The notes: generated by a model from the letters alone, not told the origin. DNA of 64,000 bases from Candidatus Multivoradales bacterium (GCA_965248925.1 CBDFLE010000005.1:448001-512000), one strand, 5' to 3'; positions 1 through 64,000 are shown, numbered from the stretch's first letter. Made by a program: numbers and translations.

Positions 1-51
1 GGCCATTTTGAGTTGTAGCATATCCGGCGGCAGCTTAACCTGGGGCCTCGA

Positions 52-80
52 TTGACCTGGCAAGAAGGGGCGCGTAGCAT
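52..80 (+). promoter_or_regulatory. putative sigma70 promoter
   Basis: TTGACC (52-57), 17-bp spacer, TAGCAT (75-80), 40 bp upstream of the ATG at 121. Confidence 0.45.
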
Positions 81-120
81 CTGACGGCCGGGGACGTTTC
101 TCTCTCGGCCGGCAAAACCC

Positions 121-2601
121 ATGAAGCGAAAGAACGCCCTCCTCGAAACCCTGCATCTGGTGATGCTGGGCGGCTTCGCCCTCGCGCAGCCGCTGTACCA
201 GGTGTTGAGCGACAGCCCAGCTTTCTTTGTCGTCCGCCGATCGCAGGCGCTGGACTTGTGGCTGCTGGTCATCGTTTTATCGCTAGCGATTCCGGGCGCG
301 GTGGCGGTGTTACCAAGAATCGTTGGCTGGGTCAGCCAACGGGCCGAGAAAGGGGCTTACGGACTGGTAATGGCGAGTTGGCTGGTGTTGACGACGCTGC
401 CGATCCTGAAACGGCACAGTCAATTCGGCGACGGCGCCCTACTGGCCAGTGCGGTGGCCATCGCCCTGGTTCTCACCGCCCTCTACAGTTGGCAACAAGC
501 GATACGCACCTTCGCTTCATTCCTGCTACCCGCGGCGCTGATTTTCCCCCTCTTGTTCTTGCTCGACCCGGCGATTCGCCGAGTCTTATCGCCACCGCAG
601 CCGCGAGCGGTGGAGGAAGTCTTCGTCGCACGATCGACGCCGGTCTTCTTGTTGGTGTTCGATGCCCTGCCGACTACTTCACTGATGGATGCCGAGGGCA
701 ACATCGATCCACTGCGTTACCCAGCTCTCGCGCGCTTGGCCGAGCAAGGTTCTTGGTACCGCCGAGCGGTGGCGGCGAGCGACTACACCGCCTATGCCGT
801 GCCGTCGATCCTCACTGGTAGCTACACCGATCGCAGTCGCCTGCCATCTTTAATCGACTATCCGGACAACTTGTTTACTCTGGTCGGCAGCAGTTACCGT
901 GTACGTGCTTGGGAGCCGGTCACCCAGCTGTGTCCGTCCTCGGTGTGCGGCGGTGGGGCTCTCACCCTGGGAGACCGCTTGGTGTCCCTGGGACGCGATC
1001 TGTCGGTGGTCTACCGACATCAGGTGATACCCCCTGGAATGGCACGCGAGCTGCCGCCGATCGCGCAGCGGTGGAAGGATTTCGCCGCCGATGCGGAGCA
1101 GGCTGGGCCCCAGCGACAGCAGCAGAAATTGGCCGATTTCGCCAGTTTTCTGGCCTCGATTGATGCCCAGCAACCGCGAAGTCTCTACTTTCTCCATTTG
1201 GTGCTACCGCACGCGCCGTTCCAGTTCTTGCCCGAGGGCCAGCTCTATGTCGAGCATCAGGAGCAGCCGACCATCGAATGGCCACTTGACCCCTGGCCTT
1301 CGGCCTTGGCCTACCAGCGGCATTTGCTGCAACTCGGCTTTGTCGATCAGCTAGTCGGTCGGCTACTCAGTCACCTCGACCGCTTGGGGCTTTACGACTC
1401 AGCGCTGATCGCGGTGACCGCTGACCATGGGGTGAGTTTCCGACCCGGTGAGAAGCGTCGCCGGTTGACCGCCGGCAACCAGACCGACGTTTTACCGGTG
1501 CCGTTGATCGTCAAGCGGCCGGGCCAGCGATCGGGAGGAATCGACGACCGTCGTGCCTCGGTGATTGACCTGCTGCCGACCGTGGCAGATGAGCTAGGTA
1601 TCGATCTTCCTTGGTCGGTCGATGGCCGTTCGCTGCGTGGCGCGGACGATCCACAGCGACCCCTGTTCAGCTTGGCCGAGGAGCTGGAGGAGATTCCAGC
1701 CGTGGTGCTGGCGGGCTCGCTGACCACCCTCGGACGCAAGCTCTCCCTCTTTGGTGACGGCCGCCAGGCAGTGTTCCCTCAACCCCGGTTGGCTAGCCAT
1801 TTGATCGGCAAGGCGGCCCGTCGGCGAGTGCTCGTTGAGGCAGGTGAAGCGCAAGTGTTGGCGGCGGTCGAGCAGGCCGAATTGTACGACCAAGTTGAGC
1901 CCAGCGCCGCCTTTGTGCCGGCGTTGATCGGTGGCTGGGCGAGATTGCCCCCTGAGTCTCCCCCGGTTACCTTGGCGGTTGCCGTGGGCGGGGTGGTGCG
2001 GGCGGTGACCCGGACCACCGCTCGCCAAGGCAGTGGCGGTTTGGCCAGTTGGCAGGCGGTGGTCGAACCGAACTCCTTCCGAAGCGGTCACAATCGTATC
2101 GATCTCTATCTGCTGAGCGACGACAACCGGCACCTGATACCGATTTCAGCGGGCGCCGGCGAAAACCCCTTCGTCGGCGTGCGGCTGGGCATCGAGCCTT
2201 TTGCCGAGATTGATCAGCAGGGCTTCCACAAGATTGAAGAAATCGCCGGCCTACCGGTGCGCTGGACCCGCGGCCGAGCAGTGTTGCGGATACCACTGAG
2301 TGGTGAGCGCAAACCAGCGCGGATGCAGATCGATCTGCTGCAAGTGGCGCCGGCTGGTAGTGCTGTCGAGATCCTGGTTGAAGGCAAGAGTCTATTCTCA
2401 GGTCACGTCGAGAAAGGACCCTGGAGCCGGACTTTCGACCTCCCTCGCTTGCGCCACCAGCAGATGGCTATCCAGTTTCGCAGTGACACCTTCGTGCCGC
2501 GCGAAGCTCTCGACGACAATCAGGACCCACGCACCTTGGGCGTGGCGTTGGCCGGAGTTTGGTTGTTGGGGGACAGTGAGGAGGAGGCGGGAACGGACTG
2601 A
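121..2601 (+). CDS. membrane-anchored sulfatase/LtaS-like (alkaline phosphatase superfamily) hydrolase or transferase
   Basis: About 5 N-terminal TM helices; motifs LLVFDAL, YTAYAVPSILTG (Thr at the nucleophile position), HLVLPHAPF, VTADHG, VPLIVK; extra beta-rich C-terminal domains. Confidence 0.75.
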   Translation: MKRKNALLETLHLVMLGGFALAQPLYQVLSDSPAFFVVRRSQALDLWLLVIVLSLAIPGAVAVLPRIVGWVSQRAEKGAYGLVMASWLVLTTLPILKRHSQFGDGALLASAVAIALVLTALYSWQQAIRTFASFLLPAALIFPLLFLLDPAIRRVLSPPQPRAVEEVFVARSTPVFLLVFDALPTTSLMDAEGNIDPLRYPALARLAEQGSWYRRAVAASDYTAYAVPSILTGSYTDRSRLPSLIDYPDNLFTLVGSSYRVRAWEPVTQLCPSSVCGGGALTLGDRLVSLGRDLSVVYRHQVIPPGMARELPPIAQRWKDFAADAEQAGPQRQQQKLADFASFLASIDAQQPRSLYFLHLVLPHAPFQFLPEGQLYVEHQEQPTIEWPLDPWPSALAYQRHLLQLGFVDQLVGRLLSHLDRLGLYDSALIAVTADHGVSFRPGEKRRRLTAGNQTDVLPVPLIVKRPGQRSGGIDDRRASVIDLLPTVADELGIDLPWSVDGRSLRGADDPQRPLFSLAEELEEIPAVVLAGSLTTLGRKLSLFGDGRQAVFPQPRLASHLIGKAARRRVLVEAGEAQVLAAVEQAELYDQVEPSAAFVPALIGGWARLPPESPPVTLAVAVGGVVRAVTRTTARQGSGGLASWQAVVEPNSFRSGHNRIDLYLLSDDNRHLIPISAGAGENPFVGVRLGIEPFAEIDQQGFHKIEEIAGLPVRWTRGRAVLRIPLSGERKPARMQIDLLQVAPAGSAVEILVEGKSLFSGHVEKGPWSRTFDLPRLRHQQMAIQFRSDTFVPREALDDNQDPRTLGVALAGVWLLGDSEEEAGTD

Positions 2602-2604
2602 GGG

Positions 2605-3192
2605 CTAGACAGCGGGTGGGCTAGCGGCGAGTGCGGTGGCCGTGTGGATCAGGGTTTGGAGGAGCGTGTCGAGGCGCGCTGCCAGTTTCACATCGGTCAA
2701 TGTCCCGTCTTCGGCGAAGGCTTGGAAGGCACTGCCTACCGCCAGGTCCCCTGGTACCACCAAGGCGCCGATGCCGCAGAGGATCGCCCGCACATGGACC
2801 AGCCCACGGAGGCCGCCAAGGGCGCCTGGCGAGGTGCTCAGCAAGGCAGCTACTTTGCCGCGCGTGGCGCTGCCCCCGGCCACCCCTGCAGCGGGTCGGG
2901 AGGTCCAATCGATAACGTTCTTGAGCAGCGGGGTGATCGAGCCGTTGTATTCCGGGCAGGAGATCAGCAAGGCGTCGTGGTCGAGCATCAGCTGCTGCAG
3001 TTGCAGCGCCTTCTCCGGCAGGCCGCCGGCATCTTCCTCATCGCCATTGTAGAGCGGCATGGGGTAGTCGGCGAGGTCCACCAAGGTGACTTTCGCACCG
3101 AGTTGAGCGGCCCGGCTCGCTGCCACCGAGGCCAATTTATTGTTCTGTGAATCACGCCGCGCGCTGCCGGCAAAGGCCAGTATCTTGATCAT
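2605..3192 (-). CDS. NADPH-dependent FMN reductase
   Basis: ILAFAGSARRDS, CPEYNGSITPLLKNVIDW, SPGALGGLRG; start reassigned to ATG 3192. Confidence 0.9.
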   Translation of the reverse strand: MIKILAFAGSARRDSQNNKLASVAASRAAQLGAKVTLVDLADYPMPLYNGDEEDAGGLPEKALQLQQLMLDHDALLISCPEYNGSITPLLKNVIDWTSRPAAGVAGGSATRGKVAALLSTSPGALGGLRGLVHVRAILCGIGALVVPGDLAVGSAFQAFAEDGTLTDVKLAARLDTLLQTLIHTATALAASPPAV

Positions 3193-3289
3193 GGTTAGTG
3201 AATCTCCGAGGCATCGGCTTGCTCCGCGGCCAGCCGTTGTAAGTATTTCTTTTTGCCACGTTGGACGTAGATCAGTGCGCGAACCGGCC

Positions 3290-3928
3290 TCATTGCAGAC
3301 GGATCTCGACTTTGCCACTGGCCATGTCGATCTCGATGTCAGCTTCTCCCGGCCCCTGCCATTTGAGCGACTCGGGGAAGCCGGTACCTTTGATCTCTCC
3401 GCCGCCGACCATCAGCCGCGCTTTACCGACCGTGATCTTGACGTTGACCTTGCCAACGCTGGCCTGGTCATAAAGCACCTCGACACTACCGCCGGCCGCA
3501 TCGAGTTCCAAATCGTTGCTCAGGCCGCTCACTGAAACATCTCCCGCCCGCAGATCGATCTCGACCGGCAAGTGGCGGGGTAGACGCACCACCATGCTGG
3601 CGCCGACGCCGCGGAGAAAAGCGCGGGTCGTCTTCTTCACTCCGAGTTTAAAACGTTTGCGGCTGACCCGAGGTGCCAGCTCTACCCGATCGGCGCGGTT
3701 TTGGCATTTCCTGTCGCCAGCTTGGCAAGTAATCGATAAGACGATCTCGATATTGGGTCCATCGCTGCCTTCGATTCGCAAGTCGCCAAGGGCCAGAGAA
3801 ATGCTGACTCTCTGCGCTTCTCCAGGAAAAAACTTCTGCTCCAGCACCCGCCCGGCAGACTGGGCAAGGGCCGTTGGAGCGAGCGCCAGCAGGATAGCCA
3901 AACAACAAGAGAGAGATCGAGTGCTCAT
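3290..3928 (-). CDS. secreted DUF4097/adhesin-like beta-strand repeat protein
   Basis: Signal peptide followed by repeated G-D/S/K-V-x-V strands (AGDVSV, GGSVEV, SGKVEI). Confidence 0.6.
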   Translation of the reverse strand: MSTRSLSCCLAILLALAPTALAQSAGRVLEQKFFPGEAQRVSISLALGDLRIEGSDGPNIEIVLSITCQAGDRKCQNRADRVELAPRVSRKRFKLGVKKTTRAFLRGVGASMVVRLPRHLPVEIDLRAGDVSVSGLSNDLELDAAGGSVEVLYDQASVGKVNVKITVGKARLMVGGGEIKGTGFPESLKWQGPGEADIEIDMASGKVEIRLQ

Positions 3929-3971
3929 CGGCTATTTACCCTTTCGCCATCTTCGCGGTTGCGCCAGAACG

Positions 3972-5060
3972 CTAGCGGACCCGCTGACGGCGGTTGCGGA
4001 TGTAGTCGGCGAGAATAAACTCACCGAGATTGTTGGGCGAAGCAAAGTAGGCTCGCCCGCGATTGGTTTGGGTCAGCTGCTCGACGAAATCGGTCAACAG
4101 GGGATCGCTAGCGATCATGAAGGTGGTAATCACCACTCGCTGGCGGCGGCATATGTCGGCTTCCTCCAGGGTGCGGTTGACGATCTTCAAATCGAGCCCG
4201 AAAGGGTTTTTGTAGATCTGGTCGCCTTCGGTGATCGCTGAAGGCTTGCCGTCGGTAATCAGAAAGATCTGCTTGTTGGGTTGCTTTTGCCGCCGCAGTA
4301 GTTGGCGCGCGAGCTGGAGGGCCTCGCGGGTGTTGGTGTGGTACGGCCCGGCTTCAATGAAGGGAATCTCGCCCAGCTCAACCCGCTCTGCGCGGTCGCC
4401 GAAGAGGATCACCCCGAGGTGGTCTTTGGGGTACTTGGAAGTAATCAACTCGGTCAGCGCCAGAGCGACTTTCTTGGCCGGGGTAATACGGTCTTCGCCA
4501 TAGAGAATCATCGAGTGGCTGATGTCGATAGCGACGATGGTGGCGCAAGAGGTCAGGTGCTCGCTCTCGTGGACCACCAGATCTTCTTCACGGAGTTCCA
4601 GCCCGCCCTGGGTGCGGCGCAAGGCATTGTGCAGCGAGCCAGGTACATCGATGCGGTGCAGGTCGTCGCCGAACCGGTAGCGCCGGGTTTCCGGCAAGCG
4701 TTCGACCCCCTCGCCGGCGGCGTGCACCCGGTGATAGCCAGGACCACCTTTCCGCAAGCTGCTGAAGATCTCCTCGAAGGCGCTGCGACGAATGCGCCGC
4801 TCGCCAGTTGGAGTGAGCTGCAGGTTGCCGTCTTGCCCGCGGCCGATGGTGCGCTGTTCTTCGAGGGCAGCGAAGAAAGACTCCAAATCGATGTCGGGTG
4901 ATAGGTATCCTTGATTCTGCAGCTGACGCATCCACTCCATGGCTTGCTCGGCATCGCCACCACCAGCTAGCAAGAGCTGCTGAAAGAGGCGTTCCAGATC
5001 CATCGCCGCGAGAATGCCGCGAATCAGTTCAGGATCGAGATAACGATAACGGTGGCGCAT
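3972..5060 (-). CDS. VWA domain-containing protein (partner of the AAA+ ATPase)
   Basis: MIDAS-like DISHSM, HTNT, LITDGKPS; start at 5060 or 5108. Confidence 0.85.
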   Translation of the reverse strand: MRHRYRYLDPELIRGILAAMDLERLFQQLLLAGGGDAEQAMEWMRQLQNQGYLSPDIDLESFFAALEEQRTIGRGQDGNLQLTPTGERRIRRSAFEEIFSSLRKGGPGYHRVHAAGEGVERLPETRRYRFGDDLHRIDVPGSLHNALRRTQGGLELREEDLVVHESEHLTSCATIVAIDISHSMILYGEDRITPAKKVALALTELITSKYPKDHLGVILFGDRAERVELGEIPFIEAGPYHTNTREALQLARQLLRRQKQPNKQIFLITDGKPSAITEGDQIYKNPFGLDLKIVNRTLEEADICRRQRVVITTFMIASDPLLTDFVEQLTQTNRGRAYFASPNNLGEFILADYIRNRRQRVR

Positions 5061-5097
5061 GGGATAAAAGTCGGTCGCTAAGTTGGGCCGTATCAGC

Positions 5098-6630
5098 TCA
5101 GTTGACATCCCGGTCGCGGCGTTGGCGGCGCGACTTGAGCAGCTGGAATTTGACCATCTCTTTGTAGTGAATCTGGCTGTCGAGATCCTCGCGGGCCAGT
5201 TTTAGGTGCTGGTGCAGACCTTCGAGCACCAGCTCGGCGAGCCAAGCCTCGGATTCGGGAGCTCGATCGACGACGTTCCGCCGCACCAAATCGAAGAGTC
5301 CCGGCACTCGCTCGAGTTCACTGCGATAATCGGCGAAGGGCTGCTCGTCGGTCAAGGTGACGACATTGCCGGCGGCGAACCAGCCGATGATAGAGGCGTA
5401 AGGGCCGACATTGTCGCTACCAGGGTCTGGCTTTTCGCTGCGCTGAGCCGCATCGGCTTCGCGGCCAACTTCAGAACCGACTTCTGGAAACTCCTTCTCG
5501 AATGCCTTCTTGACCGCTTCGCCGACCAGCTTTTTGGCCACCACCTCGGTGCCTTGCTGTTCCCCCTCGTAGACCATCTCGACTTTGCCGGTGATTGCCG
5601 GAAGCAGCATGTGCAGATCGCAGATTCGCGGATGTACGGCGTTGTCGCCGGTGATCAACGCTCGGCGTTCGAGATTGGAACAGAGCAGTTCGAGGGCCGA
5701 GATTGCCAGCCGCGCGCTAACCCCGGAGGTTTGGTCTATTAGCTCGCTATGGCGCGCGGCGATTGAAATTTCTTCGATCAGCAGCCGTACCGTTGCGGGG
5801 ATCACCACTGCTTCGCTGCCTCTCTCCAACCACGCCTCCTGGCCGCTGACCTGAGCCGCGATCATCGCGTCGGCGGGGTAGTGGGTAAGAATCTGCGACG
5901 AGATGCGGTCCTTGAGCGGGGTGATGATCGAGCCCCGGTTGGTGTAATCCTCGGGATTGGCCGAAAAGACCAGCAACATGTCGAGCGGTAGGCGCACTGG
6001 GAAACCACGAATCTGCAGGTCCCGTTCTTCGAGAATATTCAGCAGGCCGACTTGGATTCGTGGCGCCAGGTCGGGCAGCTCGTTGATGGCGAAGATGCCT
6101 CGGTTGGTGCGCGGCACGATGCCGAAGTGGATCACCTCGGGATCGGCGTAAGTCAGCCGGCGGGTGGCTGCCTTGATGGGGTCGATATCACCTAGAAGAT
6201 CGGAAATGGTCACGTCCGGGGTGGCCAACTTTTCGTGATAACGCAGCTCGCGGGGGAGCCAGTCGATGAGTGCCTGGTCGCCGGCTTCAGCGATCGAGCG
6301 TTGGCCCGGGACCGAAATCGGGTCGAATGGATCGTCGTTCAGCTCACTGTCGGCGAGCACCGGCAGGTAGTCGTCGAGCAGGCCGGTGAGCTGGCGTAGC
6401 AAGCGGGTCTTGGCCTGGCCGCGGAGGCCGAGCAAGATGAAGTCGTGGCCCGCCAGCAGCGCATTGACAATGCCGGGAATCACCGTCCGGTCGTAGCCCA
6501 AGACGCCGGGGAAGAGGGTCTCGCCCTGGCGTAGCTTATGTTGCAGGTTGCGCCGCATCTCGTCGCGAATCGAGCAGCTTCGCCAGCCGCTGGCCCGCAG
6601 CTCGCCAACCGTCTTGGGGCGCTGGCTCAC
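5098..6630 (-). CDS. AAA+ ATPase, magnesium chelatase subunit I-like
   Basis: Walker A GLRGQAKT, AINELPDL, ANPEDYTNRG; adjacent to the VWA gene; 4-bp overlap with trxB. Confidence 0.85.
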   Translation of the reverse strand: MSQRPKTVGELRASGWRSCSIRDEMRRNLQHKLRQGETLFPGVLGYDRTVIPGIVNALLAGHDFILLGLRGQAKTRLLRQLTGLLDDYLPVLADSELNDDPFDPISVPGQRSIAEAGDQALIDWLPRELRYHEKLATPDVTISDLLGDIDPIKAATRRLTYADPEVIHFGIVPRTNRGIFAINELPDLAPRIQVGLLNILEERDLQIRGFPVRLPLDMLLVFSANPEDYTNRGSIITPLKDRISSQILTHYPADAMIAAQVSGQEAWLERGSEAVVIPATVRLLIEEISIAARHSELIDQTSGVSARLAISALELLCSNLERRALITGDNAVHPRICDLHMLLPAITGKVEMVYEGEQQGTEVVAKKLVGEAVKKAFEKEFPEVGSEVGREADAAQRSEKPDPGSDNVGPYASIIGWFAAGNVVTLTDEQPFADYRSELERVPGLFDLVRRNVVDRAPESEAWLAELVLEGLHQHLKLAREDLDSQIHYKEMVKFQLLKSRRQRRDRDVN

Positions 6631-7580
6631 TCCTGGCCCTCCAGCCAGCGCTCGGCGTCGATCGCCGCCGTACAGCCGCTACCGGCGGCGGTGATCGCTT
6701 GACGGTAGTTGGGGTCCATCACGTCGCCGGCGGCGAACACTCCGGCGACATTGGTGTCGGTGCTGGGTGAGCGCACCTTCAGGTAGCCGACTTCATCCAT
6801 CTCGAGCTGGCCCTTGAAGACCTGAGTGTTGGGACGGTGGCCAATGGCCAGGAACATCCCCTGGGTGGCGAACTCGCTTTCTTCGCCATTCACGGTGTGG
6901 CGCAGCTTGACCGCATGCACGCCGTTCTCGCGGCTGCCCAAAACCTTGGTGACCTGTTGATTCCACAGGAATTCGATCTTGTCGTTGGCGAGAGCACGGT
7001 CGATCATGATCTTAGATGCCCGCAGCTCGTCGCGGCGATGGATCACCGTCACTTTGGAGCAGAAGCGGGTGAGGAAAGTGGCCTCCTCCATGGCGCTGTC
7101 GCCACCGCCAACCACCACGATCTCTTTGTCTTTGAAGAAAAAGCCATCGCAGGTGGCGCATGCCGAGACGCCGTAGCCCATCAAATGCTCCTCCGACTCC
7201 AGCCCCAGCAGGCTGGCGGTGGCGCCGGTGGAGATCACCAGAGCATCGGCGGTGTAGCTGTGCTCCTCGGTTTGGGCACTGAAAGGGCGTTGGGAGAGAT
7301 CGATCTTGGTGACTTCTTCGAACGAAACCGTGGCGCCGAAGTTCTTCGCCTGATCGCGCATCTTGTCGACCAGCTCGGGGCCGAGAATGCCGCCGGGAAA
7401 GCCGGGGTAGTTCTCGACATCGGTGGTGATGGTCAGCTGGCCACCTGGCTGCATTCCTTCGATCACATGCGGCTGCAAGTTGGCGCGAGCGGCGTAGAGG
7501 GCAGCCGTGAGGCCGGCAGGACCGCTGCCGATGATCAAGAGCTGGTGGTGAATAGGCTTAGATTTCTGAGTATCGGACAT
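6627..7580 (-). CDS. trxB: thioredoxin-disulfide reductase
   Basis: IGSGPAG, CATCDGFF, VGGGDSAMEE, FAAGDV; start probably 7580. Confidence 0.96.
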   Translation of the reverse strand: MSDTQKSKPIHHQLLIIGSGPAGLTAALYAARANLQPHVIEGMQPGGQLTITTDVENYPGFPGGILGPELVDKMRDQAKNFGATVSFEEVTKIDLSQRPFSAQTEEHSYTADALVISTGATASLLGLESEEHLMGYGVSACATCDGFFFKDKEIVVVGGGDSAMEEATFLTRFCSKVTVIHRRDELRASKIMIDRALANDKIEFLWNQQVTKVLGSRENGVHAVKLRHTVNGEESEFATQGMFLAIGHRPNTQVFKGQLEMDEVGYLKVRSPSTDTNVAGVFAAGDVMDPNYRQAITAAGSGCTAAIDAERWLEGQE

Positions 7581-7751
7581 TGGGGCGTCGAGCTCCCTGA
7601 GTTTCGTTCGCGTTTGCGAGGTGGACATTCTGCCTTACCCTGATCGTCTAGCGGCCAGCGGTGGGCAAGTGGGTAAGCACCGCTGAGTATAGCCGACCGG
7701 TCGCCTACTTCTGTCTCGGCCTAACCGTTGCAGAGCGGTTATCATTCCCGC

Positions 7752-8639
7752 ATGGGTAGCTTTGATGATCAACCTAGCCTTGGCGATAAGCACTTTGCTC
7801 AGCGGGCAACTCAACAGCGGCGGGCGCGCTGGTTGATTGGCGTGGCATTGTTGCTCGGTCTGGGTATTTTCGCAGGAGGCGGCATGTTCGAACAGATGAT
7901 GCTCTATCCGGCGCCGCGAGTCACGGTGCCGTCGCCGCCGCCCGGAGATCTGGTCGAGCGGCCGTTACAGCTGGCCGACGGCACGGAAATCTCAGCTTGG
8001 TGGTCGGCCCATCCGGCCCCTCGGGCGACGATTCTATTCCTCCACGGCAACGGCGAGAATCTGGAGTTGCTGCGTCGGGGTGGAGTGTTCGAAGAATTCC
8101 ACCAGCTCGGCGTGTCGGTCTTGGCGATCGACTATCCGAGCTACGGCCGCAGCGGTGGCAAACCGTCGCAAGACAGCCTGGTGGAGGCGACGGTGGTCGC
8201 TTTCGATCAACTAGCTATCTTGCAACCGGAAGTGCCGCGGCTGTTGGTGGGATGGTCGCTCGGGGCGGCGGTGGCGGTTCAAGCCGCGAGTCACCGGCCT
8301 GCCGACGCTCTGGTGATGATCAGTGCCTGGGACACTCTGCCGGAGCTTGCTCGGGGCCATTTCCCAGCTTGGATGTTGAAATTGGTGCTGCGCCATTCCT
8401 ACGACTCGCTAACTGCCGCTGCCGCCAGCGACTGTCCGGTGCTGCAACTCCACGGCAGCCACGACCGACTGATCCCGATCGAACACGGTCGGCGCTTGGA
8501 GACGGCCTTCGGTGATCGGGTGCGGTTCGTAGAGGTGGCGGCGGGCCACAACGAAATTCTTGGCCTGCGGCAGGTGTGGGATGAGTTGGGGAGCTTCCTC
8601 GGACAGCTTGTCGAGCGGCAGAAACCGGAGAGCCAATGA
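7752..8639 (+). CDS. alpha/beta hydrolase (ABHD/Bem46-like) with N-terminal TM anchor
   Basis: LHGNGEN, DYPSYG, GWSLG nucleophile elbow, HGSHD, GHNE. Confidence 0.88.
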   Translation: MGSFDDQPSLGDKHFAQRATQQRRARWLIGVALLLGLGIFAGGGMFEQMMLYPAPRVTVPSPPPGDLVERPLQLADGTEISAWWSAHPAPRATILFLHGNGENLELLRRGGVFEEFHQLGVSVLAIDYPSYGRSGGKPSQDSLVEATVVAFDQLAILQPEVPRLLVGWSLGAAVAVQAASHRPADALVMISAWDTLPELARGHFPAWMLKLVLRHSYDSLTAAAASDCPVLQLHGSHDRLIPIEHGRRLETAFGDRVRFVEVAAGHNEILGLRQVWDELGSFLGQLVERQKPESQ

Positions 8640-8696
8640 GGTGTCGGGCGCCGCGACTTTTGGCTTGAATGGTACTGGAGGGTATACTCCCTAGTC

Positions 8697-9299
8697 ATGG
8701 GAATGACCGTATTCGCAGAGTTGCCGCTGACGCCTTCTGGTCACCTCGGCCCCTACCGTCGGGCTGACTACGCCCGATTGCCGGACGAGCCACGCTGTGA
8801 GTTGATTTACGGGAGGCTGTATTTGAGTCCTAGTCCACTGTTGTTGCATCAGGTGATTGTTGCCGAGATCTGGCGCAGATTGCACGAAGTTGCTACTGCC
8901 ACTGGCGGTCTAGCGGCTTTGGCGCCGTTAGACGTACACCTCGCCGACCATTCCGTTGTGCAGCCAGATGTGCTCTACGTGGCGCCGGAAAACCGCGCCA
9001 TCTTGCAAGACTGGATCGAGGGCAACCCAGATCTGAGTGTCGAGGTGCTGTCGCCGGGTACCGCTCGCCGCGACCGCGGCGAGAAGCTCAAGCTCTATGC
9101 TGAAAGCGGCGTCCGGGAATATTGGATTGTCGACCCCGCGGAGCGGCAGATCGAGTTCTTCACCTTGCGCGGTGACGAGTTCGTCGTCGCCCTGCCGGCA
9201 GGCCAGACTTACCGCTCGCGGGTTCTGCCGGAGATTGAGTTCGATCTGGTCGATTTCTGGCGCAGCATCGAGCTAACGCTTCCCCGCAGCGTCGATTAG
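8697..9299 (+). CDS. Uma2 family (PD-(D/E)XK) endonuclease
   Basis: ELIYG, VVQPDV, PDLSVEVLSPGT, K-x2-LY, GVREYWIVDP. Confidence 0.92.
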   Translation: MGMTVFAELPLTPSGHLGPYRRADYARLPDEPRCELIYGRLYLSPSPLLLHQVIVAEIWRRLHEVATATGGLAALAPLDVHLADHSVVQPDVLYVAPENRAILQDWIEGNPDLSVEVLSPGTARRDRGEKLKLYAESGVREYWIVDPAERQIEFFTLRGDEFVVALPAGQTYRSRVLPEIEFDLVDFWRSIELTLPRSVD

Positions 9300-10835
9300 T
9301 ACTTTAAGATCCTCCTCCATGTCGCCGACCGAGTATCTTCGACCGCCTGCGGCTGACGCATGGTCGTGCGCTCTAATCATGGTGGAGCAGCGCCTCCAAC
9401 CCTCATGTGCGGTTTCCCCCAGCTGCTGCGTGTAGGTGACTTTGGGAAGCGCTCCCACCATCACGTTCCGCTCAAGTCGCCGAACGACACTGGCAAAAAG
9501 ACGCTCCTCGATAAATCGTTCCCATGTACTGCGCAAGCGTTCGTAGAAGTCTCGTCCTTTACTACGAAGGGCATCAACGTCCCCATTCTTTGACGCCTTT
9601 CCTGCGGCGTCAAGGATAATCTTGAGGAGATTTATCCGTTTATTCACGTTGCTGGCACCGAAGGGTACTTCAGCCTCTACAAAACCGACTGCATCATCGG
9701 TCGCTATCAGTGTTCGAAACTGACAATCAACGGTCTGAATTTTCTTGGCCTGCTCTCGTAGGTCGGCTAAGAACGCCAAGTCGTGAGTGAAGACGATGAC
9801 TTGGCGTTCTTTTGAAGCTCTAACAAGCCTGCGGGCGACGTGCTCGCGGACGCTGTGGTCAAGTGACGAGACAGGGTCATCGAAGATCAGTCCGGACGGA
9901 TCTTCACCCAACTGAAGCTCGGCAAGAAAGCAGGCCAGAGCTATAACCGTCCGTTCGCCTTCACTGAAAACTCTAGCCGCCTGGATATGTTTTAGTTTGG
10001 CGCTTACCAAAGGAGTAATCTCTACTCTTCCTTTTCTTGTTTTCTGGCCAAGCACCGGTGTTTGGCGGCGGAAGTGAAGAGATCGATACTCATTTTCGAG
10101 AGACGCTTCAAAACGACTCGTTATGTGCTTCCTGTGGAGCTTTGTTACCTTGCTCGAAGCAGCATGCGTATTGATGTTTTCGTATATATCCTTGAGGCGC
10201 TGTTGCTCTTTAGTCAGCTTGACGAAGTTCTCTGCAGCCTCGAGAGACTCTGATAGTTTTCTTCGAGTCATAAGATCAAGGTGCCTCATCTCAAGTTCTT
10301 TAAGTCGCAGCGCGGCTTCGGTGTCGCTATCCGGTAGAGCTTGTAGTTCCTTCTTTGTCGATCGATACTTGACACGAAGCATTTCCAAGGGAGTGCCGTC
10401 GATCTCGGGTAAGGGGCCAATCTTTGCCCCCTCCTGCTGGATAGAAAGGATCGCGTCCCTGCGAGCCGCAAGGGCTTTCATCAACTGGCGTATGTATTGT
10501 GGGAGGTGCTCGTCGGAGGAAACTATGGCTCTGTCTCCATCTGTGATCGAATCTGGAATATCATGAAGGCTATCGGCCAGTGACTTCAGCTGTTGGGCTG
10601 CTTTCTGTTGTGCCTCTGCGGCGGTCCCTTCCAGGTGCTGTTGGAACTTCGTTAGACGAGTAGCTGCTGCGTTGTCGAGGTCTTGCCAGCACAGAACGCA
10701 ACGCCCGTTTACGGACAAGGGCGTGCTGGACTCTGCTGTGTAGTCGAGAGAAACTACGAATTTACCCGCTGCTTCCAATAAGTCGAGCCAGACTCTGCCA
10801 CCAATCAAATCGGTTTGTATGGTTGAATCTCCGAT
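9273..10835 (-). pseudogene. 3' part of a Rad50/RloC-like ABC ATPase interrupted by IS4
   Basis: Zinc hook CVLC, signature FSEGE, Walker B LIFDDPVSSLD, H-loop VFTHD; in frame with the 5' part once the IS is removed. Confidence 0.85.
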
Positions 10836-12108
10836 CACTGCTGTCCCGTTAACTTCCGACCATTACCAGTTGTCTTTCGTCTAGTCCTGGGATCGGCGGC
10901 GGCTCTCGTTTCAAGAGGGCCATGAGGTCGCGGCGCTCAAAGAGGTTCAATTGAAGGAGGCGCAAGGCCTCCCGTAAACTACTGGAAAGACGGTGCTTGT
11001 GCTTGATGAAAGCGAGCAATAGGTAGACGCACATGGCGATCCAAAGCTGAGTCAGCACGGCGTTGCGGCTGGTGCCGACGAAAGTCTTGATCTTCAGATT
11101 CTGCTTGATCCACTTGAAGAAGAGTTCAATTTGCCAACGTTCGTGGTAGATATCGGCAATGGTCTGAGGTGACAGGCGGAACAGGTTCGTCAAGAAATAG
11201 TAGATCTTGCCGGTCTCAGGGTCGCGATAGCCTACTCTCCGCAGAGGCATCGGGCAGTCACGACACGCCTTCACACCGGTCCATTCGATCGTTTGGTCGC
11301 TCATCAAACCCTTGGAACGATTGACTCTTCGACGTTCGGTCACGCGGTACTTGGCCCCGCGCTTCAGACGGGTCACAAAGAAAAGACCCTTCTCGCTCAG
11401 CTGACGAAACCAGCTGTAGCTGTTGTAACCACGATCACAAGCTACGATGCTTCCTCGTGGCAGCGTCAGGCTCTTGCAGCCCGCGATGTCACCTGTTTTT
11501 CCATCCGAGATCGCAACGAAGGCAGGCAAGTAGCCACCGTGATCCAACCCCACATGCAGCTTGATCGCTCCCTTGGTCGTACGAAACTTCGCCCACGGGA
11601 ATATCGACAGACAAAGGTCTATCACCGAGGCGTCAAGCGAGAACAAGCGGTTCTTGAACCGGAACGTATGCTTGGGCGCCACTGCTTGAGCACGGCCCAG
11701 AAGTCTCCCAAATAGCTCTTCAAAAAGGAGATAGGGCTTCTCTTCGTTGATCCGTGCCAAGTTGGATCGCGACAGGACTCGGCAGCCGAGATGGTAGAGC
11801 TTGTGCCGCTGCGCTCGTAGATTGTCAACGATGTCGCGCAAGCTAGAACGCCCGGACAGCTGGGCCATCATCAGAGCCACCAGCTGCGACCAGCGGCTCG
11901 CAGTGCGGAACTGGCGACCGGCGTGGTGGCGTTTTGCGAGGGCCTCGAATTCATGTCTCGAAATCAGTTGCAGTAGCTGGGCGAAGACGGTGCTATGATG
12001 TGCCAAGGCTCAGATCTCCCTTTGATTCAGCCGTTTAGCGATGACTGATTCTATCAAGACCAGGGAGGTTTGAGCCTATTTTTCTGCGAAGTTAACGGGA
12101 CAGCAGTG
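10836..12108 (-). mobile_element. complete IS4-family insertion sequence (1273 bp)
   Basis: Perfect 21-bp terminal IRs CACTGCTGTCCCGTTAACTTC (10836-10856 / 12088-12108); 9-bp TSD ATCTCCGAT (10827-10835 / 12109-12117). Confidence 0.95.
10849..12006 (-). CDS. IS4 family transposase (DUF4372 + DDE)
   Basis: SLDASVI, KLHVGLD, DRGY, Y-x2-R-W-x-IELFFKWIKQ (YREK-type motif). Confidence 0.95.
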   Translation of the reverse strand: MAHHSTVFAQLLQLISRHEFEALAKRHHAGRQFRTASRWSQLVALMMAQLSGRSSLRDIVDNLRAQRHKLYHLGCRVLSRSNLARINEEKPYLLFEELFGRLLGRAQAVAPKHTFRFKNRLFSLDASVIDLCLSIFPWAKFRTTKGAIKLHVGLDHGGYLPAFVAISDGKTGDIAGCKSLTLPRGSIVACDRGYNSYSWFRQLSEKGLFFVTRLKRGAKYRVTERRRVNRSKGLMSDQTIEWTGVKACRDCPMPLRRVGYRDPETGKIYYFLTNLFRLSPQTIADIYHERWQIELFFKWIKQNLKIKTFVGTSRNAVLTQLWIAMCVYLLLAFIKHKHRLSSSLREALRLLQLNLFERRDLMALLKREPPPIPGLDERQLVMVGS

Positions 12109-13065
12109 ATCTCCGATAGTCTCTACTGCCCGCAAGGCCGCGTCTGCCATGGCGAGTGCTGAAGTAGCTGATAGCATGGCTTCATGCTGTGATTGTCCGA
12201 CTGTTGTCTCCCACTTAGCAATCCGCTTGGCGAGTGACTCTAGAGCGTTCATCTGTGCTTGTAGCTGTTCTCGTCGTAGAGACCGCGTGTGAAGTCTTGC
12301 TTTTGCGATAGATTTATCTAAGGTTTCAATCTCACGAGAGTCGTCCGAGTTCCACTGGGCAATCTCAGCCAAAGAGGAGAGTGTGGTTTCCGGCGATAGG
12401 TCGCGGACGAACCTGCCTGTAACTGTGTCGTTCTCCAGATTCTGTAGTGAATCCTTCTTAGGAGATGCAGCGCGGACAGCATCTGCGATGCTGTGTTTCA
12501 CGCGGTCAAGATCTTTTACGAAATTGGGAACCACGTCGAGACCGGCAGGCCCCTCGCCTAGACCGCCGCCGTGAAGGTATGAACGTGCGCATGCGCTGTC
12601 TAGGACTGCGAATTTGCCGACGGCAGATATCGGCGTCCCATCCTTCCATTCCACTGATTGTATACTTCCATCAGGCTCTTCGACGACAAATACAGCTTGT
12701 GCCGGAACTGACTGGCGGTTCTCCGCTCGGACATTTCCGAGAATATCTTCAGTCACTCGTGCTCTGTAGGCTTTCTTCAGAACTCGTGCATAGCCGGACT
12801 TGCCTGATCCATTATCGCCGTAAACTACAGTCAACTGCGGGCCAAAGGTAAGCTGCTGATCTCCTCGGAGGGCGTTGACATTTCTGAGGCTGTTCAGCTC
12901 GAGAAGAAGCATGCGATCTTCCACAGCAGCAGTAGATGGGAAATCGTCAACAGTGAGTGTTTCGTACTGTGGGGAGACTTGCTCTAGCTTTGCTACCGCA
13001 GAAATTGCTAGTTCTTCGATATCCTCGGATGAGAGAGTCTCGGAACGCAGCAAGCGCCTCAGCAT
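12109..13065 (-). pseudogene. 5' part of the Rad50/RloC-like ABC ATPase
   Basis: Walker A YGDNGSGKSGY; the frame continues about 20 codons upstream of the ATG (EVYRDILYWGKKLPLWQQE). Confidence 0.85.
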
Positions 13066-13317
13066 TTCCTGCTGCCAGAGTGGCAGTTTCTTCCCCCAGT
13101 ACAGAATGTCACGATATACTTCGCGAGAGCAAATTTGGCTCCGGCTCTAATTGTTCTACTATTGCTCACGATTCGAATCTCCTAGACTCTTCAATGACGT
13201 TCTAGTTGCCGATTTCGTTGTGATGTTGCTCGCAGTTGGAACTAATTCAATTTGAACGATTGCGAAATCTGTTAGTTGCAGTCGCGGGATCGCTTAGAGT
13301 GGTTGATGCGGAGAATG

Positions 13318-14472
13318 CTAGCTACCCGTCCCCACTTGATGCAAATGCACATCCGCCTGCGGGAAGGGGATGGCGATGCCGTGGTCGTTGAAAGCCTTGT
13401 AGACTGCCAAGTTGAGTTCGTGCAGCAGGCGTCCGCGCAGCACCGGCTCTTCGATCCAGCAAAGCAGCTCGAAATCCAGGCAGGAGTCGCCGAAACCGCG
13501 CATGCGGACCCTCGGTGAGGGTTCGTTGAGCACCTCGGGGTGATCAATGGCGACTTGCTCTAGCACTCTACAGACTTGCTCAAGATCGGAGCCGTAGGCG
13601 CAGCCTATCTTGACCCGGATGCGCTCCCACTCCGAGTGGCCGCCAGATTCGTTGATGATCTTGGCGTTGGCCATCGCCGCGTTGGGTGAGGTGATCTCGA
13701 TGTCGTCGCGGGTCAAGATGCGGGTTGAGCGGATGCCGACATGGGTGACCATGCCCCGTTCGCCGGAAGGCAAGATGATGAAGTCGCCCAGCTTGTAGGG
13801 GGCGTCGGCGACGATGAAGAAACCACCGAAGAGATTGGCCAAGGTGTCTTTGGCGGCAAAACCGACCGCCAAGCCGAGCACGCCGGCTGAGGCTAGCAGG
13901 GCGGTTGGATCTTTACCCCAGATCTTGACGATGGAGTAGCTGGCGGTGGCCAGAACCAGCATCTTGCCGATGATGTCGAAGAGGGGGATGGTGCGTTCTT
14001 CGACCAGTGGGAAACGCTCGTGATTGCGGGCCAAAGCGGCAAGAACCAGGCGCAGCACGCGAAAACCGGCAACTAGCCAGGAGAGGGAGAGCAGGGTCCA
14101 AAGTACCGCGACTACACCGGTGGAAAAGCCGTCGGGCATCTCGATGCTGCGGGTCGCCAAGGTCAAGCCGTAGTAGAAGACGGTCTGAAAAACCGGCCGC
14201 TTGATGATCTCTAACACCCGATCGTCGAGGTCGGTCTCGGTACGCTCGGTGAGCTTGGTCAGCAGTCGATCGCAGATGATTTGCACCACCTTGGCGGCGA
14301 TGAAGAAGGCGACGACGATCAAAACCGGCTCCAGCCAGGGGATCTCCTGGATCTTCAGCCAAATCTCCGCCAGCGACTCGGGAAACCACTCCGGTAGCTC
14401 GGGGGGAACAGTCTCTAGCGCGTTCTCGGCCTGATCGGTAGTCTGTTCAGCGGTGGCTGTCGGCTCTTGCAT
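13318..14472 (-). CDS. small-conductance mechanosensitive channel (MscS family)
   Basis: LLASAGVLGLAVGFAAKDTLANLFGG, PYKLGD, IGCAYGSD, IAIPFPQ. Confidence 0.93.
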   Translation of the reverse strand: MQEPTATAEQTTDQAENALETVPPELPEWFPESLAEIWLKIQEIPWLEPVLIVVAFFIAAKVVQIICDRLLTKLTERTETDLDDRVLEIIKRPVFQTVFYYGLTLATRSIEMPDGFSTGVVAVLWTLLSLSWLVAGFRVLRLVLAALARNHERFPLVEERTIPLFDIIGKMLVLATASYSIVKIWGKDPTALLASAGVLGLAVGFAAKDTLANLFGGFFIVADAPYKLGDFIILPSGERGMVTHVGIRSTRILTRDDIEITSPNAAMANAKIINESGGHSEWERIRVKIGCAYGSDLEQVCRVLEQVAIDHPEVLNEPSPRVRMRGFGDSCLDFELLCWIEEPVLRGRLLHELNLAVYKAFNDHGIAIPFPQADVHLHQVGTGS

Positions 14473-14543
14473 GGTTTGGCGGTTCTCCTGACCCGCGGCG
14501 CGCGAGCCGTAGCAATTCGGAATCTGACCTGGGAAAGGTGATT

Positions 14544-16364
14544 CTACCCCTCGGCGACGGTGGATGGGGAGGGAATGAGTCGCGGTGCCGGCCGGTCGCC
14601 GGTGATTCCCCAGACCAACCTATCAATGCCGAAATCGTCAATGCCGCCACGCAGGTCGACCCAAGTGAATTGAGTCAGGAAGAGGGGCAGCTGGGGATCT
14701 CGGGCGGCGCCTGGGAGCAGCACAGGGATCACTGGCAGGCCGCGCCGAACGACTTCTGACAGCGAAGCGCGCATTTCTGGAATCTCCCACGGACCGAGAC
14801 CGTCTGGGCCGACGATCACCGCTGAACTACGCACGGTCTGGATGATCTCCTCGAGAGCCTCCTGCCATGGCTGGCCAGGCTCTAGCTCCCAGATGTCGAG
14901 CCAGGGGCGTAGCTGACGCTCCTTGAGCGCTTCGGCGAGAATGATGACCTGTGCCTTGTCGCGACTCGAATGGCTGAGGAAGCTATCGAAAGCGTCTGCC
15001 GCCATAGGTTCGGTGGAGAAACCACCCGTGCCCGGACGATGTTCCAACGCCGAGCCCACTCCCCGCTGGGGCAATGGCCGATGCGGCCTGCGGCGGCGAC
15101 GCTCGAGTACCAGCAACGAGGCGGTCATCAACACAATCGCCGCCAGCGGATAGGCCAAGTCCACCCAGATTCGCCCCCAGCGCATGGCCAAGATCGCCGC
15201 CGCCGTGGCTGCTGCTGCCAACTGCGTCGCTCGCACCAGCAAACGGCGCGGCCCAGCGCCGCGAGCATAGTGCAAAGCCAAGAGGTAGCAGAGCAGGAAG
15301 AGCAAGGGGAAGCACCAGCTCTTGGGTAGGTAGCGGAAAGTGTTGCCAGTGCGTAGGGTTTGCGCCGCCCAAGCGTGAACTTCGACCCCCTGGGCCGGGC
15401 CCCAGGGAGTGTCTACCCGATCGTCGGGAGAATCGGTGCCGAGCAACACAAAGCGACCACGCAGGCGGCTCCAATCGAGCTGCTGGAGGCTGAGCACCGG
15501 CACGCCACCGCTGGGTCGATGGAAGCGTAGCAGCGGTCCTGGCGGGCTGGGCGGTGGTGGACCGCCATTCAGCATCGTTGCCAGGCGGTTGCTCAGCGAA
15601 ACCCCATCGTCGAGCCGCTGCGTTACCATGCGTACCTTCAGGTCAGCTTCGCGATAGCCGCTGAGGTCGCCGAGACGGGATTCCAAGAGCAGCGGCCGCA
15701 AGCTCTTGTGCGGCTGTTGGCGTACCCAGCGGTCCTCTTGCCGCATCCGTCGGTAGCCGAAGATCACCGGCATGTCGGCCTTTTCGGCCTCTTGTAACAC
15801 ATGCCGCAGCAGTGCGTCCGATAGGGTCTTTCGTTCGAGGTAGTAGTCCAGAGCCAGGCCGCGAACACCGTGGTCGACCGCTTGCTGGATGATCTGCGCC
15901 AGGGTGCGTCGGAACTCGGCGAGGTTCTGGTCGCGCTTGAAGGGGAGGGTCAGCACCACCAGATCATCGAGCGGAGGCATCTTTGGCGCCACCCGATAGT
16001 GCCAATCACCGAGGAAGTTCAATCCCAGATGTCGTCTTGGCTCTTGCTCACCGAAAGTGCCTTGCAACTCGCGTTTGCCGGTCAAGAGGTCGCCGCTGGT
16101 GGCCACCGCCAGCAGCAGACAGAAGGTGAGGAAGAAGACCAAGAAGCCGTTGCCCAAGGCGCGGGGGCTGTCGCGTCGTGCCCAGTACCAGAGTACCGCC
16201 GAGCCTAGCGCTAGAGGCGACAGCAGGAGCAGTGCTTGGCCGGGTTGCTGCCACAGCGGGGCGACGCGGCGTTGTAACAAGACATCTACCGCCAGCGCGG
16301 GCAGCGCCAGCAAGAGCAGGCGAACCAGGTCGAGGCGCAGCCAAGCGAGTAGTGAACGTTGCAA
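14544..16364 (-). CDS. membrane receptor: TM helices - CHASE2 - TM helices - TIR domain
   Basis: CHASE2 motifs RRTLAQII..GVRGLALDYY and RGRFVLLG..DTPWG..GVEVHA; C-terminal TIR FDSFLSHSSRDK..PWLD..W..GPWEIPEM..VIPVLLPG..WVDLR; TTG start at 16364 directly after the upstream stop. Confidence 0.85.
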   Translation of the reverse strand: MQRSLLAWLRLDLVRLLLLALPALAVDVLLQRRVAPLWQQPGQALLLLSPLALGSAVLWYWARRDSPRALGNGFLVFFLTFCLLLAVATSGDLLTGKRELQGTFGEQEPRRHLGLNFLGDWHYRVAPKMPPLDDLVVLTLPFKRDQNLAEFRRTLAQIIQQAVDHGVRGLALDYYLERKTLSDALLRHVLQEAEKADMPVIFGYRRMRQEDRWVRQQPHKSLRPLLLESRLGDLSGYREADLKVRMVTQRLDDGVSLSNRLATMLNGGPPPPSPPGPLLRFHRPSGGVPVLSLQQLDWSRLRGRFVLLGTDSPDDRVDTPWGPAQGVEVHAWAAQTLRTGNTFRYLPKSWCFPLLFLLCYLLALHYARGAGPRRLLVRATQLAAAATAAAILAMRWGRIWVDLAYPLAAIVLMTASLLVLERRRRRPHRPLPQRGVGSALEHRPGTGGFSTEPMAADAFDSFLSHSSRDKAQVIILAEALKERQLRPWLDIWELEPGQPWQEALEEIIQTVRSSAVIVGPDGLGPWEIPEMRASLSEVVRRGLPVIPVLLPGAARDPQLPLFLTQFTWVDLRGGIDDFGIDRLVWGITGDRPAPRLIPSPSTVAEG

Positions 16365-16365
16365 T

Positions 16366-17616
16366 TCAGCGCGGCAGCTGCAAGTCGTGCAGGATTCGAC
16401 AGATGCGGAGTTCGGCGGCAGGTATCTTCTGCCCCCTCTTGACCAAGCGCAGGGCGCGGCTGGCATACGTCCCGGCGCGGCTATCGGTCCAGCCATCGAC
16501 GCCGCCGTAGGCTTGGGCCAGTCCGCAGTAGACCCGCGCCGTGGGCTCGCGCTTGGCTAGCTTGGTGAGCGCGGTCAAGGCAGCAGAGTAGTTCTGCTGA
16601 TCGAGCAAGGCCCAGGGGTTTGAGGCCAGCGGCTGAGCGAGTACGGCGGTTGGTAGCCGGTAGATCTGCGACTGGAACTGAGCCTTGGGTTGGTAAAGCT
16701 TTTCTTTCTGCGGTTCAGGGATAGCGGCCGGATCGATGCGGTAGCTTCGCAGCTTCACCTCGTCGTCGATCTCTGCTCTCTTCAGATTGTAGATCGCTGC
16801 CTTGCCGATCTTGAGATCGAGCTGAGTTTTGGCCAACTCCGCGCGCCCGGACGGATCGTCGGGCTTGCTGAGCACATTGGCGTGCAGAGCCTTGAGTTGT
16901 TCGATTTTCTGTTGGATGTCTCCCCTTGCAGTTGTGCCTGGGCTGCCTGGGATTTCCTCAGCGAAGTAACTCTTGGCCAGGTCGAGGCGGGCGTAGACTT
17001 TGGCGGCTCGCTGCGAGTGGGTTTTGTTTAGTTTGCCTCGGCTGGACTCCTTGCCATCCCAGCCCCAAGTTTCGCCAGTCTCTATCTGCCGTATCTCAGC
17101 GCTGATGCGTTGATTGTCTCGGTCACGACCCCGAACCCACAACTTGCCGTCGAAGACCGTCACGTTCTCCTGCACTCCACCCTGGGGATCCCGCTCTAGC
17201 CGGACAGCGTATTGGGTGCCTTCAGAGCCCAGCACCATACCGCCGGCGCGGACCTCGGTGGGGGCATCAGTGAGCACATCGAGCTGGCCACCGAGCAAGT
17301 TGACCGCGCAATCGGTCTCGCCGGGCGGGTTGATCAGCACCCGGAAGCGACCGGAAAAACGGAGCAGCGAAGTCTCGCCGCAGGATAGCTCGATGGCGGT
17401 TTCGCTGCTAATACTGCTCAGCAGATCGCCGATCTCCAGCTTGTCACCGAGGGACAACAGCTCAACCTCCGCGAAATCAGCAAACCGTTCAAGGCGTAGG
17501 TCGCTACTCCCTTCCAGCGGGGTGTCGCCGGCAGCCAGTGAGGTGATTTCGGCCTGCGGCCAGGCGGCGGTGGCAAGTAGCAAGCAAAGGGCGGAAAGTG
17601 AAAAATGACGAAGCAC
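16366..17616 (-). CDS. secreted FecR-like domain protein with TPR-like C-terminus
   Basis: GGAGG RBS + GTG 17616; signal peptide; LLGGQLDV..GSEGTQYAV..VTVFDGKLWV FecR-like pattern; helical TPR-like tail; TATACT -10 box at 17658-17663. Confidence 0.65.
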   Translation of the reverse strand: MLRHFSLSALCLLLATAAWPQAEITSLAAGDTPLEGSSDLRLERFADFAEVELLSLGDKLEIGDLLSSISSETAIELSCGETSLLRFSGRFRVLINPPGETDCAVNLLGGQLDVLTDAPTEVRAGGMVLGSEGTQYAVRLERDPQGGVQENVTVFDGKLWVRGRDRDNQRISAEIRQIETGETWGWDGKESSRGKLNKTHSQRAAKVYARLDLAKSYFAEEIPGSPGTTARGDIQQKIEQLKALHANVLSKPDDPSGRAELAKTQLDLKIGKAAIYNLKRAEIDDEVKLRSYRIDPAAIPEPQKEKLYQPKAQFQSQIYRLPTAVLAQPLASNPWALLDQQNYSAALTALTKLAKREPTARVYCGLAQAYGGVDGWTDSRAGTYASRALRLVKRGQKIPAAELRICRILHDLQLPR

Positions 17617-17677
17617 GATAAAGACCTCCAGGGTTGAGAGGTGGATGTCCACCGAAGAGTATACGTCTACCGGGCTG

Positions 17678-19378
17678 CTAGGGCGCCGCCTGGCGCTGGT
17701 TTCGCCACAGTGCCCACAGCGCCGCCGCCGCCGCCGCGAGTAGGATCAGCGCGGTGAACGGGCTACCAAGAAGGGCCGCGCCGAGGGCGAAGTTGAGGCC
17801 AAACAGACCCAGCAAACTGAGTCCGAAACCGGTCAGGGGCCGGCGCCAACCGGCGCTATTTTGATGGCTGGCTGAAAGCTTCTGCCAACCGCCTCCTAGC
17901 GGGCGCACTCGGTGAGCAAACTTGCGCAACACCTGCTCGTCCACCGCCACCGTCAAGAAGGTCACCGGTAGCCACACTGCGGCCGAGAGGGCCACCGTGG
18001 TGAGCAGCTTCTGCGAGTACAGCCAAGGGGAGTGCTGCCATTGCAGCCAAGTCGCCACTACCCCCGAAGCCAGCATCGCCGAGAGTTCGGACCAAGCATT
18101 GATCCTCGGCCACAGCCAGCGCAGCACCCACACCGGTCCGGCGCCGCTAGCAAAGGTCAGCAGGAACTTCCACGCCGACGCTACCGAGCTCATATTCAGC
18201 GCCAGCACCACGCTGATACTGAGCAAGCCGGTCATCGCCAGTCGCGATACCCAGACGTAGTGACGCTCGGAGGCATCAGCGACCATGAAGCGCCGGTAGA
18301 TGTCGTTCACCATATAAGAGGCGCCGAGATTCAAGTGAGTGTCGATAGTTGACATGAAGGCACCGAGCAGGCCCGCCAGGACCAGCCCGAGGAGCCCCGC
18401 CGGCAACACCTGGGCCATGGTTTGGGCATAGGCGACTTCTGGGTCGTTGAGTTGTCCGAAGAGCAGCAGACTAGCCAGCGCGGTGAGGATCCACGGCCAA
18501 ACCTGCAAGGCGTAGTTGACGAAGGAGTAAAGCAGACTGGCGGCGAAAGCGTGATTCTCGTCCCGCGCCGCAAGCATTCGCTGAATGTGCTTGCCGCCAC
18601 CGTCGGCGTACTTGTGTGCCCACCACTGCACCAGCAGGTAAGTGAGAAAGACCGAGATCGGCCCAAGATTCTCGCCGCTGAAACGCGGAACAAAGCGCAG
18701 CATGTCGCTTTGGCCGGCATCGACCAGTCCCTCTTTCAGCGCGCTCAACCCACCCACTTCGCGCACTGCCAGCACTGCCAGCAGCAGCGATCCCGCCAGG
18801 GCAACGAAATACTGTACAAAATCGGTCACCACCACGCCATAAAAGCCCGCAGCCAGGGAGTAGGCCAACACCAGCCCGGTGGTGCCGGCCAGCAGCCAAG
18901 GCAGGGGCAGGTTGGTCAAGCCGCCGATCACCTTGATCACCGCCAGAAACACCCAGCCCATGATGAAGGCGTTGAACAGCACGCCGAAGTAGATCCCCTT
19001 GACCATCCGCAGCGCCGCCGCCGGTCGGCCACCGTAGCGCAGCTCGATGATCTCGGCGTCGGTCATCACCCCCGAGCGGCGCCACAGACGAGCGAAGAAG
19101 AAAGTCACGAACAGTCCCGAGATGGCGCTAGCCCAGAAGAACCAAACCCCGGAGACGCCGACAGTGGTGACAAATTGGGTGATTGCGATCGGGGTGTCGA
19201 TGGAGAAGTTGGTCGCCGCCATCGAGATGCCGAGTAACCACCAAGGCAGCTGGCGGCCGCCAACGAAGAAGTCCGATGTCGAGCGCCCGGCACGACGGCT
19301 GAGCAGCAGGCCGGCGAGGAACACCAGGACCAGGTACGAAGCCAGTACAGCCCAATCGAGTGGCGAGAGAGTGCGCAT
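17678..19378 (-). CDS. sodium:solute symporter family protein
   Basis: DFFVGGRQLPWW, AATNFSIDTP, IQRMLAARDE, AFMSTIDTHLN; true start at 19378 (the ORF-track extension overlaps the S8 gene). Confidence 0.92.
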   Translation of the reverse strand: MRTLSPLDWAVLASYLVLVFLAGLLLSRRAGRSTSDFFVGGRQLPWWLLGISMAATNFSIDTPIAITQFVTTVGVSGVWFFWASAISGLFVTFFFARLWRRSGVMTDAEIIELRYGGRPAAALRMVKGIYFGVLFNAFIMGWVFLAVIKVIGGLTNLPLPWLLAGTTGLVLAYSLAAGFYGVVVTDFVQYFVALAGSLLLAVLAVREVGGLSALKEGLVDAGQSDMLRFVPRFSGENLGPISVFLTYLLVQWWAHKYADGGGKHIQRMLAARDENHAFAASLLYSFVNYALQVWPWILTALASLLLFGQLNDPEVAYAQTMAQVLPAGLLGLVLAGLLGAFMSTIDTHLNLGASYMVNDIYRRFMVADASERHYVWVSRLAMTGLLSISVVLALNMSSVASAWKFLLTFASGAGPVWVLRWLWPRINAWSELSAMLASGVVATWLQWQHSPWLYSQKLLTTVALSAAVWLPVTFLTVAVDEQVLRKFAHRVRPLGGGWQKLSASHQNSAGWRRPLTGFGLSLLGLFGLNFALGAALLGSPFTALILLAAAAAALWALWRNQRQAAP

Positions 19379-19525
19379 GGGGTTTTTCTTAGGACCGGTC
19401 GAGGATACCGGAGATTCGCTGCCTCGGGTCGGTAGATGGGGGTGGGAAGAGCCAGCATTGCGCTGTAGGCTGTCAAGGGGGAATCCCATCTGGCCCAATC
19501 GGTACGCCGTGACAGAGGAGGCAGC

Positions 19526-21025
19526 TTGAGTCAACCAACAGAAACCGATCGCCCCGCAGAGTTCATCGAACGTCTCGACAGCACCGCCATCGATCTTGAG
19601 CTGCATCAGGCGATGGCGGCCGACAAGCGGCGGCGCTACTTCGATGTCATTATCGAAATCAACCTGGTGCACCCTGGCGGGCGCGAGTGGGTGCGTGATG
19701 AGCTGATCAAGTGGCTGCAAGAGGCCACCGCGAGGAACGCTCGCTGTGGGGTACATTTGCTGAAGAGTGAGTACAGCTCGCGCTTCATCTTCGCTAGTTT
19801 GGCTCGCCGGCAGGTTCGTGCTCTGATCGAGCATGATCGCCGGCCTGACCACAAATGGCTGGTCTACAAGGTCTGGTGGGATGTCGAAATCGAGTCGTTG
19901 CTCACCGAGTCGGTGCGCACGGTCAAGGCCGACGCGGCACGGGCGGCATTTGCCGCCGCTGGCAGCAATGTGGTGTGGGCGGTGGTGGATTCCGGCATCC
20001 AAGGCGACCATCAGCATTTTCAACAGCACCGAAATCTGGACCTTAGAGAGCCCCTACAGCATGCCGACTTCACCACTGCGGCGCTCAGCGCTGAATCACC
20101 CCATGTGCCTTTCGAGCAGCTCCAAGACCCGGCCGGCCACGGCACCCATGTGGCCGGCATCATCGCCGGTGGCAACAAAGGCAAAGACGAGGCTGGCGAT
20201 CGTCGCCCGGTCTACGCCTCGATTCGCACTCGCGACGTCAACAACAAGACCGCTCATGAACGCAAACCTCTAAAGTCGATCTGGGGAGTCGCGCCGCGCT
20301 GCAAATTGGTCAGCTTGCGGGTCCTTGACGAGCGTGGCAAGGGAAAAGTCAGCAACATCATTGCCGCGCTGGGTTACATCCAGAAAATCAACAATCACGG
20401 CCGCTGGTTGCACATCCATGGAGTCAACCTGAGTGTTGGTTACGAATTTGAAGCCGAGGCCTTTGCCTGCGGCCACAGCCCGCTGTGCGTGGCGGTCGAT
20501 CGGCTGGTGCGCAGCGGCGTGGTGGTGGTGACCGCCGCCGGCAACTCGGGCTATGGCCCGGTGCTGGTCGGCAAGCGGGGTGGCAAATCCTTCCGCACCT
20601 CCCAAGACTTGACGATCAACGATCCGGGCAACGCTGAAATGGCGATTACGGTAGGAGCCACCCACCGTGAAAAGCCGCATATGTATGGCGTGTCTTATTT
20701 TTCATCGCGGGGCCCAACCGCTGACGGTCGCTGGAAGCCCGACCTAGTGGCGCCGGGGGAGAAGATCATCTCCTGCGCCGCCGACTCCAAGACCGAATCG
20801 ATCGATGGCTTGGCTTGCACCTACCGCGAAGATAGCGGTACTAGCATGGCGGCGCCGCACGTCTCCGGCGCGGTGGCGGCGTTCTTGTCGATTCGCAAGG
20901 AGTTCATGGGGGAGCCAGAGCGGGTCAAAGAAATCTTCCTCGCCACCGCCACGGACTTGGGACGTGAACGTTACTTTCAAGGCCATGGTCTGCTCGACCT
21001 GATGCGAGCCATTCAATCCGTTTGA
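19526..21025 (+). CDS. cytoplasmic S8 (subtilisin-like) serine peptidase
   Basis: Triad VVDSGI / HGTHVAGII / GTSMAAPHV, oxyanion AAGNSG; GAGGAGG RBS; no signal peptide; about 130-aa N-terminal pro-region. Confidence 0.93.
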   Translation: MSQPTETDRPAEFIERLDSTAIDLELHQAMAADKRRRYFDVIIEINLVHPGGREWVRDELIKWLQEATARNARCGVHLLKSEYSSRFIFASLARRQVRALIEHDRRPDHKWLVYKVWWDVEIESLLTESVRTVKADAARAAFAAAGSNVVWAVVDSGIQGDHQHFQQHRNLDLREPLQHADFTTAALSAESPHVPFEQLQDPAGHGTHVAGIIAGGNKGKDEAGDRRPVYASIRTRDVNNKTAHERKPLKSIWGVAPRCKLVSLRVLDERGKGKVSNIIAALGYIQKINNHGRWLHIHGVNLSVGYEFEAEAFACGHSPLCVAVDRLVRSGVVVVTAAGNSGYGPVLVGKRGGKSFRTSQDLTINDPGNAEMAITVGATHREKPHMYGVSYFSSRGPTADGRWKPDLVAPGEKIISCAADSKTESIDGLACTYREDSGTSMAAPHVSGAVAAFLSIRKEFMGEPERVKEIFLATATDLGRERYFQGHGLLDLMRAIQSV

Positions 21026-21037
21026 AGGAGGTTAGCG

Positions 21038-22330
21038 ATGCACGAGATCGAAGGATTCCCCTACCGTGAAGTGCAGCTGCGAAAAGACGGTAGGATCCAC
21101 GACGATGCCGAAGTCGACAACGTGATCGAGAGCATCTTCGGCGGCGGCACGACCGATTTACTGGTCTTTGCCCACGGCTGGAAGAACGATCTGAACGATG
21201 CTCGCGGCATCTATCGCCAGCTCGCTCGCCGGCTGCGCGAGCAGATCGATGGGGGCTTCGATATTGGCAATCGTAAGTTGGCGATTCTGGGCTGGTTGTG
21301 GCCAGCAAAGAAATTCACCGACCCGGAGCTGATCGTCGGTGGTGGCGCCTCGGCGGACGATGACGACATGAAGGAACTCTTCGCCGATCTCGAAGACTTC
21401 TTCGACGCCGCCGATGCCGATGCCAAGCTGGCTCAGCTACACCAGCTGCTCAATCAAGAAGATCCCGATTTCGCCGTGGTTGCCGATTTGATAGGTCATT
21501 TGGTGGAGCCCGACGACATCGGCGACGATTTGGCGCTAGAGCTGTCGCCAGAGTTCTTCAGCGACTCGGCCGAGGAGGTGCTCGACACCCTTTCCAAGCC
21601 CACGCTCGGTGATGTGCTGGGCAATGCGCCAGGGGATGATGAGGTTGGGGGCGGTCAAGCCGGTCTGTTCGGCGACCTGCTCGGCGGCATCCGCTCCGGC
21701 GCCCGCAAGTTCCTCAACGCAACGACGTATTACCAAATGAAAAAGCGGGCTGGCGTGGTCGGTTCTCGGGGTGGCCTTGACATCCTGAAGCGTATTCGCC
21801 AGATCCATCCCCAGCTGCGTTTACACCTGGTCGGCCACAGTTTCGGTGGCAGAGTAGTGGCGGCCGCCGCCACTGGCCCCAACGGCGTCTCAGATCTCGA
21901 GATTGACAGCCTTAGTCTGTTGCAAGCAGCTTTTTCCCACCACGGCTTGGGCCGCACCAAGGACGGCAAAGAAGGATTCTTCCGCCCGGTGGTGGCGCAG
22001 CAGCGAGTGCGTGGTCCGATTCTCATCACCCACACCAAGAACGACCAGGCGGTCCAGTTGCCTTACGCCATCGCCTCCCGCCTGACCGGTCAAGACGCCG
22101 CCGCCGTCGGCGATGCTGAGGACTCCTATGGCGCCATCGGCAGCAACGGTGCCCAAGGCACGCCGGAAGTCGATGTCGACAACAAGCTGCTGCTAGATCC
22201 TGGTGGGATCTACGCTTTCGCCGCTCACAAACCCCACAACCTGCTTGCCGACGCGCACATCCCGAGCCACAACGAGGTCGCTCAGCCAGCGGTGGCCAAC
22301 GTTATCTTGCAGGCGGTGTTACAGAGTTGA
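21038..22330 (+). CDS. alpha/beta-fold hydrolase with internal acidic insert
   Basis: FAHGWKN, LWPAKKF, TYYQMKKRAG, GHSFG nucleophile elbow, LLQAAFS, ND, SHNE; AAGGAGG RBS; 12 bp after the S8 stop. Confidence 0.85.
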   Translation: MHEIEGFPYREVQLRKDGRIHDDAEVDNVIESIFGGGTTDLLVFAHGWKNDLNDARGIYRQLARRLREQIDGGFDIGNRKLAILGWLWPAKKFTDPELIVGGGASADDDDMKELFADLEDFFDAADADAKLAQLHQLLNQEDPDFAVVADLIGHLVEPDDIGDDLALELSPEFFSDSAEEVLDTLSKPTLGDVLGNAPGDDEVGGGQAGLFGDLLGGIRSGARKFLNATTYYQMKKRAGVVGSRGGLDILKRIRQIHPQLRLHLVGHSFGGRVVAAAATGPNGVSDLEIDSLSLLQAAFSHHGLGRTKDGKEGFFRPVVAQQRVRGPILITHTKNDQAVQLPYAIASRLTGQDAAAVGDAEDSYGAIGSNGAQGTPEVDVDNKLLLDPGGIYAFAAHKPHNLLADAHIPSHNEVAQPAVANVILQAVLQS

Positions 22331-22352
22331 GAGGCGTGGTGGCCGGTATCTG

Positions 22353-22380
22353 TCCCTGGGAGCTTTGTCCGACCCAGGGA
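22353..22380 (+). terminator. possible terminator hairpin after the S8/hydrolase operon
   Basis: TCCCTGGG / CCCAGGGA 8-bp stem followed by ATTTCT. Confidence 0.35.
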
Positions 22381-22416
22381 ATTTCTCCTAGGACCGGAAC
22401 GACTCCCAAGGATTGT

Positions 22417-22451
22417 CCTCTACCTCTACCTCTACCTCTACCTCTACCTCT
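22417..22451. repeat. hexamer tandem repeat (CCTCTA)x5.8
   Basis: Read directly from the sequence. Confidence 0.95.
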
Positions 22452-22660
22452 GGGCCTGGTTTTGGCACTTACTCGCTTGATTCGGTTGACTTGCTGCTGA
22501 AGATCGGCGGTGCCGGCTCCGTGGAGGTATCCCCACGATCCTTGGCATCAAAGTTGCTACAGTTGCAGGTCGATCTCGCATCTCGATTTCGAATCCGGCC
22601 AGGCCGTTTCGAAGCCGTCTCAAGGCGGCCCTCGGTAAGAAGCCCGGCTGTGTTGCTTAA
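22452..22660 (-). pseudogene. possible remnant of a four-helix-bundle (S23/bAvd-like) protein
   Basis: Frameshifted translation EIDLQL..AKDRG/YLHGAGTADLQQQVNRIKRV resembles the C-terminal half of that family; contains stops; 5' end cut by IS1380. Confidence 0.35.
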
Positions 22661-22661
22661 A

Positions 22662-22989
22662 CCTAGATTGAGCGGTTTAAACCACAATAATCCCCCACCT
22701 GCTGTGCTAAACTGCTGACATTGAAACCGTTAGCAGTAATTGGCGAAGTGACTCGCCACAACCCAACAGGTGGAAGATCAAGATGAAGTTTATCACGGCC
22801 CCGAAGAGCCTGCACGCCATCACCAAGATTGAGGTAACCCCCGATTCTCTGACTGGCCGAGCAGGGCTAAACCTTTTCGTGCGATACCTGGACAGCATTT
22901 GTATCCAACCGCTTCTGCAGCATCTATTCGGCCGACTGCGCAAGAGCAGCAAGGGCCTGCCGATCGTCGACATCTTCAAACAGGTTTTC
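22662..22989 (+). mobile_element. IS1380-family left-end fragment (truncated transposase from 22783)
   Basis: Begins CCTAGATT like ISEcp1-type IRL; N-terminus KIEVTPDSLTGRAGLNLFVRYL..RKSSKGLP..IFKQ; breaks at the ISL3 end. Confidence 0.7.
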
Positions 22990-24406
22990 CTCTTCTCAAC
23001 TTGCAGTGGGTACCGGAGGCTGTAGTTTGATGCCGCCACAGTTGAGGAAGATCATGGCAGAGAGTGCTTGATGGGAGTGGAAACCAAAAGCACGTCGGGC
23101 GATCATTCTGATCTTCCCGTTGATGCCTTCGACGAGTCCATTGGTGAGGCGTGTTCTGATGTAGGCGAGAATGCCGACCCGGTGTTTGCGGATCGTTCGA
23201 GCGGCCTTGACAAAGGGCTTGAGCTTAGATCTCGACGCCCAAGCCAGCCATTCTCCAAGTTCCATCTCTGCTCGCCAGGGTTGGCGATAGTCGAGGGCTT
23301 GAGCCAACGTCTCCTTGAGGAGGTAAGCCCGGTATAGCCGCCGGTTCTTAGCTTGGATCTCCGCGAGCTTACTGCGCTGGTTGCAACTCAAGTTCCAAGG
23401 ATTCTTGAGCAGGACGTAGCGCGTGCTCTTGACGGCTCGGGCCCTCTCGGGATCGATCGCCAGCTCGCGGACGATGCTGCGCCGCACTTCGTCAACCGGG
23501 TCGGAGGCCAAACGCTGTACATGGAAGCGATCGAAGACGACTTCCGCTTTCGCCAGCCCTTCACGGGCGGCCTTGATGAAGGCTGCGGAAAGGTCGATGG
23601 TGACCGTCTCGATCTTCTGGCACTGCTCCTCGCCGAGGAGTTCGAAGAAGGGCGCCAGAGTCTCGGAACTCTTGCCTTCGCCCGTCCAAACGACGCGACG
23701 GCGGTCATGGTCGACGACAATCGTCAAGTACCGATGCCGCTTACGATAGCTGAACTCATCGATGCCAATCCGGCGCAGACCCAGAAGGCGCTCAGGATCG
23801 AGGCGACGCGCCACGACCCGCTCGACGATCGAACCGACTGTTTGCCAAGAGATGGCGAGGAGTCGTTGGACTTGAGTCTTGTCGGTGACCTGCGCCAGAT
23901 AAGCGGCCATCTCCTCAAAGTCGTAGGTGAAGCGGCTACCCCGGTCGGCCCAGGGCACCCGCTCGACGCGTACACCGCAATTGCGGCAGTTCACCCGCCA
24001 AGGCTCATAGATCAGCTCCACAGACGCCCGTCCCCACGGGACATGCCGCCACCGGCGTAGAGGTCGGCGGTCATACCGCGAAGCCTTCCGGCCGCAGTGC
24101 CCGCACCGGGAAATACGCCAGGTTGGCCGGACCTGGATCGCGAGTCCCCCCTCGACGGTGAACGCGACCTCTTCGACGTACATCTTCGTGACAGCAAGAA
24201 GGCGACGGAATACAGTAGTGATGCGCATGGGGTGACCCCTCCTCCTCGGTTTTGTAGTACTTCCAAGGAGAACAGGAAACCCTGTGCGTTTTCAACTACT
24301 TACAGCCTCGTCATTTCGCCATGCTTGCTGCCGGTCGTCCTCGCCCGTCTATGGGCGGCCGGCAGCAAGTGTGGCGAAATCCACCCACTCCTATTTGAGG
24401 AGAGCC
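22990..24406 (-). mobile_element. ISL3-family insertion sequence
   Basis: Imperfect IRs: GGCTCTCCTCAAATAGGAGTGGGT at the 24406 end versus CTCTTCTCAACTTGCAGTGGGT at 22990 (terminal GG missing); no TSD. Confidence 0.8.
22996..24228 (-). CDS. ISL3 family transposase
   Basis: Zn finger CGHC..CRNC, IGIDEFSYRK, TIDLS, FDRFHV, TNGLVEGINGKI. Confidence 0.95.
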   Translation of the reverse strand: MRITTVFRRLLAVTKMYVEEVAFTVEGGLAIQVRPTWRISRCGHCGRKASRYDRRPLRRWRHVPWGRASVELIYEPWRVNCRNCGVRVERVPWADRGSRFTYDFEEMAAYLAQVTDKTQVQRLLAISWQTVGSIVERVVARRLDPERLLGLRRIGIDEFSYRKRHRYLTIVVDHDRRRVVWTGEGKSSETLAPFFELLGEEQCQKIETVTIDLSAAFIKAAREGLAKAEVVFDRFHVQRLASDPVDEVRRSIVRELAIDPERARAVKSTRYVLLKNPWNLSCNQRSKLAEIQAKNRRLYRAYLLKETLAQALDYRQPWRAEMELGEWLAWASRSKLKPFVKAARTIRKHRVGILAYIRTRLTNGLVEGINGKIRMIARRAFGFHSHQALSAMIFLNCGGIKLQPPVPTAS

Positions 24407-24530
24407 ACTTTTCTGATGCCCTTGCTAGTGCTGATCGGAGCAACAGACGACGGCAGGAAGGAGCTGATTGCTGTCGAGGATGGATACCGCGAGAGCGAGG
24501 CCTCATGGATGGAGATGCTCCGTGGCCTAG
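24407..24530 (+). pseudogene. IS256-family transposase internal fragment (part 1)
   Basis: LLVLIGATDDGRKELIAVEDGYRESEASW. Confidence 0.8.
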
Positions 24531-26027
24531 CAGCCCGTGGCAGAAGTCCGTTTCTACAAAATGTGGCCTAAATTGAGGCCAGCCGGCGCAGGTGGTCTGA
24601 TCGAAGATCTTAGTGGCCAATATCCGCTCTCGTGCGGCAGAAGCCAGCTCAGCAAGCTACATACGGCGCGAAAGCCCTGTTCGAGAGCCGAAAGAAAGCC
24701 CTGAAGGGCCCGTGGAGTGCCGGCTCCATACATTTGACGAAGCAGCAGCCCAAGATTGAATCCCGCGATGTGAATCAGCAACCTTTTGCGGATGTTGTCG
24801 TGACCTCGAAGGTGGGTCCTTCTCATACCGCCAGTCTCGTAGCAATGGGCAAAGGTGCGTTCTACTTTCTCTCCTCGACGCCGCGACAGCTCGCGGCCTC
24901 GACGACCCTTGATCCGTCGACGGTTGGCATACACCGCTTGCTTCTCCGCCTCTTTGCCGCACCAGTTGCGTCGGCCTCGATCCGGTTCCGAAATATAGGT
25001 TCGAATCTTCCCTTGACGCTGTGCCTTCATGACCGCGTTACTGTGATAGCCCTTGTCAGCCACCAGCTCTGAACGGACTTTCTCGCTCAAGTGATCGCCA
25101 GCCTCCGAATCCTCAACGACATCTTCCAGCACCGCAGCGACTTCATCCAACGTCCGCTCTAGGCTCGACGTGTCCCCTCGGTCTGCAGGTTGCACCGTCA
25201 CCGCCACAACCGCACCCGTCTCCATATCCACCGCATGCTCGGCTTTGTGCGCCAGATGCGTCCGCCCATCCTTCATTCGCGTGACTTTGGCGTCGGGATC
25301 GTGGGGGTTCTTCCAGTCGCCGTTCGACGTCTTTTTGTTCTTCCTTTGGCGGTCAAAACGCGCCAGATCCGCTCGCGTCGGGGTCTCCACACCCGAAGCC
25401 TCGGCCAGGCGCGTGAGAAACTCTTCGTAGCTCTCGCCCGAGTCTCGACGCACGATGCTGCGCATCGCCGCGTTCGCCTCGAGGGTCGTCGCATCGATGC
25501 CCAGCGTCTTTCCCCGGAGCAAGCCAGCCTTCGCCAGTACTTGCAAAGCCCAAGCAAACACCGCCTCATGGGTCTCGAGATCGATCAGGCGACGGGTCCG
25601 AGAGAGCGTCGAATGGTCCGGGGTCTGGTCCGAGAGTTCGAAGCCCAGAAAGTCGCGCAGAGTCATCGAATCCGCAAGCCGCCATGCGATACCTCGCTCA
25701 GAGTCGATACCCTCGAAGAAGCCGATCAACAGCAACCGAAAATACACCGCGGGCGCCAGCGAAGGCCGTCCCATCCTCGTAGCGTAAAACCTCGCGCACT
25801 GCTCCTCGATAAAGCGATCGAAACCGTGCTTGTCGAGAATCTTGGACAGACGCTCGTAGAAAGGATGTCCTGGGGACTTGGCCAGCGCCTGGGTTTCCAC
25901 CTAGAGCTGCCGCTGTCTTCGTTTGCTTCGCCTGCCCATCGCCATGGTCGCTACCTCCCTCGGGTGGAAAGATTCTACCGGGGAAGATCGCCAAGACGGC
26001 CGTAATCGGGACTTTCACCACGGGCTG
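24531..26027 (-). mobile_element. IS5/IS1182-type insertion sequence (1497 bp)
   Basis: IRs CAGCCCGTGG-N3-AAGTCC at both ends; CTAG duplicated at 24527-24530 and 26028-26031. Confidence 0.9.
24554..25945 (-). pseudogene. IS1182-like transposase (DUF772 + DDE) with an early in-frame TAG
   Basis: AGGGAGGT RBS + ATG 25945 gives MAMGRRSKRRQRQL*VETQ..PGHPFY; GIDSERGIAWR, IDATTLEANA, ADKGY; GTG at 25900 could restart a 448-aa product. Confidence 0.8.
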
Positions 26028-26183
26028 CTAGAGGCCCGCGGTCTCACCACCGAACCCGCATTGGCCATCGGCGACGGAGCACTCGATTTCTGGAAGGCGC
26101 TGGCTCAGGTCTGGGGCAATACAAGAAAGCGGCGTTGCTGGGTGCACAAGACTGGAAACGTCCTATCAAGCTATTGGTTATGA
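26028..26183 (+). pseudogene. IS256-family transposase internal fragment (part 2)
   Basis: LAIGDGALDFWKAL..RCWVHKTGNVL; in frame with part 1 once the IS1182 is removed. Confidence 0.8.
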
Positions 26184-26270
26184 GGCTATCCATGGGGCGT
26201 TCTCACTCTTCGGGTCGGTCATTCAGGATCCGGTCTATCCTTCTCGTTGGTCGCGGCAAGATACCAAAAC

Positions 26271-28982
26271 TCACTGATTTGATGAAAGGTCTTGCTCAAG
26301 GGCTGGGTCCATAACAACCCGCAAACCCACGTACTCAGCAGCCGCGGGTGTGCTGTTGTCGTCGGGCCGCTCAGCGCTGGCGCCGATGACAATGCCCGTG
26401 CCGTCTTCATCGACCGCCCACTCGGCGGCATTGCCATCGAGGTCGAAGACCATCGGTTTGCCCTGGCCACTCAAAGTTCCCACCGGCAGCAACAGCGGCG
26501 CGGTGCCGGGTAGATTGTTGCTGGCGGCGGTGAGCCGTGCGGCGTCGGCGGGGTTGGGCGCGTAGCCCGCCCAGCGGTCGAGGGTGTTGCCGCCTTTGCC
26601 AGCGATTTTTTCGGCCTCGTCGCGAGTGGGCAGGCGGAAGGCTCGTCCGGTGCGCCGGGCCAGGCGCTGGACGTATTCCTGCGCTTGCTCGAAGGTCAGA
26701 CCGGTGGCTGGGTAGTTGCCGTCGGTGGCTGCCGCGGCACTGCCGTCGATAGCTGCGAGCTGGGCACGGGTGAGTTCGAAACGGCCGATTTGCATTCGCT
26801 TGTAGAGCACTGTCTCGGGCACCAGCAGGCCCTGGTGGTCGGTGCCGTAGAAGTCGCCTTGGCGAGCGGCTGCTTGGCGGGCTAACAGCGCGCTCAGCAG
26901 CGAACCGTCGGCCAAGTGTGAAGTCTCTTGGAGTGGTTTGTTGAACAGGTATTGGTCGAACCAGGCGAGGTCTTCTTGCAGCTTGCGGCGCTGGTGGGCG
27001 GGTTGGCGCAGGCCGTGGGGTTCTCCGGGGTAGACCGCCAGCCGTGCTGGCGCTTTGCCGATCTGCTGCAAGGCGCGGAACAACGACCAGCTTTGGTGTG
27101 GCGGCACGTTCACATCCTCTGTGCCGGTGTGGATCAGGGTGGCCGCGGTCACTTTTCCGAGGCGGAAGAAGGGCGATTTTTCGATGTAGACCTCGAGCTT
27201 CTCCCACGGCGGGCCACCGAAGTAGTAATTATCGAACGAGGCGCCGAAGTCGACATTGGCCCAGTCGCTGATCCACTCGACATCGGCGGCGCCCACCGAG
27301 GCGGCTTTGAAGCGTGGGTCCACGGTGATCAGCTCGGCGCTGAGAATGCCGCCATTGGACCAGCCCACGGTGCCCATCTGTTCCGGATCGACCAAGCCTT
27401 CGTCGATCAGCATTTTGACTCCGGACAGCAAGTCGGGAATCTCCAGCTCGTAGTAGCGCTCGCGAATCGACTCGACCCATTCGAGGCCGTAGCCGGCCGA
27501 ACCGTGGTAGTTGACTTGCAGCACGAAGGCACCGCGTTGCCGCCACAGGATGTTGGCGCCGGCGTAGCGTTCACTCCAAGTGTCGCGATCGGTGCCGGCA
27601 GGGCCGCCATGGATGTCTAAGATCAGCGGCTGCCGCTCGCCTTCCTGCCAATCGAGGGGGTAGTGCAGCAAGCCCTCGACTTGCTCGTCGAGGGCGCCGG
27701 TCCAATGCCGCACTTCGACCCGGCCAGTGGGTTTGTCGGCGAAGCTCAGGTTGAGTTCAGTCAACTGTTGGCCGCTGCCTAGGTGCTGACCTTCTAGGCT
27801 GGCGACGAACCACTGCGGCGGGCGGGTAGCGCTGGAGTTGCGATAGACCACCGTGCCGCCGTCGCGGCTGGCTCGCCAGTTGTCGAGATGGACGATGTCG
27901 TCGCCGCTGAGGTCGAGCCGTCGCCAGCCGTCGCCGTGGCGTTCGATCAGTGCTGGCCGATAGTGGATGCCGTCGGCAAGCAAGGCGAGTACACCTCGCT
28001 CAGTGACGGCGAAGCCGCGGCCAATGCCGCGGGGCCAGTCCATATCGACCTGCTCACTTTGGCGATTGCTGAGACCGTAGTGCCAAAGCTGGCTGATCGC
28101 CGCGGCTGAGTATTGGGGATGGGTGTTGTACTCCTCGGTGTAGAAGAAGCTCTGCGAATTCGGCTGCCAGGCTAATCCGTCCGGCGGTCGCCGAGAGCCA
28201 TCGAAAAGAGTCTCCATCTGGCCACTGTCAAGGTCGACCAGGTAGGTTTTGGGCGCCACCTTCTCGTCGAATTGATAGGACAGACTCTGCGCCGCTACCA
28301 CCACCGCCCGCTGCCCGTCAGGGGATATCGCCAGGTCGACAATCCAATCTTCGTTGTCGGTCAGCCGCTTTGCCTTGCCCTCCAGGTCGAGGCGAAAAAG
28401 GCGTACCGGTGCCTGATGCTCGGCATCGTCGACAATCCGCGTATCGTCTTTGGTTTTCTTGCGTTCGGCGTGCCAGCGACTAGGCGACTCTTCGGCCACG
28501 GCGATCAGCTGCTGGCTACCAGCCCAGCCAAAGTCCTGCACCGGTCGGTCGAGATGGCTGAGAGCGAAGGCCTCGCCACCAGCCAGCGGCAGCAGCCAAA
28601 TCTGCGGCCGGGTTTCCTTGCTGATCTTCTTCTGGTCGGCGGGCGACTGGCGATTCGAGAGGAAGGCGAGGTAGCGGCCATCGGGGGAGAAGCGGGGCGA
28701 CGACACCCGGTCGCCGCCGCGGGTCAGCTGGCGTCTCTCGGCGGTTTCCAAGTCGCTCCACCAGAGCTCCACTAGCTGCTTGTCTTCACCCTTCATGGTG
28801 GCGATGCGCGAGCGCACCCAAGCCGCTTGCCGGCCGTCGGCGGAGAGCACCCAGCTGCGGGCTCGTTCGGTGTGGATCAGCGCTTCGATTGTCCATTCGG
28901 GCGCCGCTGAGACGGCGCTGCTAGTGGTCAGAACGAGGGCAATCAGCAATGGAGTCACGGCGTTCACATACATCTGTCGCAA
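26271..28982 (-). CDS. secreted S9 (prolyl oligopeptidase family) peptidase with C-terminal FGE/SUMF1-like domain
   Basis: Signal peptide, beta-propeller repeats, HGGP, GWSNGG, ED..VP, GEPHG; tail with FRLPT..E, DLDGNAAEW, GLRVV. Confidence 0.88.
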   Translation of the reverse strand: MRQMYVNAVTPLLIALVLTTSSAVSAAPEWTIEALIHTERARSWVLSADGRQAAWVRSRIATMKGEDKQLVELWWSDLETAERRQLTRGGDRVSSPRFSPDGRYLAFLSNRQSPADQKKISKETRPQIWLLPLAGGEAFALSHLDRPVQDFGWAGSQQLIAVAEESPSRWHAERKKTKDDTRIVDDAEHQAPVRLFRLDLEGKAKRLTDNEDWIVDLAISPDGQRAVVVAAQSLSYQFDEKVAPKTYLVDLDSGQMETLFDGSRRPPDGLAWQPNSQSFFYTEEYNTHPQYSAAAISQLWHYGLSNRQSEQVDMDWPRGIGRGFAVTERGVLALLADGIHYRPALIERHGDGWRRLDLSGDDIVHLDNWRASRDGGTVVYRNSSATRPPQWFVASLEGQHLGSGQQLTELNLSFADKPTGRVEVRHWTGALDEQVEGLLHYPLDWQEGERQPLILDIHGGPAGTDRDTWSERYAGANILWRQRGAFVLQVNYHGSAGYGLEWVESIRERYYELEIPDLLSGVKMLIDEGLVDPEQMGTVGWSNGGILSAELITVDPRFKAASVGAADVEWISDWANVDFGASFDNYYFGGPPWEKLEVYIEKSPFFRLGKVTAATLIHTGTEDVNVPPHQSWSLFRALQQIGKAPARLAVYPGEPHGLRQPAHQRRKLQEDLAWFDQYLFNKPLQETSHLADGSLLSALLARQAAARQGDFYGTDHQGLLVPETVLYKRMQIGRFELTRAQLAAIDGSAAAATDGNYPATGLTFEQAQEYVQRLARRTGRAFRLPTRDEAEKIAGKGGNTLDRWAGYAPNPADAARLTAASNNLPGTAPLLLPVGTLSGQGKPMVFDLDGNAAEWAVDEDGTGIVIGASAERPDDNSTPAAAEYVGLRVVMDPALEQDLSSNQ

Positions 28983-29038
28983 TCCTCTCTGCCGCGGCCG
29001 GCAGTAGGGTGATGTTGGGGACGGGGCCGGTACCGGGG

Positions 29039-30265
29039 TCAGTTCCAGCTCAGTAGGGTCAGGTGCAGGGAGTCTTTGATCAGCAGTCCATTTTCGACCA
29101 AGGCTGGCTGTGTCCAGGTGGCGCTGTCGGCGACCGAATAACCGGCCAATCGGCGAAACTGGTCGCGCCCCTGGGCGGTGACCAGCAGTTCACCGCGATC
29201 GGTCAAGATCAGTAATCGCTGATCGACGGCGATCAGCGCCGCCTGATCAGCCTGCCGCGGTTCACTCTCCCAGAACGATTTTCCGGTGCGGGGATCGAGG
29301 GCGAAGTAGCGCCCTTTATCGCGCTTGGTCAGTCCATAGAGAATCCCGCCGTCGATCACCGGGCTCGACATGTACATCGGCAGATCCGGGCGCTGCCAGT
29401 CCTGCTCGACTACAAAGTCCTCGCCCTGGCGGAAGATCTTCAACGCCAAGGTGCCACGGCGAACGCCAGAGAAGAACAGGCGTCCCTCGTGATAGATCGG
29501 CGAGACGATGTTCTCATTCCATTCATCGGTGAAAGGCAGGCTCCACAGCAACTCACCGGTGGCCAGACGTAGGCCGATGGCCGAGCGGCTGGTGAGCGTG
29601 ACTAGCTGCCGCACCCCAGCCAGATCGACGACAATGGGAGAAGCATATCCTGGGCCGCTGCCGGTCCAGCGCCACCGCTCCTCACCGCTCGCGGCGTCGA
29701 AAGCGATCAGCGCGCCGGCGCGGTCGTCGCCGAGGTGGGCCAGCAGCATGCCGTCGGCGACAATCGGCGAGGCGGCGCTGCCGCAAAAGAGCTTCTTGGA
29801 AGTGACGTTCTCGGAGTAGTCAAGACGCCACAACACCTTGCCACTCAAGGTGTCGATGGCCGACAGCATGCCGCTGGTGCCCAAGGTGTAGAGCCGGCCG
29901 TCGGCGACCACCGGCGTCGCGAAGGGTCCTTCGCCATGGGCGAGAGCGTAGGAGTTGCGGGCGAAAGGAGCGACGTAGCGTCCCCACCACAGCTGGTGGC
30001 CGTCACTGAGGCGAAAAGCCGCCACCGCTTCGCGATCGCCATCCCGAGTGTGAATAAAGACCCGCTCGTCGGCGACCACCGGTGAAGAATAGCCCTCACC
30101 AACCCGAACTCGCCACACCTGGCGTAGTTCCTCGGGCAGCTGCTGTGGTGGCTGGTGGGTTTTTGCCTTGCCGCTGCGGCTGCCACCGCGCCACTGATTC
30201 CAATCTTCCGCCGCGCAGGGCAGGGTGAGGAACCCAGCGAGCAAGAAGCCGGCAAGCGGCCGCAT
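29039..30265 (-). CDS. PQQ-binding-like beta-propeller repeat protein
   Basis: Signal peptide, DWNQWRG, repeated SSP/ASP and G...W blades; start probably 30265. Confidence 0.85.
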   Translation of the reverse strand: MRPLAGFLLAGFLTLPCAAEDWNQWRGGSRSGKAKTHQPPQQLPEELRQVWRVRVGEGYSSPVVADERVFIHTRDGDREAVAAFRLSDGHQLWWGRYVAPFARNSYALAHGEGPFATPVVADGRLYTLGTSGMLSAIDTLSGKVLWRLDYSENVTSKKLFCGSAASPIVADGMLLAHLGDDRAGALIAFDAASGEERWRWTGSGPGYASPIVVDLAGVRQLVTLTSRSAIGLRLATGELLWSLPFTDEWNENIVSPIYHEGRLFFSGVRRGTLALKIFRQGEDFVVEQDWQRPDLPMYMSSPVIDGGILYGLTKRDKGRYFALDPRTGKSFWESEPRQADQAALIAVDQRLLILTDRGELLVTAQGRDQFRRLAGYSVADSATWTQPALVENGLLIKDSLHLTLLSWN

Positions 30266-30434
30266 GATCGTCACCAAAGGCCGGCTCGGGGCAACCAATC
30301 GTGGTGGACTGAACAAGAAATCTCCTTTCATGGGCGCTACCGGGACCGCAGGGTGCTCAAGTTGTGCGTTACTCACTACTTTAGCAGTCAGCGGCTGAAT
30401 ACTGGGGCGGCCCGCTCACCTTGCCGCAGGCGAC

Positions 30435-31748
30435 CTAGCGACTGGCCTTGTCGAGTACATCGCCAACCGTAGTAGCCGCTTGCAGACAGTCGGCAATGCT
30501 GACCCCATGTAGCCAGTTGCCGAGCACCCGCAGACCGGGGTGGGCACCCTCCACTGCGGCGACTCCTCGCCGTATATTTTCTTGGCCCGTCGTCGGTTGG
30601 GGGATGCCGGGTCGCCAGCGGGTGATGGTGCTGAATACCGGCTCGGCGCTGAGCTCTAGCAACGGACGCAGATCGGCTACCACTCTCTGGCATAGGGTGT
30701 TGTCGTCCAGTTCGAGCAGCTCCGGCCGCGCCCGCCCGCCGACGATCACGGTCAAAGCGGTAGCACCACTCGGCGCGGTGTCAGGGAAGAGGGAAGAGCT
30801 GAACAAACAGCCAAGGACAGAGCGCTTTTCCTTGGCCGGCGCGAGAAAACCGAAGCCGTCCAGCGGATGGCCGACAGTGCCCGCGGCGAAGCCGAGACCG
30901 AGGGTCGCCACCGACGCATGTAGCGGCGTCGGCCATTTCGCCCCCAGGGGACGGAGCAGCCGCGCGCTGGCAGCCGCCGGTAGGGCGGTTACCAAACGCC
31001 TGCTGCTGAACTGCTCGCCGCTGGCGCTGGTCACCAAGAAGCCTTCACCGCTGTGCTCGATGGTGTTCGCCAGACAGCCGTAGCGCACTTGCAGTGGCTC
31101 GGCCAAGCGCCGCGCCAGGTGGCCAAAGCCACCGCGAAAACCCACCAACTGGCGTCGGGGAGCGCCTTTGGCGGTTTTCACCATTCCTCGCAGCAAGCTG
31201 CCCCAGCGTTGCTCTAAATCGAAGAGCCGTGGATAGGCTTCGCTGAGAGTCAGTTCGTCGGCATCGCCAGCGTAAATGCCGTAGACCAGGGCGTCGGCAA
31301 AATTGACCGCCGCCTCCGACCCCAGGCGGCGGCTGAGGAAAGCGCGCACTGATTCCTCGCTCTTAGTGCCGCGACGTTGCAGGGGTTCGGCCAGCAGCCG
31401 GAGTCGGCCACGCAGAGAGAGCAGGGGAGTGCGGAGCAGGGTGAGGGCCGAGCTGGGTAGTGCTTGCAACTGGCCGCCGTGCACCAAATAGCGCTTCTTG
31501 GACGCTGCTGCTGCTGGCTGCAAGTCGCCGGCACATCCGGCGGCGATGCACAGCTCTTCGAGGAGCGGACTACGGAACAGGGTGTTAGGGCCGGTCTCGA
31601 AGCGGAAGCCCATACCTTCGCGGTTCCCCATGGTGCCACCGGGACCTTTTTCCGCCTCCAGAAGCTGAGGTTCCAGGCCCATTTTGCGCAACTGATAGGC
31701 GGCGGCCAAACCGCTGATTCCGGCGCCGAGAATGAGTGCATCGTGCAT
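30435..31748 (-). CDS. hemY: protoporphyrinogen/coproporphyrinogen oxidase (HemY type)
   Basis: ILGAGISGLAAA, FETGPNT, GIYAGD, GFGFLAP; directly downstream of hemE. Confidence 0.88.
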   Translation of the reverse strand: MHDALILGAGISGLAAAYQLRKMGLEPQLLEAEKGPGGTMGNREGMGFRFETGPNTLFRSPLLEELCIAAGCAGDLQPAAAASKKRYLVHGGQLQALPSSALTLLRTPLLSLRGRLRLLAEPLQRRGTKSEESVRAFLSRRLGSEAAVNFADALVYGIYAGDADELTLSEAYPRLFDLEQRWGSLLRGMVKTAKGAPRRQLVGFRGGFGHLARRLAEPLQVRYGCLANTIEHSGEGFLVTSASGEQFSSRRLVTALPAAASARLLRPLGAKWPTPLHASVATLGLGFAAGTVGHPLDGFGFLAPAKEKRSVLGCLFSSSLFPDTAPSGATALTVIVGGRARPELLELDDNTLCQRVVADLRPLLELSAEPVFSTITRWRPGIPQPTTGQENIRRGVAAVEGAHPGLRVLGNWLHGVSIADCLQAATTVGDVLDKASR

Positions 31749-31786
31749 CGTTAGACGAGCGAGGTTGTGGTCTCGGGGCGGGGCTC

Positions 31787-32812
31787 TTAGCGCATGGTGG
31801 TGGAGCCGGCGTGCACCGCATCGACGAACGCGCGGGCGTTCTCTACTGGCGTCGTCGGCAGAATGCCGTGTCCTAGATTGGCGATGTGCGGCCCTCCACC
31901 GGCAGCTTGCAACAGGTCTTCGACCCGCGCCTCGATGCTCTCTCGGGTGCCCAATAGAGCCGTGGGATCGAGATTCCCTTGCAGGGTCTTGCCCGGCCCG
32001 ATGCGCTGACGAACCTGGTCTAGGGGCAGCCGCCAATCAACCGACAGCACCTCCACCGGCAGAGCCGCCAACTCGTCCAATAAGTGGGCGCCACCGTTGA
32101 CATAGAAGATCAAAGGCACCTTGCCGGCCAGTGGTTCGAGAATTTTCAGCAGCGAGGGCAGGGCGATCTCCCGCCAGCGCCGGGCATCGAGCAAGCCGCC
32201 CCAACTATCGAAGAGTTGGAGTGCCTGGGCGCCGGCGTCAATCTGCGCTTGCAGGTAGAGCAGCGAGGTTTCGGCCACCTTCGAGAGCAGCTGGCGCAGG
32301 CCGCTCGGGTCGCGGTAGCTCCAGCCGAGCAAGTGGGCGAAGGATTTCGAAGCCCCTCCTTCTACCAGATAAGCGGCCAGGGTCCAGGGGGTGCCACCGA
32401 AACCGATCAGCGGCACCCGTCCGGCTAGCTCGCGACGGAGCAGGCGAATGGCATCGAGCACGTAGCCGAGGCTAGCTTCGATGTCCGGGATCTTCAGGCG
32501 CGCCGCGGCTGCCGCATCGCGCACCGGTTCGAGCTGCGGCCCCTTGCCCTCGCTGAACCGCAGGCCGCTGCCCATCGCTTCGAGAGGTAAGAGAATGTCG
32601 GCGAACAGTATGGCGGCATCGACGCCGAGCACATCGATTGGCTGGAGGGTGACCTTTGCCGCCAACTCCGGTGTCTTGCACAGAGTCAGAAAGTCAGCTT
32701 GCTGGCGCACCTCCCGATATTGGGGCAGGTAGCGCCCTGCTTGGCGCATGATCCACACCGGAACGCGCTCGACGTCTTCACCATGGCAGGCTCTCAAGAA
32801 TAGGTCGTTCAT
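31787..32812 (-). CDS. hemE: uroporphyrinogen decarboxylase
   Basis: PVWIMRQAGRYLPQY, DAAILFADIL, QLFDSWGG, NLGHGI. Confidence 0.96.
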   Translation of the reverse strand: MNDLFLRACHGEDVERVPVWIMRQAGRYLPQYREVRQQADFLTLCKTPELAAKVTLQPIDVLGVDAAILFADILLPLEAMGSGLRFSEGKGPQLEPVRDAAAAARLKIPDIEASLGYVLDAIRLLRRELAGRVPLIGFGGTPWTLAAYLVEGGASKSFAHLLGWSYRDPSGLRQLLSKVAETSLLYLQAQIDAGAQALQLFDSWGGLLDARRWREIALPSLLKILEPLAGKVPLIFYVNGGAHLLDELAALPVEVLSVDWRLPLDQVRQRIGPGKTLQGNLDPTALLGTRESIEARVEDLLQAAGGGPHIANLGHGILPTTPVENARAFVDAVHAGSTTMR

Positions 32813-32860
32813 CAACTCAAGCCTAGCAGAGGCGTGGCCTGGGATAAGATCTAAGCCACC

Positions 32861-34732
32861 ATGTTTCGACTCGTCGCCTACGCACACAATGGGGTCCATC
32901 GCTTCGCGGTAGACCGTCGGGAGATGCTGCTCGGTAGCGCCGAAAGCTGCGCCATTCACCTACCATTTCCTGGGGTTAGTAGCCAGCATGCACGGCTGGT
33001 TGTCGACGGCGAAACACTGACTTTGCATGATCTTGGCGCCCGCAAGGGCCTGCTCGTCAATGGTGAGCGAGTGAAGTCGGCATCCCTGGAGGTGCTCGAC
33101 GAGATCCGTCTGGGTTCGATCGCCCTACTGGTCGAAGACGTGGTGCAAGAGGTAGCCACCGAGATACCCTCCGACGCGTCGCCGGTCACCCTGCCAACGA
33201 TCGATGCTGCCACCATGCTGCAGCACCTCATTCGCGTATCCGACTGGGTGCTTGCCGACTCTGCCAGCAACACCACTCTGGAATCCCTGGTCATCGAGCT
33301 GATCAAAGATTTCGGTGGTGGCGTGCTCTACCTTTTTCAGGGTGAAGACGAGCGCCGGGCGATCAAGTTCGTGGTCTCGTCCGAGGGCAAATGGCTGACC
33401 AGTGGGGAAGCTTTGCTGGCGCAAGTGGATACTGCTCGAGAGAGCCTTGGGCGGACGAGTAGACGGCCCACCTTCGGCCGCGCCGCGGCTCAACCGAGCG
33501 CCCCTCGCAGCGGTGGCGAGTTCGCAGGACGGCTCGACAGCGGCGACGCTTGGCTAGCTTTTCAGTCCCTCGAGGCTCTCGACCGGCCCTATCTTTTCGT
33601 CGCCGCTTTTCCCAATTATAGGCAGCAAGATTGGTCGCCGATCGATGGGCTGGGGATTCTCGGCAACCTGCTGATTCTCGGGTTGGTACACCATATCGGC
33701 CACTTCGAACCGATTCTATTGGGCTTGCCGTCGAGTGCCGAGCTGACTTTGGCGCCCGGCTTGGTGGTCGGCCAATCGGCGGCCATGCGGCGGGTGCTCG
33801 ATGAACTGCGGGCAGCCATCGATTCGCCGGTGCATGTGCTCTTGCGCGGTGAACCCGGAGTATTGAAGGAGCTCTTGGCGCGCTCGCTGCATCTTTCGGG
33901 AGCGCGCGCCGCCGGACCGTTTGAGGTGGTGTGTTGCGCTGGTGCCAAGCCGATGCAGGTCGAAGCAGAGCTCTTTGGCGGCCGGGTCGAGGGTCGCGTC
34001 GAGGCGGTGATTCGCCAGGGCAAATTGCAGACCGCCGACGGTGGCAGCTTGCTGCTGGAGGATGTCGAGACGCTGCCCCTGCCGTTGCAGGATCGCTTGA
34101 TGCGCTTTTTGCGCACCGGCCAGCCGGAATCGGTAGACGGATCGCCCGCGGCGGCATGCGATGTCCGCCTGATCTGCTCGTCGAGGGCCCCTCTGGAGGC
34201 TCTCGCAGCCCGTGATCAGCTGCGTATCGATCTCGCTTACAGCTTGTCGCGTTTCGCCGTGGACGTTCCCGCATTGCGCGAGCGACGGGAAGATTTGCCG
34301 ATGCTGATCCAGGCGGAGATCAATCGCTGTTGCCATGAAACCGGCAAACGAATCCACGGCATCACTGTCAAGGCCCTCGAAGCACTGGCAGTCTATGACT
34401 ATCCGGGCAACTTGATCGAATTGGAGAATATCGTTCGCCGGCTGGTCTATCTGTGCCCCTCCGGCCGTCCGATCGACGAAGCGATGCTGCCGCAGGAGAT
34501 TCGCCTGGCGAAGATCGCCGGCTTGAAGCCTGACATCAGCTCTGAGCTGGATCTCGAACGGCTGGTGGCCGACTGCGAGCGCGCTGCCATTCGAGAGGCA
34601 TTGCGGCGCAGTGATGGCAACAAAGCTGCCGCTGCTCGCGCCCTTGGCTTGTCTCGCAATGGGTTGGCGATGAAGATGAATCGCCTTGGCCTGGGGCGCG
34701 GCAAGGTCCAGCGTGGGGCGGTGTCGAGCTGA
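32861..34732 (+). CDS. FHA + sigma54-activator-like AAA + Fis-type HTH regulator with degenerate catalytic motifs
   Basis: FHA-like N-terminus (VSSQHA..VNG); AAA region GEPGVLKE, LLEDV, YPGNLIELEN; HTH GNKAAAARALGLSR. Confidence 0.85.
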   Translation: MFRLVAYAHNGVHRFAVDRREMLLGSAESCAIHLPFPGVSSQHARLVVDGETLTLHDLGARKGLLVNGERVKSASLEVLDEIRLGSIALLVEDVVQEVATEIPSDASPVTLPTIDAATMLQHLIRVSDWVLADSASNTTLESLVIELIKDFGGGVLYLFQGEDERRAIKFVVSSEGKWLTSGEALLAQVDTARESLGRTSRRPTFGRAAAQPSAPRSGGEFAGRLDSGDAWLAFQSLEALDRPYLFVAAFPNYRQQDWSPIDGLGILGNLLILGLVHHIGHFEPILLGLPSSAELTLAPGLVVGQSAAMRRVLDELRAAIDSPVHVLLRGEPGVLKELLARSLHLSGARAAGPFEVVCCAGAKPMQVEAELFGGRVEGRVEAVIRQGKLQTADGGSLLLEDVETLPLPLQDRLMRFLRTGQPESVDGSPAAACDVRLICSSRAPLEALAARDQLRIDLAYSLSRFAVDVPALRERREDLPMLIQAEINRCCHETGKRIHGITVKALEALAVYDYPGNLIELENIVRRLVYLCPSGRPIDEAMLPQEIRLAKIAGLKPDISSELDLERLVADCERAAIREALRRSDGNKAAAARALGLSRNGLAMKMNRLGLGRGKVQRGAVSS

Positions 34733-37700
34733 GCGGCAGGCGGCTCTCCCAGCTCCGCCGCTGGGCGCTCATCTGCGGTCTCGCCCTGTGGGCATGGAGC
34801 CCCGCCGGTGCCAGTTCGATCTGCGGTGCGCGGGGCGAGAGACGGGTCGCGGCAGCTTATGAGCAGTTGTGGCAGCAACTCCGCGTGCAGGCCAGCGAAG
34901 CGGCGCAGGGGGCTCCCACGGCTGACCGGCTGGCGGCATTCCGCTATCTCATACGCCTGGCCGGCGAGGCGCCAGACCTCACCCTGATCTTGCTCGATGC
35001 CGATGGTGAACCCTATGCCTGGGGGGGGCCTGGGCTGCGCGAGGAGCTGAGGTTTGCGTCCTTGCCCAGAACCGGCATTGCTCACCACGCGAGCTATACC
35101 GCCGTCACCCTGATGGCTATCGCACCCCTGACCGCTGAGCGGCGCTCATGGCGAGTGGTGGCTGGGCGCAGCTTGGCTTATCACCGCCTGCCCTTCGGTG
35201 CCGCGGCGAGGGATCGCCATCGCTGGGCGATCGACAGCCCGCCGGCCGGCAGCACCCAGGTGCTCGAAGTAGCGGTGGAGGGGCTGCCGACCCTCTTTGT
35301 GGACTGCGCGGTGAGCGTTGAAGCGGGCGATTCGAGGAGCGCTGAGGGCCGCTTGCTCTCGCGCGGCTGGGCCTTCTGGTGGGTCGGCCTGCTGCTCTTG
35401 ATGGCGGTTGGGTGGCTGCGCCGGGTCAGCGGCGAGCGGCGGGCCAGGCAATGGCCGTTGCTGGCGACGTGGAGTGCCGCGGCGGTCGCTTTGGCGGCGT
35501 TGGGCTGGCCAGTGGCGCCAGAGTCGGCCTGCTTGCTGGCCCTCGGCTGCTGGCTGGCGGTGGCGGGTTGGTGGGGCAGCCGAAGGGATTCTCGCACCGG
35601 TGCTACGGCGCTGTTGGGAGCGTTGGCGCCAGCTCTGCTAGGAGCGGTTTGCTGGGCCAGCCAGCGGCATTTTGGTGCGCTCGACTTGGCCGGCGACTTT
35701 CTGGGTAACGCAGACGTGATGGTGCGTCGCCTGGGCTTGTGCCTGGCCATACTCGGCGCTTTGACCTGGGCTGCCGGTCGTGGTGGCCTGGGCGAGCGCC
35801 GACGATGGCTGTGGTTGGCCGCCACACTACTCACTTTGGCAGCTTGTGGCCACGACTTAACGCTGCTGGCCTGGCCTCTGGTGTGTCTGGCTGCGCTAGC
35901 GGTGGCGCTGTGGTTGCGCGGCGTCGAGTATCGCCAACGCATTGCTGCCGCCGGCCTGCTGCTGCTGCTCGCCTCGGGACTCTCGGCGGTGGTTTGGGAA
36001 TGTACCTACCGCCAGGAATTTCGCCACCTGGCAGGCGACGAGTTGCTGCAACTCCTGCTGCCGCCCACTGAGCAAGAACTCGAGAAATTACGCCTCGAAG
36101 CCTTTGATTTCTTTGATTTGCGAGAGATGAAGGATTGGGTGCCCGGAGCGGAGTCTGAACTCGATAGCAGCGACCTGGCACTACAGTTGTGGCGCCACTC
36201 GCCGCTGGCCGAACGGGACGCTTTGTCGGCCTTGGTCATCGAACCACTGCACCAAGATGCCTCCAGTTTCTCTTTCGGCCTGCCTCTGACCCCGGGCCTT
36301 TTCTACGATCAAACTCGAGACTGGCGCTCGCGCTGTAACGTGCCGTCGGTGGCCGCCTGGCAACATCCGGTGGTCTACGGCGAGCACGATCTGAACCTTG
36401 AGGGTGAGCTTTGGGGCACGGTGCGTTATTGGTTGTTGCTACGGCCGGGTTTCCGCCTGCCGGTGCGCGAAGTCGACGAGCTGTCGCGCGCGCTACTGCG
36501 GGGTGAAGCGCCGTGTCGCGAAGTGGATGGCTTACCTCGAGACCTACTCTTCGCCGTCTACGCCGCGGACGGACGTGCGGTGGCCAGTCCGTGGGAAGAG
36601 GAGCCACCACTGGAACTCGACCCGCGAGCTCAACCACGGGGCGTTGCCGCCACACCGGTGGGCCGCAGCTGGTATTGGGCGAACGCCGATGAAGAGGCGG
36701 TCGAAGTGCTCTATCTGCCACTGCTGGGCCCCTTGGAAGGCTTGGAGCGTGCCGCGACCCATGCTCTGGGGACGCTGATACCGCTGGCTTTGCTCGGTCT
36801 CTTGGGCCTTGCTCTCGCCCTCCCGAGGGCAGCTTTCAGGGCCTTCTTGTCGCGCATCTGGCGCTCCTACTCGAAGCGGCTACTGCTGGTCTTCACGGTC
36901 TTGCTGTTCGTGCCCTTGCTGGCCCTCAACTTGGTCTTGCTGAATAGCTTCGAGGATCGACTCCGGCGCGAGCAACTGGCCAAGGGGGAAGCCGCTATCG
37001 CTTCGGCACGGCTGTATTTGATCTCCTACGTGCGCGGGCTGCGGGTGGGCTTTGATTTCGAGAGTGCGATCAGCGATGAGCTGTTCGATTGGATCTCGCG
37101 GATCGTCAACCACCAGGTCAGTTTGTACTGGGGGAGCACTCGCCTGGCTTCCAGTCGGCCAGAGCTGTTCACCACCGGCTTGTTGCCGGAGCGCATCCCC
37201 GGTGAGATCTACTCCCGCTTGGCTCTTCAGGGCTATCGGGTGAGCAGCCGGGCGCGAGAGGCTGAAGATGCGTCTTATCTGGAACTCTACGCACCGCTGG
37301 GCACCGGCGACGAGGAAGGGCTGGGAGAGAGCCTGTTCATTTCCGTGCCGTTGCTCGAGCAGCAACGGGGGGTTACCCGTGAATTGGCCACGCTGCGTCG
37401 CCAAGCGGTGCTGGTGACCGCCGCATTGTTCCTCGCCCTGCTGGCGGTCGGTAGCCGTCTGGCGCGAAGTTTCACCCGCCCGATCCGCCAACTGGTGGCG
37501 GGCACTCAGAGAATTGCCGAAGGCGCTCCCGCGCTCGGCCTGGCACCCCGCGAAGAGGAGTTGGCTCTGCTCGCCGATGCGATCGATCAGATGGCCCGGC
37601 GCATCGCCGTCGGCCGCCATGCGTTGGAGCGTGAGAAGGGAGTGATGGAACGGATGGTCGAGAACATCACCTCCGGGGTGGTGTCTCTCGACCGCCAGGG

Positions 37701-38643
37701 CCGGGTGTTGCTGCACAACCGGGTAGCGATTGAGCTGCTCGGAAGCAAAGTGGGGAAACCGCTGGCCGAGACTCTGGCTGGTGAAGCGCGCCTGGCGGCG
37801 GTGGCGCGCTTCGCCGCTGAGCAAGGAAAGCTTGCGCGCCGCGGCAACATCCGTTTGACCGACGACGACGGCCAGGATCGCGAGTGGGCCTTGACTTGGG
37901 TACCGGTGCCGGGCAGCGACGATCCCGCCGCCTTGCTGGTGGTGGACGACGCCACGGAGGTGTTGCGCAGCGAGCGTCTCGAAGCCTGGGTCGAGATGGC
38001 GCGCATCATCGCCCATGAGATCAAGAACCCGCTGACTCCGATCCGTCTCTCGGCCGAGCATCTGCGCGAAGTGTGGCGGCGTCACCCTGAGCGGCTCGAC
38101 GAGGTCTTCGAGCGTTGCACCAGCAACATTCTGAAACAGGTGGAAGCCCTGCGCCTGACCGCCAGCGATTTCTCGACCTATAGTCGCGTTCCACGGGCCG
38201 AACTTGCGGCCGGTGACTTGCGCGAACCGCTGCAAGAGATCTGTGATGCCTATGCCGACTCCGCCCGCGAAGGGGTGACCCTGGAATTGCAGCTGCCCGC
38301 CGAACCAGTTCCGGCACTATTCGATTTCCGGCTGCTCGGCCGGGCTTTGCGCAATTTGCTGGAGAACGCCCTCCGTGCCAGTGGTGACGGTGGCGTTGTG
38401 GAGGTGTCCGTCGAGGCCCAGCAGGCAGCCGTCATCACCGTCCGCGACGCGGGCCCAGGGGTTGACGAGTCGGCCTTGCCGCGAATCTTCGATCCCTATT
38501 TCTCTACTCATGACACTGGCACCGGGTTGGGCTTGGCGATCACCCGGCGCATCGTCGAAGAACACGGCGGCGTGATCGAAGCTCGCAACTGGGCTGGCGG
38601 CGGGCTTGAGGTGACTATTACAATGCCCTTGGCCAATGTCTGA
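34729..38643 (+). CDS. large multi-TM sensor histidine kinase (NtrY-like: HAMP-PAS-HisKA-HATPase)
   Basis: AHEIKNPLTP H-box, NLLENA, DAGPG, FDPYFST, GTGLGL; the frame is open back to CTG 34729, which overlaps the upstream TGA (ORF track starts at 34867). Confidence 0.88.
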   Translation: MSGRRLSQLRRWALICGLALWAWSPAGASSICGARGERRVAAAYEQLWQQLRVQASEAAQGAPTADRLAAFRYLIRLAGEAPDLTLILLDADGEPYAWGGPGLREELRFASLPRTGIAHHASYTAVTLMAIAPLTAERRSWRVVAGRSLAYHRLPFGAAARDRHRWAIDSPPAGSTQVLEVAVEGLPTLFVDCAVSVEAGDSRSAEGRLLSRGWAFWWVGLLLLMAVGWLRRVSGERRARQWPLLATWSAAAVALAALGWPVAPESACLLALGCWLAVAGWWGSRRDSRTGATALLGALAPALLGAVCWASQRHFGALDLAGDFLGNADVMVRRLGLCLAILGALTWAAGRGGLGERRRWLWLAATLLTLAACGHDLTLLAWPLVCLAALAVALWLRGVEYRQRIAAAGLLLLLASGLSAVVWECTYRQEFRHLAGDELLQLLLPPTEQELEKLRLEAFDFFDLREMKDWVPGAESELDSSDLALQLWRHSPLAERDALSALVIEPLHQDASSFSFGLPLTPGLFYDQTRDWRSRCNVPSVAAWQHPVVYGEHDLNLEGELWGTVRYWLLLRPGFRLPVREVDELSRALLRGEAPCREVDGLPRDLLFAVYAADGRAVASPWEEEPPLELDPRAQPRGVAATPVGRSWYWANADEEAVEVLYLPLLGPLEGLERAATHALGTLIPLALLGLLGLALALPRAAFRAFLSRIWRSYSKRLLLVFTVLLFVPLLALNLVLLNSFEDRLRREQLAKGEAAIASARLYLISYVRGLRVGFDFESAISDELFDWISRIVNHQVSLYWGSTRLASSRPELFTTGLLPERIPGEIYSRLALQGYRVSSRAREAEDASYLELYAPLGTGDEEGLGESLFISVPLLEQQRGVTRELATLRRQAVLVTAALFLALLAVGSRLARSFTRPIRQLVAGTQRIAEGAPALGLAPREEELALLADAIDQMARRIAVGRHALEREKGVMERMVENITSGVVSLDRQGRVLLHNRVAIELLGSKVGKPLAETLAGEARLAAVARFAAEQGKLARRGNIRLTDDDGQDREWALTWVPVPGSDDPAALLVVDDATEVLRSERLEAWVEMARIIAHEIKNPLTPIRLSAEHLREVWRRHPERLDEVFERCTSNILKQVEALRLTASDFSTYSRVPRAELAAGDLREPLQEICDAYADSAREGVTLELQLPAEPVPALFDFRLLGRALRNLLENALRASGDGGVVEVSVEAQQAAVITVRDAGPGVDESALPRIFDPYFSTHDTGTGLGLAITRRIVEEHGGVIEARNWAGGGLEVTITMPLANV

Positions 38644-40144
38644 GATACAACACTTTCAACGACGCCATCCTGGTTTGGGGCGCGCGGGTTGTCTGCTGGT
38701 CGCGCTGGCGGTCCTGTGGACTAGCGCCTGCGACTCACAGCGAGCGCGCAAACCACCCAGCTCGGCCATCTGGCTGGGCAGCAACGCGCCTTTGCTGGAG
38801 GCCAGCCACTTGTCCCGCTTGCGGGCTGCCGGAGTAGACGAGCTGTTCTTACAAGCCGCTGAACTGAGTTCCTCTGGTTCCCTGGCGCAGCGCTTCGAAC
38901 TCCCCCGGTTACCGCCTGGCACCACCGCTACTTTGGTGTTGACCGGCGCCTTGGATCCGCTGGCGGTAGACGTCGAGAGCTTGGCCGCCGATCTGCGTCA
39001 GCTGCGATTTGAGGCCGAAGGGGAGGGAATAGTGCCGCTGGGCTTTCATTTCGACCTCTTGGAGGTCGGCAGTCGCAGCGCCTATGCTGAGATGTTCGGC
39101 GAGCTGCGGCCCAAGCTCGGCGGTAGCTCCTACTTGTCGGCCAGCGCGCCGCGGCAGTGGGTGGGTAGCGTGGGCTATGCGGAGTTGTCCAAGGCGACTG
39201 ATTTCCTGGTGGTATTTCTCTATGGCCAAAGGGTGCATGAGCTAGAGGATTTGGCGGCTTGGGATCAGACCGAGATCGAACGTCAGCTGCAGCAGATCGA
39301 AGCCTTGGCCCAACCTTATTTGCTTGGCTTGGTGACTTTGGGCACCGCCACTCATCTGACATCAGGCGGCCAAGTTCGGGCGCGGACCACCCGCATCAGT
39401 CTGCCCGAGGTGTTGTGGAATCGGGCGCTCAAGCTACAGCCAGGGTTCACTTTGGCGGCCGGTAGTCGACGGGTTTATGAGGTCGGTGCCCTGCGCCGAG
39501 CAACCGTCGGCCCGTTTGAACTCAAGAGTGGCGACCGGGTGCGGGTAGTGCGACCGGCGAGTGCCGACTTGGAGGAACTCGGCAGGCTGCTCGGCGCCTG
39601 GCACACCCCGAATTGCCTTGGCCGGCTGTACTATCGCCTGGCCGGAGACGAAGAGCGCCTCTCGCTGAGTCTCGGCAACTTGCTCAATGCCCTCGATCCC
39701 AATCCCGCCACCCCGGACCTGGAGCTGCAAGCGGCGGTGCAACGCCGGATCGGCGGTGGCTACCGCATGCGTTTCGCTATTCGCAATCGCAATGGTGAGA
39801 TCACCGATCTCTCGCTGCTCGACAACAACTACTTGCAGGTGACGGTCAAGAACGGCACGGTGATCGGCCACCGGGTCGACGTGGGTGATTTCTATCGCTT
39901 CGACCTGCTGCGCCACGATAGCGACGGCGAACTCGAACGCACTTTTCGTAATCCCGATGTGATCCGCCTGCACCTTGCCATCCTCGGCGGTGACCAGCGG
40001 GTGGAGACTGGCGATCTGGAGCTGCGCACCCGCGGGGTGCCGGAATTAGAGTTGCGAGCGGTCTTCCTGCTCAGCGACGGGCGCAACCTGGAGGTCGGCC
40101 CGACCCATTGGCGCGGCAGCGAGCAGGTCGGTGGTGGCGGTTGA
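38636..40144 (+). CDS. putative lipoprotein, possible DUF3142/GH18-like TIM barrel
   Basis: Lipobox-like WTSAC; GFHFD and DFLVVFLYG strands; 8-bp overlap with the kinase gene. Confidence 0.5.
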   Translation: MSEIQHFQRRHPGLGRAGCLLVALAVLWTSACDSQRARKPPSSAIWLGSNAPLLEASHLSRLRAAGVDELFLQAAELSSSGSLAQRFELPRLPPGTTATLVLTGALDPLAVDVESLAADLRQLRFEAEGEGIVPLGFHFDLLEVGSRSAYAEMFGELRPKLGGSSYLSASAPRQWVGSVGYAELSKATDFLVVFLYGQRVHELEDLAAWDQTEIERQLQQIEALAQPYLLGLVTLGTATHLTSGGQVRARTTRISLPEVLWNRALKLQPGFTLAAGSRRVYEVGALRRATVGPFELKSGDRVRVVRPASADLEELGRLLGAWHTPNCLGRLYYRLAGDEERLSLSLGNLLNALDPNPATPDLELQAAVQRRIGGGYRMRFAIRNRNGEITDLSLLDNNYLQVTVKNGTVIGHRVDVGDFYRFDLLRHDSDGELERTFRNPDVIRLHLAILGGDQRVETGDLELRTRGVPELELRAVFLLSDGRNLEVGPTHWRGSEQVGGGG

Positions 40145-40863
40145 GCAGGCTGCTGCAGGCAGCCGCGGCACCGGTGGTGGATGTCTACCGTGGCCTTGAT
40201 CGTTGCTTGGCGGCAGGCTGGAGCGGCTTGCTGCGGGTCGTCGCCGGACTGCTTTTGGGCTGGTGGATCTACGTCCCCTGGCACGAACTACTGCACGCCT
40301 TAGGCTGCTGGGCAAGCGGCGGCCAGGTGGGTCGATTGGAGATTGCCGAACTCTATGGCGGCAAGGTGCTGGCCCATTACTTCAGCTTTGTCGAGGCGGG
40401 TGGGGAGTACGCCGGCCGCCTGGCTGACTTCGACACCGGCGGTAGTGATGTCATTTATCTGGCCACTGACCTGGCTCCCTTTTTACTGACTCTGTGGCCT
40501 GGGGTTTGGCTGTTGCGAAGAATGGCGCGGGGCGGACGGCCGCTGTTTTTCGGCGGCGCGCTGCCCTTCGCCTTGGCCCCCTTCTTGTCGCTGACCGGCG
40601 ATGCCTACGAAATCGGCTCGATTCTGGTCACTCGCCTGCCACCGTGGCAGGCGCTGAGCGAAGTCTTGCGGGGTGACGATATCGCCAAGGTGGCGATGGG
40701 TCTGGCGGCGGCCGGCCCGGTAGCTTGGACAGGGTGGGTAATGGCCGGCGTTCTGGGAGCTGTTTGGGCGTGGCTCAGTTGGCGGCTGGGGTCAGCGGTT
40801 GCCGGCCGGTTTGCACAACCTTCACTCGAGGCCTTTATGCCGCCAACCGCAGAGTTGGAGTGA
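40141..40863 (+). CDS. membrane protein with HExxH motif (M50-like metalloprotease?)
   Basis: YVPWHELLHALG in a TM segment, later LAP and GDAY; TTGA overlap with the upstream gene. Confidence 0.55.
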   Translation: MSRLLQAAAAPVVDVYRGLDRCLAAGWSGLLRVVAGLLLGWWIYVPWHELLHALGCWASGGQVGRLEIAELYGGKVLAHYFSFVEAGGEYAGRLADFDTGGSDVIYLATDLAPFLLTLWPGVWLLRRMARGGRPLFFGGALPFALAPFLSLTGDAYEIGSILVTRLPPWQALSEVLRGDDIAKVAMGLAAAGPVAWTGWVMAGVLGAVWAWLSWRLGSAVAGRFAQPSLEAFMPPTAELE

Positions 40864-41092
40864 GATCATCGAATGTACTGGCTAGTGCCAGTGCTCTGCC
40901 TCGAGGCCCTGTTGGGAGTAGCCCCGCCGGCGGTTGGCTGCCGTCTGCGCGACGCGGGAATCACAGTCCAGACGGTGCGGCTGACGGCAGCTGCCGCGAC
41001 TCCGTGCTACCGTGCTGGCAACGAGGCCCCGGCAGCTGCCTTGAGACTAGGCACCCGAGCGGGCCGATCTCTGCGTAGCTGGTGATCGGCGT

Positions 41093-41407
41093 TTGATCGC
41101 CAGCCGTGGCACCAACGACCAAGACTGGAGTGACACCATCAAGACAATCCGCAATGTGACGACCCGGCCTCTCAAGGTGCCCTTGCCACGCGGCAAGGTG
41201 CTTTTCCTGAGTCCCCAAAAAACCGGAGGGATCGCTGATCGGGCGGTGGATCATCCGCCGCTCGCTCGCCTGGTGGAAGCTGGCGAGCTGGAAGTGGTCA
41301 GTAACGCTAGCCACACAGAGCTGCAGAAGGGCTCACCGGGTGCGGTACGCGCTTCGAACCAGGATGCCCACCCGGAACGCACCATGCGTCAACGCGGCGA
41401 CCGTTAG
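41093..41407 (+). CDS. small hypothetical protein
   Basis: IKTIRNVTTRPLKVPLPRGK..HPPLARLVEAGELEVV..RGDR; GGAG RBS precedes ATC at 41138. Confidence 0.55.
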   Translation: MIASRGTNDQDWSDTIKTIRNVTTRPLKVPLPRGKVLFLSPQKTGGIADRAVDHPPLARLVEAGELEVVSNASHTELQKGSPGAVRASNQDAHPERTMRQRGDR

Positions 41408-41462
41408 CCGCCGGCCAAGAGAGGTAGGACTTGGTGATCCGCAATCGTCCGGCACAGGCGGC

Positions 41463-41885
41463 TCAGAACTCCCACAGGGCGCGTATCGGCAGTGCGTCGA
41501 TCCGTGGCCCGCAGGGTAGGGCTTGGTCACCGCGATGCAGCAAGATTCCGCGGTGAAACCGCTCGCCGGTGCTTGCCGCCAGTGTCTTGAGTCCACGCAG
41601 GTCATTCCAATCCCAAGTGGCTCCAGCCTCGACCTCAATGCCAAGAACGCGACCTGCGGCGTCTTCCAACACCAGGTCAACCTCTTGGGCGCTCGAGGTA
41701 CGGAAATGAAATTGGTCAGTCAAACCCGCGATATTCGCCAGATCCCGAATGTCGCGTTGCAGAATAGTGGTGATGTAGGCTGAGAACCAGGCGGAGCGCC
41801 GGTCGTCATCCTGGCGGCTGACGACCTCTGGAAAGCCCCCGGTACATGCTCTGCGAATCAACTCGCTGGCCGATGTTAGCGGCTG
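41463..41885 (-). pseudogene. DUF4143-type ATP-binding protein remnant
   Basis: GGFPEV..YITTILQRDIRDL joined directly to HFRT...EVDLVLE...GIEV; the N-terminal ATPase and the middle are missing. Confidence 0.75.
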
Positions 41886-41931
41886 AGCAAGAACGTATCT
41901 ATTCGGTGTGATCCGAACCGGGGCGCTGCCC

Positions 41932-42240
41932 CTACTCGCGACCAGCGGTGCTTTGGAGATATTTGAGATACCCTTCGATGTCTTCAAGGCCGTCGAGTTC
42001 TCGGATCACCGGCACAACATAGGCCAGGGATCGGATCTTGGCTAGCTTTGGTGCCTCTGGAGATCGAAGGATTCGTCGACCGGATGCGAGGAGAATGGCT
42101 GCTCTGATCTGTTCGAAGGAGACTTGCTGCTGGTGGAGATCTAGAGCGAGCACGCGGTCAGTGGGCCTTGCCTGAGCAGGGGTCTCCCGCTGCTCGAGGT
42201 AGGCTCTGAGAACCGCTTGGACGTAGTCGCACTGGCTCAT
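41932..42240 (-). CDS. hypothetical protein translationally coupled to istB
   Basis: Intact 102-aa ORF with ATGA overlap to the istB stop. Confidence 0.6.
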   Translation of the reverse strand: MSQCDYVQAVLRAYLEQRETPAQARPTDRVLALDLHQQQVSFEQIRAAILLASGRRILRSPEAPKLAKIRSLAYVVPVIRELDGLEDIEGYLKYLQSTAGRE

Positions 42241-42902
42241 GACGCCTTCGCCTTTCGCCGCCGGGCACGGTCTTGTGCTCGCCGTTTCTTTTCCTCTTCT
42301 GCTTCTTTGCGCCGATAGGAGTCGCCGTCGGTGGTCAGCAGAATAGATTTCTTCTGATACCTCCGGCTTACCACCTCGAAGAGGAGGTCGGCGTGGCGAT
42401 GGTCATAGGACAGGTAGCCTAGCTCGTCAATGGCCAGCAGATCGGGCCGGGTGTAGAGGGCCAGGCGCCGCTGCAGAGCCCTGGAACTCTCTTGTGCCGC
42501 GAGGTCGTTGAGCAGCTCGCTGGCGGTGAGCATGCGTCCGGTGGCGCCCCGCAGCAGGGCCTGATAGGTGAGATTCTGAACGATCATCGACTTGCCGACG
42601 CCGTTGGGACCGAAGAGGATGACGTTGGCTCCTTCTTCGAGCCATTGGAAGTTGAAGAGGTCTTCCACCATCAGGCGATCGATCTTTCGTGGCCACTTGT
42701 AGTCGAAGTCGGCCATCGGCTTGAAGGTGCCGATGTGGGCGTTGCGGATTTCTCTCTCGAGGCTCCTCTGGTGTCGCACTATCTCCTCTCGGTCGATCAG
42801 GGGCAGCACCCAAGGCTGGTTTTGAAGTTGACTCCAATCTTCGACCAGACCGTGCAGCCCGAGCTTCTTGGCCCGGATGAGCAGATCCTCAGTCGTCGTC
42901 AT
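42237..42902 (-). pseudogene. istB: IS21 helper ATPase IstB with internal deletion
   Basis: GPNGVGKS, LAIDELGYL; SILLTT is joined directly to DGDSYR, so the segment containing DRL is missing. Confidence 0.8.
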
Positions 42903-43000
42903 GAGGATCCTCCTGGCGGCTAAGACGGTCGTAGTCGTTGAGATCATGAGGGCGCACGTCGAGATCCCGGATTCTGGGATCTTTGGGGGGCCCAGCGACA
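42889..43000 (-). pseudogene. C-terminal tail of an IS21 transposase IstA
   Basis: KDPRIRDLDVRPHDLNDYDRL immediately upstream of and overlapping istB; the rest of istA is absent. Confidence 0.5.
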
Positions 43001-43543
43001 CTTAGACCTGTGCATCTGAGTTGAGCTCCCAGCTCTTCCGGTTCTTGCACTGGCCTGCGGCGATTTCCGGGAGGGTCGAACGAGAGACGTGGTCGGCTGT
43101 GGTGGACTGGGGCCTTGCGCATGGGCTGTCGAGATGCCGAGTCTATTTCTCGATGGTGATAAGCAAATCGCTGGAAACAAGAGACTTGAAGGCGGCACGG
43201 TGGCTGCAGGCATGCATGGCGGCGAAATATCTGCTCTGGGCGGCGATTTCGGCGTCGTCCAGGGGGCTGGAACTCCTGCTTTCATCGATATTTGACACGG
43301 GAGTGCCAGGGCTCTAGCATTGGCTGGCCGGCCTTGCGCGATGGTCTTCTTGGAGTTTATCGAACTTGGGCGGCAACGCCGGGTCTGTTGGGTTCAGCCA
43401 GGCGCTTTGAGATCTAGAAACGCTGGGTTGAAGACGACAAATCGCGGTACTTCTTCAGTCGCATGCTTCCAGTGACGAGAAGGGGGGAATTGGCTTCAGG
43501 GAGTTTATGCCAATTGCCCGCCACAGCTTGGAGATGGCTTTTT

Positions 43544-43984
43544 ATGGAAATCACCCAGGTCAAAGTGTTCCCGGTCCACGAGGACAAGCTTAAAGCGTTC
43601 GTTTCGGTGGTCTTTGATCACTGCTTCATGGTCAATGACATCAAGATCATTCAGGGTAAGGACGGGCTGTTTCTCAGTATGCCTAGCCGGCGCAAGAAGA
43701 CTGGCGAGTTCAAGGATGTTGCCCATCCTTTGAACAACGAGACCCGTCGCTTGCTCGAAGAGAGGGTGTTGACGGAGTATCGTCAGATGGTGGACGACCC
43801 GACCCCCCGGCGCCCCGACCGCGAGGGTGAGGAGGAGGGAGAGGCGGCCACTGCCTCGGCCGGCGACTCCCAGCCCGAGGTCTCCGCGCCAGCCACCGGC
43901 GAAGGTCTCGACAGCAAGGCCGAAAAGACTCTCGAAGAAGTGCAGGAAATGCATTTGCGAGACTCTTTTTGGAGTGTTTCGTGA
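43544..43984 (+). CDS. spoVG: SpoVG family nucleic-acid-binding regulator
   Basis: MEITQVKVFP..LKAFVSVVFD..DIKII..LFLSMPSR..FKDVAHP; acidic tail. Confidence 0.92.
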   Translation: MEITQVKVFPVHEDKLKAFVSVVFDHCFMVNDIKIIQGKDGLFLSMPSRRKKTGEFKDVAHPLNNETRRLLEERVLTEYRQMVDDPTPRRPDREGEEEGEAATASAGDSQPEVSAPATGEGLDSKAEKTLEEVQEMHLRDSFWSVS

Positions 43985-44282
43985 CCTAGGTGCCACACTT
44001 TCTTGGACGGATGGCAGCGGCCGCCGCTGACCGCTGGCCTGCAGACCGTGGTGGTGTTGGTTTGCTCTGCCTCTGAATTCGGCCGCGGCGCGAAAATGTA
44101 CCCAAGAATCCTCACGACTCGGTTACAATCCCGCTGCCGCTCCCGGTTGCAAGAGGCTTGATGCTGCGGCCCGTCGCGGGCTGAGCGCGGCTTTCCGTCC
44201 GCCAGGGGGCGCAAAAGGCAGGCCAGCGGGCCTATATCCGATGACAGTCGACGGCGGCGGCTACCGCCCGAGTGAGCACAGA

Positions 44283-45224
44283 ATGTATGGCGAGCTGAAG
44301 ATTTTCAGTGGCAGCGCTCATCCGCAGTTGACTGAGGATATCTGCCAGTATCTGAACGTGCCGCAAGGGAAGCTCGAGATCTTCAGCTTCTCAGATGGTG
44401 AGAAGTTCTGCCAGCTGAGCGAGAACGTGCGCGGCTGCGATGCTTTCTTGGTGCAACCGACCTGTGCCCCGGCTAACGACAATCTGGTCGAGCTGCTGAT
44501 CATCCTCGACGCCCTGAGGCGGGCTTCGGTGTGTCGGGTAACGGCGGTGTTGCCGTACTACGGCTATGCTCGCCAGGACAAGAAAGACGCTCCCCGAGTG
44601 CCGATTACTGCCAAGTTGGTCGCCGATTTGATCACTACCGCCGGCGCCGACCGACTTCTCACCATGGATCTGCACGCACCGCAGATTCAAGGCTTCTTCA
44701 ACATTCCAGTGGACCACCTTTTTGCCGCTCCGGTGGTCCTCGATGCAATCCGCGAGATGGAGATCGAGGATCTGGTGATCGTCTCGCCGGACGCTGGCGG
44801 GGTGGAGCGGGCGCGAGCGATCGCCAAACGCTTGGAGACCGGCCTGGCCATCGTCGACAAGCGGCGCAGCAAGCCCAACGAAGCCTCGGTGATGCATGTC
44901 ATCGGCGAGGTTCAAGGCAGAACGGCTTTGATCCTCGATGATATCGTCGATACCGCCGGCACTTTGGTGCATACAGTGCAGGCGTTGGTGGACAAAGGCG
45001 CGCACCGGGTGCTGGCGGCCGGCGTTCACGGTATACTCTCCGGCCCGGCCTTGGAGCGCATCGAGAAATCACCCGTGGAGCGGGTTTTGATCACAAATAC
45101 CACTCCGCTTACCGAGAAACTGCGGCATTCAACCAAGTTGCAGCCGCTGACTGTCGCACCGTTGCTCGGCGAAGCGATCCAGAGAATTCACAGCAATAGC
45201 TCGGTCTCGTCGCTGTTTGTCTGA
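44283..45224 (+). CDS. prs: ribose-phosphate pyrophosphokinase
   Basis: FSDGE, PYYGYARQD, DLHAPQIQGFF, VSPDAGG, DDIVDTAGT. Confidence 0.97.
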   Translation: MYGELKIFSGSAHPQLTEDICQYLNVPQGKLEIFSFSDGEKFCQLSENVRGCDAFLVQPTCAPANDNLVELLIILDALRRASVCRVTAVLPYYGYARQDKKDAPRVPITAKLVADLITTAGADRLLTMDLHAPQIQGFFNIPVDHLFAAPVVLDAIREMEIEDLVIVSPDAGGVERARAIAKRLETGLAIVDKRRSKPNEASVMHVIGEVQGRTALILDDIVDTAGTLVHTVQALVDKGAHRVLAAGVHGILSGPALERIEKSPVERVLITNTTPLTEKLRHSTKLQPLTVAPLLGEAIQRIHSNSSVSSLFV

Positions 45225-45269
45225 AGCGATGATCGTCTGTTGACCGATTAGATCCGTGAGGAAGCAGCT

Positions 45270-45929
45270 ATGAGCGAGTCCACTATCGAAGTGCAACAGC
45301 GTGTCGCCGAGGGCAAGAACGCCAATCGGCGGCTGCGCGCCGCTGGAGTTATTCCGGCGGTACTCTACGGCGGCGGGGGCGACTCGGTGCCAATCCAGAT
45401 CAACCAGCACCAAATCGACGAGCTGCTGCGCTCTCGGGCCGGTGAGAACACGGTCTTCTTGCTCAAGCTAGAAGGCACCAAGAAGAGCCGTCACTCGATG
45501 ATCCGCGACCTGCAGAAGGATTCCATCACCGGCCACCTGATTCACATCGACTTCCAGCGCATTCTGCTAGATCAGAAGATTAAGCTGGCGGTGCCGGTCG
45601 AGATCGTTGGTGTACCAGAGGGGGTCAAGACCGAAGGCGGCATACTCGACTTCGTAACTCGGGAAGTCGAAATCGAGTGCTTACCGACCCAGATACCGAA
45701 CCAGATCAGGGTTGATGTCGAAGCGCTACATGTTGGCCAGCACATCGAGGCTGGGCAGATTGAACTGCCCAAGGGCATCGAGCTGCTGACCGATCGAGAG
45801 CGCGTGCTGGTGTCGATCGCCATCGCCCGGGTCGTCGAGGAAGAGGCCGAGGAGAGCGAGGAGCTACTCGAGGCCGAGACTGCGCAGCCTGAAGTGGTGG
45901 GTGGGGACTCTGAGGAAGGCGCCGGCTAA
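45270..45929 (+). CDS. rplY: 50S ribosomal protein L25/Ctc
   Basis: GKNANRRLR..IPAVLYG, HIDFQR, GVKTEGG. Confidence 0.95.
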   Translation: MSESTIEVQQRVAEGKNANRRLRAAGVIPAVLYGGGGDSVPIQINQHQIDELLRSRAGENTVFLLKLEGTKKSRHSMIRDLQKDSITGHLIHIDFQRILLDQKIKLAVPVEIVGVPEGVKTEGGILDFVTREVEIECLPTQIPNQIRVDVEALHVGQHIEAGQIELPKGIELLTDRERVLVSIAIARVVEEEAEESEELLEAETAQPEVVGGDSEEGAG

Positions 45930-45997
45930 GAGTTGGCCATAGGTCGCTGCCGGCTAGGTTTGTCTGGCCGGCTGACCGACCTGTCTCAGACTGCACT

Positions 45998-46591
45998 ATG
46001 AAACGAGACGATAATTCCAAAACCACCGCCCCAGCGGTGGTTTTGGGGCTTGGCAACCCTGGCCGGCGCTTTGTTGCGACTCGCCATAACGTGGGCTTTC
46101 GAGTGCTCGACGAGCTGGCACGCCGACGCGAGGTGGCGTTGGATCACCAAGAGTGCGGCGCGCTGATAGGTGAAGGTAGCGAACTGTTGCTGGTGGCGCC
46201 GCAGATCTACATGAATCGCAGCGGCTTCACCGCCCGCTGTTTGGTCGAGCGTCGAGGGGTAACGCCTGAACGCATCTTGGTGGTCTATGACGAACTACGC
46301 CTACCTCTCGGCAAGCTTCGGCTGCGCCGCGCCGGCAGTCCCGGCGGGCATCGGGGGATGGAGTCCGTAGCCGAGAATTTAGGTAGTGATCAAGTGCCGC
46401 GACTGCGTCTTGGAGTGGGCAGCCTGGATGGGGATCCGGATGGAGGCGAAGCACAGGTTGATTTTGTGCTCTCACCTTTCGCCAAGGAGCAGTTCGAGGC
46501 AGTGGAAAAGATGATCTGTCGCGCGGCCGATGCCTGCGAGACTTGGCTGAGTGATGGAATTGAGGTCGCCATGCAACGATTTAACGGCTGA
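45998..46591 (+). CDS. pth: peptidyl-tRNA hydrolase
   Basis: GLGNPG, TRHNVGF, YMNRSG, GGHRG, RLRLGVG. Confidence 0.95.
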   Translation: MKRDDNSKTTAPAVVLGLGNPGRRFVATRHNVGFRVLDELARRREVALDHQECGALIGEGSELLLVAPQIYMNRSGFTARCLVERRGVTPERILVVYDELRLPLGKLRLRRAGSPGGHRGMESVAENLGSDQVPRLRLGVGSLDGDPDGGEAQVDFVLSPFAKEQFEAVEKMICRAADACETWLSDGIEVAMQRFNG

Positions 46592-46783
46592 GCCGGAGTT
46601 GCTGGACGAGTTGCAAGCTGACTTTAGTCGTACCACGACATCGCATCGCATACGAGCAGGACACCGGAGGCGAGGCTGAGCCGACCTTTCGCTGGCCTGC
46701 CAGTGGAGTTGGAGAATTCGCCAGAAGCCGCCGTGGAGGTGGTGCTGAACAGAGGCCCCCCTGTGGGGCAGGAAGGAGAAGAA

Positions 46784-48865
46784 GTGGACAGCCAAACAAT
46801 CTTGTACGCCATTCCCTTGGCGGGAGTGTTGGCATTGATCTTCGCCGCGCTACGCGCCCGCTGGATCGGTGCCCAGGATGCGGGCAACGCCGAGATGATC
46901 ACCATCGCCGGTCACATTCGTGATGGCGCGATGGCATTTCTACGCCGTGAATACACCGTTTTGGCCATTTTCGTCGTCGTTGTGGCGGCGTTGCTAGCCT
47001 TTGCTAATAGCGGCCGTGCCGACAGCTCATCGTTGATCGGCCTGTCGGTATTGGCTGGTGCGGTGTGCTCGGGCCTAGCCGGTTTCTTCGGCATGCGGGT
47101 GGCCACCGCCGCCAACGTGCGCACCGCGTCGGCCGCGCGTAGCGGCCTCAACGGTGCTCTGAGAGTCGCTTTCTCGGGTGGCGCGGTGATGGGATTCTGC
47201 GTCGTTGGTCTGGGAGTGTTGGGGCTGTCACTGCTCTTCTTGCTGTACGCCAGCCAGTTTGCCGGCGCCGACGGCGGTACGGATTGGGTGCGGGTGATCC
47301 GCGTGGTCACTGGCTTCTCATTCGGCGCTAGCTCGATCGCTCTCTTCGCTCGGGTCGGCGGTGGTATCTACACCAAGGCGGCCGATGTCGGCGCTGATCT
47401 GGTGGGTAAGGTGGAAGCGGGCATTCCCGAGGACGATCCGCGCAACCCGGCGGTGATCGCTGACGCCGTTGGCGACAACGTTGGCGATGTCGCCGGGATG
47501 GGAGCCGACCTCTTCGAGTCCTATGTTGGGGCCATCGTTGGCGCCTTGGTGCTTGGCGGTGCCGCCACGGTCTCCGCCGGAGCCGGCACCACGGGCATTC
47601 CCCGCCTGGTGCTGTTGCCGTTGGTGCTGGCTGCGTTGGGCATCGTCGTATCGTTGGCCGGCACCTTGTTGGTGCGGACGAAGGATGGCGGTAACCCCAG
47701 CCACGCCCTGCATCGAGGCACTCTGGGTTCGGCCATTGTGATGTTAGTCGCTACCTTCTTCGTGACTCGTGCTTTGTTGCCGGGGACCTACAATCTCGAG
47801 GGCCAGGATTTTGGCGCCAGTGGCGTCTTCTGGGCTACTTTGGCGGGCCTGTTGGCAGGAGTGTTGATTGGTCTAATCACCGAGTACTACACTTCGGAAG
47901 AGCGGGCGCCGGCGCGGGCCATTGCTCGTGAGAGCGAAACCGGTGCGGCCACCAACATCATTGCCGGCCTCGCGCTGGGCATGAAATCGACCGCCTTGCC
48001 GGTGATCGTGCTGGTCGCCGCCATGCTGGTGGCCTTCGACCAGGCGGGCCTCTATGGCATCGCCATTGCTGCCCTGGGCATGCTTTCCACTACCGGCATC
48101 CAGTTGGCGGTCGATGCCTACGGCCCGATCGCCGACAATGCCGGCGGTATCGCCGAGATGGCTCATCTGGGCGAGGACGTTCGGGCGCGTACCGATAAGC
48201 TCGACGCGGTGGGCAACACCACGGCGGCCATCGGTAAGGGCTTCGCCATTGGTTCGGCGGCGCTCACCGCGCTGGCGTTGTTCGCTGCTTTCCGCACTGA
48301 GGCGGGGGTCACCGACATCATCCTCACCGATCCCCTGGTTATGGCCGGCCTGTTCATCGGCGCGATGCTGCCTTTCTTGTTCTCGGCGATGGCTATGCAG
48401 GCGGTTGGCAAAGCAGCTTTCGAGATGATCGAAGAGGTTCGCCATCAGTTCAAGACGATTGACGGCTTGATGGAGGGCAAGGCGCAGCCCGACTATGCCA
48501 AATGCATCGATATTTCCACCAAGGCGGCCATTCGCGAGATGGTGCTGCCAGGTCTGCTGGCGATCACGGTGCCGGTAGCTGTAGGGTTCATTTTCGATGC
48601 CAAGGCCCTTTGCGGGGTGCTCGCTGGAGTCACCACCAGCGGCGTCATGCTGGCCATTTTCCAGGCCAACGCCGGCGGCGCTTGGGACAACGCCAAGAAG
48701 TACATCGAGGCTGGGCACCACGGCGGCAAGGGCTCCGATGCCCACCACGCGGCGGTAACGGGCGATACGGTTGGCGACCCATTCAAGGACACCTCGGGAC
48801 CGAGCTTGAACATCTTGATCAAGCTGATGACCGTCGTTTCTCTAGTTATTGCGCCGATGCTCTAA
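46784..48865 (+). CDS. hppA: membrane-bound pyrophosphatase, K+-dependent, probably Na+-translocating
   Basis: [57 protein letters not shown]; AAGGAG RBS + GTG 46784. Confidence 0.93.
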
Positions 48866-48963
48866 GCTTCCAGCGCGACTGTGGCTTGCGTTTTTGGTCG
48901 GAAGGCTTAGAATAGCGAGCTTCCTGCGGGCTATCCGTTAGGGTGTGGCCCGCACCACACACC

Positions 48964-49016
48964 ACCTCTCTGTTCCGCGCAGCAAGACGCGGGACCGAAT
49001 GAGGCCAGAGGGAGGT
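48964..49016 (+). ncRNA. putative S6:S18 ribosomal leader (cis-regulatory RNA)
   Basis: Outer stem ACCTCTCTG / CAGAGGGAGGT covering the RBS; inner hairpin TTCCGCG / CGCGGGA; unpaired CCG; directly upstream of rpsF. Confidence 0.6.
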
Positions 49017-49022
49017 CCATTG

Positions 49023-49433
49023 ATGACCCGTACCTACGAGTTGGGCTTTGTAGTAGAACCTCGTCAGAGTGACGAGGAAGTGCAAGCCCTGACCGACAAA
49101 TACAAAGAGATGATTGTGGCCGCCGGCGCCGAGGTCACCTACGAAGATCATTGGGGCAAGCGCAAGCTGGCCTATCCGATCGAAAAGTACACCGAGGGCA
49201 AATACGTCTTCCTGTACATCTCCGCCAATGGCACGGTGCCGCCGTTCCCTGAGATTGAGCGCCTGATGGGCCAGAACGACAAGGTGCTGCGGTTCCTGAC
49301 AGTGCGCACCGATGAGGGCATCAAGCGGGCGATGCGCAAGGGCAAGATCAAGCCCCACATTCCCGGTCAAGAAGAAGAAGCAGAGCCCGCGGTCGAGGAG
49401 ACCGACAAGGCTGACGAGAGCCAGGAGAGCTGA
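49023..49433 (+). CDS. rpsF: 30S ribosomal protein S6
   Basis: [25 protein letters not shown]. Confidence 0.95.
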
Positions 49434-49435
49434 AG

Positions 49436-49666
49436 ATGGCCAGGAAGAAAGTCTTCTACCGCCGCCGCAAGGTCTGCAAATTCACCGTCGAGGGAATCGA
49501 GTACATCGATTACAAAGACACCAAGCTGTTGCAGCAGTACATCCTTGAGCGGGCCAAGATTCTGCCGCGTCGTATTTCCGGTACTTCCGCCCGCCACCAG
49601 CGTATGCTGGCTCAGGCGATCAAACGCGCCCGTCACCTGGCGCTGATCCCGTTCACCGCTGATTAA
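49436..49666 (+). CDS. rpsR: 30S ribosomal protein S18
   Basis: [30 protein letters not shown]. Confidence 0.97.
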
Positions 49667-49679
49667 GAGGGCCGGAGCG

Positions 49680-50129
49680 ATGGAAATCATCCTGATGGAA
49701 GACCAGCGCAACCTCGGTAAGCGCGGTGAGGTCATCAACGTCAAACCGGGTTACGCCCGCAACTACCTACTGCCCAAGGGCATTGCGCTGCACGCGTCGA
49801 AGGGCAACGTCGCCTTCTTCGAGCAGCAGCGTAAGAAGATCGATGTGCGGCACAGCAAGGAGCGCGACGAGGCGGCCGAAATCGCGGCGCATCTGGCCAG
49901 CCTGAAGATCTCGATCAGCAAGCGGGCCGGCGAGACCGAGACCCTCTACGGTTCGGTCACCAATGGCGAAATTGCTGATCTGCTGGCCGAGAAAGGCGTG
50001 CGCATTGATCGACGCAAAATCGATATTGGCCTCGGCATCAAGACTCTCGGTGATCATCTGGTGGCGGTCGACCTGCACCCCGAGATCATGGCCGAGTTGA
50101 CGGTGTCAGTGGTTCCGGAAGAGCACTAG
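49680..50129 (+). CDS. rplI: 50S ribosomal protein L9
   Basis: LGKRGEVINVKPGYARNYLLP, LYGSVT, IKTLG. Confidence 0.97.
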   Translation: MEIILMEDQRNLGKRGEVINVKPGYARNYLLPKGIALHASKGNVAFFEQQRKKIDVRHSKERDEAAEIAAHLASLKISISKRAGETETLYGSVTNGEIADLLAEKGVRIDRRKIDIGLGIKTLGDHLVAVDLHPEIMAELTVSVVPEEH

Positions 50130-51395
50130 TTGGAAGGTCGGCGCGGCGTGGCGAAGGAGACCGCTGGGCGGGATCAGAGCGCCACGCCGTCGATCGATCA
50201 ATTTCTCGATCAGCCGACCCGAGATCTGGGCCATTGGGCCTGGTTGTGGGAGGGCGATCAGCGCTTTCCGATCCGTGGCAGCCGCGGCATATTGGGCCGC
50301 GGGAAAGCGCTTCTCAAGCGTCTCCTGCGGCCCTTTCTGCGTCTGGCTCTAGCCGAGACCTTTGATCGCCAGCGGGTTTTTAACCTGATTCTGATCGAGA
50401 CTCTCGAGCGTCAGCGCCACAGCTTGCGCAGCGACATTGATGGCTTGCGGCAGCATATCGAAGCGATTCACCACGATCATCAAAGCGCCATCGAAGCCCA
50501 TGCCGAGCGCTTGGTGCAACTCGACCGCCGCCTCGCCCAGAGCTTGCAAGATGTGATGAAGCATAACGACGCGCTGGTCGCCCGCCTCGATCAGAAGCTC
50601 GATCGCTACCGTCGCGAAGCCCGTACCCTTTCGTCTCAGCTCGGTGCTTTCATTGCCGCCCGCCAGGCCGAGCCGCCGCAACCCCTGGCCGCGGTGCAGA
50701 GGGAGCAGACCTACCTGGCCTTGGAGCTACGGCATCGCGGCTCGGAAGAGGAGATTGGCCAGCGGGTCAACACCTACTTACCTTTTCTCAAGCACCGGGG
50801 CCTGATTCTCGATCTCGGTTGTGGCCGTGGCGAAGCCCTGGCAGTGCTCAATAGCCATGGTTACCCAGCGCGCGGAATCGACTCGAGCAGCGAAATGGTG
50901 GGCTTGTGTATGGCCAAGGGCCTGGACGCCGTCAACGGCCAGCTGTTCGATTATCTGACCGAGGAGGTAGATCCCGACTCGTTGGGTGGGGTGGTGTCAT
51001 TCCACGTCATCGAGCACCTGCCTGCAGACTCGTTAGAGCGCCTGGTGCGCCTCGCCTGGCGGGCCCTGGCACCGGGTGGCGTGTTGATTTTGGAAACACC
51101 GAGTCCGCTGTCTGTAGTGATGGCAGCTCGCGATTTCTGGACCGATCCCACGCACTTGCGGCCGGTACACCCGGCCAGTCTTGAGGTGGCTTACCGCGAG
51201 GCTGGATTCGAGCCGGTGCATCGCCTTGACCTGCATCCGTTCCCCACGGCGCAGCAGTTGCCGCAGATCGATCTCGGCGACTTGCCGGCAAGCCAGAGGC
51301 AGTTGGGCGATCAGGTCAACCGTTTGCGGGACCGCCTCGACGAATTGTTGCACGGCCACCGGGATTACGCTTTGATCGGTGTCAAGCCCGCTTGA
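50130..51395 (+). CDS. coiled-coil + class I SAM-dependent methyltransferase (glycan/O-antigen-modifying type)
   Basis: HRGSEEEI, LDLGCGRGE, HVIEHL, LETP, FWTDPTH. Confidence 0.85.
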   Translation: MEGRRGVAKETAGRDQSATPSIDQFLDQPTRDLGHWAWLWEGDQRFPIRGSRGILGRGKALLKRLLRPFLRLALAETFDRQRVFNLILIETLERQRHSLRSDIDGLRQHIEAIHHDHQSAIEAHAERLVQLDRRLAQSLQDVMKHNDALVARLDQKLDRYRREARTLSSQLGAFIAARQAEPPQPLAAVQREQTYLALELRHRGSEEEIGQRVNTYLPFLKHRGLILDLGCGRGEALAVLNSHGYPARGIDSSSEMVGLCMAKGLDAVNGQLFDYLTEEVDPDSLGGVVSFHVIEHLPADSLERLVRLAWRALAPGGVLILETPSPLSVVMAARDFWTDPTHLRPVHPASLEVAYREAGFEPVHRLDLHPFPTAQQLPQIDLGDLPASQRQLGDQVNRLRDRLDELLHGHRDYALIGVKPA

Positions 51396-51417
51396 GCGGC
51401 CGCGACCCTGCTGCGAG

Positions 51418-51446
51418 TTGCACAGTCGCCCAAAGCCCGGTAGGCT
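51418..51446 (+). promoter_or_regulatory. sigma70-type promoter of the metal-efflux operon
   Basis: TTGCAC, 17-bp spacer, TAGGCT; ATG 51454 lies 7 nt downstream (leaderless geometry). Confidence 0.55.
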
Positions 51447-51453
51447 TATGGAC

Positions 51454-51891
51454 ATGTCGTCACGCTCGCTCGCTGGAGTCCTCATTCTGCTTCTTTTCGC
51501 CGCGCCGCTCGGTGCGTCGGTGTGCGGTGGATGTGGTCCCGAGCACTGTCAGATGGCTGGCATGGCTGGCATGGTTGGGGCGTCAGGGATCAGCGAGCCA
51601 GCAGCTGGGGATCACTGTCCGGCTGCCGGAGATGCCGCTGAGCAGGCAGCTCCTTGCGTCTCTCTGGGGTCGGTAAGAGTTGTTGCCGGCTGCTGCGTGG
51701 TTGAGGCGGCTCGAGAATCAGAGAGTAGCTCCACAGCAGTTGTTTCGACCTCTCTTGACTCCGTTTTCGAGCTTGCTCTAGCGATTGATGCTCGGGTCCT
51801 CGGGCCTCTCTTCGCCGCGAGCCGGCTGGAGGCCCCGCCGCGCCTGGCCCTCCAGCCCCTTTACACCCTGTACAGTTCCCTGCTGATTTGA
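51454..51891 (+). CDS. Cys/Met-rich exported leader protein (DUF2946/CutF-like architecture)
   Basis: Signal peptide, CGGCGPEHC, MAGMAGM, further Cys including CC, C-terminal EAPPR..PLYTLYSSLLI. Confidence 0.65.
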   Translation: MSSRSLAGVLILLLFAAPLGASVCGGCGPEHCQMAGMAGMVGASGISEPAAGDHCPAAGDAAEQAAPCVSLGSVRVVAGCCVVEAARESESSSTAVVSTSLDSVFELALAIDARVLGPLFAASRLEAPPRLALQPLYTLYSSLLI

Positions 51892-51959
51892 TTCACCTTT
51901 CGGCGTAGTGCGTTCCGCGTCTTTCGACGCGTGATCACCCCTACTCGGAAGGAGAATCA
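51889..51959 (+). promoter_or_regulatory. RBS-sequestering hairpin between the leader ORF and cusC
   Basis: TGATTCACCTTTCGGCGTAG (51889-51908) pairs with CTACTCGGAAGGAGAATCA (51941-51959); inner hairpin CGCGTC-TTTC-GACGCG. Confidence 0.65.
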
Positions 51960-53350
51960 TGTTGCTCAAGGAGTTTGTGCCTTTACTGGTCGCGTACCAG
52001 GTTTTCGGGTTCGGCGTTCCTAGTATGGCGCCAGCGGAGTTGCCCTCGCAGCTTGCCGGTGAGGGGTTGGTGGCCGAGGGTGGACTGCTGCTCGGCGGCC
52101 CGACGGGCGCTTTGATCGCCGGCCAAGAATCCGCCGCGCTGCGGCAGGTGGGGAAGGAAGTGTTAGCCCGCCACCCTGGGATTGCTCGTGCGCGGCGGCA
52201 GGCCGCGGCAGCTGCCGCGCGGGCGCCACAGGTGCGTTCCTTGCCCGATCCGGTGGCGGCCCTGACTCTCTTTGCGCTGCCGCCTGAGACTCGGGTTGGC
52301 CCGCAGCGGCTGAGCGCATCGATTCGGCAGAGATTCCCCTGGTTCGGCAAGCTGGCCCTCAAGGAACAAGCAGCCCTCTACGATGCGGCGGCTGTCGCAG
52401 CCAAGGTAGAGGTATTGCGGCTCGATGTGCTCACTGAAGTGCGGCGGCTGGTGCTTGAGTTGAGCTTTCTCGACTCCCACCAGGCGATTGTCGGTGGGGA
52501 GCGCGGCACTCTGGTGCGGTTTGAGCAGGCGGCTCAGGCGCGCTACTCGGCGGGCACCGGATTGCAGCAGGAGAGCGTGCGCATCCAGGCGCAGATCACC
52601 CGTACAGACACTCGCTTGTTGAACATCGCCGAGCGCCGAGCTTCGCTGCTGGCCACGCTCAATGCCCTGCGCGATCGGCCGGCGGATCAGGGGGTGGCAG
52701 GGGTGCAACCGCCGGTCCCAAGCCAGCCGCTCTTCGATCGCCAAGAATTGGGCCGAGAAGCCCGCTCGCGGCGACCCGAAATGGCGGTAGCGATCGCTGA
52801 AGTTGCCGCGGCAGCAACTCGAGTGGAGCTGGCCGAAAAGAGCTTCCATCCCGATTTCACTCTCGGTTTCTCTTACACGGCAGTGGGCAAACGCCGCGAT
52901 GCAGCGGGCCGCGCGACTCCACCCTCGGGCAACGGTGACGACATTCTCGCCCTTACCGGCTCTCTCAACCTGCCGGTGTGGCGGCGCAAGTTGGTGGCCG
53001 GGGTCGAAGAAGCCCAGGCCAACCATTGGGCGGCGCAAGAGAAGAAGCGCGAAGTCCTCGCCGGTATCGAGCGCTCGATCGGCGATCTCACCGCCCGCAT
53101 GCCGTTGCTTTTCGAGCATTGGCGGCTGCTCGATACGGTGCTGCGAGTTCAAGCACGGGAGGCGTTGCGCTCGGCCGAAACCGCTTACAGCACGGGCAAG
53201 CTGAACGCGGTAGATCTGCTCGATGCTGAGGTCGTGCTCTTCGATGTCCGCATCGCCACGGCTCGTACTCGCACCGATCTCGCCATAGCTCAAGCCGAAT
53301 TAGAGCGCGCAGTTGCTCACTCGCTGCTACCTGTCCAGGAGGGTCTATAG
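51959..53350 (+). CDS. cusC: TolC/CusC-family outer-membrane efflux protein
   Basis: LPDP, QRFPWFGKL, LNLPVWRRK, helical repeats; first structural gene of the RND operon. Confidence 0.85.
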   Translation: MLLKEFVPLLVAYQVFGFGVPSMAPAELPSQLAGEGLVAEGGLLLGGPTGALIAGQESAALRQVGKEVLARHPGIARARRQAAAAAARAPQVRSLPDPVAALTLFALPPETRVGPQRLSASIRQRFPWFGKLALKEQAALYDAAAVAAKVEVLRLDVLTEVRRLVLELSFLDSHQAIVGGERGTLVRFEQAAQARYSAGTGLQQESVRIQAQITRTDTRLLNIAERRASLLATLNALRDRPADQGVAGVQPPVPSQPLFDRQELGREARSRRPEMAVAIAEVAAAATRVELAEKSFHPDFTLGFSYTAVGKRRDAAGRATPPSGNGDDILALTGSLNLPVWRRKLVAGVEEAQANHWAAQEKKREVLAGIERSIGDLTARMPLLFEHWRLLDTVLRVQAREALRSAETAYSTGKLNAVDLLDAEVVLFDVRIATARTRTDLAIAQAELERAVAHSLLPVQEGL

Positions 53351-53351
53351 C

Positions 53352-54809
53352 ATGTCCGATGAGAATGTTGGCAAGATGAGTCCACGAAGCGTGATGTTTC
53401 TGGCCGTTGCCCTCATCGCCGGGGTGCTGCTGGCGCAGTTGCTGCCACCCGACCTCTTGGGCTTGCGGCACCGATCCACTTCTGTGAGCGGTGAACCCGA
53501 GGTTGCGGTCGATGGCCAGCTGTGGACCTGTGGCATGCACCCGCACGTGATCGAGCACGAGTCGGGGCAGTGTCCGATTTGCGGTATGAACCTGGTGCCC
53601 ATGCGAGGTCTGGATGGCGCCGAGCCCATCCCCGATCAAGTGGCGCAGCCGGAACTGCTCTTCTACCGCAATCCGATGGACCCATCCATCACCTCGCCGG
53701 TGCCGGCCCAGGACAGCATGGGGATGGCCTATGTGCCGGTCTACAGCGATCCCGGGGCTGTTCCAGGGGCTGCTCTAGGTGCTGGATCGGGAGCGACAGT
53801 GCGTATTGACCCGGCGGTGGTGCAGAACATGAATGTCCGCACCGAGATCGTCGAGCGTCGCGACCTCACCCAGCCGATCCGCACCGTCGGCTACCTGGAG
53901 TACGACCAGCAACGGATGGTCACGGTGACCACCAAGTACTCGGGTTGGGTCGAGAAGGTCTACGTCAACTACGTCGGCGAGAAGGTGCGCCGCGGCCAGC
54001 CCCTGTTCGAGGTCTACTCCCCCGAGCTGGTGCAGACCGAGCAGGAGCTGCTGTCGGCGTTGGAATTCGCCCGCCAGCTGGCCGACGCGCCGGAGGATGC
54101 GCGCGCGCGTGCCGAGTCGCTGGTCGATTCGGCACGCACCCGGCTCGGCTATTGGGATATCTCACCGCGGCAGATCGCCGTCCTGGAGGAAACCGGTGAG
54201 GTCTTCCGCACCCTCAAGGTGGCGGCCAAGTCCGGCGGCTTGGTGATGAAGCGGATGGCCGGCCTGGAAGGCATGGCGATCAAGCCGGGGATGAAGATCT
54301 TCCACATTGCCGACCTGTCGAGCTTGTGGATCTCGGCGGAGCTTTTCGAAGACCAGGTCGCTTGGGTGCGGGAAGGCACCCCCGCCGAGATCGCCCTGGC
54401 CTATTTCCCCGGCAAAAATTTCACCGGCAAGGTGCGTTTCCTCGAGCCCGAGTTGTCGGAGAAGACCCGCACCATGCGGGCCAAGATCGAAGTGCCCAAC
54501 CCCGGCGGCCGGCTGCGCAAGGGGATGTTCGCGACGGTGGAGTTTCAACCGGTGATCGTTCGCGATGCGGTGGCGGTGCCGGCGCAGGCGGTGCTGCGCA
54601 CCGGGCTGCGCAACGTGGTGGTGGTCGCTCTCGGCGAGGGGCGTTTCGTGCCGCGGGAGGTCATCATTGGTCACGAGGCCGAAGGCTATGCCCAGATCCT
54701 CAACGGTCTCGAAGCGGGAGTGGAGGTGGTCACCTCGGCCCAGTTCCTGCTCGATTCCGAATCCAAGCTGCGGGAAGCGATCCAGAAGATGATCGCCGGT
54801 CGTTCGTAG
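53352..54809 (+). CDS. cusB: CusB-like periplasmic adaptor with heavy-metal-binding domains
   Basis: WTCGMHP..CPICGMNL, YRNPMDP..DSMGM, YSPEL, QFLLDSES. Confidence 0.9.
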   Translation: MSDENVGKMSPRSVMFLAVALIAGVLLAQLLPPDLLGLRHRSTSVSGEPEVAVDGQLWTCGMHPHVIEHESGQCPICGMNLVPMRGLDGAEPIPDQVAQPELLFYRNPMDPSITSPVPAQDSMGMAYVPVYSDPGAVPGAALGAGSGATVRIDPAVVQNMNVRTEIVERRDLTQPIRTVGYLEYDQQRMVTVTTKYSGWVEKVYVNYVGEKVRRGQPLFEVYSPELVQTEQELLSALEFARQLADAPEDARARAESLVDSARTRLGYWDISPRQIAVLEETGEVFRTLKVAAKSGGLVMKRMAGLEGMAIKPGMKIFHIADLSSLWISAELFEDQVAWVREGTPAEIALAYFPGKNFTGKVRFLEPELSEKTRTMRAKIEVPNPGGRLRKGMFATVEFQPVIVRDAVAVPAQAVLRTGLRNVVVVALGEGRFVPREVIIGHEAEGYAQILNGLEAGVEVVTSAQFLLDSESKLREAIQKMIAGRS

Positions 54810-54819
54810 GGGACAAGCA

Positions 54820-57800
54820 ATGCTCAACCGTGTCATCGAGTGGTCTCTCAAGAATCAGCTGCTGGTTCTGGTGGCCCTGCTGTTGGCCGTCCTTGGCGGT
54901 GTCTGGTCGATCAGCGAGACCCGCGTCGACGCCATTCCTGATCTGTCCGATGTGCAGGTGATCATCTACACTGAGTTCCCCGGGCAGGCTCCACAGGTGA
55001 TCGAGGATCAGGTCACCTACCCGCTGACCTCTAAAATGCTGGCAGTACCTTTCGCCAAGGTGGTGCGCGGCTACTCCTTCTTCGGCTTCTCGTTTGTCTA
55101 CGTGATCTTCGAAGACGGCACCGATCTCTACTGGGCGCGCTCGCGAGTGCTCGAATACCTCTCGGCGCTGGCCGGCAAGTTGCCGCCGGGAGTGACGCCG
55201 CAACTCGGCCCCGATGCCACCGGGGTTGGCTGGGCCTTCATGTACGTGCTCAACTCGCCGCAGCGTTCGCTGGCCGAACTCCGCAGCTATCAGGATTGGT
55301 ACCTGCAATATGGCTTGTCGTCGGTGGAGGGAGTTTCGGAAGTGGCGTCGATCGGTGGATTTGTGCGCCAATACCAAGTAGAGGTCGACCCGGTGCGGCT
55401 GCGCGCCTACAGCATGCCGCTGAAGAGGATCAAGCGAGCTATTCAACAGTCCAACATCGACGTCGGTGGTCGTCTTTTGGAGATCGCCGAGCGCGAATAC
55501 ATGGTCCGCGGCAGGGGCTATATCAAGGGTGTGGAGGATCTCGAGAATATTGTGCTGTCGGTGGGTCCAGGTGGCGTGCCGGTGCTGCTCAAGGATGTCG
55601 CTCGGGTGGTCATTGGCCCGGACGTTCGCCGCGGTCTGGCGGATTGGAACGGCGAAGGGGAGACGGTGGGCGGCATCGTCGTGGTGCGCTCCGGCGCCGA
55701 CACCCGCACCACCATTCAGCGGGTCAAGGAGAAGCTCGAGGAGCTCAAGGCCGGGCTGCCGGACGATGTCGAGATCGAGGTGGCCTACGACCGCAGTGGC
55801 CTGATCGAGCGTTCCATCGCCACCCTCATCGATACTTTGATCGAAGAGCTGGTGGTGGTCTCATTGATCTGCATCCTCTTCCTCTTCCACTTCCGTTCCG
55901 CTTTCGTCGCCATCGTCTCGATTCCGCTGTCGATCTTGCTGGCTTTTATTCTGATGCGCTGGCAGGGGCTGGGGGCCAACATCATGTCCTTGGGGGGGAT
56001 CGCCATCTCGATCGGGGTGTTGGTCGACGCCGCCATCATCATGGTGGAGAACGCCCACAAGCATTACGAGGAGTGGCAGGGCAAGCGATCTCACTTCGAG
56101 ATTATCTTGCGTTCGGCGCAGGAGGTCGGGCCGACCCTCTTCTTCACCTTGCTGGTGATCACCGTCTCCTTCATGCCGGTGTTCACCTTGCAAGCTCAGG
56201 AGGGCAGACTGTTCAGTCCTCTGGCCTTCACCAAGACTTTTGCCATGGGCATGTCGGCGATCTTGGCGGTGACCGTGGTGCCGGTACTGATGTATTGGTT
56301 TGTGCGCGGCAAGATCCACGGCGAAGCCAAGCATCCGGTATCGCGGCTGCTGCGCTTTCTCTACACCCCGGTCTTGCATCTGGCGTTGCGTTGGCGCTGG
56401 CAGGTGATCATCGCCATGGCGGTGATTCTGGCGGTGACGGTGATTCCTCTGCGGCGCATCGGCTCGGAGTTCATGCCGCCGCTATGGGAAGGAGACCTGC
56501 TCTACATGCCGACCACCTTCCCCGGTCTGTCGATCACCAAGGCGAAGGAGATCTTGCAGCAGACCGACAAGATCATCCGCACTTTCCCGGAGGTGGAATC
56601 GGTCTTCGGCAAGGTTGGCCGGGCCGAGACCGCCACCGATCCGGCGCCCCTATCGATGATCGAGACCACCATCGTGCTCAAAGATCCGAGCGAGTGGCGG
56701 CCGGGGCTGACCCGCGATGAGCTGATCGCCGAGCTCGATAGAGCGGTGCAGATTCCGGGTCTCACCAACGCCTGGACGATGCCGATCAAGACCCGTATCG
56801 ACATGCTTTCCACCGGCATCAAGACACCGGTGGGGATCAAGATCGGTGGCCCGGACCTGCGCACCTTGGAAGGCATCGCCAAGCGGGTCGAAGCGGTGGT
56901 CAAGCCCTTGCCCGGCACCCTCTCGGCCTATGCCGAAAGGGTCATGGGTGGCAGCTACTTGGACTTCGACATCGACCGCCAAGCGGCCGCCCGTTTCGGC
57001 CTCAATGTCGGCGATGTTCAAGATGTCATCCGCTCCGCCGTCGGCGGCATGAACGTCTCCTGGACGGTCGAAGGGCTGGAGCGCTATCCGATCAACGTGC
57101 GCTACCCGCGGGAGCTGCGCGACAGCCCGGCGGCCCTCGGTGAGATCCTGGTGGCAACTCCGGCGGGAGGGCAAGTGCCGCTCAAGCAGCTCGCCAAGCT
57201 CGAGCTGCGCGATGGGCCGCCGGGCATCAAGTCCGAGGGTGCCCGCCCCAACGCCTGGATCTATGTCGACCTGCGGGGTGTCGATGTCGGCTCGTGGGTC
57301 GAGCGGGCCAAGGAGGAGGTGGCTGCCCAGGTGGAGATACCGCCCGGCTACACCATCTTCTGGTCGGGTCAGTACGAGTACATGCAGCGGGCCAAGGCTC
57401 GGCTGCTGCTCATCGTGCCGATCACTCTCTTGCTGATCTTCCTGATCCTCTACTTCCACACCCAGTCGGTCATCAAGACCGCCATCGTCTTGTCGGCGAT
57501 CCCCTTCTCCTTGGTGGGCTCGGTCTGGCTGATGGATTTCTTGGGTTACAACTGGTCGGTGGCAGTGATCGTCGGCCTGATCGCCCTGGCCGGGCTGGCG
57601 GCCGAGACCGGAGTGGTGATGCTGCTCTACCTCGATATCGCCTACGACCGCTGGCAGGAGCAGGGCCGCATGCTCAGCTTCTCGCATCTGCGTGAGGCGG
57701 TCGATCACGGCGCCGTGCAGCGCATCCGGCCGAAGATGATGACTGTCGCCGCCACCTTCTTCTCCCTGGTACCGATCCTCTGGGCCACCGGCACCGGCTC

Positions 57801-57981
57801 CGACGTCATGCGGCGTATCGCCGCGCCGATGGTCGGCGGGGTCTTCACCTCCTTCCTGGCGGAGTTGGTGGTGTTTCCGGCCATCTACTTCATCTGGCGC
57901 GGAGTCGGCCTGCAAAGAACGGCCCTTTTCGCCACTGTCGAGCGGTTGCAACCGACCGCAGAACCAGGAGATAGCCAATGA
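54820..57981 (+). CDS. cusA: CusA/SilA-family Cu/Ag RND permease
   Basis: DAIPDLSDVQV, GPDATGVGW, EFMPPL.EGDLLYMP, APLSMIET, RIDMLSTG (conserved Met sites). Confidence 0.93.
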   Translation: MLNRVIEWSLKNQLLVLVALLLAVLGGVWSISETRVDAIPDLSDVQVIIYTEFPGQAPQVIEDQVTYPLTSKMLAVPFAKVVRGYSFFGFSFVYVIFEDGTDLYWARSRVLEYLSALAGKLPPGVTPQLGPDATGVGWAFMYVLNSPQRSLAELRSYQDWYLQYGLSSVEGVSEVASIGGFVRQYQVEVDPVRLRAYSMPLKRIKRAIQQSNIDVGGRLLEIAEREYMVRGRGYIKGVEDLENIVLSVGPGGVPVLLKDVARVVIGPDVRRGLADWNGEGETVGGIVVVRSGADTRTTIQRVKEKLEELKAGLPDDVEIEVAYDRSGLIERSIATLIDTLIEELVVVSLICILFLFHFRSAFVAIVSIPLSILLAFILMRWQGLGANIMSLGGIAISIGVLVDAAIIMVENAHKHYEEWQGKRSHFEIILRSAQEVGPTLFFTLLVITVSFMPVFTLQAQEGRLFSPLAFTKTFAMGMSAILAVTVVPVLMYWFVRGKIHGEAKHPVSRLLRFLYTPVLHLALRWRWQVIIAMAVILAVTVIPLRRIGSEFMPPLWEGDLLYMPTTFPGLSITKAKEILQQTDKIIRTFPEVESVFGKVGRAETATDPAPLSMIETTIVLKDPSEWRPGLTRDELIAELDRAVQIPGLTNAWTMPIKTRIDMLSTGIKTPVGIKIGGPDLRTLEGIAKRVEAVVKPLPGTLSAYAERVMGGSYLDFDIDRQAAARFGLNVGDVQDVIRSAVGGMNVSWTVEGLERYPINVRYPRELRDSPAALGEILVATPAGGQVPLKQLAKLELRDGPPGIKSEGARPNAWIYVDLRGVDVGSWVERAKEEVAAQVEIPPGYTIFWSGQYEYMQRAKARLLLIVPITLLLIFLILYFHTQSVIKTAIVLSAIPFSLVGSVWLMDFLGYNWSVAVIVGLIALAGLAAETGVVMLLYLDIAYDRWQEQGRMLSFSHLREAVDHGAVQRIRPKMMTVAATFFSLVPILWATGTGSDVMRRIAAPMVGGVFTSFLAELVVFPAIYFIWRGVGLQRTALFATVERLQPTAEPGDSQ

Positions 57982-59237
57982 TCGAGATCCTCTTTGACAC
58001 TGACCCGACCCGCGGAGACCTCAGCCGCGCTGGCTTCACCTTGTTGGCGTTCACCCTGATGCTCGCCGCTTGCTCAGTGCAGCCCGGTTCGCAACCCCAG
58101 GACCCGGACGCGCCCGCGGTGGCGCGTAGCGGAATTCGTTTCATCGACCCGCCGTCGGGTTCCGGGGCGATGGCGCCCAGCCTGACCACGGGCCAAGACG
58201 GCGCCCTGCTGAGCTGGCTCGAGCCGACGGCCAGCGGCCACACTCTGTACTTCGCTGAATTTGCAGGTGAGAGCTGGTCGGCGCCGCTGCAAATTGCCTC
58301 CGGCGAAGCATTCTTTGCCAATTGGGCAGACTTGCCGCAGCTGGTGGTGTCCGCCGAGGGCACCCACTTTGCCCACTGGTTGCAGAAGTTGGGCGAGGAC
58401 ACTTATGCCTACGGCGCTTCCTTGGCGCGCTCGCGAGACGGCGGTGAGAGCTGGCAGCAGCTTGGCCTGCTGCACGACGACGCCACCCCGGCCGAGCACG
58501 GCTTCGTCTCGTACGCGCCGCTGGCCAGTGGTGGAGTGCAGGCATTCTGGCTCGATGGCCGGCTGATGCCCGGCGGCGGCGATATGCAGCTGCGCACCAG
58601 CTGGCTCGGCGAGGGCGCGGTCGAGGCCAGCACCCTGCTCGATGATCGGGTGTGCGAATGCTGCGCCACCGACGCGGCGACCACCAGCGCCGGTCCGGTG
58701 GTGGTTTACCGCGATCGTAGTTCGACGGAGATTCGCGATATCGCCCTCATTCGCGCAACCAGTGACGGCTGGAGCAAGCCTGTGGTGATCCATCAAGACG
58801 GGTGGCAGATTCAAGGCTGCCCGGTGAACGGTCCGGCGATTGCGGCCCAGGGCAATCGGGTCGCGGTTGCGTGGTTTTCCGCCGCGGGCGAACAGCCGAC
58901 GGTCAAACTGGCGTTTTCAAGCGATGCTGGAGCCCACTTTGCGGCGCCGATCTCGGTGGATGACACCAAGCCAATGGGGCGAGTCGACGTGATTCTCGAT
59001 CAGCGCGGGCTGGCGGTTGTTAGCTGGATGGGCCCAACAAGTGGTGGCGCGGAGATTCGCTGGCGCCAGATTGCTATCGACGGCGAGCGCGGTGCCGTGC
59101 AGATTGTTGCCGCGACCACGGCTGCGCGTTCGGCCGGCGTATCGAAGATGGCGCCCTGGGGCGATGGAATGCTCTTCGCTTGGGTCGAAGACGGCAAGCC
59201 CAGTCGCCTACGGACTGGCCTCGTCGGGTTGCGGTAG
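57978..59237 (+). CDS. BNR/sialidase-like beta-propeller lipoprotein
   Basis: Lipobox LAAC, FFANWAD, Asp-boxes SRDGGESW and SSDAGAHF, CECC, GCPVNGP; ATGA overlap with cusA. Confidence 0.75.
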   Translation: MIEILFDTDPTRGDLSRAGFTLLAFTLMLAACSVQPGSQPQDPDAPAVARSGIRFIDPPSGSGAMAPSLTTGQDGALLSWLEPTASGHTLYFAEFAGESWSAPLQIASGEAFFANWADLPQLVVSAEGTHFAHWLQKLGEDTYAYGASLARSRDGGESWQQLGLLHDDATPAEHGFVSYAPLASGGVQAFWLDGRLMPGGGDMQLRTSWLGEGAVEASTLLDDRVCECCATDAATTSAGPVVVYRDRSSTEIRDIALIRATSDGWSKPVVIHQDGWQIQGCPVNGPAIAAQGNRVAVAWFSAAGEQPTVKLAFSSDAGAHFAAPISVDDTKPMGRVDVILDQRGLAVVSWMGPTSGGAEIRWRQIAIDGERGAVQIVAATTAARSAGVSKMAPWGDGMLFAWVEDGKPSRLRTGLVGLR

Positions 59238-59404
59238 GAGTTCCTGGAGGAGTCGAAGTCGGGGTGGGTCATCGAGAGCTGCTTTGCTTTCCGGTTTACC
59301 TGGTAAGGGATATTCGAGGTACCTGCCCGTGAGCCTCAGCGTGGGGTACAGCGAGACCCTGGAACCCGTTTCGAGAGAAGATATCTAGGTGCAACGTACT
59401 CTCC

Positions 59405-59680
59405 TCAGCTGGCTGCAGGGAGGACCCGGAGTCCGAGTTCGGCAGCGCAGTTCCGGACTTGCTGGTCGAGGGTCGGGAGGTAGGTTTCGGGGTTCGTTGT
59501 CGCGGTGTGAAGAACGCTGCGAGGTGGAGGGCGTCGAGCGAGCGGATCGGCGGTCCTGGAAACGACTGCCGCGCCCGTTCGACAATCGGGTCGCTGAAGG
59601 GGAGCAGAATCCAGCTCTCGGCCAACCGCCCGAGTTCAGTGCAAAGATCGGCGAAGCAGTGCGGCGATAGATCACCGAGG
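59405..59680 (-). pseudogene. VapC/PIN toxin remnant
   Basis: ERARQSFPGPPIRSLDALHLA, then a frameshifted LDQQVRNCAAELGLRVLP*; N-terminus missing. Confidence 0.7.
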
Positions 59681-59694
59681 CTGTGGGCGCGGTG

Positions 59695-59820
59695 GAAGGC
59701 GCGCTCAAATCGGCTACAACCTTGCCGTGGGAAGAGACTCGGATCCTTGCACCGGCTCGGACACGGCGAATGTACTCACTGAAGTGGCTCTTCAGCTTGC
59801 GAATGCCGACGGTGTCCTTC
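59695..59820 (-). pseudogene. Phd/YefM antitoxin remnant
   Basis: TVGIRKLKSHFSEYIRRVRAGARIRVSSHGKVVADL; no in-frame start; C-terminus lost. Confidence 0.7.
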
Positions 59821-59855
59821 GGCTCAAGTGCAACCTCATGTAGTCACGAAGTCAA

Positions 59856-62800
59856 TTACTGCGGGTGCGGCGGCAGGCGCGGTGCCTGGTGAGTGGCCGG
59901 CGAAGGCGTGACCGAGAGCAAGTTGCCCTGACTTCTTTCAAAAAGATCTCTATTTTTCCTCGAGCGGCGGACCGAGTTCCTGCTTGAGGACGGTGACCTA
60001 TTGGCCGCAGTCCAGGCCTGCGATGCGAAATGATCTGTCGGTCCTGCTTCACTCTCCGAGTCGTGAGCTGCGAACCAGCCGTAGATCGCCGGCAGCACCA
60101 GCAGGGTCAGCAGGGTCGAAGTCACCAGGCCGCCGATCACTACGGTGGCCAGCGGTCGTTGCACTTCGGCGCCAGCACTGGTGGCCAGAGCCATGGGGAT
60201 GAAGCCGAAGGAAGCGACCATCGCCGTCATCAGTACCGGTCGCAAGCGGGTCAAGGCGCCTTGCCGTGCTGCCTCATCGGCGCTAAGGCCATGATTGCGT
60301 TTCTCGACCACGTAGGAAATCAGCACCACGCCATTTAGGACGGCGACACCGAAGAGGGCGATAAAGCCGACTCCGGCCGAGATCGAGAAGGGGTAGCCAC
60401 GCAGCAGGAGCGCGACCAATCCGCCGCTGATCGCCAGCGGAACGTTGAAGAAAATCAGGGTGGCCAGTCGGGCCGAGCCGAAAGTGGTGTAGAGCAGCAC
60501 GAAGATCAGCACAAGGGCCAGAGGAACCAGCAAGGCTAGCCGCGCCGAGGCTGCTTGCAAGTTTTCGAACTGTCCACCCCATTCTATCGTCCACCCCGGT
60601 GGCACCTCGACTTGCCGCTCCACTGCTGCTTGCGCTGCCGCCGCGAAGGAAGCAAGGTCGCGTCCGCGAACGTTCGCCTCGACATTGATCCGCCGGCTGA
60701 TGCGATCGCGGCTGATCTGCGCCGGACCATCCTCGATGCGAATATCAGTGAGCTGGGCTAGGGGGATCAGCCGTTGAGGAGAGCCCGGCGCAGCTGGGGC
60801 GGCGACTCGCAGGGTGCGGAGACGATCCAGGTCGGCTAGCACCTCGGGGCTGAAGCGGACTTGCAAGACGAAGCGTTTTTGACCCTCCAGCACGACGCCG
60901 AGCTGCTTGCCGCCGAGGGTCTCCACCACGTCGAGCACGTCCGCGGCGTTGATGCCATGGCGGGCGATGGCTTGGCGGTCGACTCGGATCCGCAACATCG
61001 GTAAGCCCAGGGTCTGCTCTGCTTTGACGTCGGCGGCTCCGGGAATCTCTTGCAGCACCCGCGCCACGGCATCGGCTTTCTCTTTCAACAGCGCCAGATC
61101 GTCGCCGTAGATGTGGACGGCGATGTCGGAACGAACTCCTGAGATGAGTTCGGAGACGCGCAGCTCGATGGGCTGGGAGTAACTGAAGATGGCGCCGGTG
61201 ACGTTCTTTTGTAGGGCTTGGTCGATGGCTTCGATCAGCGCCTCTTTGGTGTCGTAGCGCCAGGTTTCTCGGGGTGCCAGCATCAGGTAGGTGTCGCTGA
61301 TCTCCACGCCCATGGGGTCGGTGGCGATCTCCGCCCGCCCGGTGCGCGAGATTACCGTCTCGATCTCGGGAAATTGCTCTTTCAAGACCTTTTCAGCCAC
61401 CGTTGAGATCTCATTCGACTGCTCGAGAGAAATCGATGGCAGGCGCCAGATCTGCACTGCGATAGCCCCTTCGTCGAGGCGCGGAATGAACTCCGCGCCA
61501 AGGAAAGGGGCAATAGCCAGGCTGGCCAAGAACAACCCCACGGCAACGCCGACGGTGACTTTCTTGTGCCGCATGGAGTGGCCCAGCAGCGGCAGGTAGA
61601 GACGCTTGGCAAGGCGGAAGAGGAAGGCCTCTTCTTCCGCCACCCGCTGTAGCAGCAAGCTTGCCAGCACCGGCATCAAGGTCAGGGCGCAGACCAGCGA
61701 CGCCGCCAGGGCGAAGACCACGGTCATTGCCATCGGCCCGAACATCTTGCCCTCGATGCCGCGCAGCGCCAGGATCGGCAGATAGACGATCATGATGATG
61801 CCGACCGCGAAAACCACCGGCCTGGCGACTTGATGGGCCGCTTGGCGAACTTTTTCGCGATGCGGTGTGCGGTGATCTTGGCGGCGTTCGCGCAACACTC
61901 GGGAGATGTTCTCGATCATCACCACCGAGCCATCGACGATCAGGCCAAAGTCGATCGCCCCCAAGCTCATCAGATTGCCGGAAATGCCGGCCTGACGCAT
62001 GGCGATGAAGGCCGCCAGCATCGACAGCGGGATGGCCAAGGAGACGATCAATCCGCCTCGCAGACTGCCCAGCAAGAGGAGCAAGACTAGGATCACCAAA
62101 AGGCCGCCTTCGCCGAGGTTTTTGGCCACCGTCTTGATCGTCCGCCGCACCAGCTCGGTGCGGTCGTAGAAGGGGTCGATGCTAACGCCGACCGGTAGGG
62201 TCTTCTCAAGCTGGGCGATCTTCTCCTTCACCTGATCGACCACCACCCGCGAGTTCTCACCGATCAGCATCATGACGACACCGACCACCGCCTCGCCGCG
62301 GCCGTCTCGGGTCACGGCTCCTTGGCGGATCATCGGCGCCAGCTCGGCGCGACCGACATCGCGCACGAACACCGGTGTGCCCTTCTCGTCCTGGGCCAAG
62401 ACCACGGATTCGAGGTCTTCTAGGGTCTCTATCAAACCCTCGCCGCGGATCAGGTATTGCTCGCCACCGTGGGAGATATAGCCGCCGCCGACATTGCGAT
62501 TGTTGGCTTCGATGGCCGAGAAGACGTCCCCGACCGCCAAGCCATAGGACACTAAGCGATCCGGATCAAGGGTTATCTGATAGGTCTTCAGCTGGCCGCC
62601 GAAGGAATTTACTTCAACGATGCCGGGTACCGAGCGCAGCTGGTAGTTGACAAACCAATCGAGGATGGTGCGGAGCTGCATCGGGGTGTAGCAGTCGTCG
62701 GCCGGCGGCACGCCAGCCTGGACCACGTCGCCGGGCTGGGTAGGGGCGCACATGGTCTCACCTCGGACCTCGAATTGATAGATCTCGCCAAGACCAGTGG

Positions 62801-63200
62801 AGATGGGGCCCATTTCGGGCTTGCCATATCCGGCGGGGATCTGCTCGCGGGCGGCGGTCAAGCGCTCAGCCACGAGCTGGCGGGCCCAGTAGATGTCGGT
62901 GCCTTCGTCGAAGACCACCGTCACCACCGACAGACCGAATTTCGACACCGAGCGAATCTCCTCGATCTTGGGTAGTCCGCTCATCGTGGTCTCGACCGGA
63001 AAGGAGATGAAGCGCTCGACTTCCTCCGGCGCTAGGCCCGGACTGTTGGTCAGCACCTGCACTTGGACGTTAGTGACGTCTGGCACCGCGTCGATAGGCA
63101 GCCTGATGAGGGAATGTACGCCCAAAGCTGCTACCAGCAACCACAGAACCAAGACTAGAAAGCGGTTGTCGAGCGAGAAGTCGATCAGCTTGTTGATCAT
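59856..63200 (-). CDS. czcA: CzcA-family heavy-metal RND permease
   Basis: IDAVPDVTNVQVQV, GPISTGLGEI, GAIDFGLIVDG, SQPIELR, GAEVQRPLATVVIGG. Confidence 0.93.
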   Translation of the reverse strand: MINKLIDFSLDNRFLVLVLWLLVAALGVHSLIRLPIDAVPDVTNVQVQVLTNSPGLAPEEVERFISFPVETTMSGLPKIEEIRSVSKFGLSVVTVVFDEGTDIYWARQLVAERLTAAREQIPAGYGKPEMGPISTGLGEIYQFEVRGETMCAPTQPGDVVQAGVPPADDCYTPMQLRTILDWFVNYQLRSVPGIVEVNSFGGQLKTYQITLDPDRLVSYGLAVGDVFSAIEANNRNVGGGYISHGGEQYLIRGEGLIETLEDLESVVLAQDEKGTPVFVRDVGRAELAPMIRQGAVTRDGRGEAVVGVVMMLIGENSRVVVDQVKEKIAQLEKTLPVGVSIDPFYDRTELVRRTIKTVAKNLGEGGLLVILVLLLLLGSLRGGLIVSLAIPLSMLAAFIAMRQAGISGNLMSLGAIDFGLIVDGSVVMIENISRVLRERRQDHRTPHREKVRQAAHQVARPVVFAVGIIMIVYLPILALRGIEGKMFGPMAMTVVFALAASLVCALTLMPVLASLLLQRVAEEEAFLFRLAKRLYLPLLGHSMRHKKVTVGVAVGLFLASLAIAPFLGAEFIPRLDEGAIAVQIWRLPSISLEQSNEISTVAEKVLKEQFPEIETVISRTGRAEIATDPMGVEISDTYLMLAPRETWRYDTKEALIEAIDQALQKNVTGAIFSYSQPIELRVSELISGVRSDIAVHIYGDDLALLKEKADAVARVLQEIPGAADVKAEQTLGLPMLRIRVDRQAIARHGINAADVLDVVETLGGKQLGVVLEGQKRFVLQVRFSPEVLADLDRLRTLRVAAPAAPGSPQRLIPLAQLTDIRIEDGPAQISRDRISRRINVEANVRGRDLASFAAAAQAAVERQVEVPPGWTIEWGGQFENLQAASARLALLVPLALVLIFVLLYTTFGSARLATLIFFNVPLAISGGLVALLLRGYPFSISAGVGFIALFGVAVLNGVVLISYVVEKRNHGLSADEAARQGALTRLRPVLMTAMVASFGFIPMALATSAGAEVQRPLATVVIGGLVTSTLLTLLVLPAIYGWFAAHDSESEAGPTDHFASQAWTAANRSPSSSRNSVRRSRKNRDLFERSQGNLLSVTPSPATHQAPRLPPHPQ

Positions 63201-63212
63201 AGTTGCCGCTCC

Positions 63213-64000
63213 CTAGTGGTCGTGACCGCCGACCAAGGACTCCTTGGCCGCCGCGGATTTGAGCAAGAACGCACCTTCGACCACCACCGAGTCACCTTTC
63301 TGGACCCCGGTTTCGGTGGCCCCCGGCAAGATCTCGACAAAGCCTCCTGCGTGACGGCCAGTCCGAATCTGGCGCTTCTCGAAACGGTGCTCCGCAATGG
63401 CGACGAAGACGAAGAATTGGTTGCCGGCTCGCACCACCGCGCTCTCCGGCAGCGCCAGGCTAGCGGCCCGTAGCCCACTGCCATTGCCCGCGTGGGGGTC
63501 GATGAGATCGACCTCGACGAACATTCCGGGGCGCAGCTTGCCCGCCGGGTTGCTGACCTCCAGGCGGGCTCGAACGGTGCGGGTGTCAGTGTCGACTTGG
63601 GCGCTGAGATAGGAGACCTTGCCGGCGAAGACTTCATTCGGAAAAGCATCGACCCGTGCCCGCGCGTGGTCGTCCACATGCACTCCACCAAGATCTCGTT
63701 GATAAATATCGATCCAGATCCACACCCGGCTGAGATCGGCGAGGGTGAAAAGATTGCGCTCCGGGGTTACCAATTCGCCGATGGTGGCGTGGCGTTCGAC
63801 GATGGTGCCGGCGAAGGGTGCTCGCAGCGGGTAGATCGACGCCTCGCGATCGTCGTATGTCAAAGCGTCTACCTGCTGTTGGCTGAGGCCGTAGAGATGC
63901 AGCGTCTCTTCGGTGGTGCGCAGTCCAGCGGTCGCTTCTCGCAGCTTTGCTTCGGCCTCCAGCATGCTCTGTTCGGAGGCGATGCGGTCGACGAACAAGC
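63213..64000 (-). CDS. czcB: CzcB-like RND periplasmic adaptor (5' end outside the window)
   Basis: LRAPFAGTIVER, ADLSRVW, TRTVRAR, LRPGMF, C-terminal GHDH. Confidence 0.88.
   Translation of the reverse strand, partial: LFVDRIASEQSMLEAEAKLREATAGLRTTEETLHLYGLSQQQVDALTYDDREASIYPLRAPFAGTIVERHATIGELVTPERNLFTLADLSRVWIWIDIYQRDLGGVHVDDHARARVDAFPNEVFAGKVSYLSAQVDTDTRTVRARLEVSNPAGKLRPGMFVEVDLIDPHAGNGSGLRAASLALPESAVVRAGNQFFVFVAIAEHRFEKRQIRTGRHAGGFVEILPGATETGVQKGDSVVVEGAFLLKSAAAKESLVGGHDH

Follow-up and report, generated by a model that had tools for sequence, protein, structure and literature searches.

A two-gene S8 subtilase and alpha/beta-hydrolase pair as a candidate protease-activated effector module

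It has recently become established that bacterial immunity commonly relies on proteases to license latent death enzymes; for alpha/beta-hydrolases the case consists so far of a single example, linked to a caspase and of unknown substrate. That example comes from Lysobacter capsici AZ78 where, as set out in the main text of Evans et al. (bioRxiv 10.1101/2025.11.14.688446), LcCaspase cuts the alpha/beta-hydrolase zymogen LcHydrolase at two sites, after which the N and C fragments together kill E. coli and the middle one can be dispensed with. The same main text lists an S8-linked MBL clade (‘MBL clade 3’) and defensive proteases that have no effector partner. Together with that of Tuck et al. 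(Science 2026, PMC12799240), it presents protease-linked MBL nucleases as proenzymes activated by two cuts, the proteases being trypsin-like or caspase and the settings AVAST, Lamassu, Hachiman and DRT systems. In gasdermin systems, as summarized in the Johnson et al. preprint, bacterial bGSDM occurs with C14, CHAT or subtilase proteases, and fungal HET-Q1 is partnered by the S8 protease HET-Q2. Literature searches brought up no description of an S8 protease paired with an alpha/beta-hydrolase: the words ‘subtilisin’ or ‘subtilase’ appear 0 times in the main text of Tuck et al., 3 times in that of Evans et al. and once in that of Kaur et al., on none of these occasions about an alpha/beta-hydrolase, though the supplements could list such pairs. 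A preliminary description of the pair considered below had mentioned protease-activated alpha/beta-hydrolases working with other classes of protease, and LcHydrolase/LcCaspase is just such a precedent.

The window, i.e. the whole stretch of DNA analysed, comprises 64,000 nucleotides from Candidatus Multivoradales bacterium (GCA_965248925.1 CBDFLE010000005.1:448001-512000). On its plus strand, to which all coordinates refer, an S8 subtilase gene (19526-21025; TTG start, 499 aa, without a predicted hydrophobic N-terminus) is followed after a 12 nt spacer by the gene of an alpha/beta-hydrolase, a putative zymogen (21038-22330; ATG start, 430 aa). Read from the sequence, a Shine-Dalgarno-like GAGGAGG (19515..19521) ends 4 nt 5' of the TTG, and a Shine-Dalgarno AGGAGG (21026..21031) abuts the S8 stop codon and ends 6 nt 5' of the hydrolase ATG, bearing out the two-gene operon with a 12-bp gap and strong ribosome binding site that had been proposed. 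A promoter scan of the locus gave 0 sites, and terminator-like sites were no more frequent than expected by chance. The claim that signal peptides are absent agrees with a Kyte-Doolittle scan, a crude test rather than a signal-peptide predictor, in which neither protein had a hydrophobic N-terminal stretch (the maximum mean of a 12-residue window in the first ~50 aa was 1.1 for S8 and 1.3 for the hydrolase). No NCBIfam model exceeded its cut-off for the pair, and the family is annotated only as ‘S8 family peptidase’ plus ‘hypothetical protein’.

The first protein belongs to peptidase family S8, having the Asp-His-Ser triad in order plus an oxyanion Asn, and it matches PF00082 at 1.8e-43 (149.4 bits versus a Pfam cut-off of 21.8). 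Within the catalytic domain (residues 130-499; 19913..21022), D155 (codon 19988-19990), H205 (20138-20140), the oxyanion N340 (20543-20545) and S440 (20843-20845) are invariant in 25 homologous sequences, so that the triad is intact as had been claimed, and as it is in pro-subtilisins and intracellular subtilisins (ISP of Bacillus clausii). Preceding it is a propeptide-like (I9-type) domain at residues ~37-125 (19634..19900), modelled by AF2 with pLDDT 83-93 and a beta-alpha-beta-alpha-beta-beta order. Unprocessed pro-subtilisins align over residues 3/37-499 of the model (Z 24-27) and mature subtilisins only over residues 130/132-499 (Z about 19.7); in fold and relative position the N-terminal domain is like those of pro-subtilisin E, pro-Tk-subtilisin and ProN-Tk-SP (I9). 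A Pfam search of S8 gave no I9 family at E <= 0.01, and it is by the fold of the model that the protein appears to be pro-subtilisin-like. Its architecture comprises no more than the catalytic domain, preceded by the propeptide-like one and a short tail at the N-terminus, with Pfam, the AF2 model and fold comparison all failing to reveal a fused sensor domain. Of the two roles suggested previously for the N-terminal region, sensor or inhibitor, the subtilisin-propeptide-like fold fits the latter. Unlike secreted I9 pro-subtilisins, this protease lacks a signal peptide and its gene is paired with that of a dedicated substrate-like partner. An invariant T-V-K-A-D-A-A at residues 132-138 was considered as a GAAS-related autoprocessing site and rejected, as it corresponds to the first helix of the subtilisin mature domain. 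Neither is the pair an IetAS system, in which a full-length IetS adjoins an IetA ATPase: the IetS match to S8 is partial (3.5e-14 over residues 258-468; 34 bits versus an NCBIfam cut-off of 900).

The second protein has a PF00561 (Abhydrolase_1) score of 22.1 bits, below the 25.8 gathering cut-off; Foldseek of its model against the PDB returned nothing at E <= 1e-3, and a profile (A1) had 0 matches to PDB sequences. The core of the AF2 model (pTM 0.82) nevertheless has an alpha/beta-hydrolase fold, with VIA-align matches to a DDHD phospholipase domain, thioesterases, lipases and Tle3 (Z 12-14.1 over 160-246 aligned residues). PF05990 (DUF900) occurs on 19% of the members of the nearest Atlas cluster, which we record as a lead; Pfam gave no match of this family to the hydrolase itself at E <= 0.01. 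The N-terminal core segment (residues 1-93; 21038..21316) contains strands 7-14, 40-46 and 81-87, and invariant H46-G47-W48 and W88-P89, the latter opening the WPAKKF motif at residue 88. The C-terminal core (residues 216-430; 21683..22327) contains TYYQMK from residue 230 and, starting with GHSFG at residue 266, the nucleophile elbow G266-H-S268-F-G270 (S268 codon 21839-21841), which together with D336 (22043-22045) and H411 (22268-22270) is invariant in 20 sequences. Order and conservation make S268, D336 and H411 a putative Ser-Asp-His triad, and the invariance of elbow and putative triad across phyla argues for selection on hydrolase catalysis.

Between these two parts the preliminary description had noted an acidic insert of 98 aa (residues 106-203) with 30 D/E and 3 K/R, and a recount gives identical numbers. 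Acidity is a family trait, the median net charge being -12 in 259 homologues, with the window copy, whose charge from the WPAKKF anchor to the TYYQMK one is -27, near the family extreme. Helices in the AF2 model, charge and conservation delimit an acidic helical domain, a putative inhibitory plug, at residues 107-193 (21356..21616). Six helices are modelled between residues 108 and 186, the block-mean pLDDT being 74-88 over residues 111-160 and 56-72 over 161-190, and hydrophobic positions L118, F122, L131, L137, L141, L151 and L185 are conserved. A search of the ESM Atlas with the insert alone brought up no look-alike and no usable match.

Three stretches of the hydrolase have pLDDT < 50. One is a loop at 353-375; the others, 91-106 and 190-215, are the linkers to the insert, so that in the model a folded domain of helices has a disordered linker on either side. 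Linker 1 (residues 94-106, with LIVGGGAS; 21317..21355) and linker 2 (residues 194-215, with GNAPG and VGGGQAG; 21617..21682) are the candidate first and second cleavage regions. The earlier idea that one motif brackets the insert stands in that VGGGA (residues 100-104; 21335-21349) and VGGGQ (residues 203-207; 21644-21658) are where they were said to be, though the literal VGGGQ is partly specific to the window because at least 248/259 homologues have gaps in place of residues 200-205 (DDEVGG). At least two VGGG motifs arose in 100 of 200,000 shuffles of the hydrolase protein, and duplication at the DNA level is ruled out by the differing codons of the two. What the 259 homologues share is a consensus L-I-P-[GS]-G-A-A-[SG] at residues 98-105 of linker 1 (G102 retained in 243, A104 in 247), and in linker 2 G-G-A-x-G at 195-199 and G-A-A-G at 206-209 (G195 in 217, G199 in 224, A207 in 225, G209 in 210). 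Conservation of glycine motifs at the two linkers, a check that had been proposed, was borne out in the form of Gly/Ala motifs in 216/240 homologues for the first and 212/240 for the second.

Do these motifs mark where the protease cuts? AA-type motifs at both linkers are also retained in a hydrolase clade linked to CHAT proteases, which argues against S8-specific sites; the Gly/Ala motifs need not be S8 cut sites and may be structural. Lid insertions are common in alpha/beta-hydrolases, and motifs conserved whatever the class of partner protease would suit an insert that is a mere lid of a lipase-like enzyme, its Gly/Ala stretches acting as hinges while S8 acts elsewhere, e.g. on peptides of the same pathway, and leaves the hydrolase uncut. 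We regard this as the least probable of the readings weighed here: it leaves the linkage, the fusions and the parallel wiring to CHAT, all described below, without explanation, and is a poor fit to the double cut described in the main text of Evans et al. (bioRxiv 10.1101/2025.11.14.688446).

Judged by the published main text, the pair has several features in common with that precedent. In both cases a protease gene is linked to that of an alpha/beta-hydrolase whose substrate is unknown; the N-terminal piece of the hydrolase is separated from the nucleophile-bearing C-terminal piece by an internal segment, which two sites (in the window, candidate sites) flank; and the proposed outcome is a death effector. 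There are differences as well. The protease of the window is an S8 pro-subtilisin rather than a caspase-like cysteine protease, and unlike the proteases of the published modules, as there described, it has no fused sensor domain. The hydrolase is ~430 aa against ~295 aa for LcHydrolase (estimated from published fragment sizes), and where LcHydrolase loses a fragment of 4.7 kDa, the part putatively excised here would be an acidic, folded domain of ~100-150 aa. R|G, the motif at which LcHydrolase is described as being cut, has no counterpart as a conserved feature of the window hydrolase linkers in 259 sequences: linker 1 has no Arg, and the R219 column in linker 2 is a gap in 251/259. With the MBL pro-nucleases (HamM, Avs-linked MBL, CanC), on the main-text accounts, the pair would share two insertions or linkers, two cuts (here inferred) and activation, but its effector is an alpha/beta-hydrolase rather than an MBL nuclease, and whereas those enzymes are described as needing all three fragments, the middle piece here is presumed dispensable, as that of LcHydrolase is.

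Like the gasdermin-protease systems, so far as the texts cited describe them, the pair as proposed here would have a dedicated protease, sometimes of the S8 class, removing the inhibitory segment of a latent death effector, though with two flanking sites in place of one C-terminal cut, and with an enzyme rather than a pore former as effector. S8 also matches the PADLOC ‘subtilase’ model (2.3e-49), which may derive from gasdermin systems. No gasdermin was found beside the pair in the window, where neither of the two ORFs at 14544-17652, scanned against PADLOC, matched bGSDM.

Linkage of the two genes in homologues, also put forward earlier as a check, is strict. In 78 of 80 loci the hydrolase gene is immediately preceded by S8 in the same orientation, which is 78/78 of those that are informative since the other two have just 62 and 39 nt of upstream DNA, and the loci come from many phyla, with S8 homologues 45-59% identical to that of the window. 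There is no third conserved gene, ATPase or other, in the 80 loci: the next real family occurs in 10, and a cluster found in 76 consists, to judge by its coordinates, of antisense ORFs over the S8 gene. Distances among the S8 proteins correlate with those among the hydrolases (Mantel r = 0.61, 58 pairs, 0/999 permutations as high), with shared descent contributing. Five of the best 150 representatives are fusions of 979-1,065 aa with the hydrolase N-terminal and pro-S8 C-terminal; the four in which both sequence anchors could be found (they were not in P0227) keep the insert and the IP[GS]GAA motif. The hydrolase family has 1,838 sequence-cluster representatives at E <= 1e-3, and 393 confirmed stretches were found among 185,579 species genomes, again from many phyla.

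Fusion and strict linkage imply physical contact, and contact would also be expected were the roles reversed, with the protease as the effector that broadly cleaves host or phage proteins, and the hydrolase with its insert and linkers a bound pseudo-substrate, inhibitor or sensor restraining S8 until removed by a trigger. The effector-less defensive proteases listed in the main text of Evans et al. (bioRxiv 10.1101/2025.11.14.688446) and the conservation of a folded insert that has no known look-alike are in keeping with such a scheme. It is nonetheless highly doubtful in our view given the invariant nucleophile elbow and putative triad of the hydrolase, an S8 that already has a propeptide-type inhibitor of its own, and the pairing of the same S8 clade with other catalytic effectors.

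Those other pairings run in both directions. A sister hydrolase clade, 27-29% identical, keeps the acidic insert (29-37 D/E versus 11-19 K/R) and has no S8 within about 3 kb; instead, in 6/6 loci (tblastn), it stands in an operon of hydrolase, unknown protein and CHAT, the CHAT being Pfam-confirmed in the 3 scanned. In a third hydrolase subfamily (L109, L114) the upstream genes show no homology between loci. Conversely, S8 paralogues that share ~45% identity (BLAST) with S8 across the last 250-300 residues of the catalytic domain have an MBL hydrolase as next gene in 9/9 loci, its PADLOC matches being to LmuA (1.6e-44), RTasMBL (7.7e-29) and Avs1a (1.5e-28), contexts that also figure in the papers on gated pro-nucleases. 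The window's own genome has such an S8 paralogue, whose identity to the window S8 in the C-terminal half of the catalytic domain is about 45% (BLAST; 52% by genome search); the gene after it encodes an MBL hydrolase matching the LmuA, Avs1a and RTasMBL models. Other S8 relatives have a calcineurin-like phosphoesterase as partner or a fused second alpha/beta-hydrolase. As a separate observation, the S8-linked MBLs carry V-G-x-A-S and A-x-A-A-A-[YF], a hint of a common ‘A-A’ preference in the S8 clade; with the second MBL motif adjoining invariant core residues and the AA motifs persisting next to CHAT, this has been demoted to a weak lead.

Around the pair, the 127 nearest ORFs scanned contain 156 Pfam families, none of them in more than 3 members, and are mostly ordinary genes; PADLOC family matches among them each occur in just 1 member, and bGSDM is the nearest neighbour once (L009), a homologous locus with a bGSDM gene directly upstream of S8. 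On a Rhizobium plasmid the pair sits between ABC-transporter and thiamine (thi) genes. In Larkinella bovis, by contrast, the run reads bGSDM, S8, hydrolase, TIR, SLOG and LRR-Roc-COR-TIR. In the window a TIR protein is encoded 3 kb upstream and two IS transposases, scanned with Pfam, just downstream, and a symporter-like ORF lies in between. Close homologues are patchy, being present in 4/60 related genomes, and tblastn against a phage collection gave no match.

Might the pair then be a housekeeping one, with S8 a constitutive dedicated maturase, the hydrolase an ordinary enzyme of lipid or polymer turnover or stress response, and the insert an intramolecular chaperone or pro-segment, and with no immune or suicide role for any of them? 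Folding-aid pro-segments are the norm in subtilisins. The mostly metabolic or transport neighbours, among them those on the Rhizobium plasmid, the missing sensor domain and the lack of phage matches all lean that way. We think this unlikely, while allowing it appreciable weight: patchiness among relatives, a neighbourhood that varies by locus with IS elements beside the pair in the window, the wiring of the same hydrolase family to an unrelated protease class and of the same S8 clade to MBLs matching PADLOC defence-system models, and the gasdermin and TIR island in Larkinella bovis all tell against it.

We consider it moderately probable that the pair is a self-contained two-gene protease-effector module of the suicide-enzyme type in which S8 gates a latent hydrolase. 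The protease-activated zymogen of the preliminary description gains support from the anatomy and strict linkage, the fusions, the swaps of protease and effector class (CHAT and MBL), the disorder and conservation of the linkers and the LcHydrolase precedent. Gene 1 would encode a cytoplasmic pro-subtilisin, i.e. an I9-like propeptide plus an S8 catalytic domain, and gene 2 a latent alpha/beta-hydrolase in which an acidic domain of folded helices, tethered by two disordered linkers rich in Gly/Ala, splits the core into an oxyanion-bearing N-terminal part and a segment with the nucleophile. To judge from its fold, the propeptide would keep S8 inactive until a cue of stress or infection frees the protease. 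Active S8 would then, we infer, cut the hydrolase in or near both linkers, and with the insert lost or displaced the N and C parts would form an active serine hydrolase, by analogy to LcHydrolase. This enzyme would harm the cell, its likeliest targets being esters or lipids, hydrolysed in the manner of a lipase or esterase, and the resulting growth arrest or death could limit phage or another mobile element.

A bolder form of the same idea is a sensor-less two-zymogen cascade in which part of the module is itself the infection sensor. In one version the strongly acidic helical insert would be a decoy that a phage protein binds or attacks, e.g. because it mimics a nucleic acid; in the other the I9-like propeptide of S8 would be a guarded element whose loss arms the protease. 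Though either version is improbable on present indications, if true two proteins would be enough to sense, amplify and execute, with no need of a STAND, TPR or other receptor domain.

That a protease should gate a latent effector is already known. What would be new in the pair is S8 as the driver, the lack of a sensor domain and a large folded insert. It would bring a second, independent protease class to the same effector idea, with a putative inhibitory domain that is folded and far larger than that of the precedent. The idea is directly testable, since among the bacteria with homologues there are cultured ones (Larkinella bovis, Hymenobacter, Rhizobium, Rhodococcus jostii RHA1 and a Burkholderia species). 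How are such proteases triggered? A minimal system without a receptor would be a place to ask.

The pair consists of an S8 subtilase ORF of 499 aa with a TTG start (window positions 19526-21025, plus strand) and, 12 nt further on, a 430-aa alpha/beta-hydrolase ORF with an ATG start (21038-22330, plus strand). A strong Shine-Dalgarno sequence lies ahead of each ORF, and the two-gene layout of the preliminary description is borne out by the sequence. The protease matches Pfam PF00082 (1.8e-43) and the 'subtilase' model of PADLOC, a library of defence-system models (2.3e-49), with no NCBIfam model above its own cut-off. Its D155, H205, N340 and S440 do not vary among 25 sequences and, with the Pfam match, uphold the claim of an intact triad (D155, H205, S440). 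The hydrolase scores 22.1 bits with Pfam PF00561, below the 25.8 cut-off, and has no PADLOC match listed. A crude hydropathy test detected no hydrophobic N-terminus in either protein, in keeping with the reported lack of signal peptides. The hydrolase figures given earlier were all reproduced: WPAKKF starts at residue 88, TYYQMK at 230 and GHSFG at 266, VGGGA occupies residues 100-104 and VGGGQ 203-207, and residues 106-203 hold 30 Asp/Glu versus 3 Lys/Arg. The codons differ between the two VGGG copies, and two such motifs arose in 100 of 200,000 shuffles of the hydrolase composition.

In the AF2 model of the protease (mean pLDDT 69) residues ~37-125 form a confident N-terminal beta-alpha-beta-alpha-beta-beta domain. 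Since the unprocessed proteins ProN-Tk-SP, pro-subtilisin E, pro-Tk-subtilisin and PCSK9 align from residue 3, 19 or 37 of the model (Z 23-27), whereas mature subtilisins do so only from residue 130/132 (Z ~19.7), the N-terminal region is, as modelled, a domain of the propeptide type. It had been put forward as sensor or inhibitor; the inhibitor option fits, and a separate sensor domain is absent, no domain beyond the propeptide-type and catalytic ones, and no sensor, being evident in the protein.

Protease and hydrolase travel together. In 78 of 80 fetched loci an S8 gene, its product 45-59% identical to that of the window, ends just before the hydrolase gene on the same strand, and the two exceptions have merely 62 and 39 nt of DNA upstream of the hydrolase, so that the S8 linkage looked for in homologues is there. 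The distances of the two proteins correlate over 58 pairs (Mantel r = 0.61, reached in none of 999 permutations), a figure to which shared descent contributes. Among the best 150 representatives five fuse both proteins into one chain of 979-1,065 aa, hydrolase N-terminal and S8 C-terminal; the insert and an IP[GS]GAA motif are retained in four of the five, those in which both anchors (WPAKKF and TYYQMK, the core motifs on either side of the insert) were detected. Alignment of the fusions to the window S8 begins at residue 12-76, so that all five retain the greater part of the propeptide region. No third conserved gene was found across the 80 loci, the next family occurring in 10; a cluster in 76 loci was rejected as such a gene, its members being ORFs that overlap the S8 gene in antisense.

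The hydrolase family is large and widespread. A word-indexed search returned 1,876 relatives, the best 120 of them 428-452 aa long and 41-47% identical over 95-100% of the query, and an exhaustive search returned 1,838 representatives at E <= 1e-3, of which 429 reach E <= 1e-30. Of 406 candidate stretches in genomes representing species, 393 were confirmed, from phyla including Acidobacteriota, Actinomycetota, Chloroflexota, Pseudomonadota, Bacteroidota and Cyanobacteria, with Planctomycetota, Verrucomicrobiota, Gemmatimonadota, Nitrospira and Fibrobacteres also represented. Residues invariant in 20 hydrolases include H46-G47-W48, W88-P89, G266-H-S268-F-G270, D336 and H411. The acidic insert is a feature of the whole family: in the 240 of 259 homologues with both anchors detected its median length is 147 aa (range 119-211) and its median net charge -12 (range -29 to +14; -27 in the window copy).

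The segments flanking the insert, whose conservation the preliminary description set as a check, are conserved at fixed positions. Counts among 259 sequences are, for linker 1, L98 218, I99 202, P100 183, G102 243, A103 206 and A104 247, and for linker 2, G195 217, G196 210, A197 197 and G199 224, then G206 163, A207 225, A208 194 and G209 210. At least 248 of the 259 have no residue aligned to window residues 200-205, so VGGGQ in its literal form is in part peculiar to the window copy.

The AF2 model of the hydrolase (mean pLDDT 76, pTM 0.82) has an alpha/beta core, with the insert as helices between residues 108 and 193. Its pLDDT drops below 50 in three stretches (91-106, 190-215 and 353-375), of which the first two coincide, in this prediction, exactly with the linkers. 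The third, a loop encoded at window 22094-22162, is rich in invariant residues (G358, D359, G365, G368, N370, G371, A372 and Q373). Foldseek against the PDB yielded nothing at E <= 1e-3 and a sequence profile no solved relative among PDB sequences; an exhaustive structural aligner matched it, at Z 12-14.1, to general members of the alpha/beta-hydrolase fold (thioesterases, lipases, Tle3 and a DDHD phospholipase domain). In the named Atlas clusters closest to the hydrolase, 19% of members bear DUF900, a lead only.

The strongest indirect support for the hydrolase being a protease substrate comes from swaps of partner, in protease class and in effector class. A sister hydrolase clade, 27-29% identical, has an acidic insert at the same place (29-37 Asp/Glu versus 11-19 Lys/Arg) and no S8 within ~3 kb. 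Its operons run from the insert-bearing hydrolase through a ~500-600-aa protein, for which neither Pfam nor PADLOC gave a match, to a CHAT protease of ~470 aa; this order was found by tblastn in 6/6 loci (L106, L107, L108, L110, L111 and L113; e.g. L108:3380-8156), with CHAT confirmed by Pfam in all three scanned. Conversely, the genome of the window encodes an S8 paralogue whose catalytic domain, in its C-terminal half, is ~45% identical by BLAST (52% as counted by the genome search). This 648-aa protein, with a longer N-terminal region, is followed directly by a 398-aa metallo-beta-lactamase-fold (MBL) hydrolase (contig C6:4549948-4553100, equivalent to L085:5949-9102). Across 401 genomes sampled from the phylum, an MBL hydrolase followed such paralogues in 9/9 cases. 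The S8-linked MBL matches the PADLOC models LmuA (1.6e-44), RTasMBL (7.7e-29) and Avs1a (1.5e-28), and the two genes probably constitute a subtilase-gated pro-nuclease pair. Other S8 relatives in the same sample precede another MBL (L096) or a 461-aa calcineurin-like phosphoesterase (L102:2178-3563), or are fused at the N-terminus to a second type of alpha/beta-hydrolase, as tested for L099 and L100 and as a shared N-terminal motif indicates for L101 and L103; this type of hydrolase domain gives weak Tle3 matches. A third hydrolase subfamily (~26% identical) has a TerD-vWA protein and a ClpB-like AAA+ protein as neighbours (L114:1851-8890), with no protease seen in the 9 kb examined.

Are the linker motifs then what S8 recognizes? 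The CHAT-linked clade has [ILMF]-A-A in linker 1 of five of six sequences, with F-A-S in the sixth, and A-A in linker 2 of five of six, in positions matching those of the S8-linked clade. Being common to clades with different proteases, the motifs may have a structural role, such as refolding once the chain has been cut, instead of being recognized by S8. An extra Lys or Arg in linker 1 of 5/6 CHAT-linked sequences, lacking in the S8-linked clade, hints that the true cut sites differ by protease, though six sequences are few. The CHAT-linked clade also keeps a G-x-G-x-Q-G motif related to hydrolase loop 353-375.

Of 60 related genomes, 4 have close homologues. Immediately downstream in the window are ISL3-family and IS5/DUF772-type transposase genes (22996-25900, minus strand), which suggests recent rearrangement of the region. 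Three kb upstream a 650-aa CHASE2 protein with a C-terminal TIR is encoded. The start of its gene overlaps the 3' end of the preceding ORF, of 428 aa and without a family match, and the two together occupy 14544-17652 on the minus strand. The 127 neighbour ORFs scanned, of 141 selected as nearest neighbours (loci L073-L080 left out), matched 156 Pfam families, each in at most three members, and, among the matches listed, 23 PADLOC families, each in one; the latter include bGSDM, ThsA, ThsB, SoFic and PDC candidates as well as the generic TPR, HerA and BrxL. In Larkinella bovis (L009:3451-13068, NZ_JBHSMA010000004.1) the order on one strand is IS elements, bGSDM (5.3e-83), S8, hydrolase, TIR, SLOG and LRR-Roc-COR-TIR; with bGSDM directly upstream of the pair and no other protease in view, the S8 there might serve two effectors, gasdermin and hydrolase. 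Relatives occur in 29 plasmid records; the two that were examined carry an intact pair, annotated as 'S8 family peptidase' or 'peptidase S8' plus 'hypothetical protein', in one case among transport and thiamine genes. No record of the phage collection gave a tblastn match.

Tuck et al. (PMC12799240) describe gated proenzymes: in Hachiman, AVAST and 'canu' loci, MBL nucleases carry two disordered insertions that a partner trypsin-like or caspase protease cuts. Evans et al. (bioRxiv 10.1101/2025.11.14.688446) list a clade of MBLs with linked S8 proteases, and show that LcCaspase cuts an alpha/beta-hydrolase, LcHydrolase, at R73|G and R117|G; of the resulting pieces of 8.1, 4.7 and 19.8 kDa, the N and C fragments together are lethal to E. 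coli. Caspase and alpha/beta-hydrolase pairings had been noted by Kaur et al. 2020. Linkage of S8 to an alpha/beta-hydrolase is absent from the main texts of these three papers.

Both the anatomy and the comparative picture agree with a latent hydrolase gated by a protease. The full mechanism, an S8-activated zymogen as first proposed, we consider reasonably probable; that S8 processes the hydrolase, a narrower claim, deserves greater confidence, and antiviral defence as the role of the pair deserves less than the mechanism. Latent hydrolases of this kind were described in 2025; the present candidate would differ in being driven by S8, in lacking a receptor domain and in having a large, folded, acidic plug.
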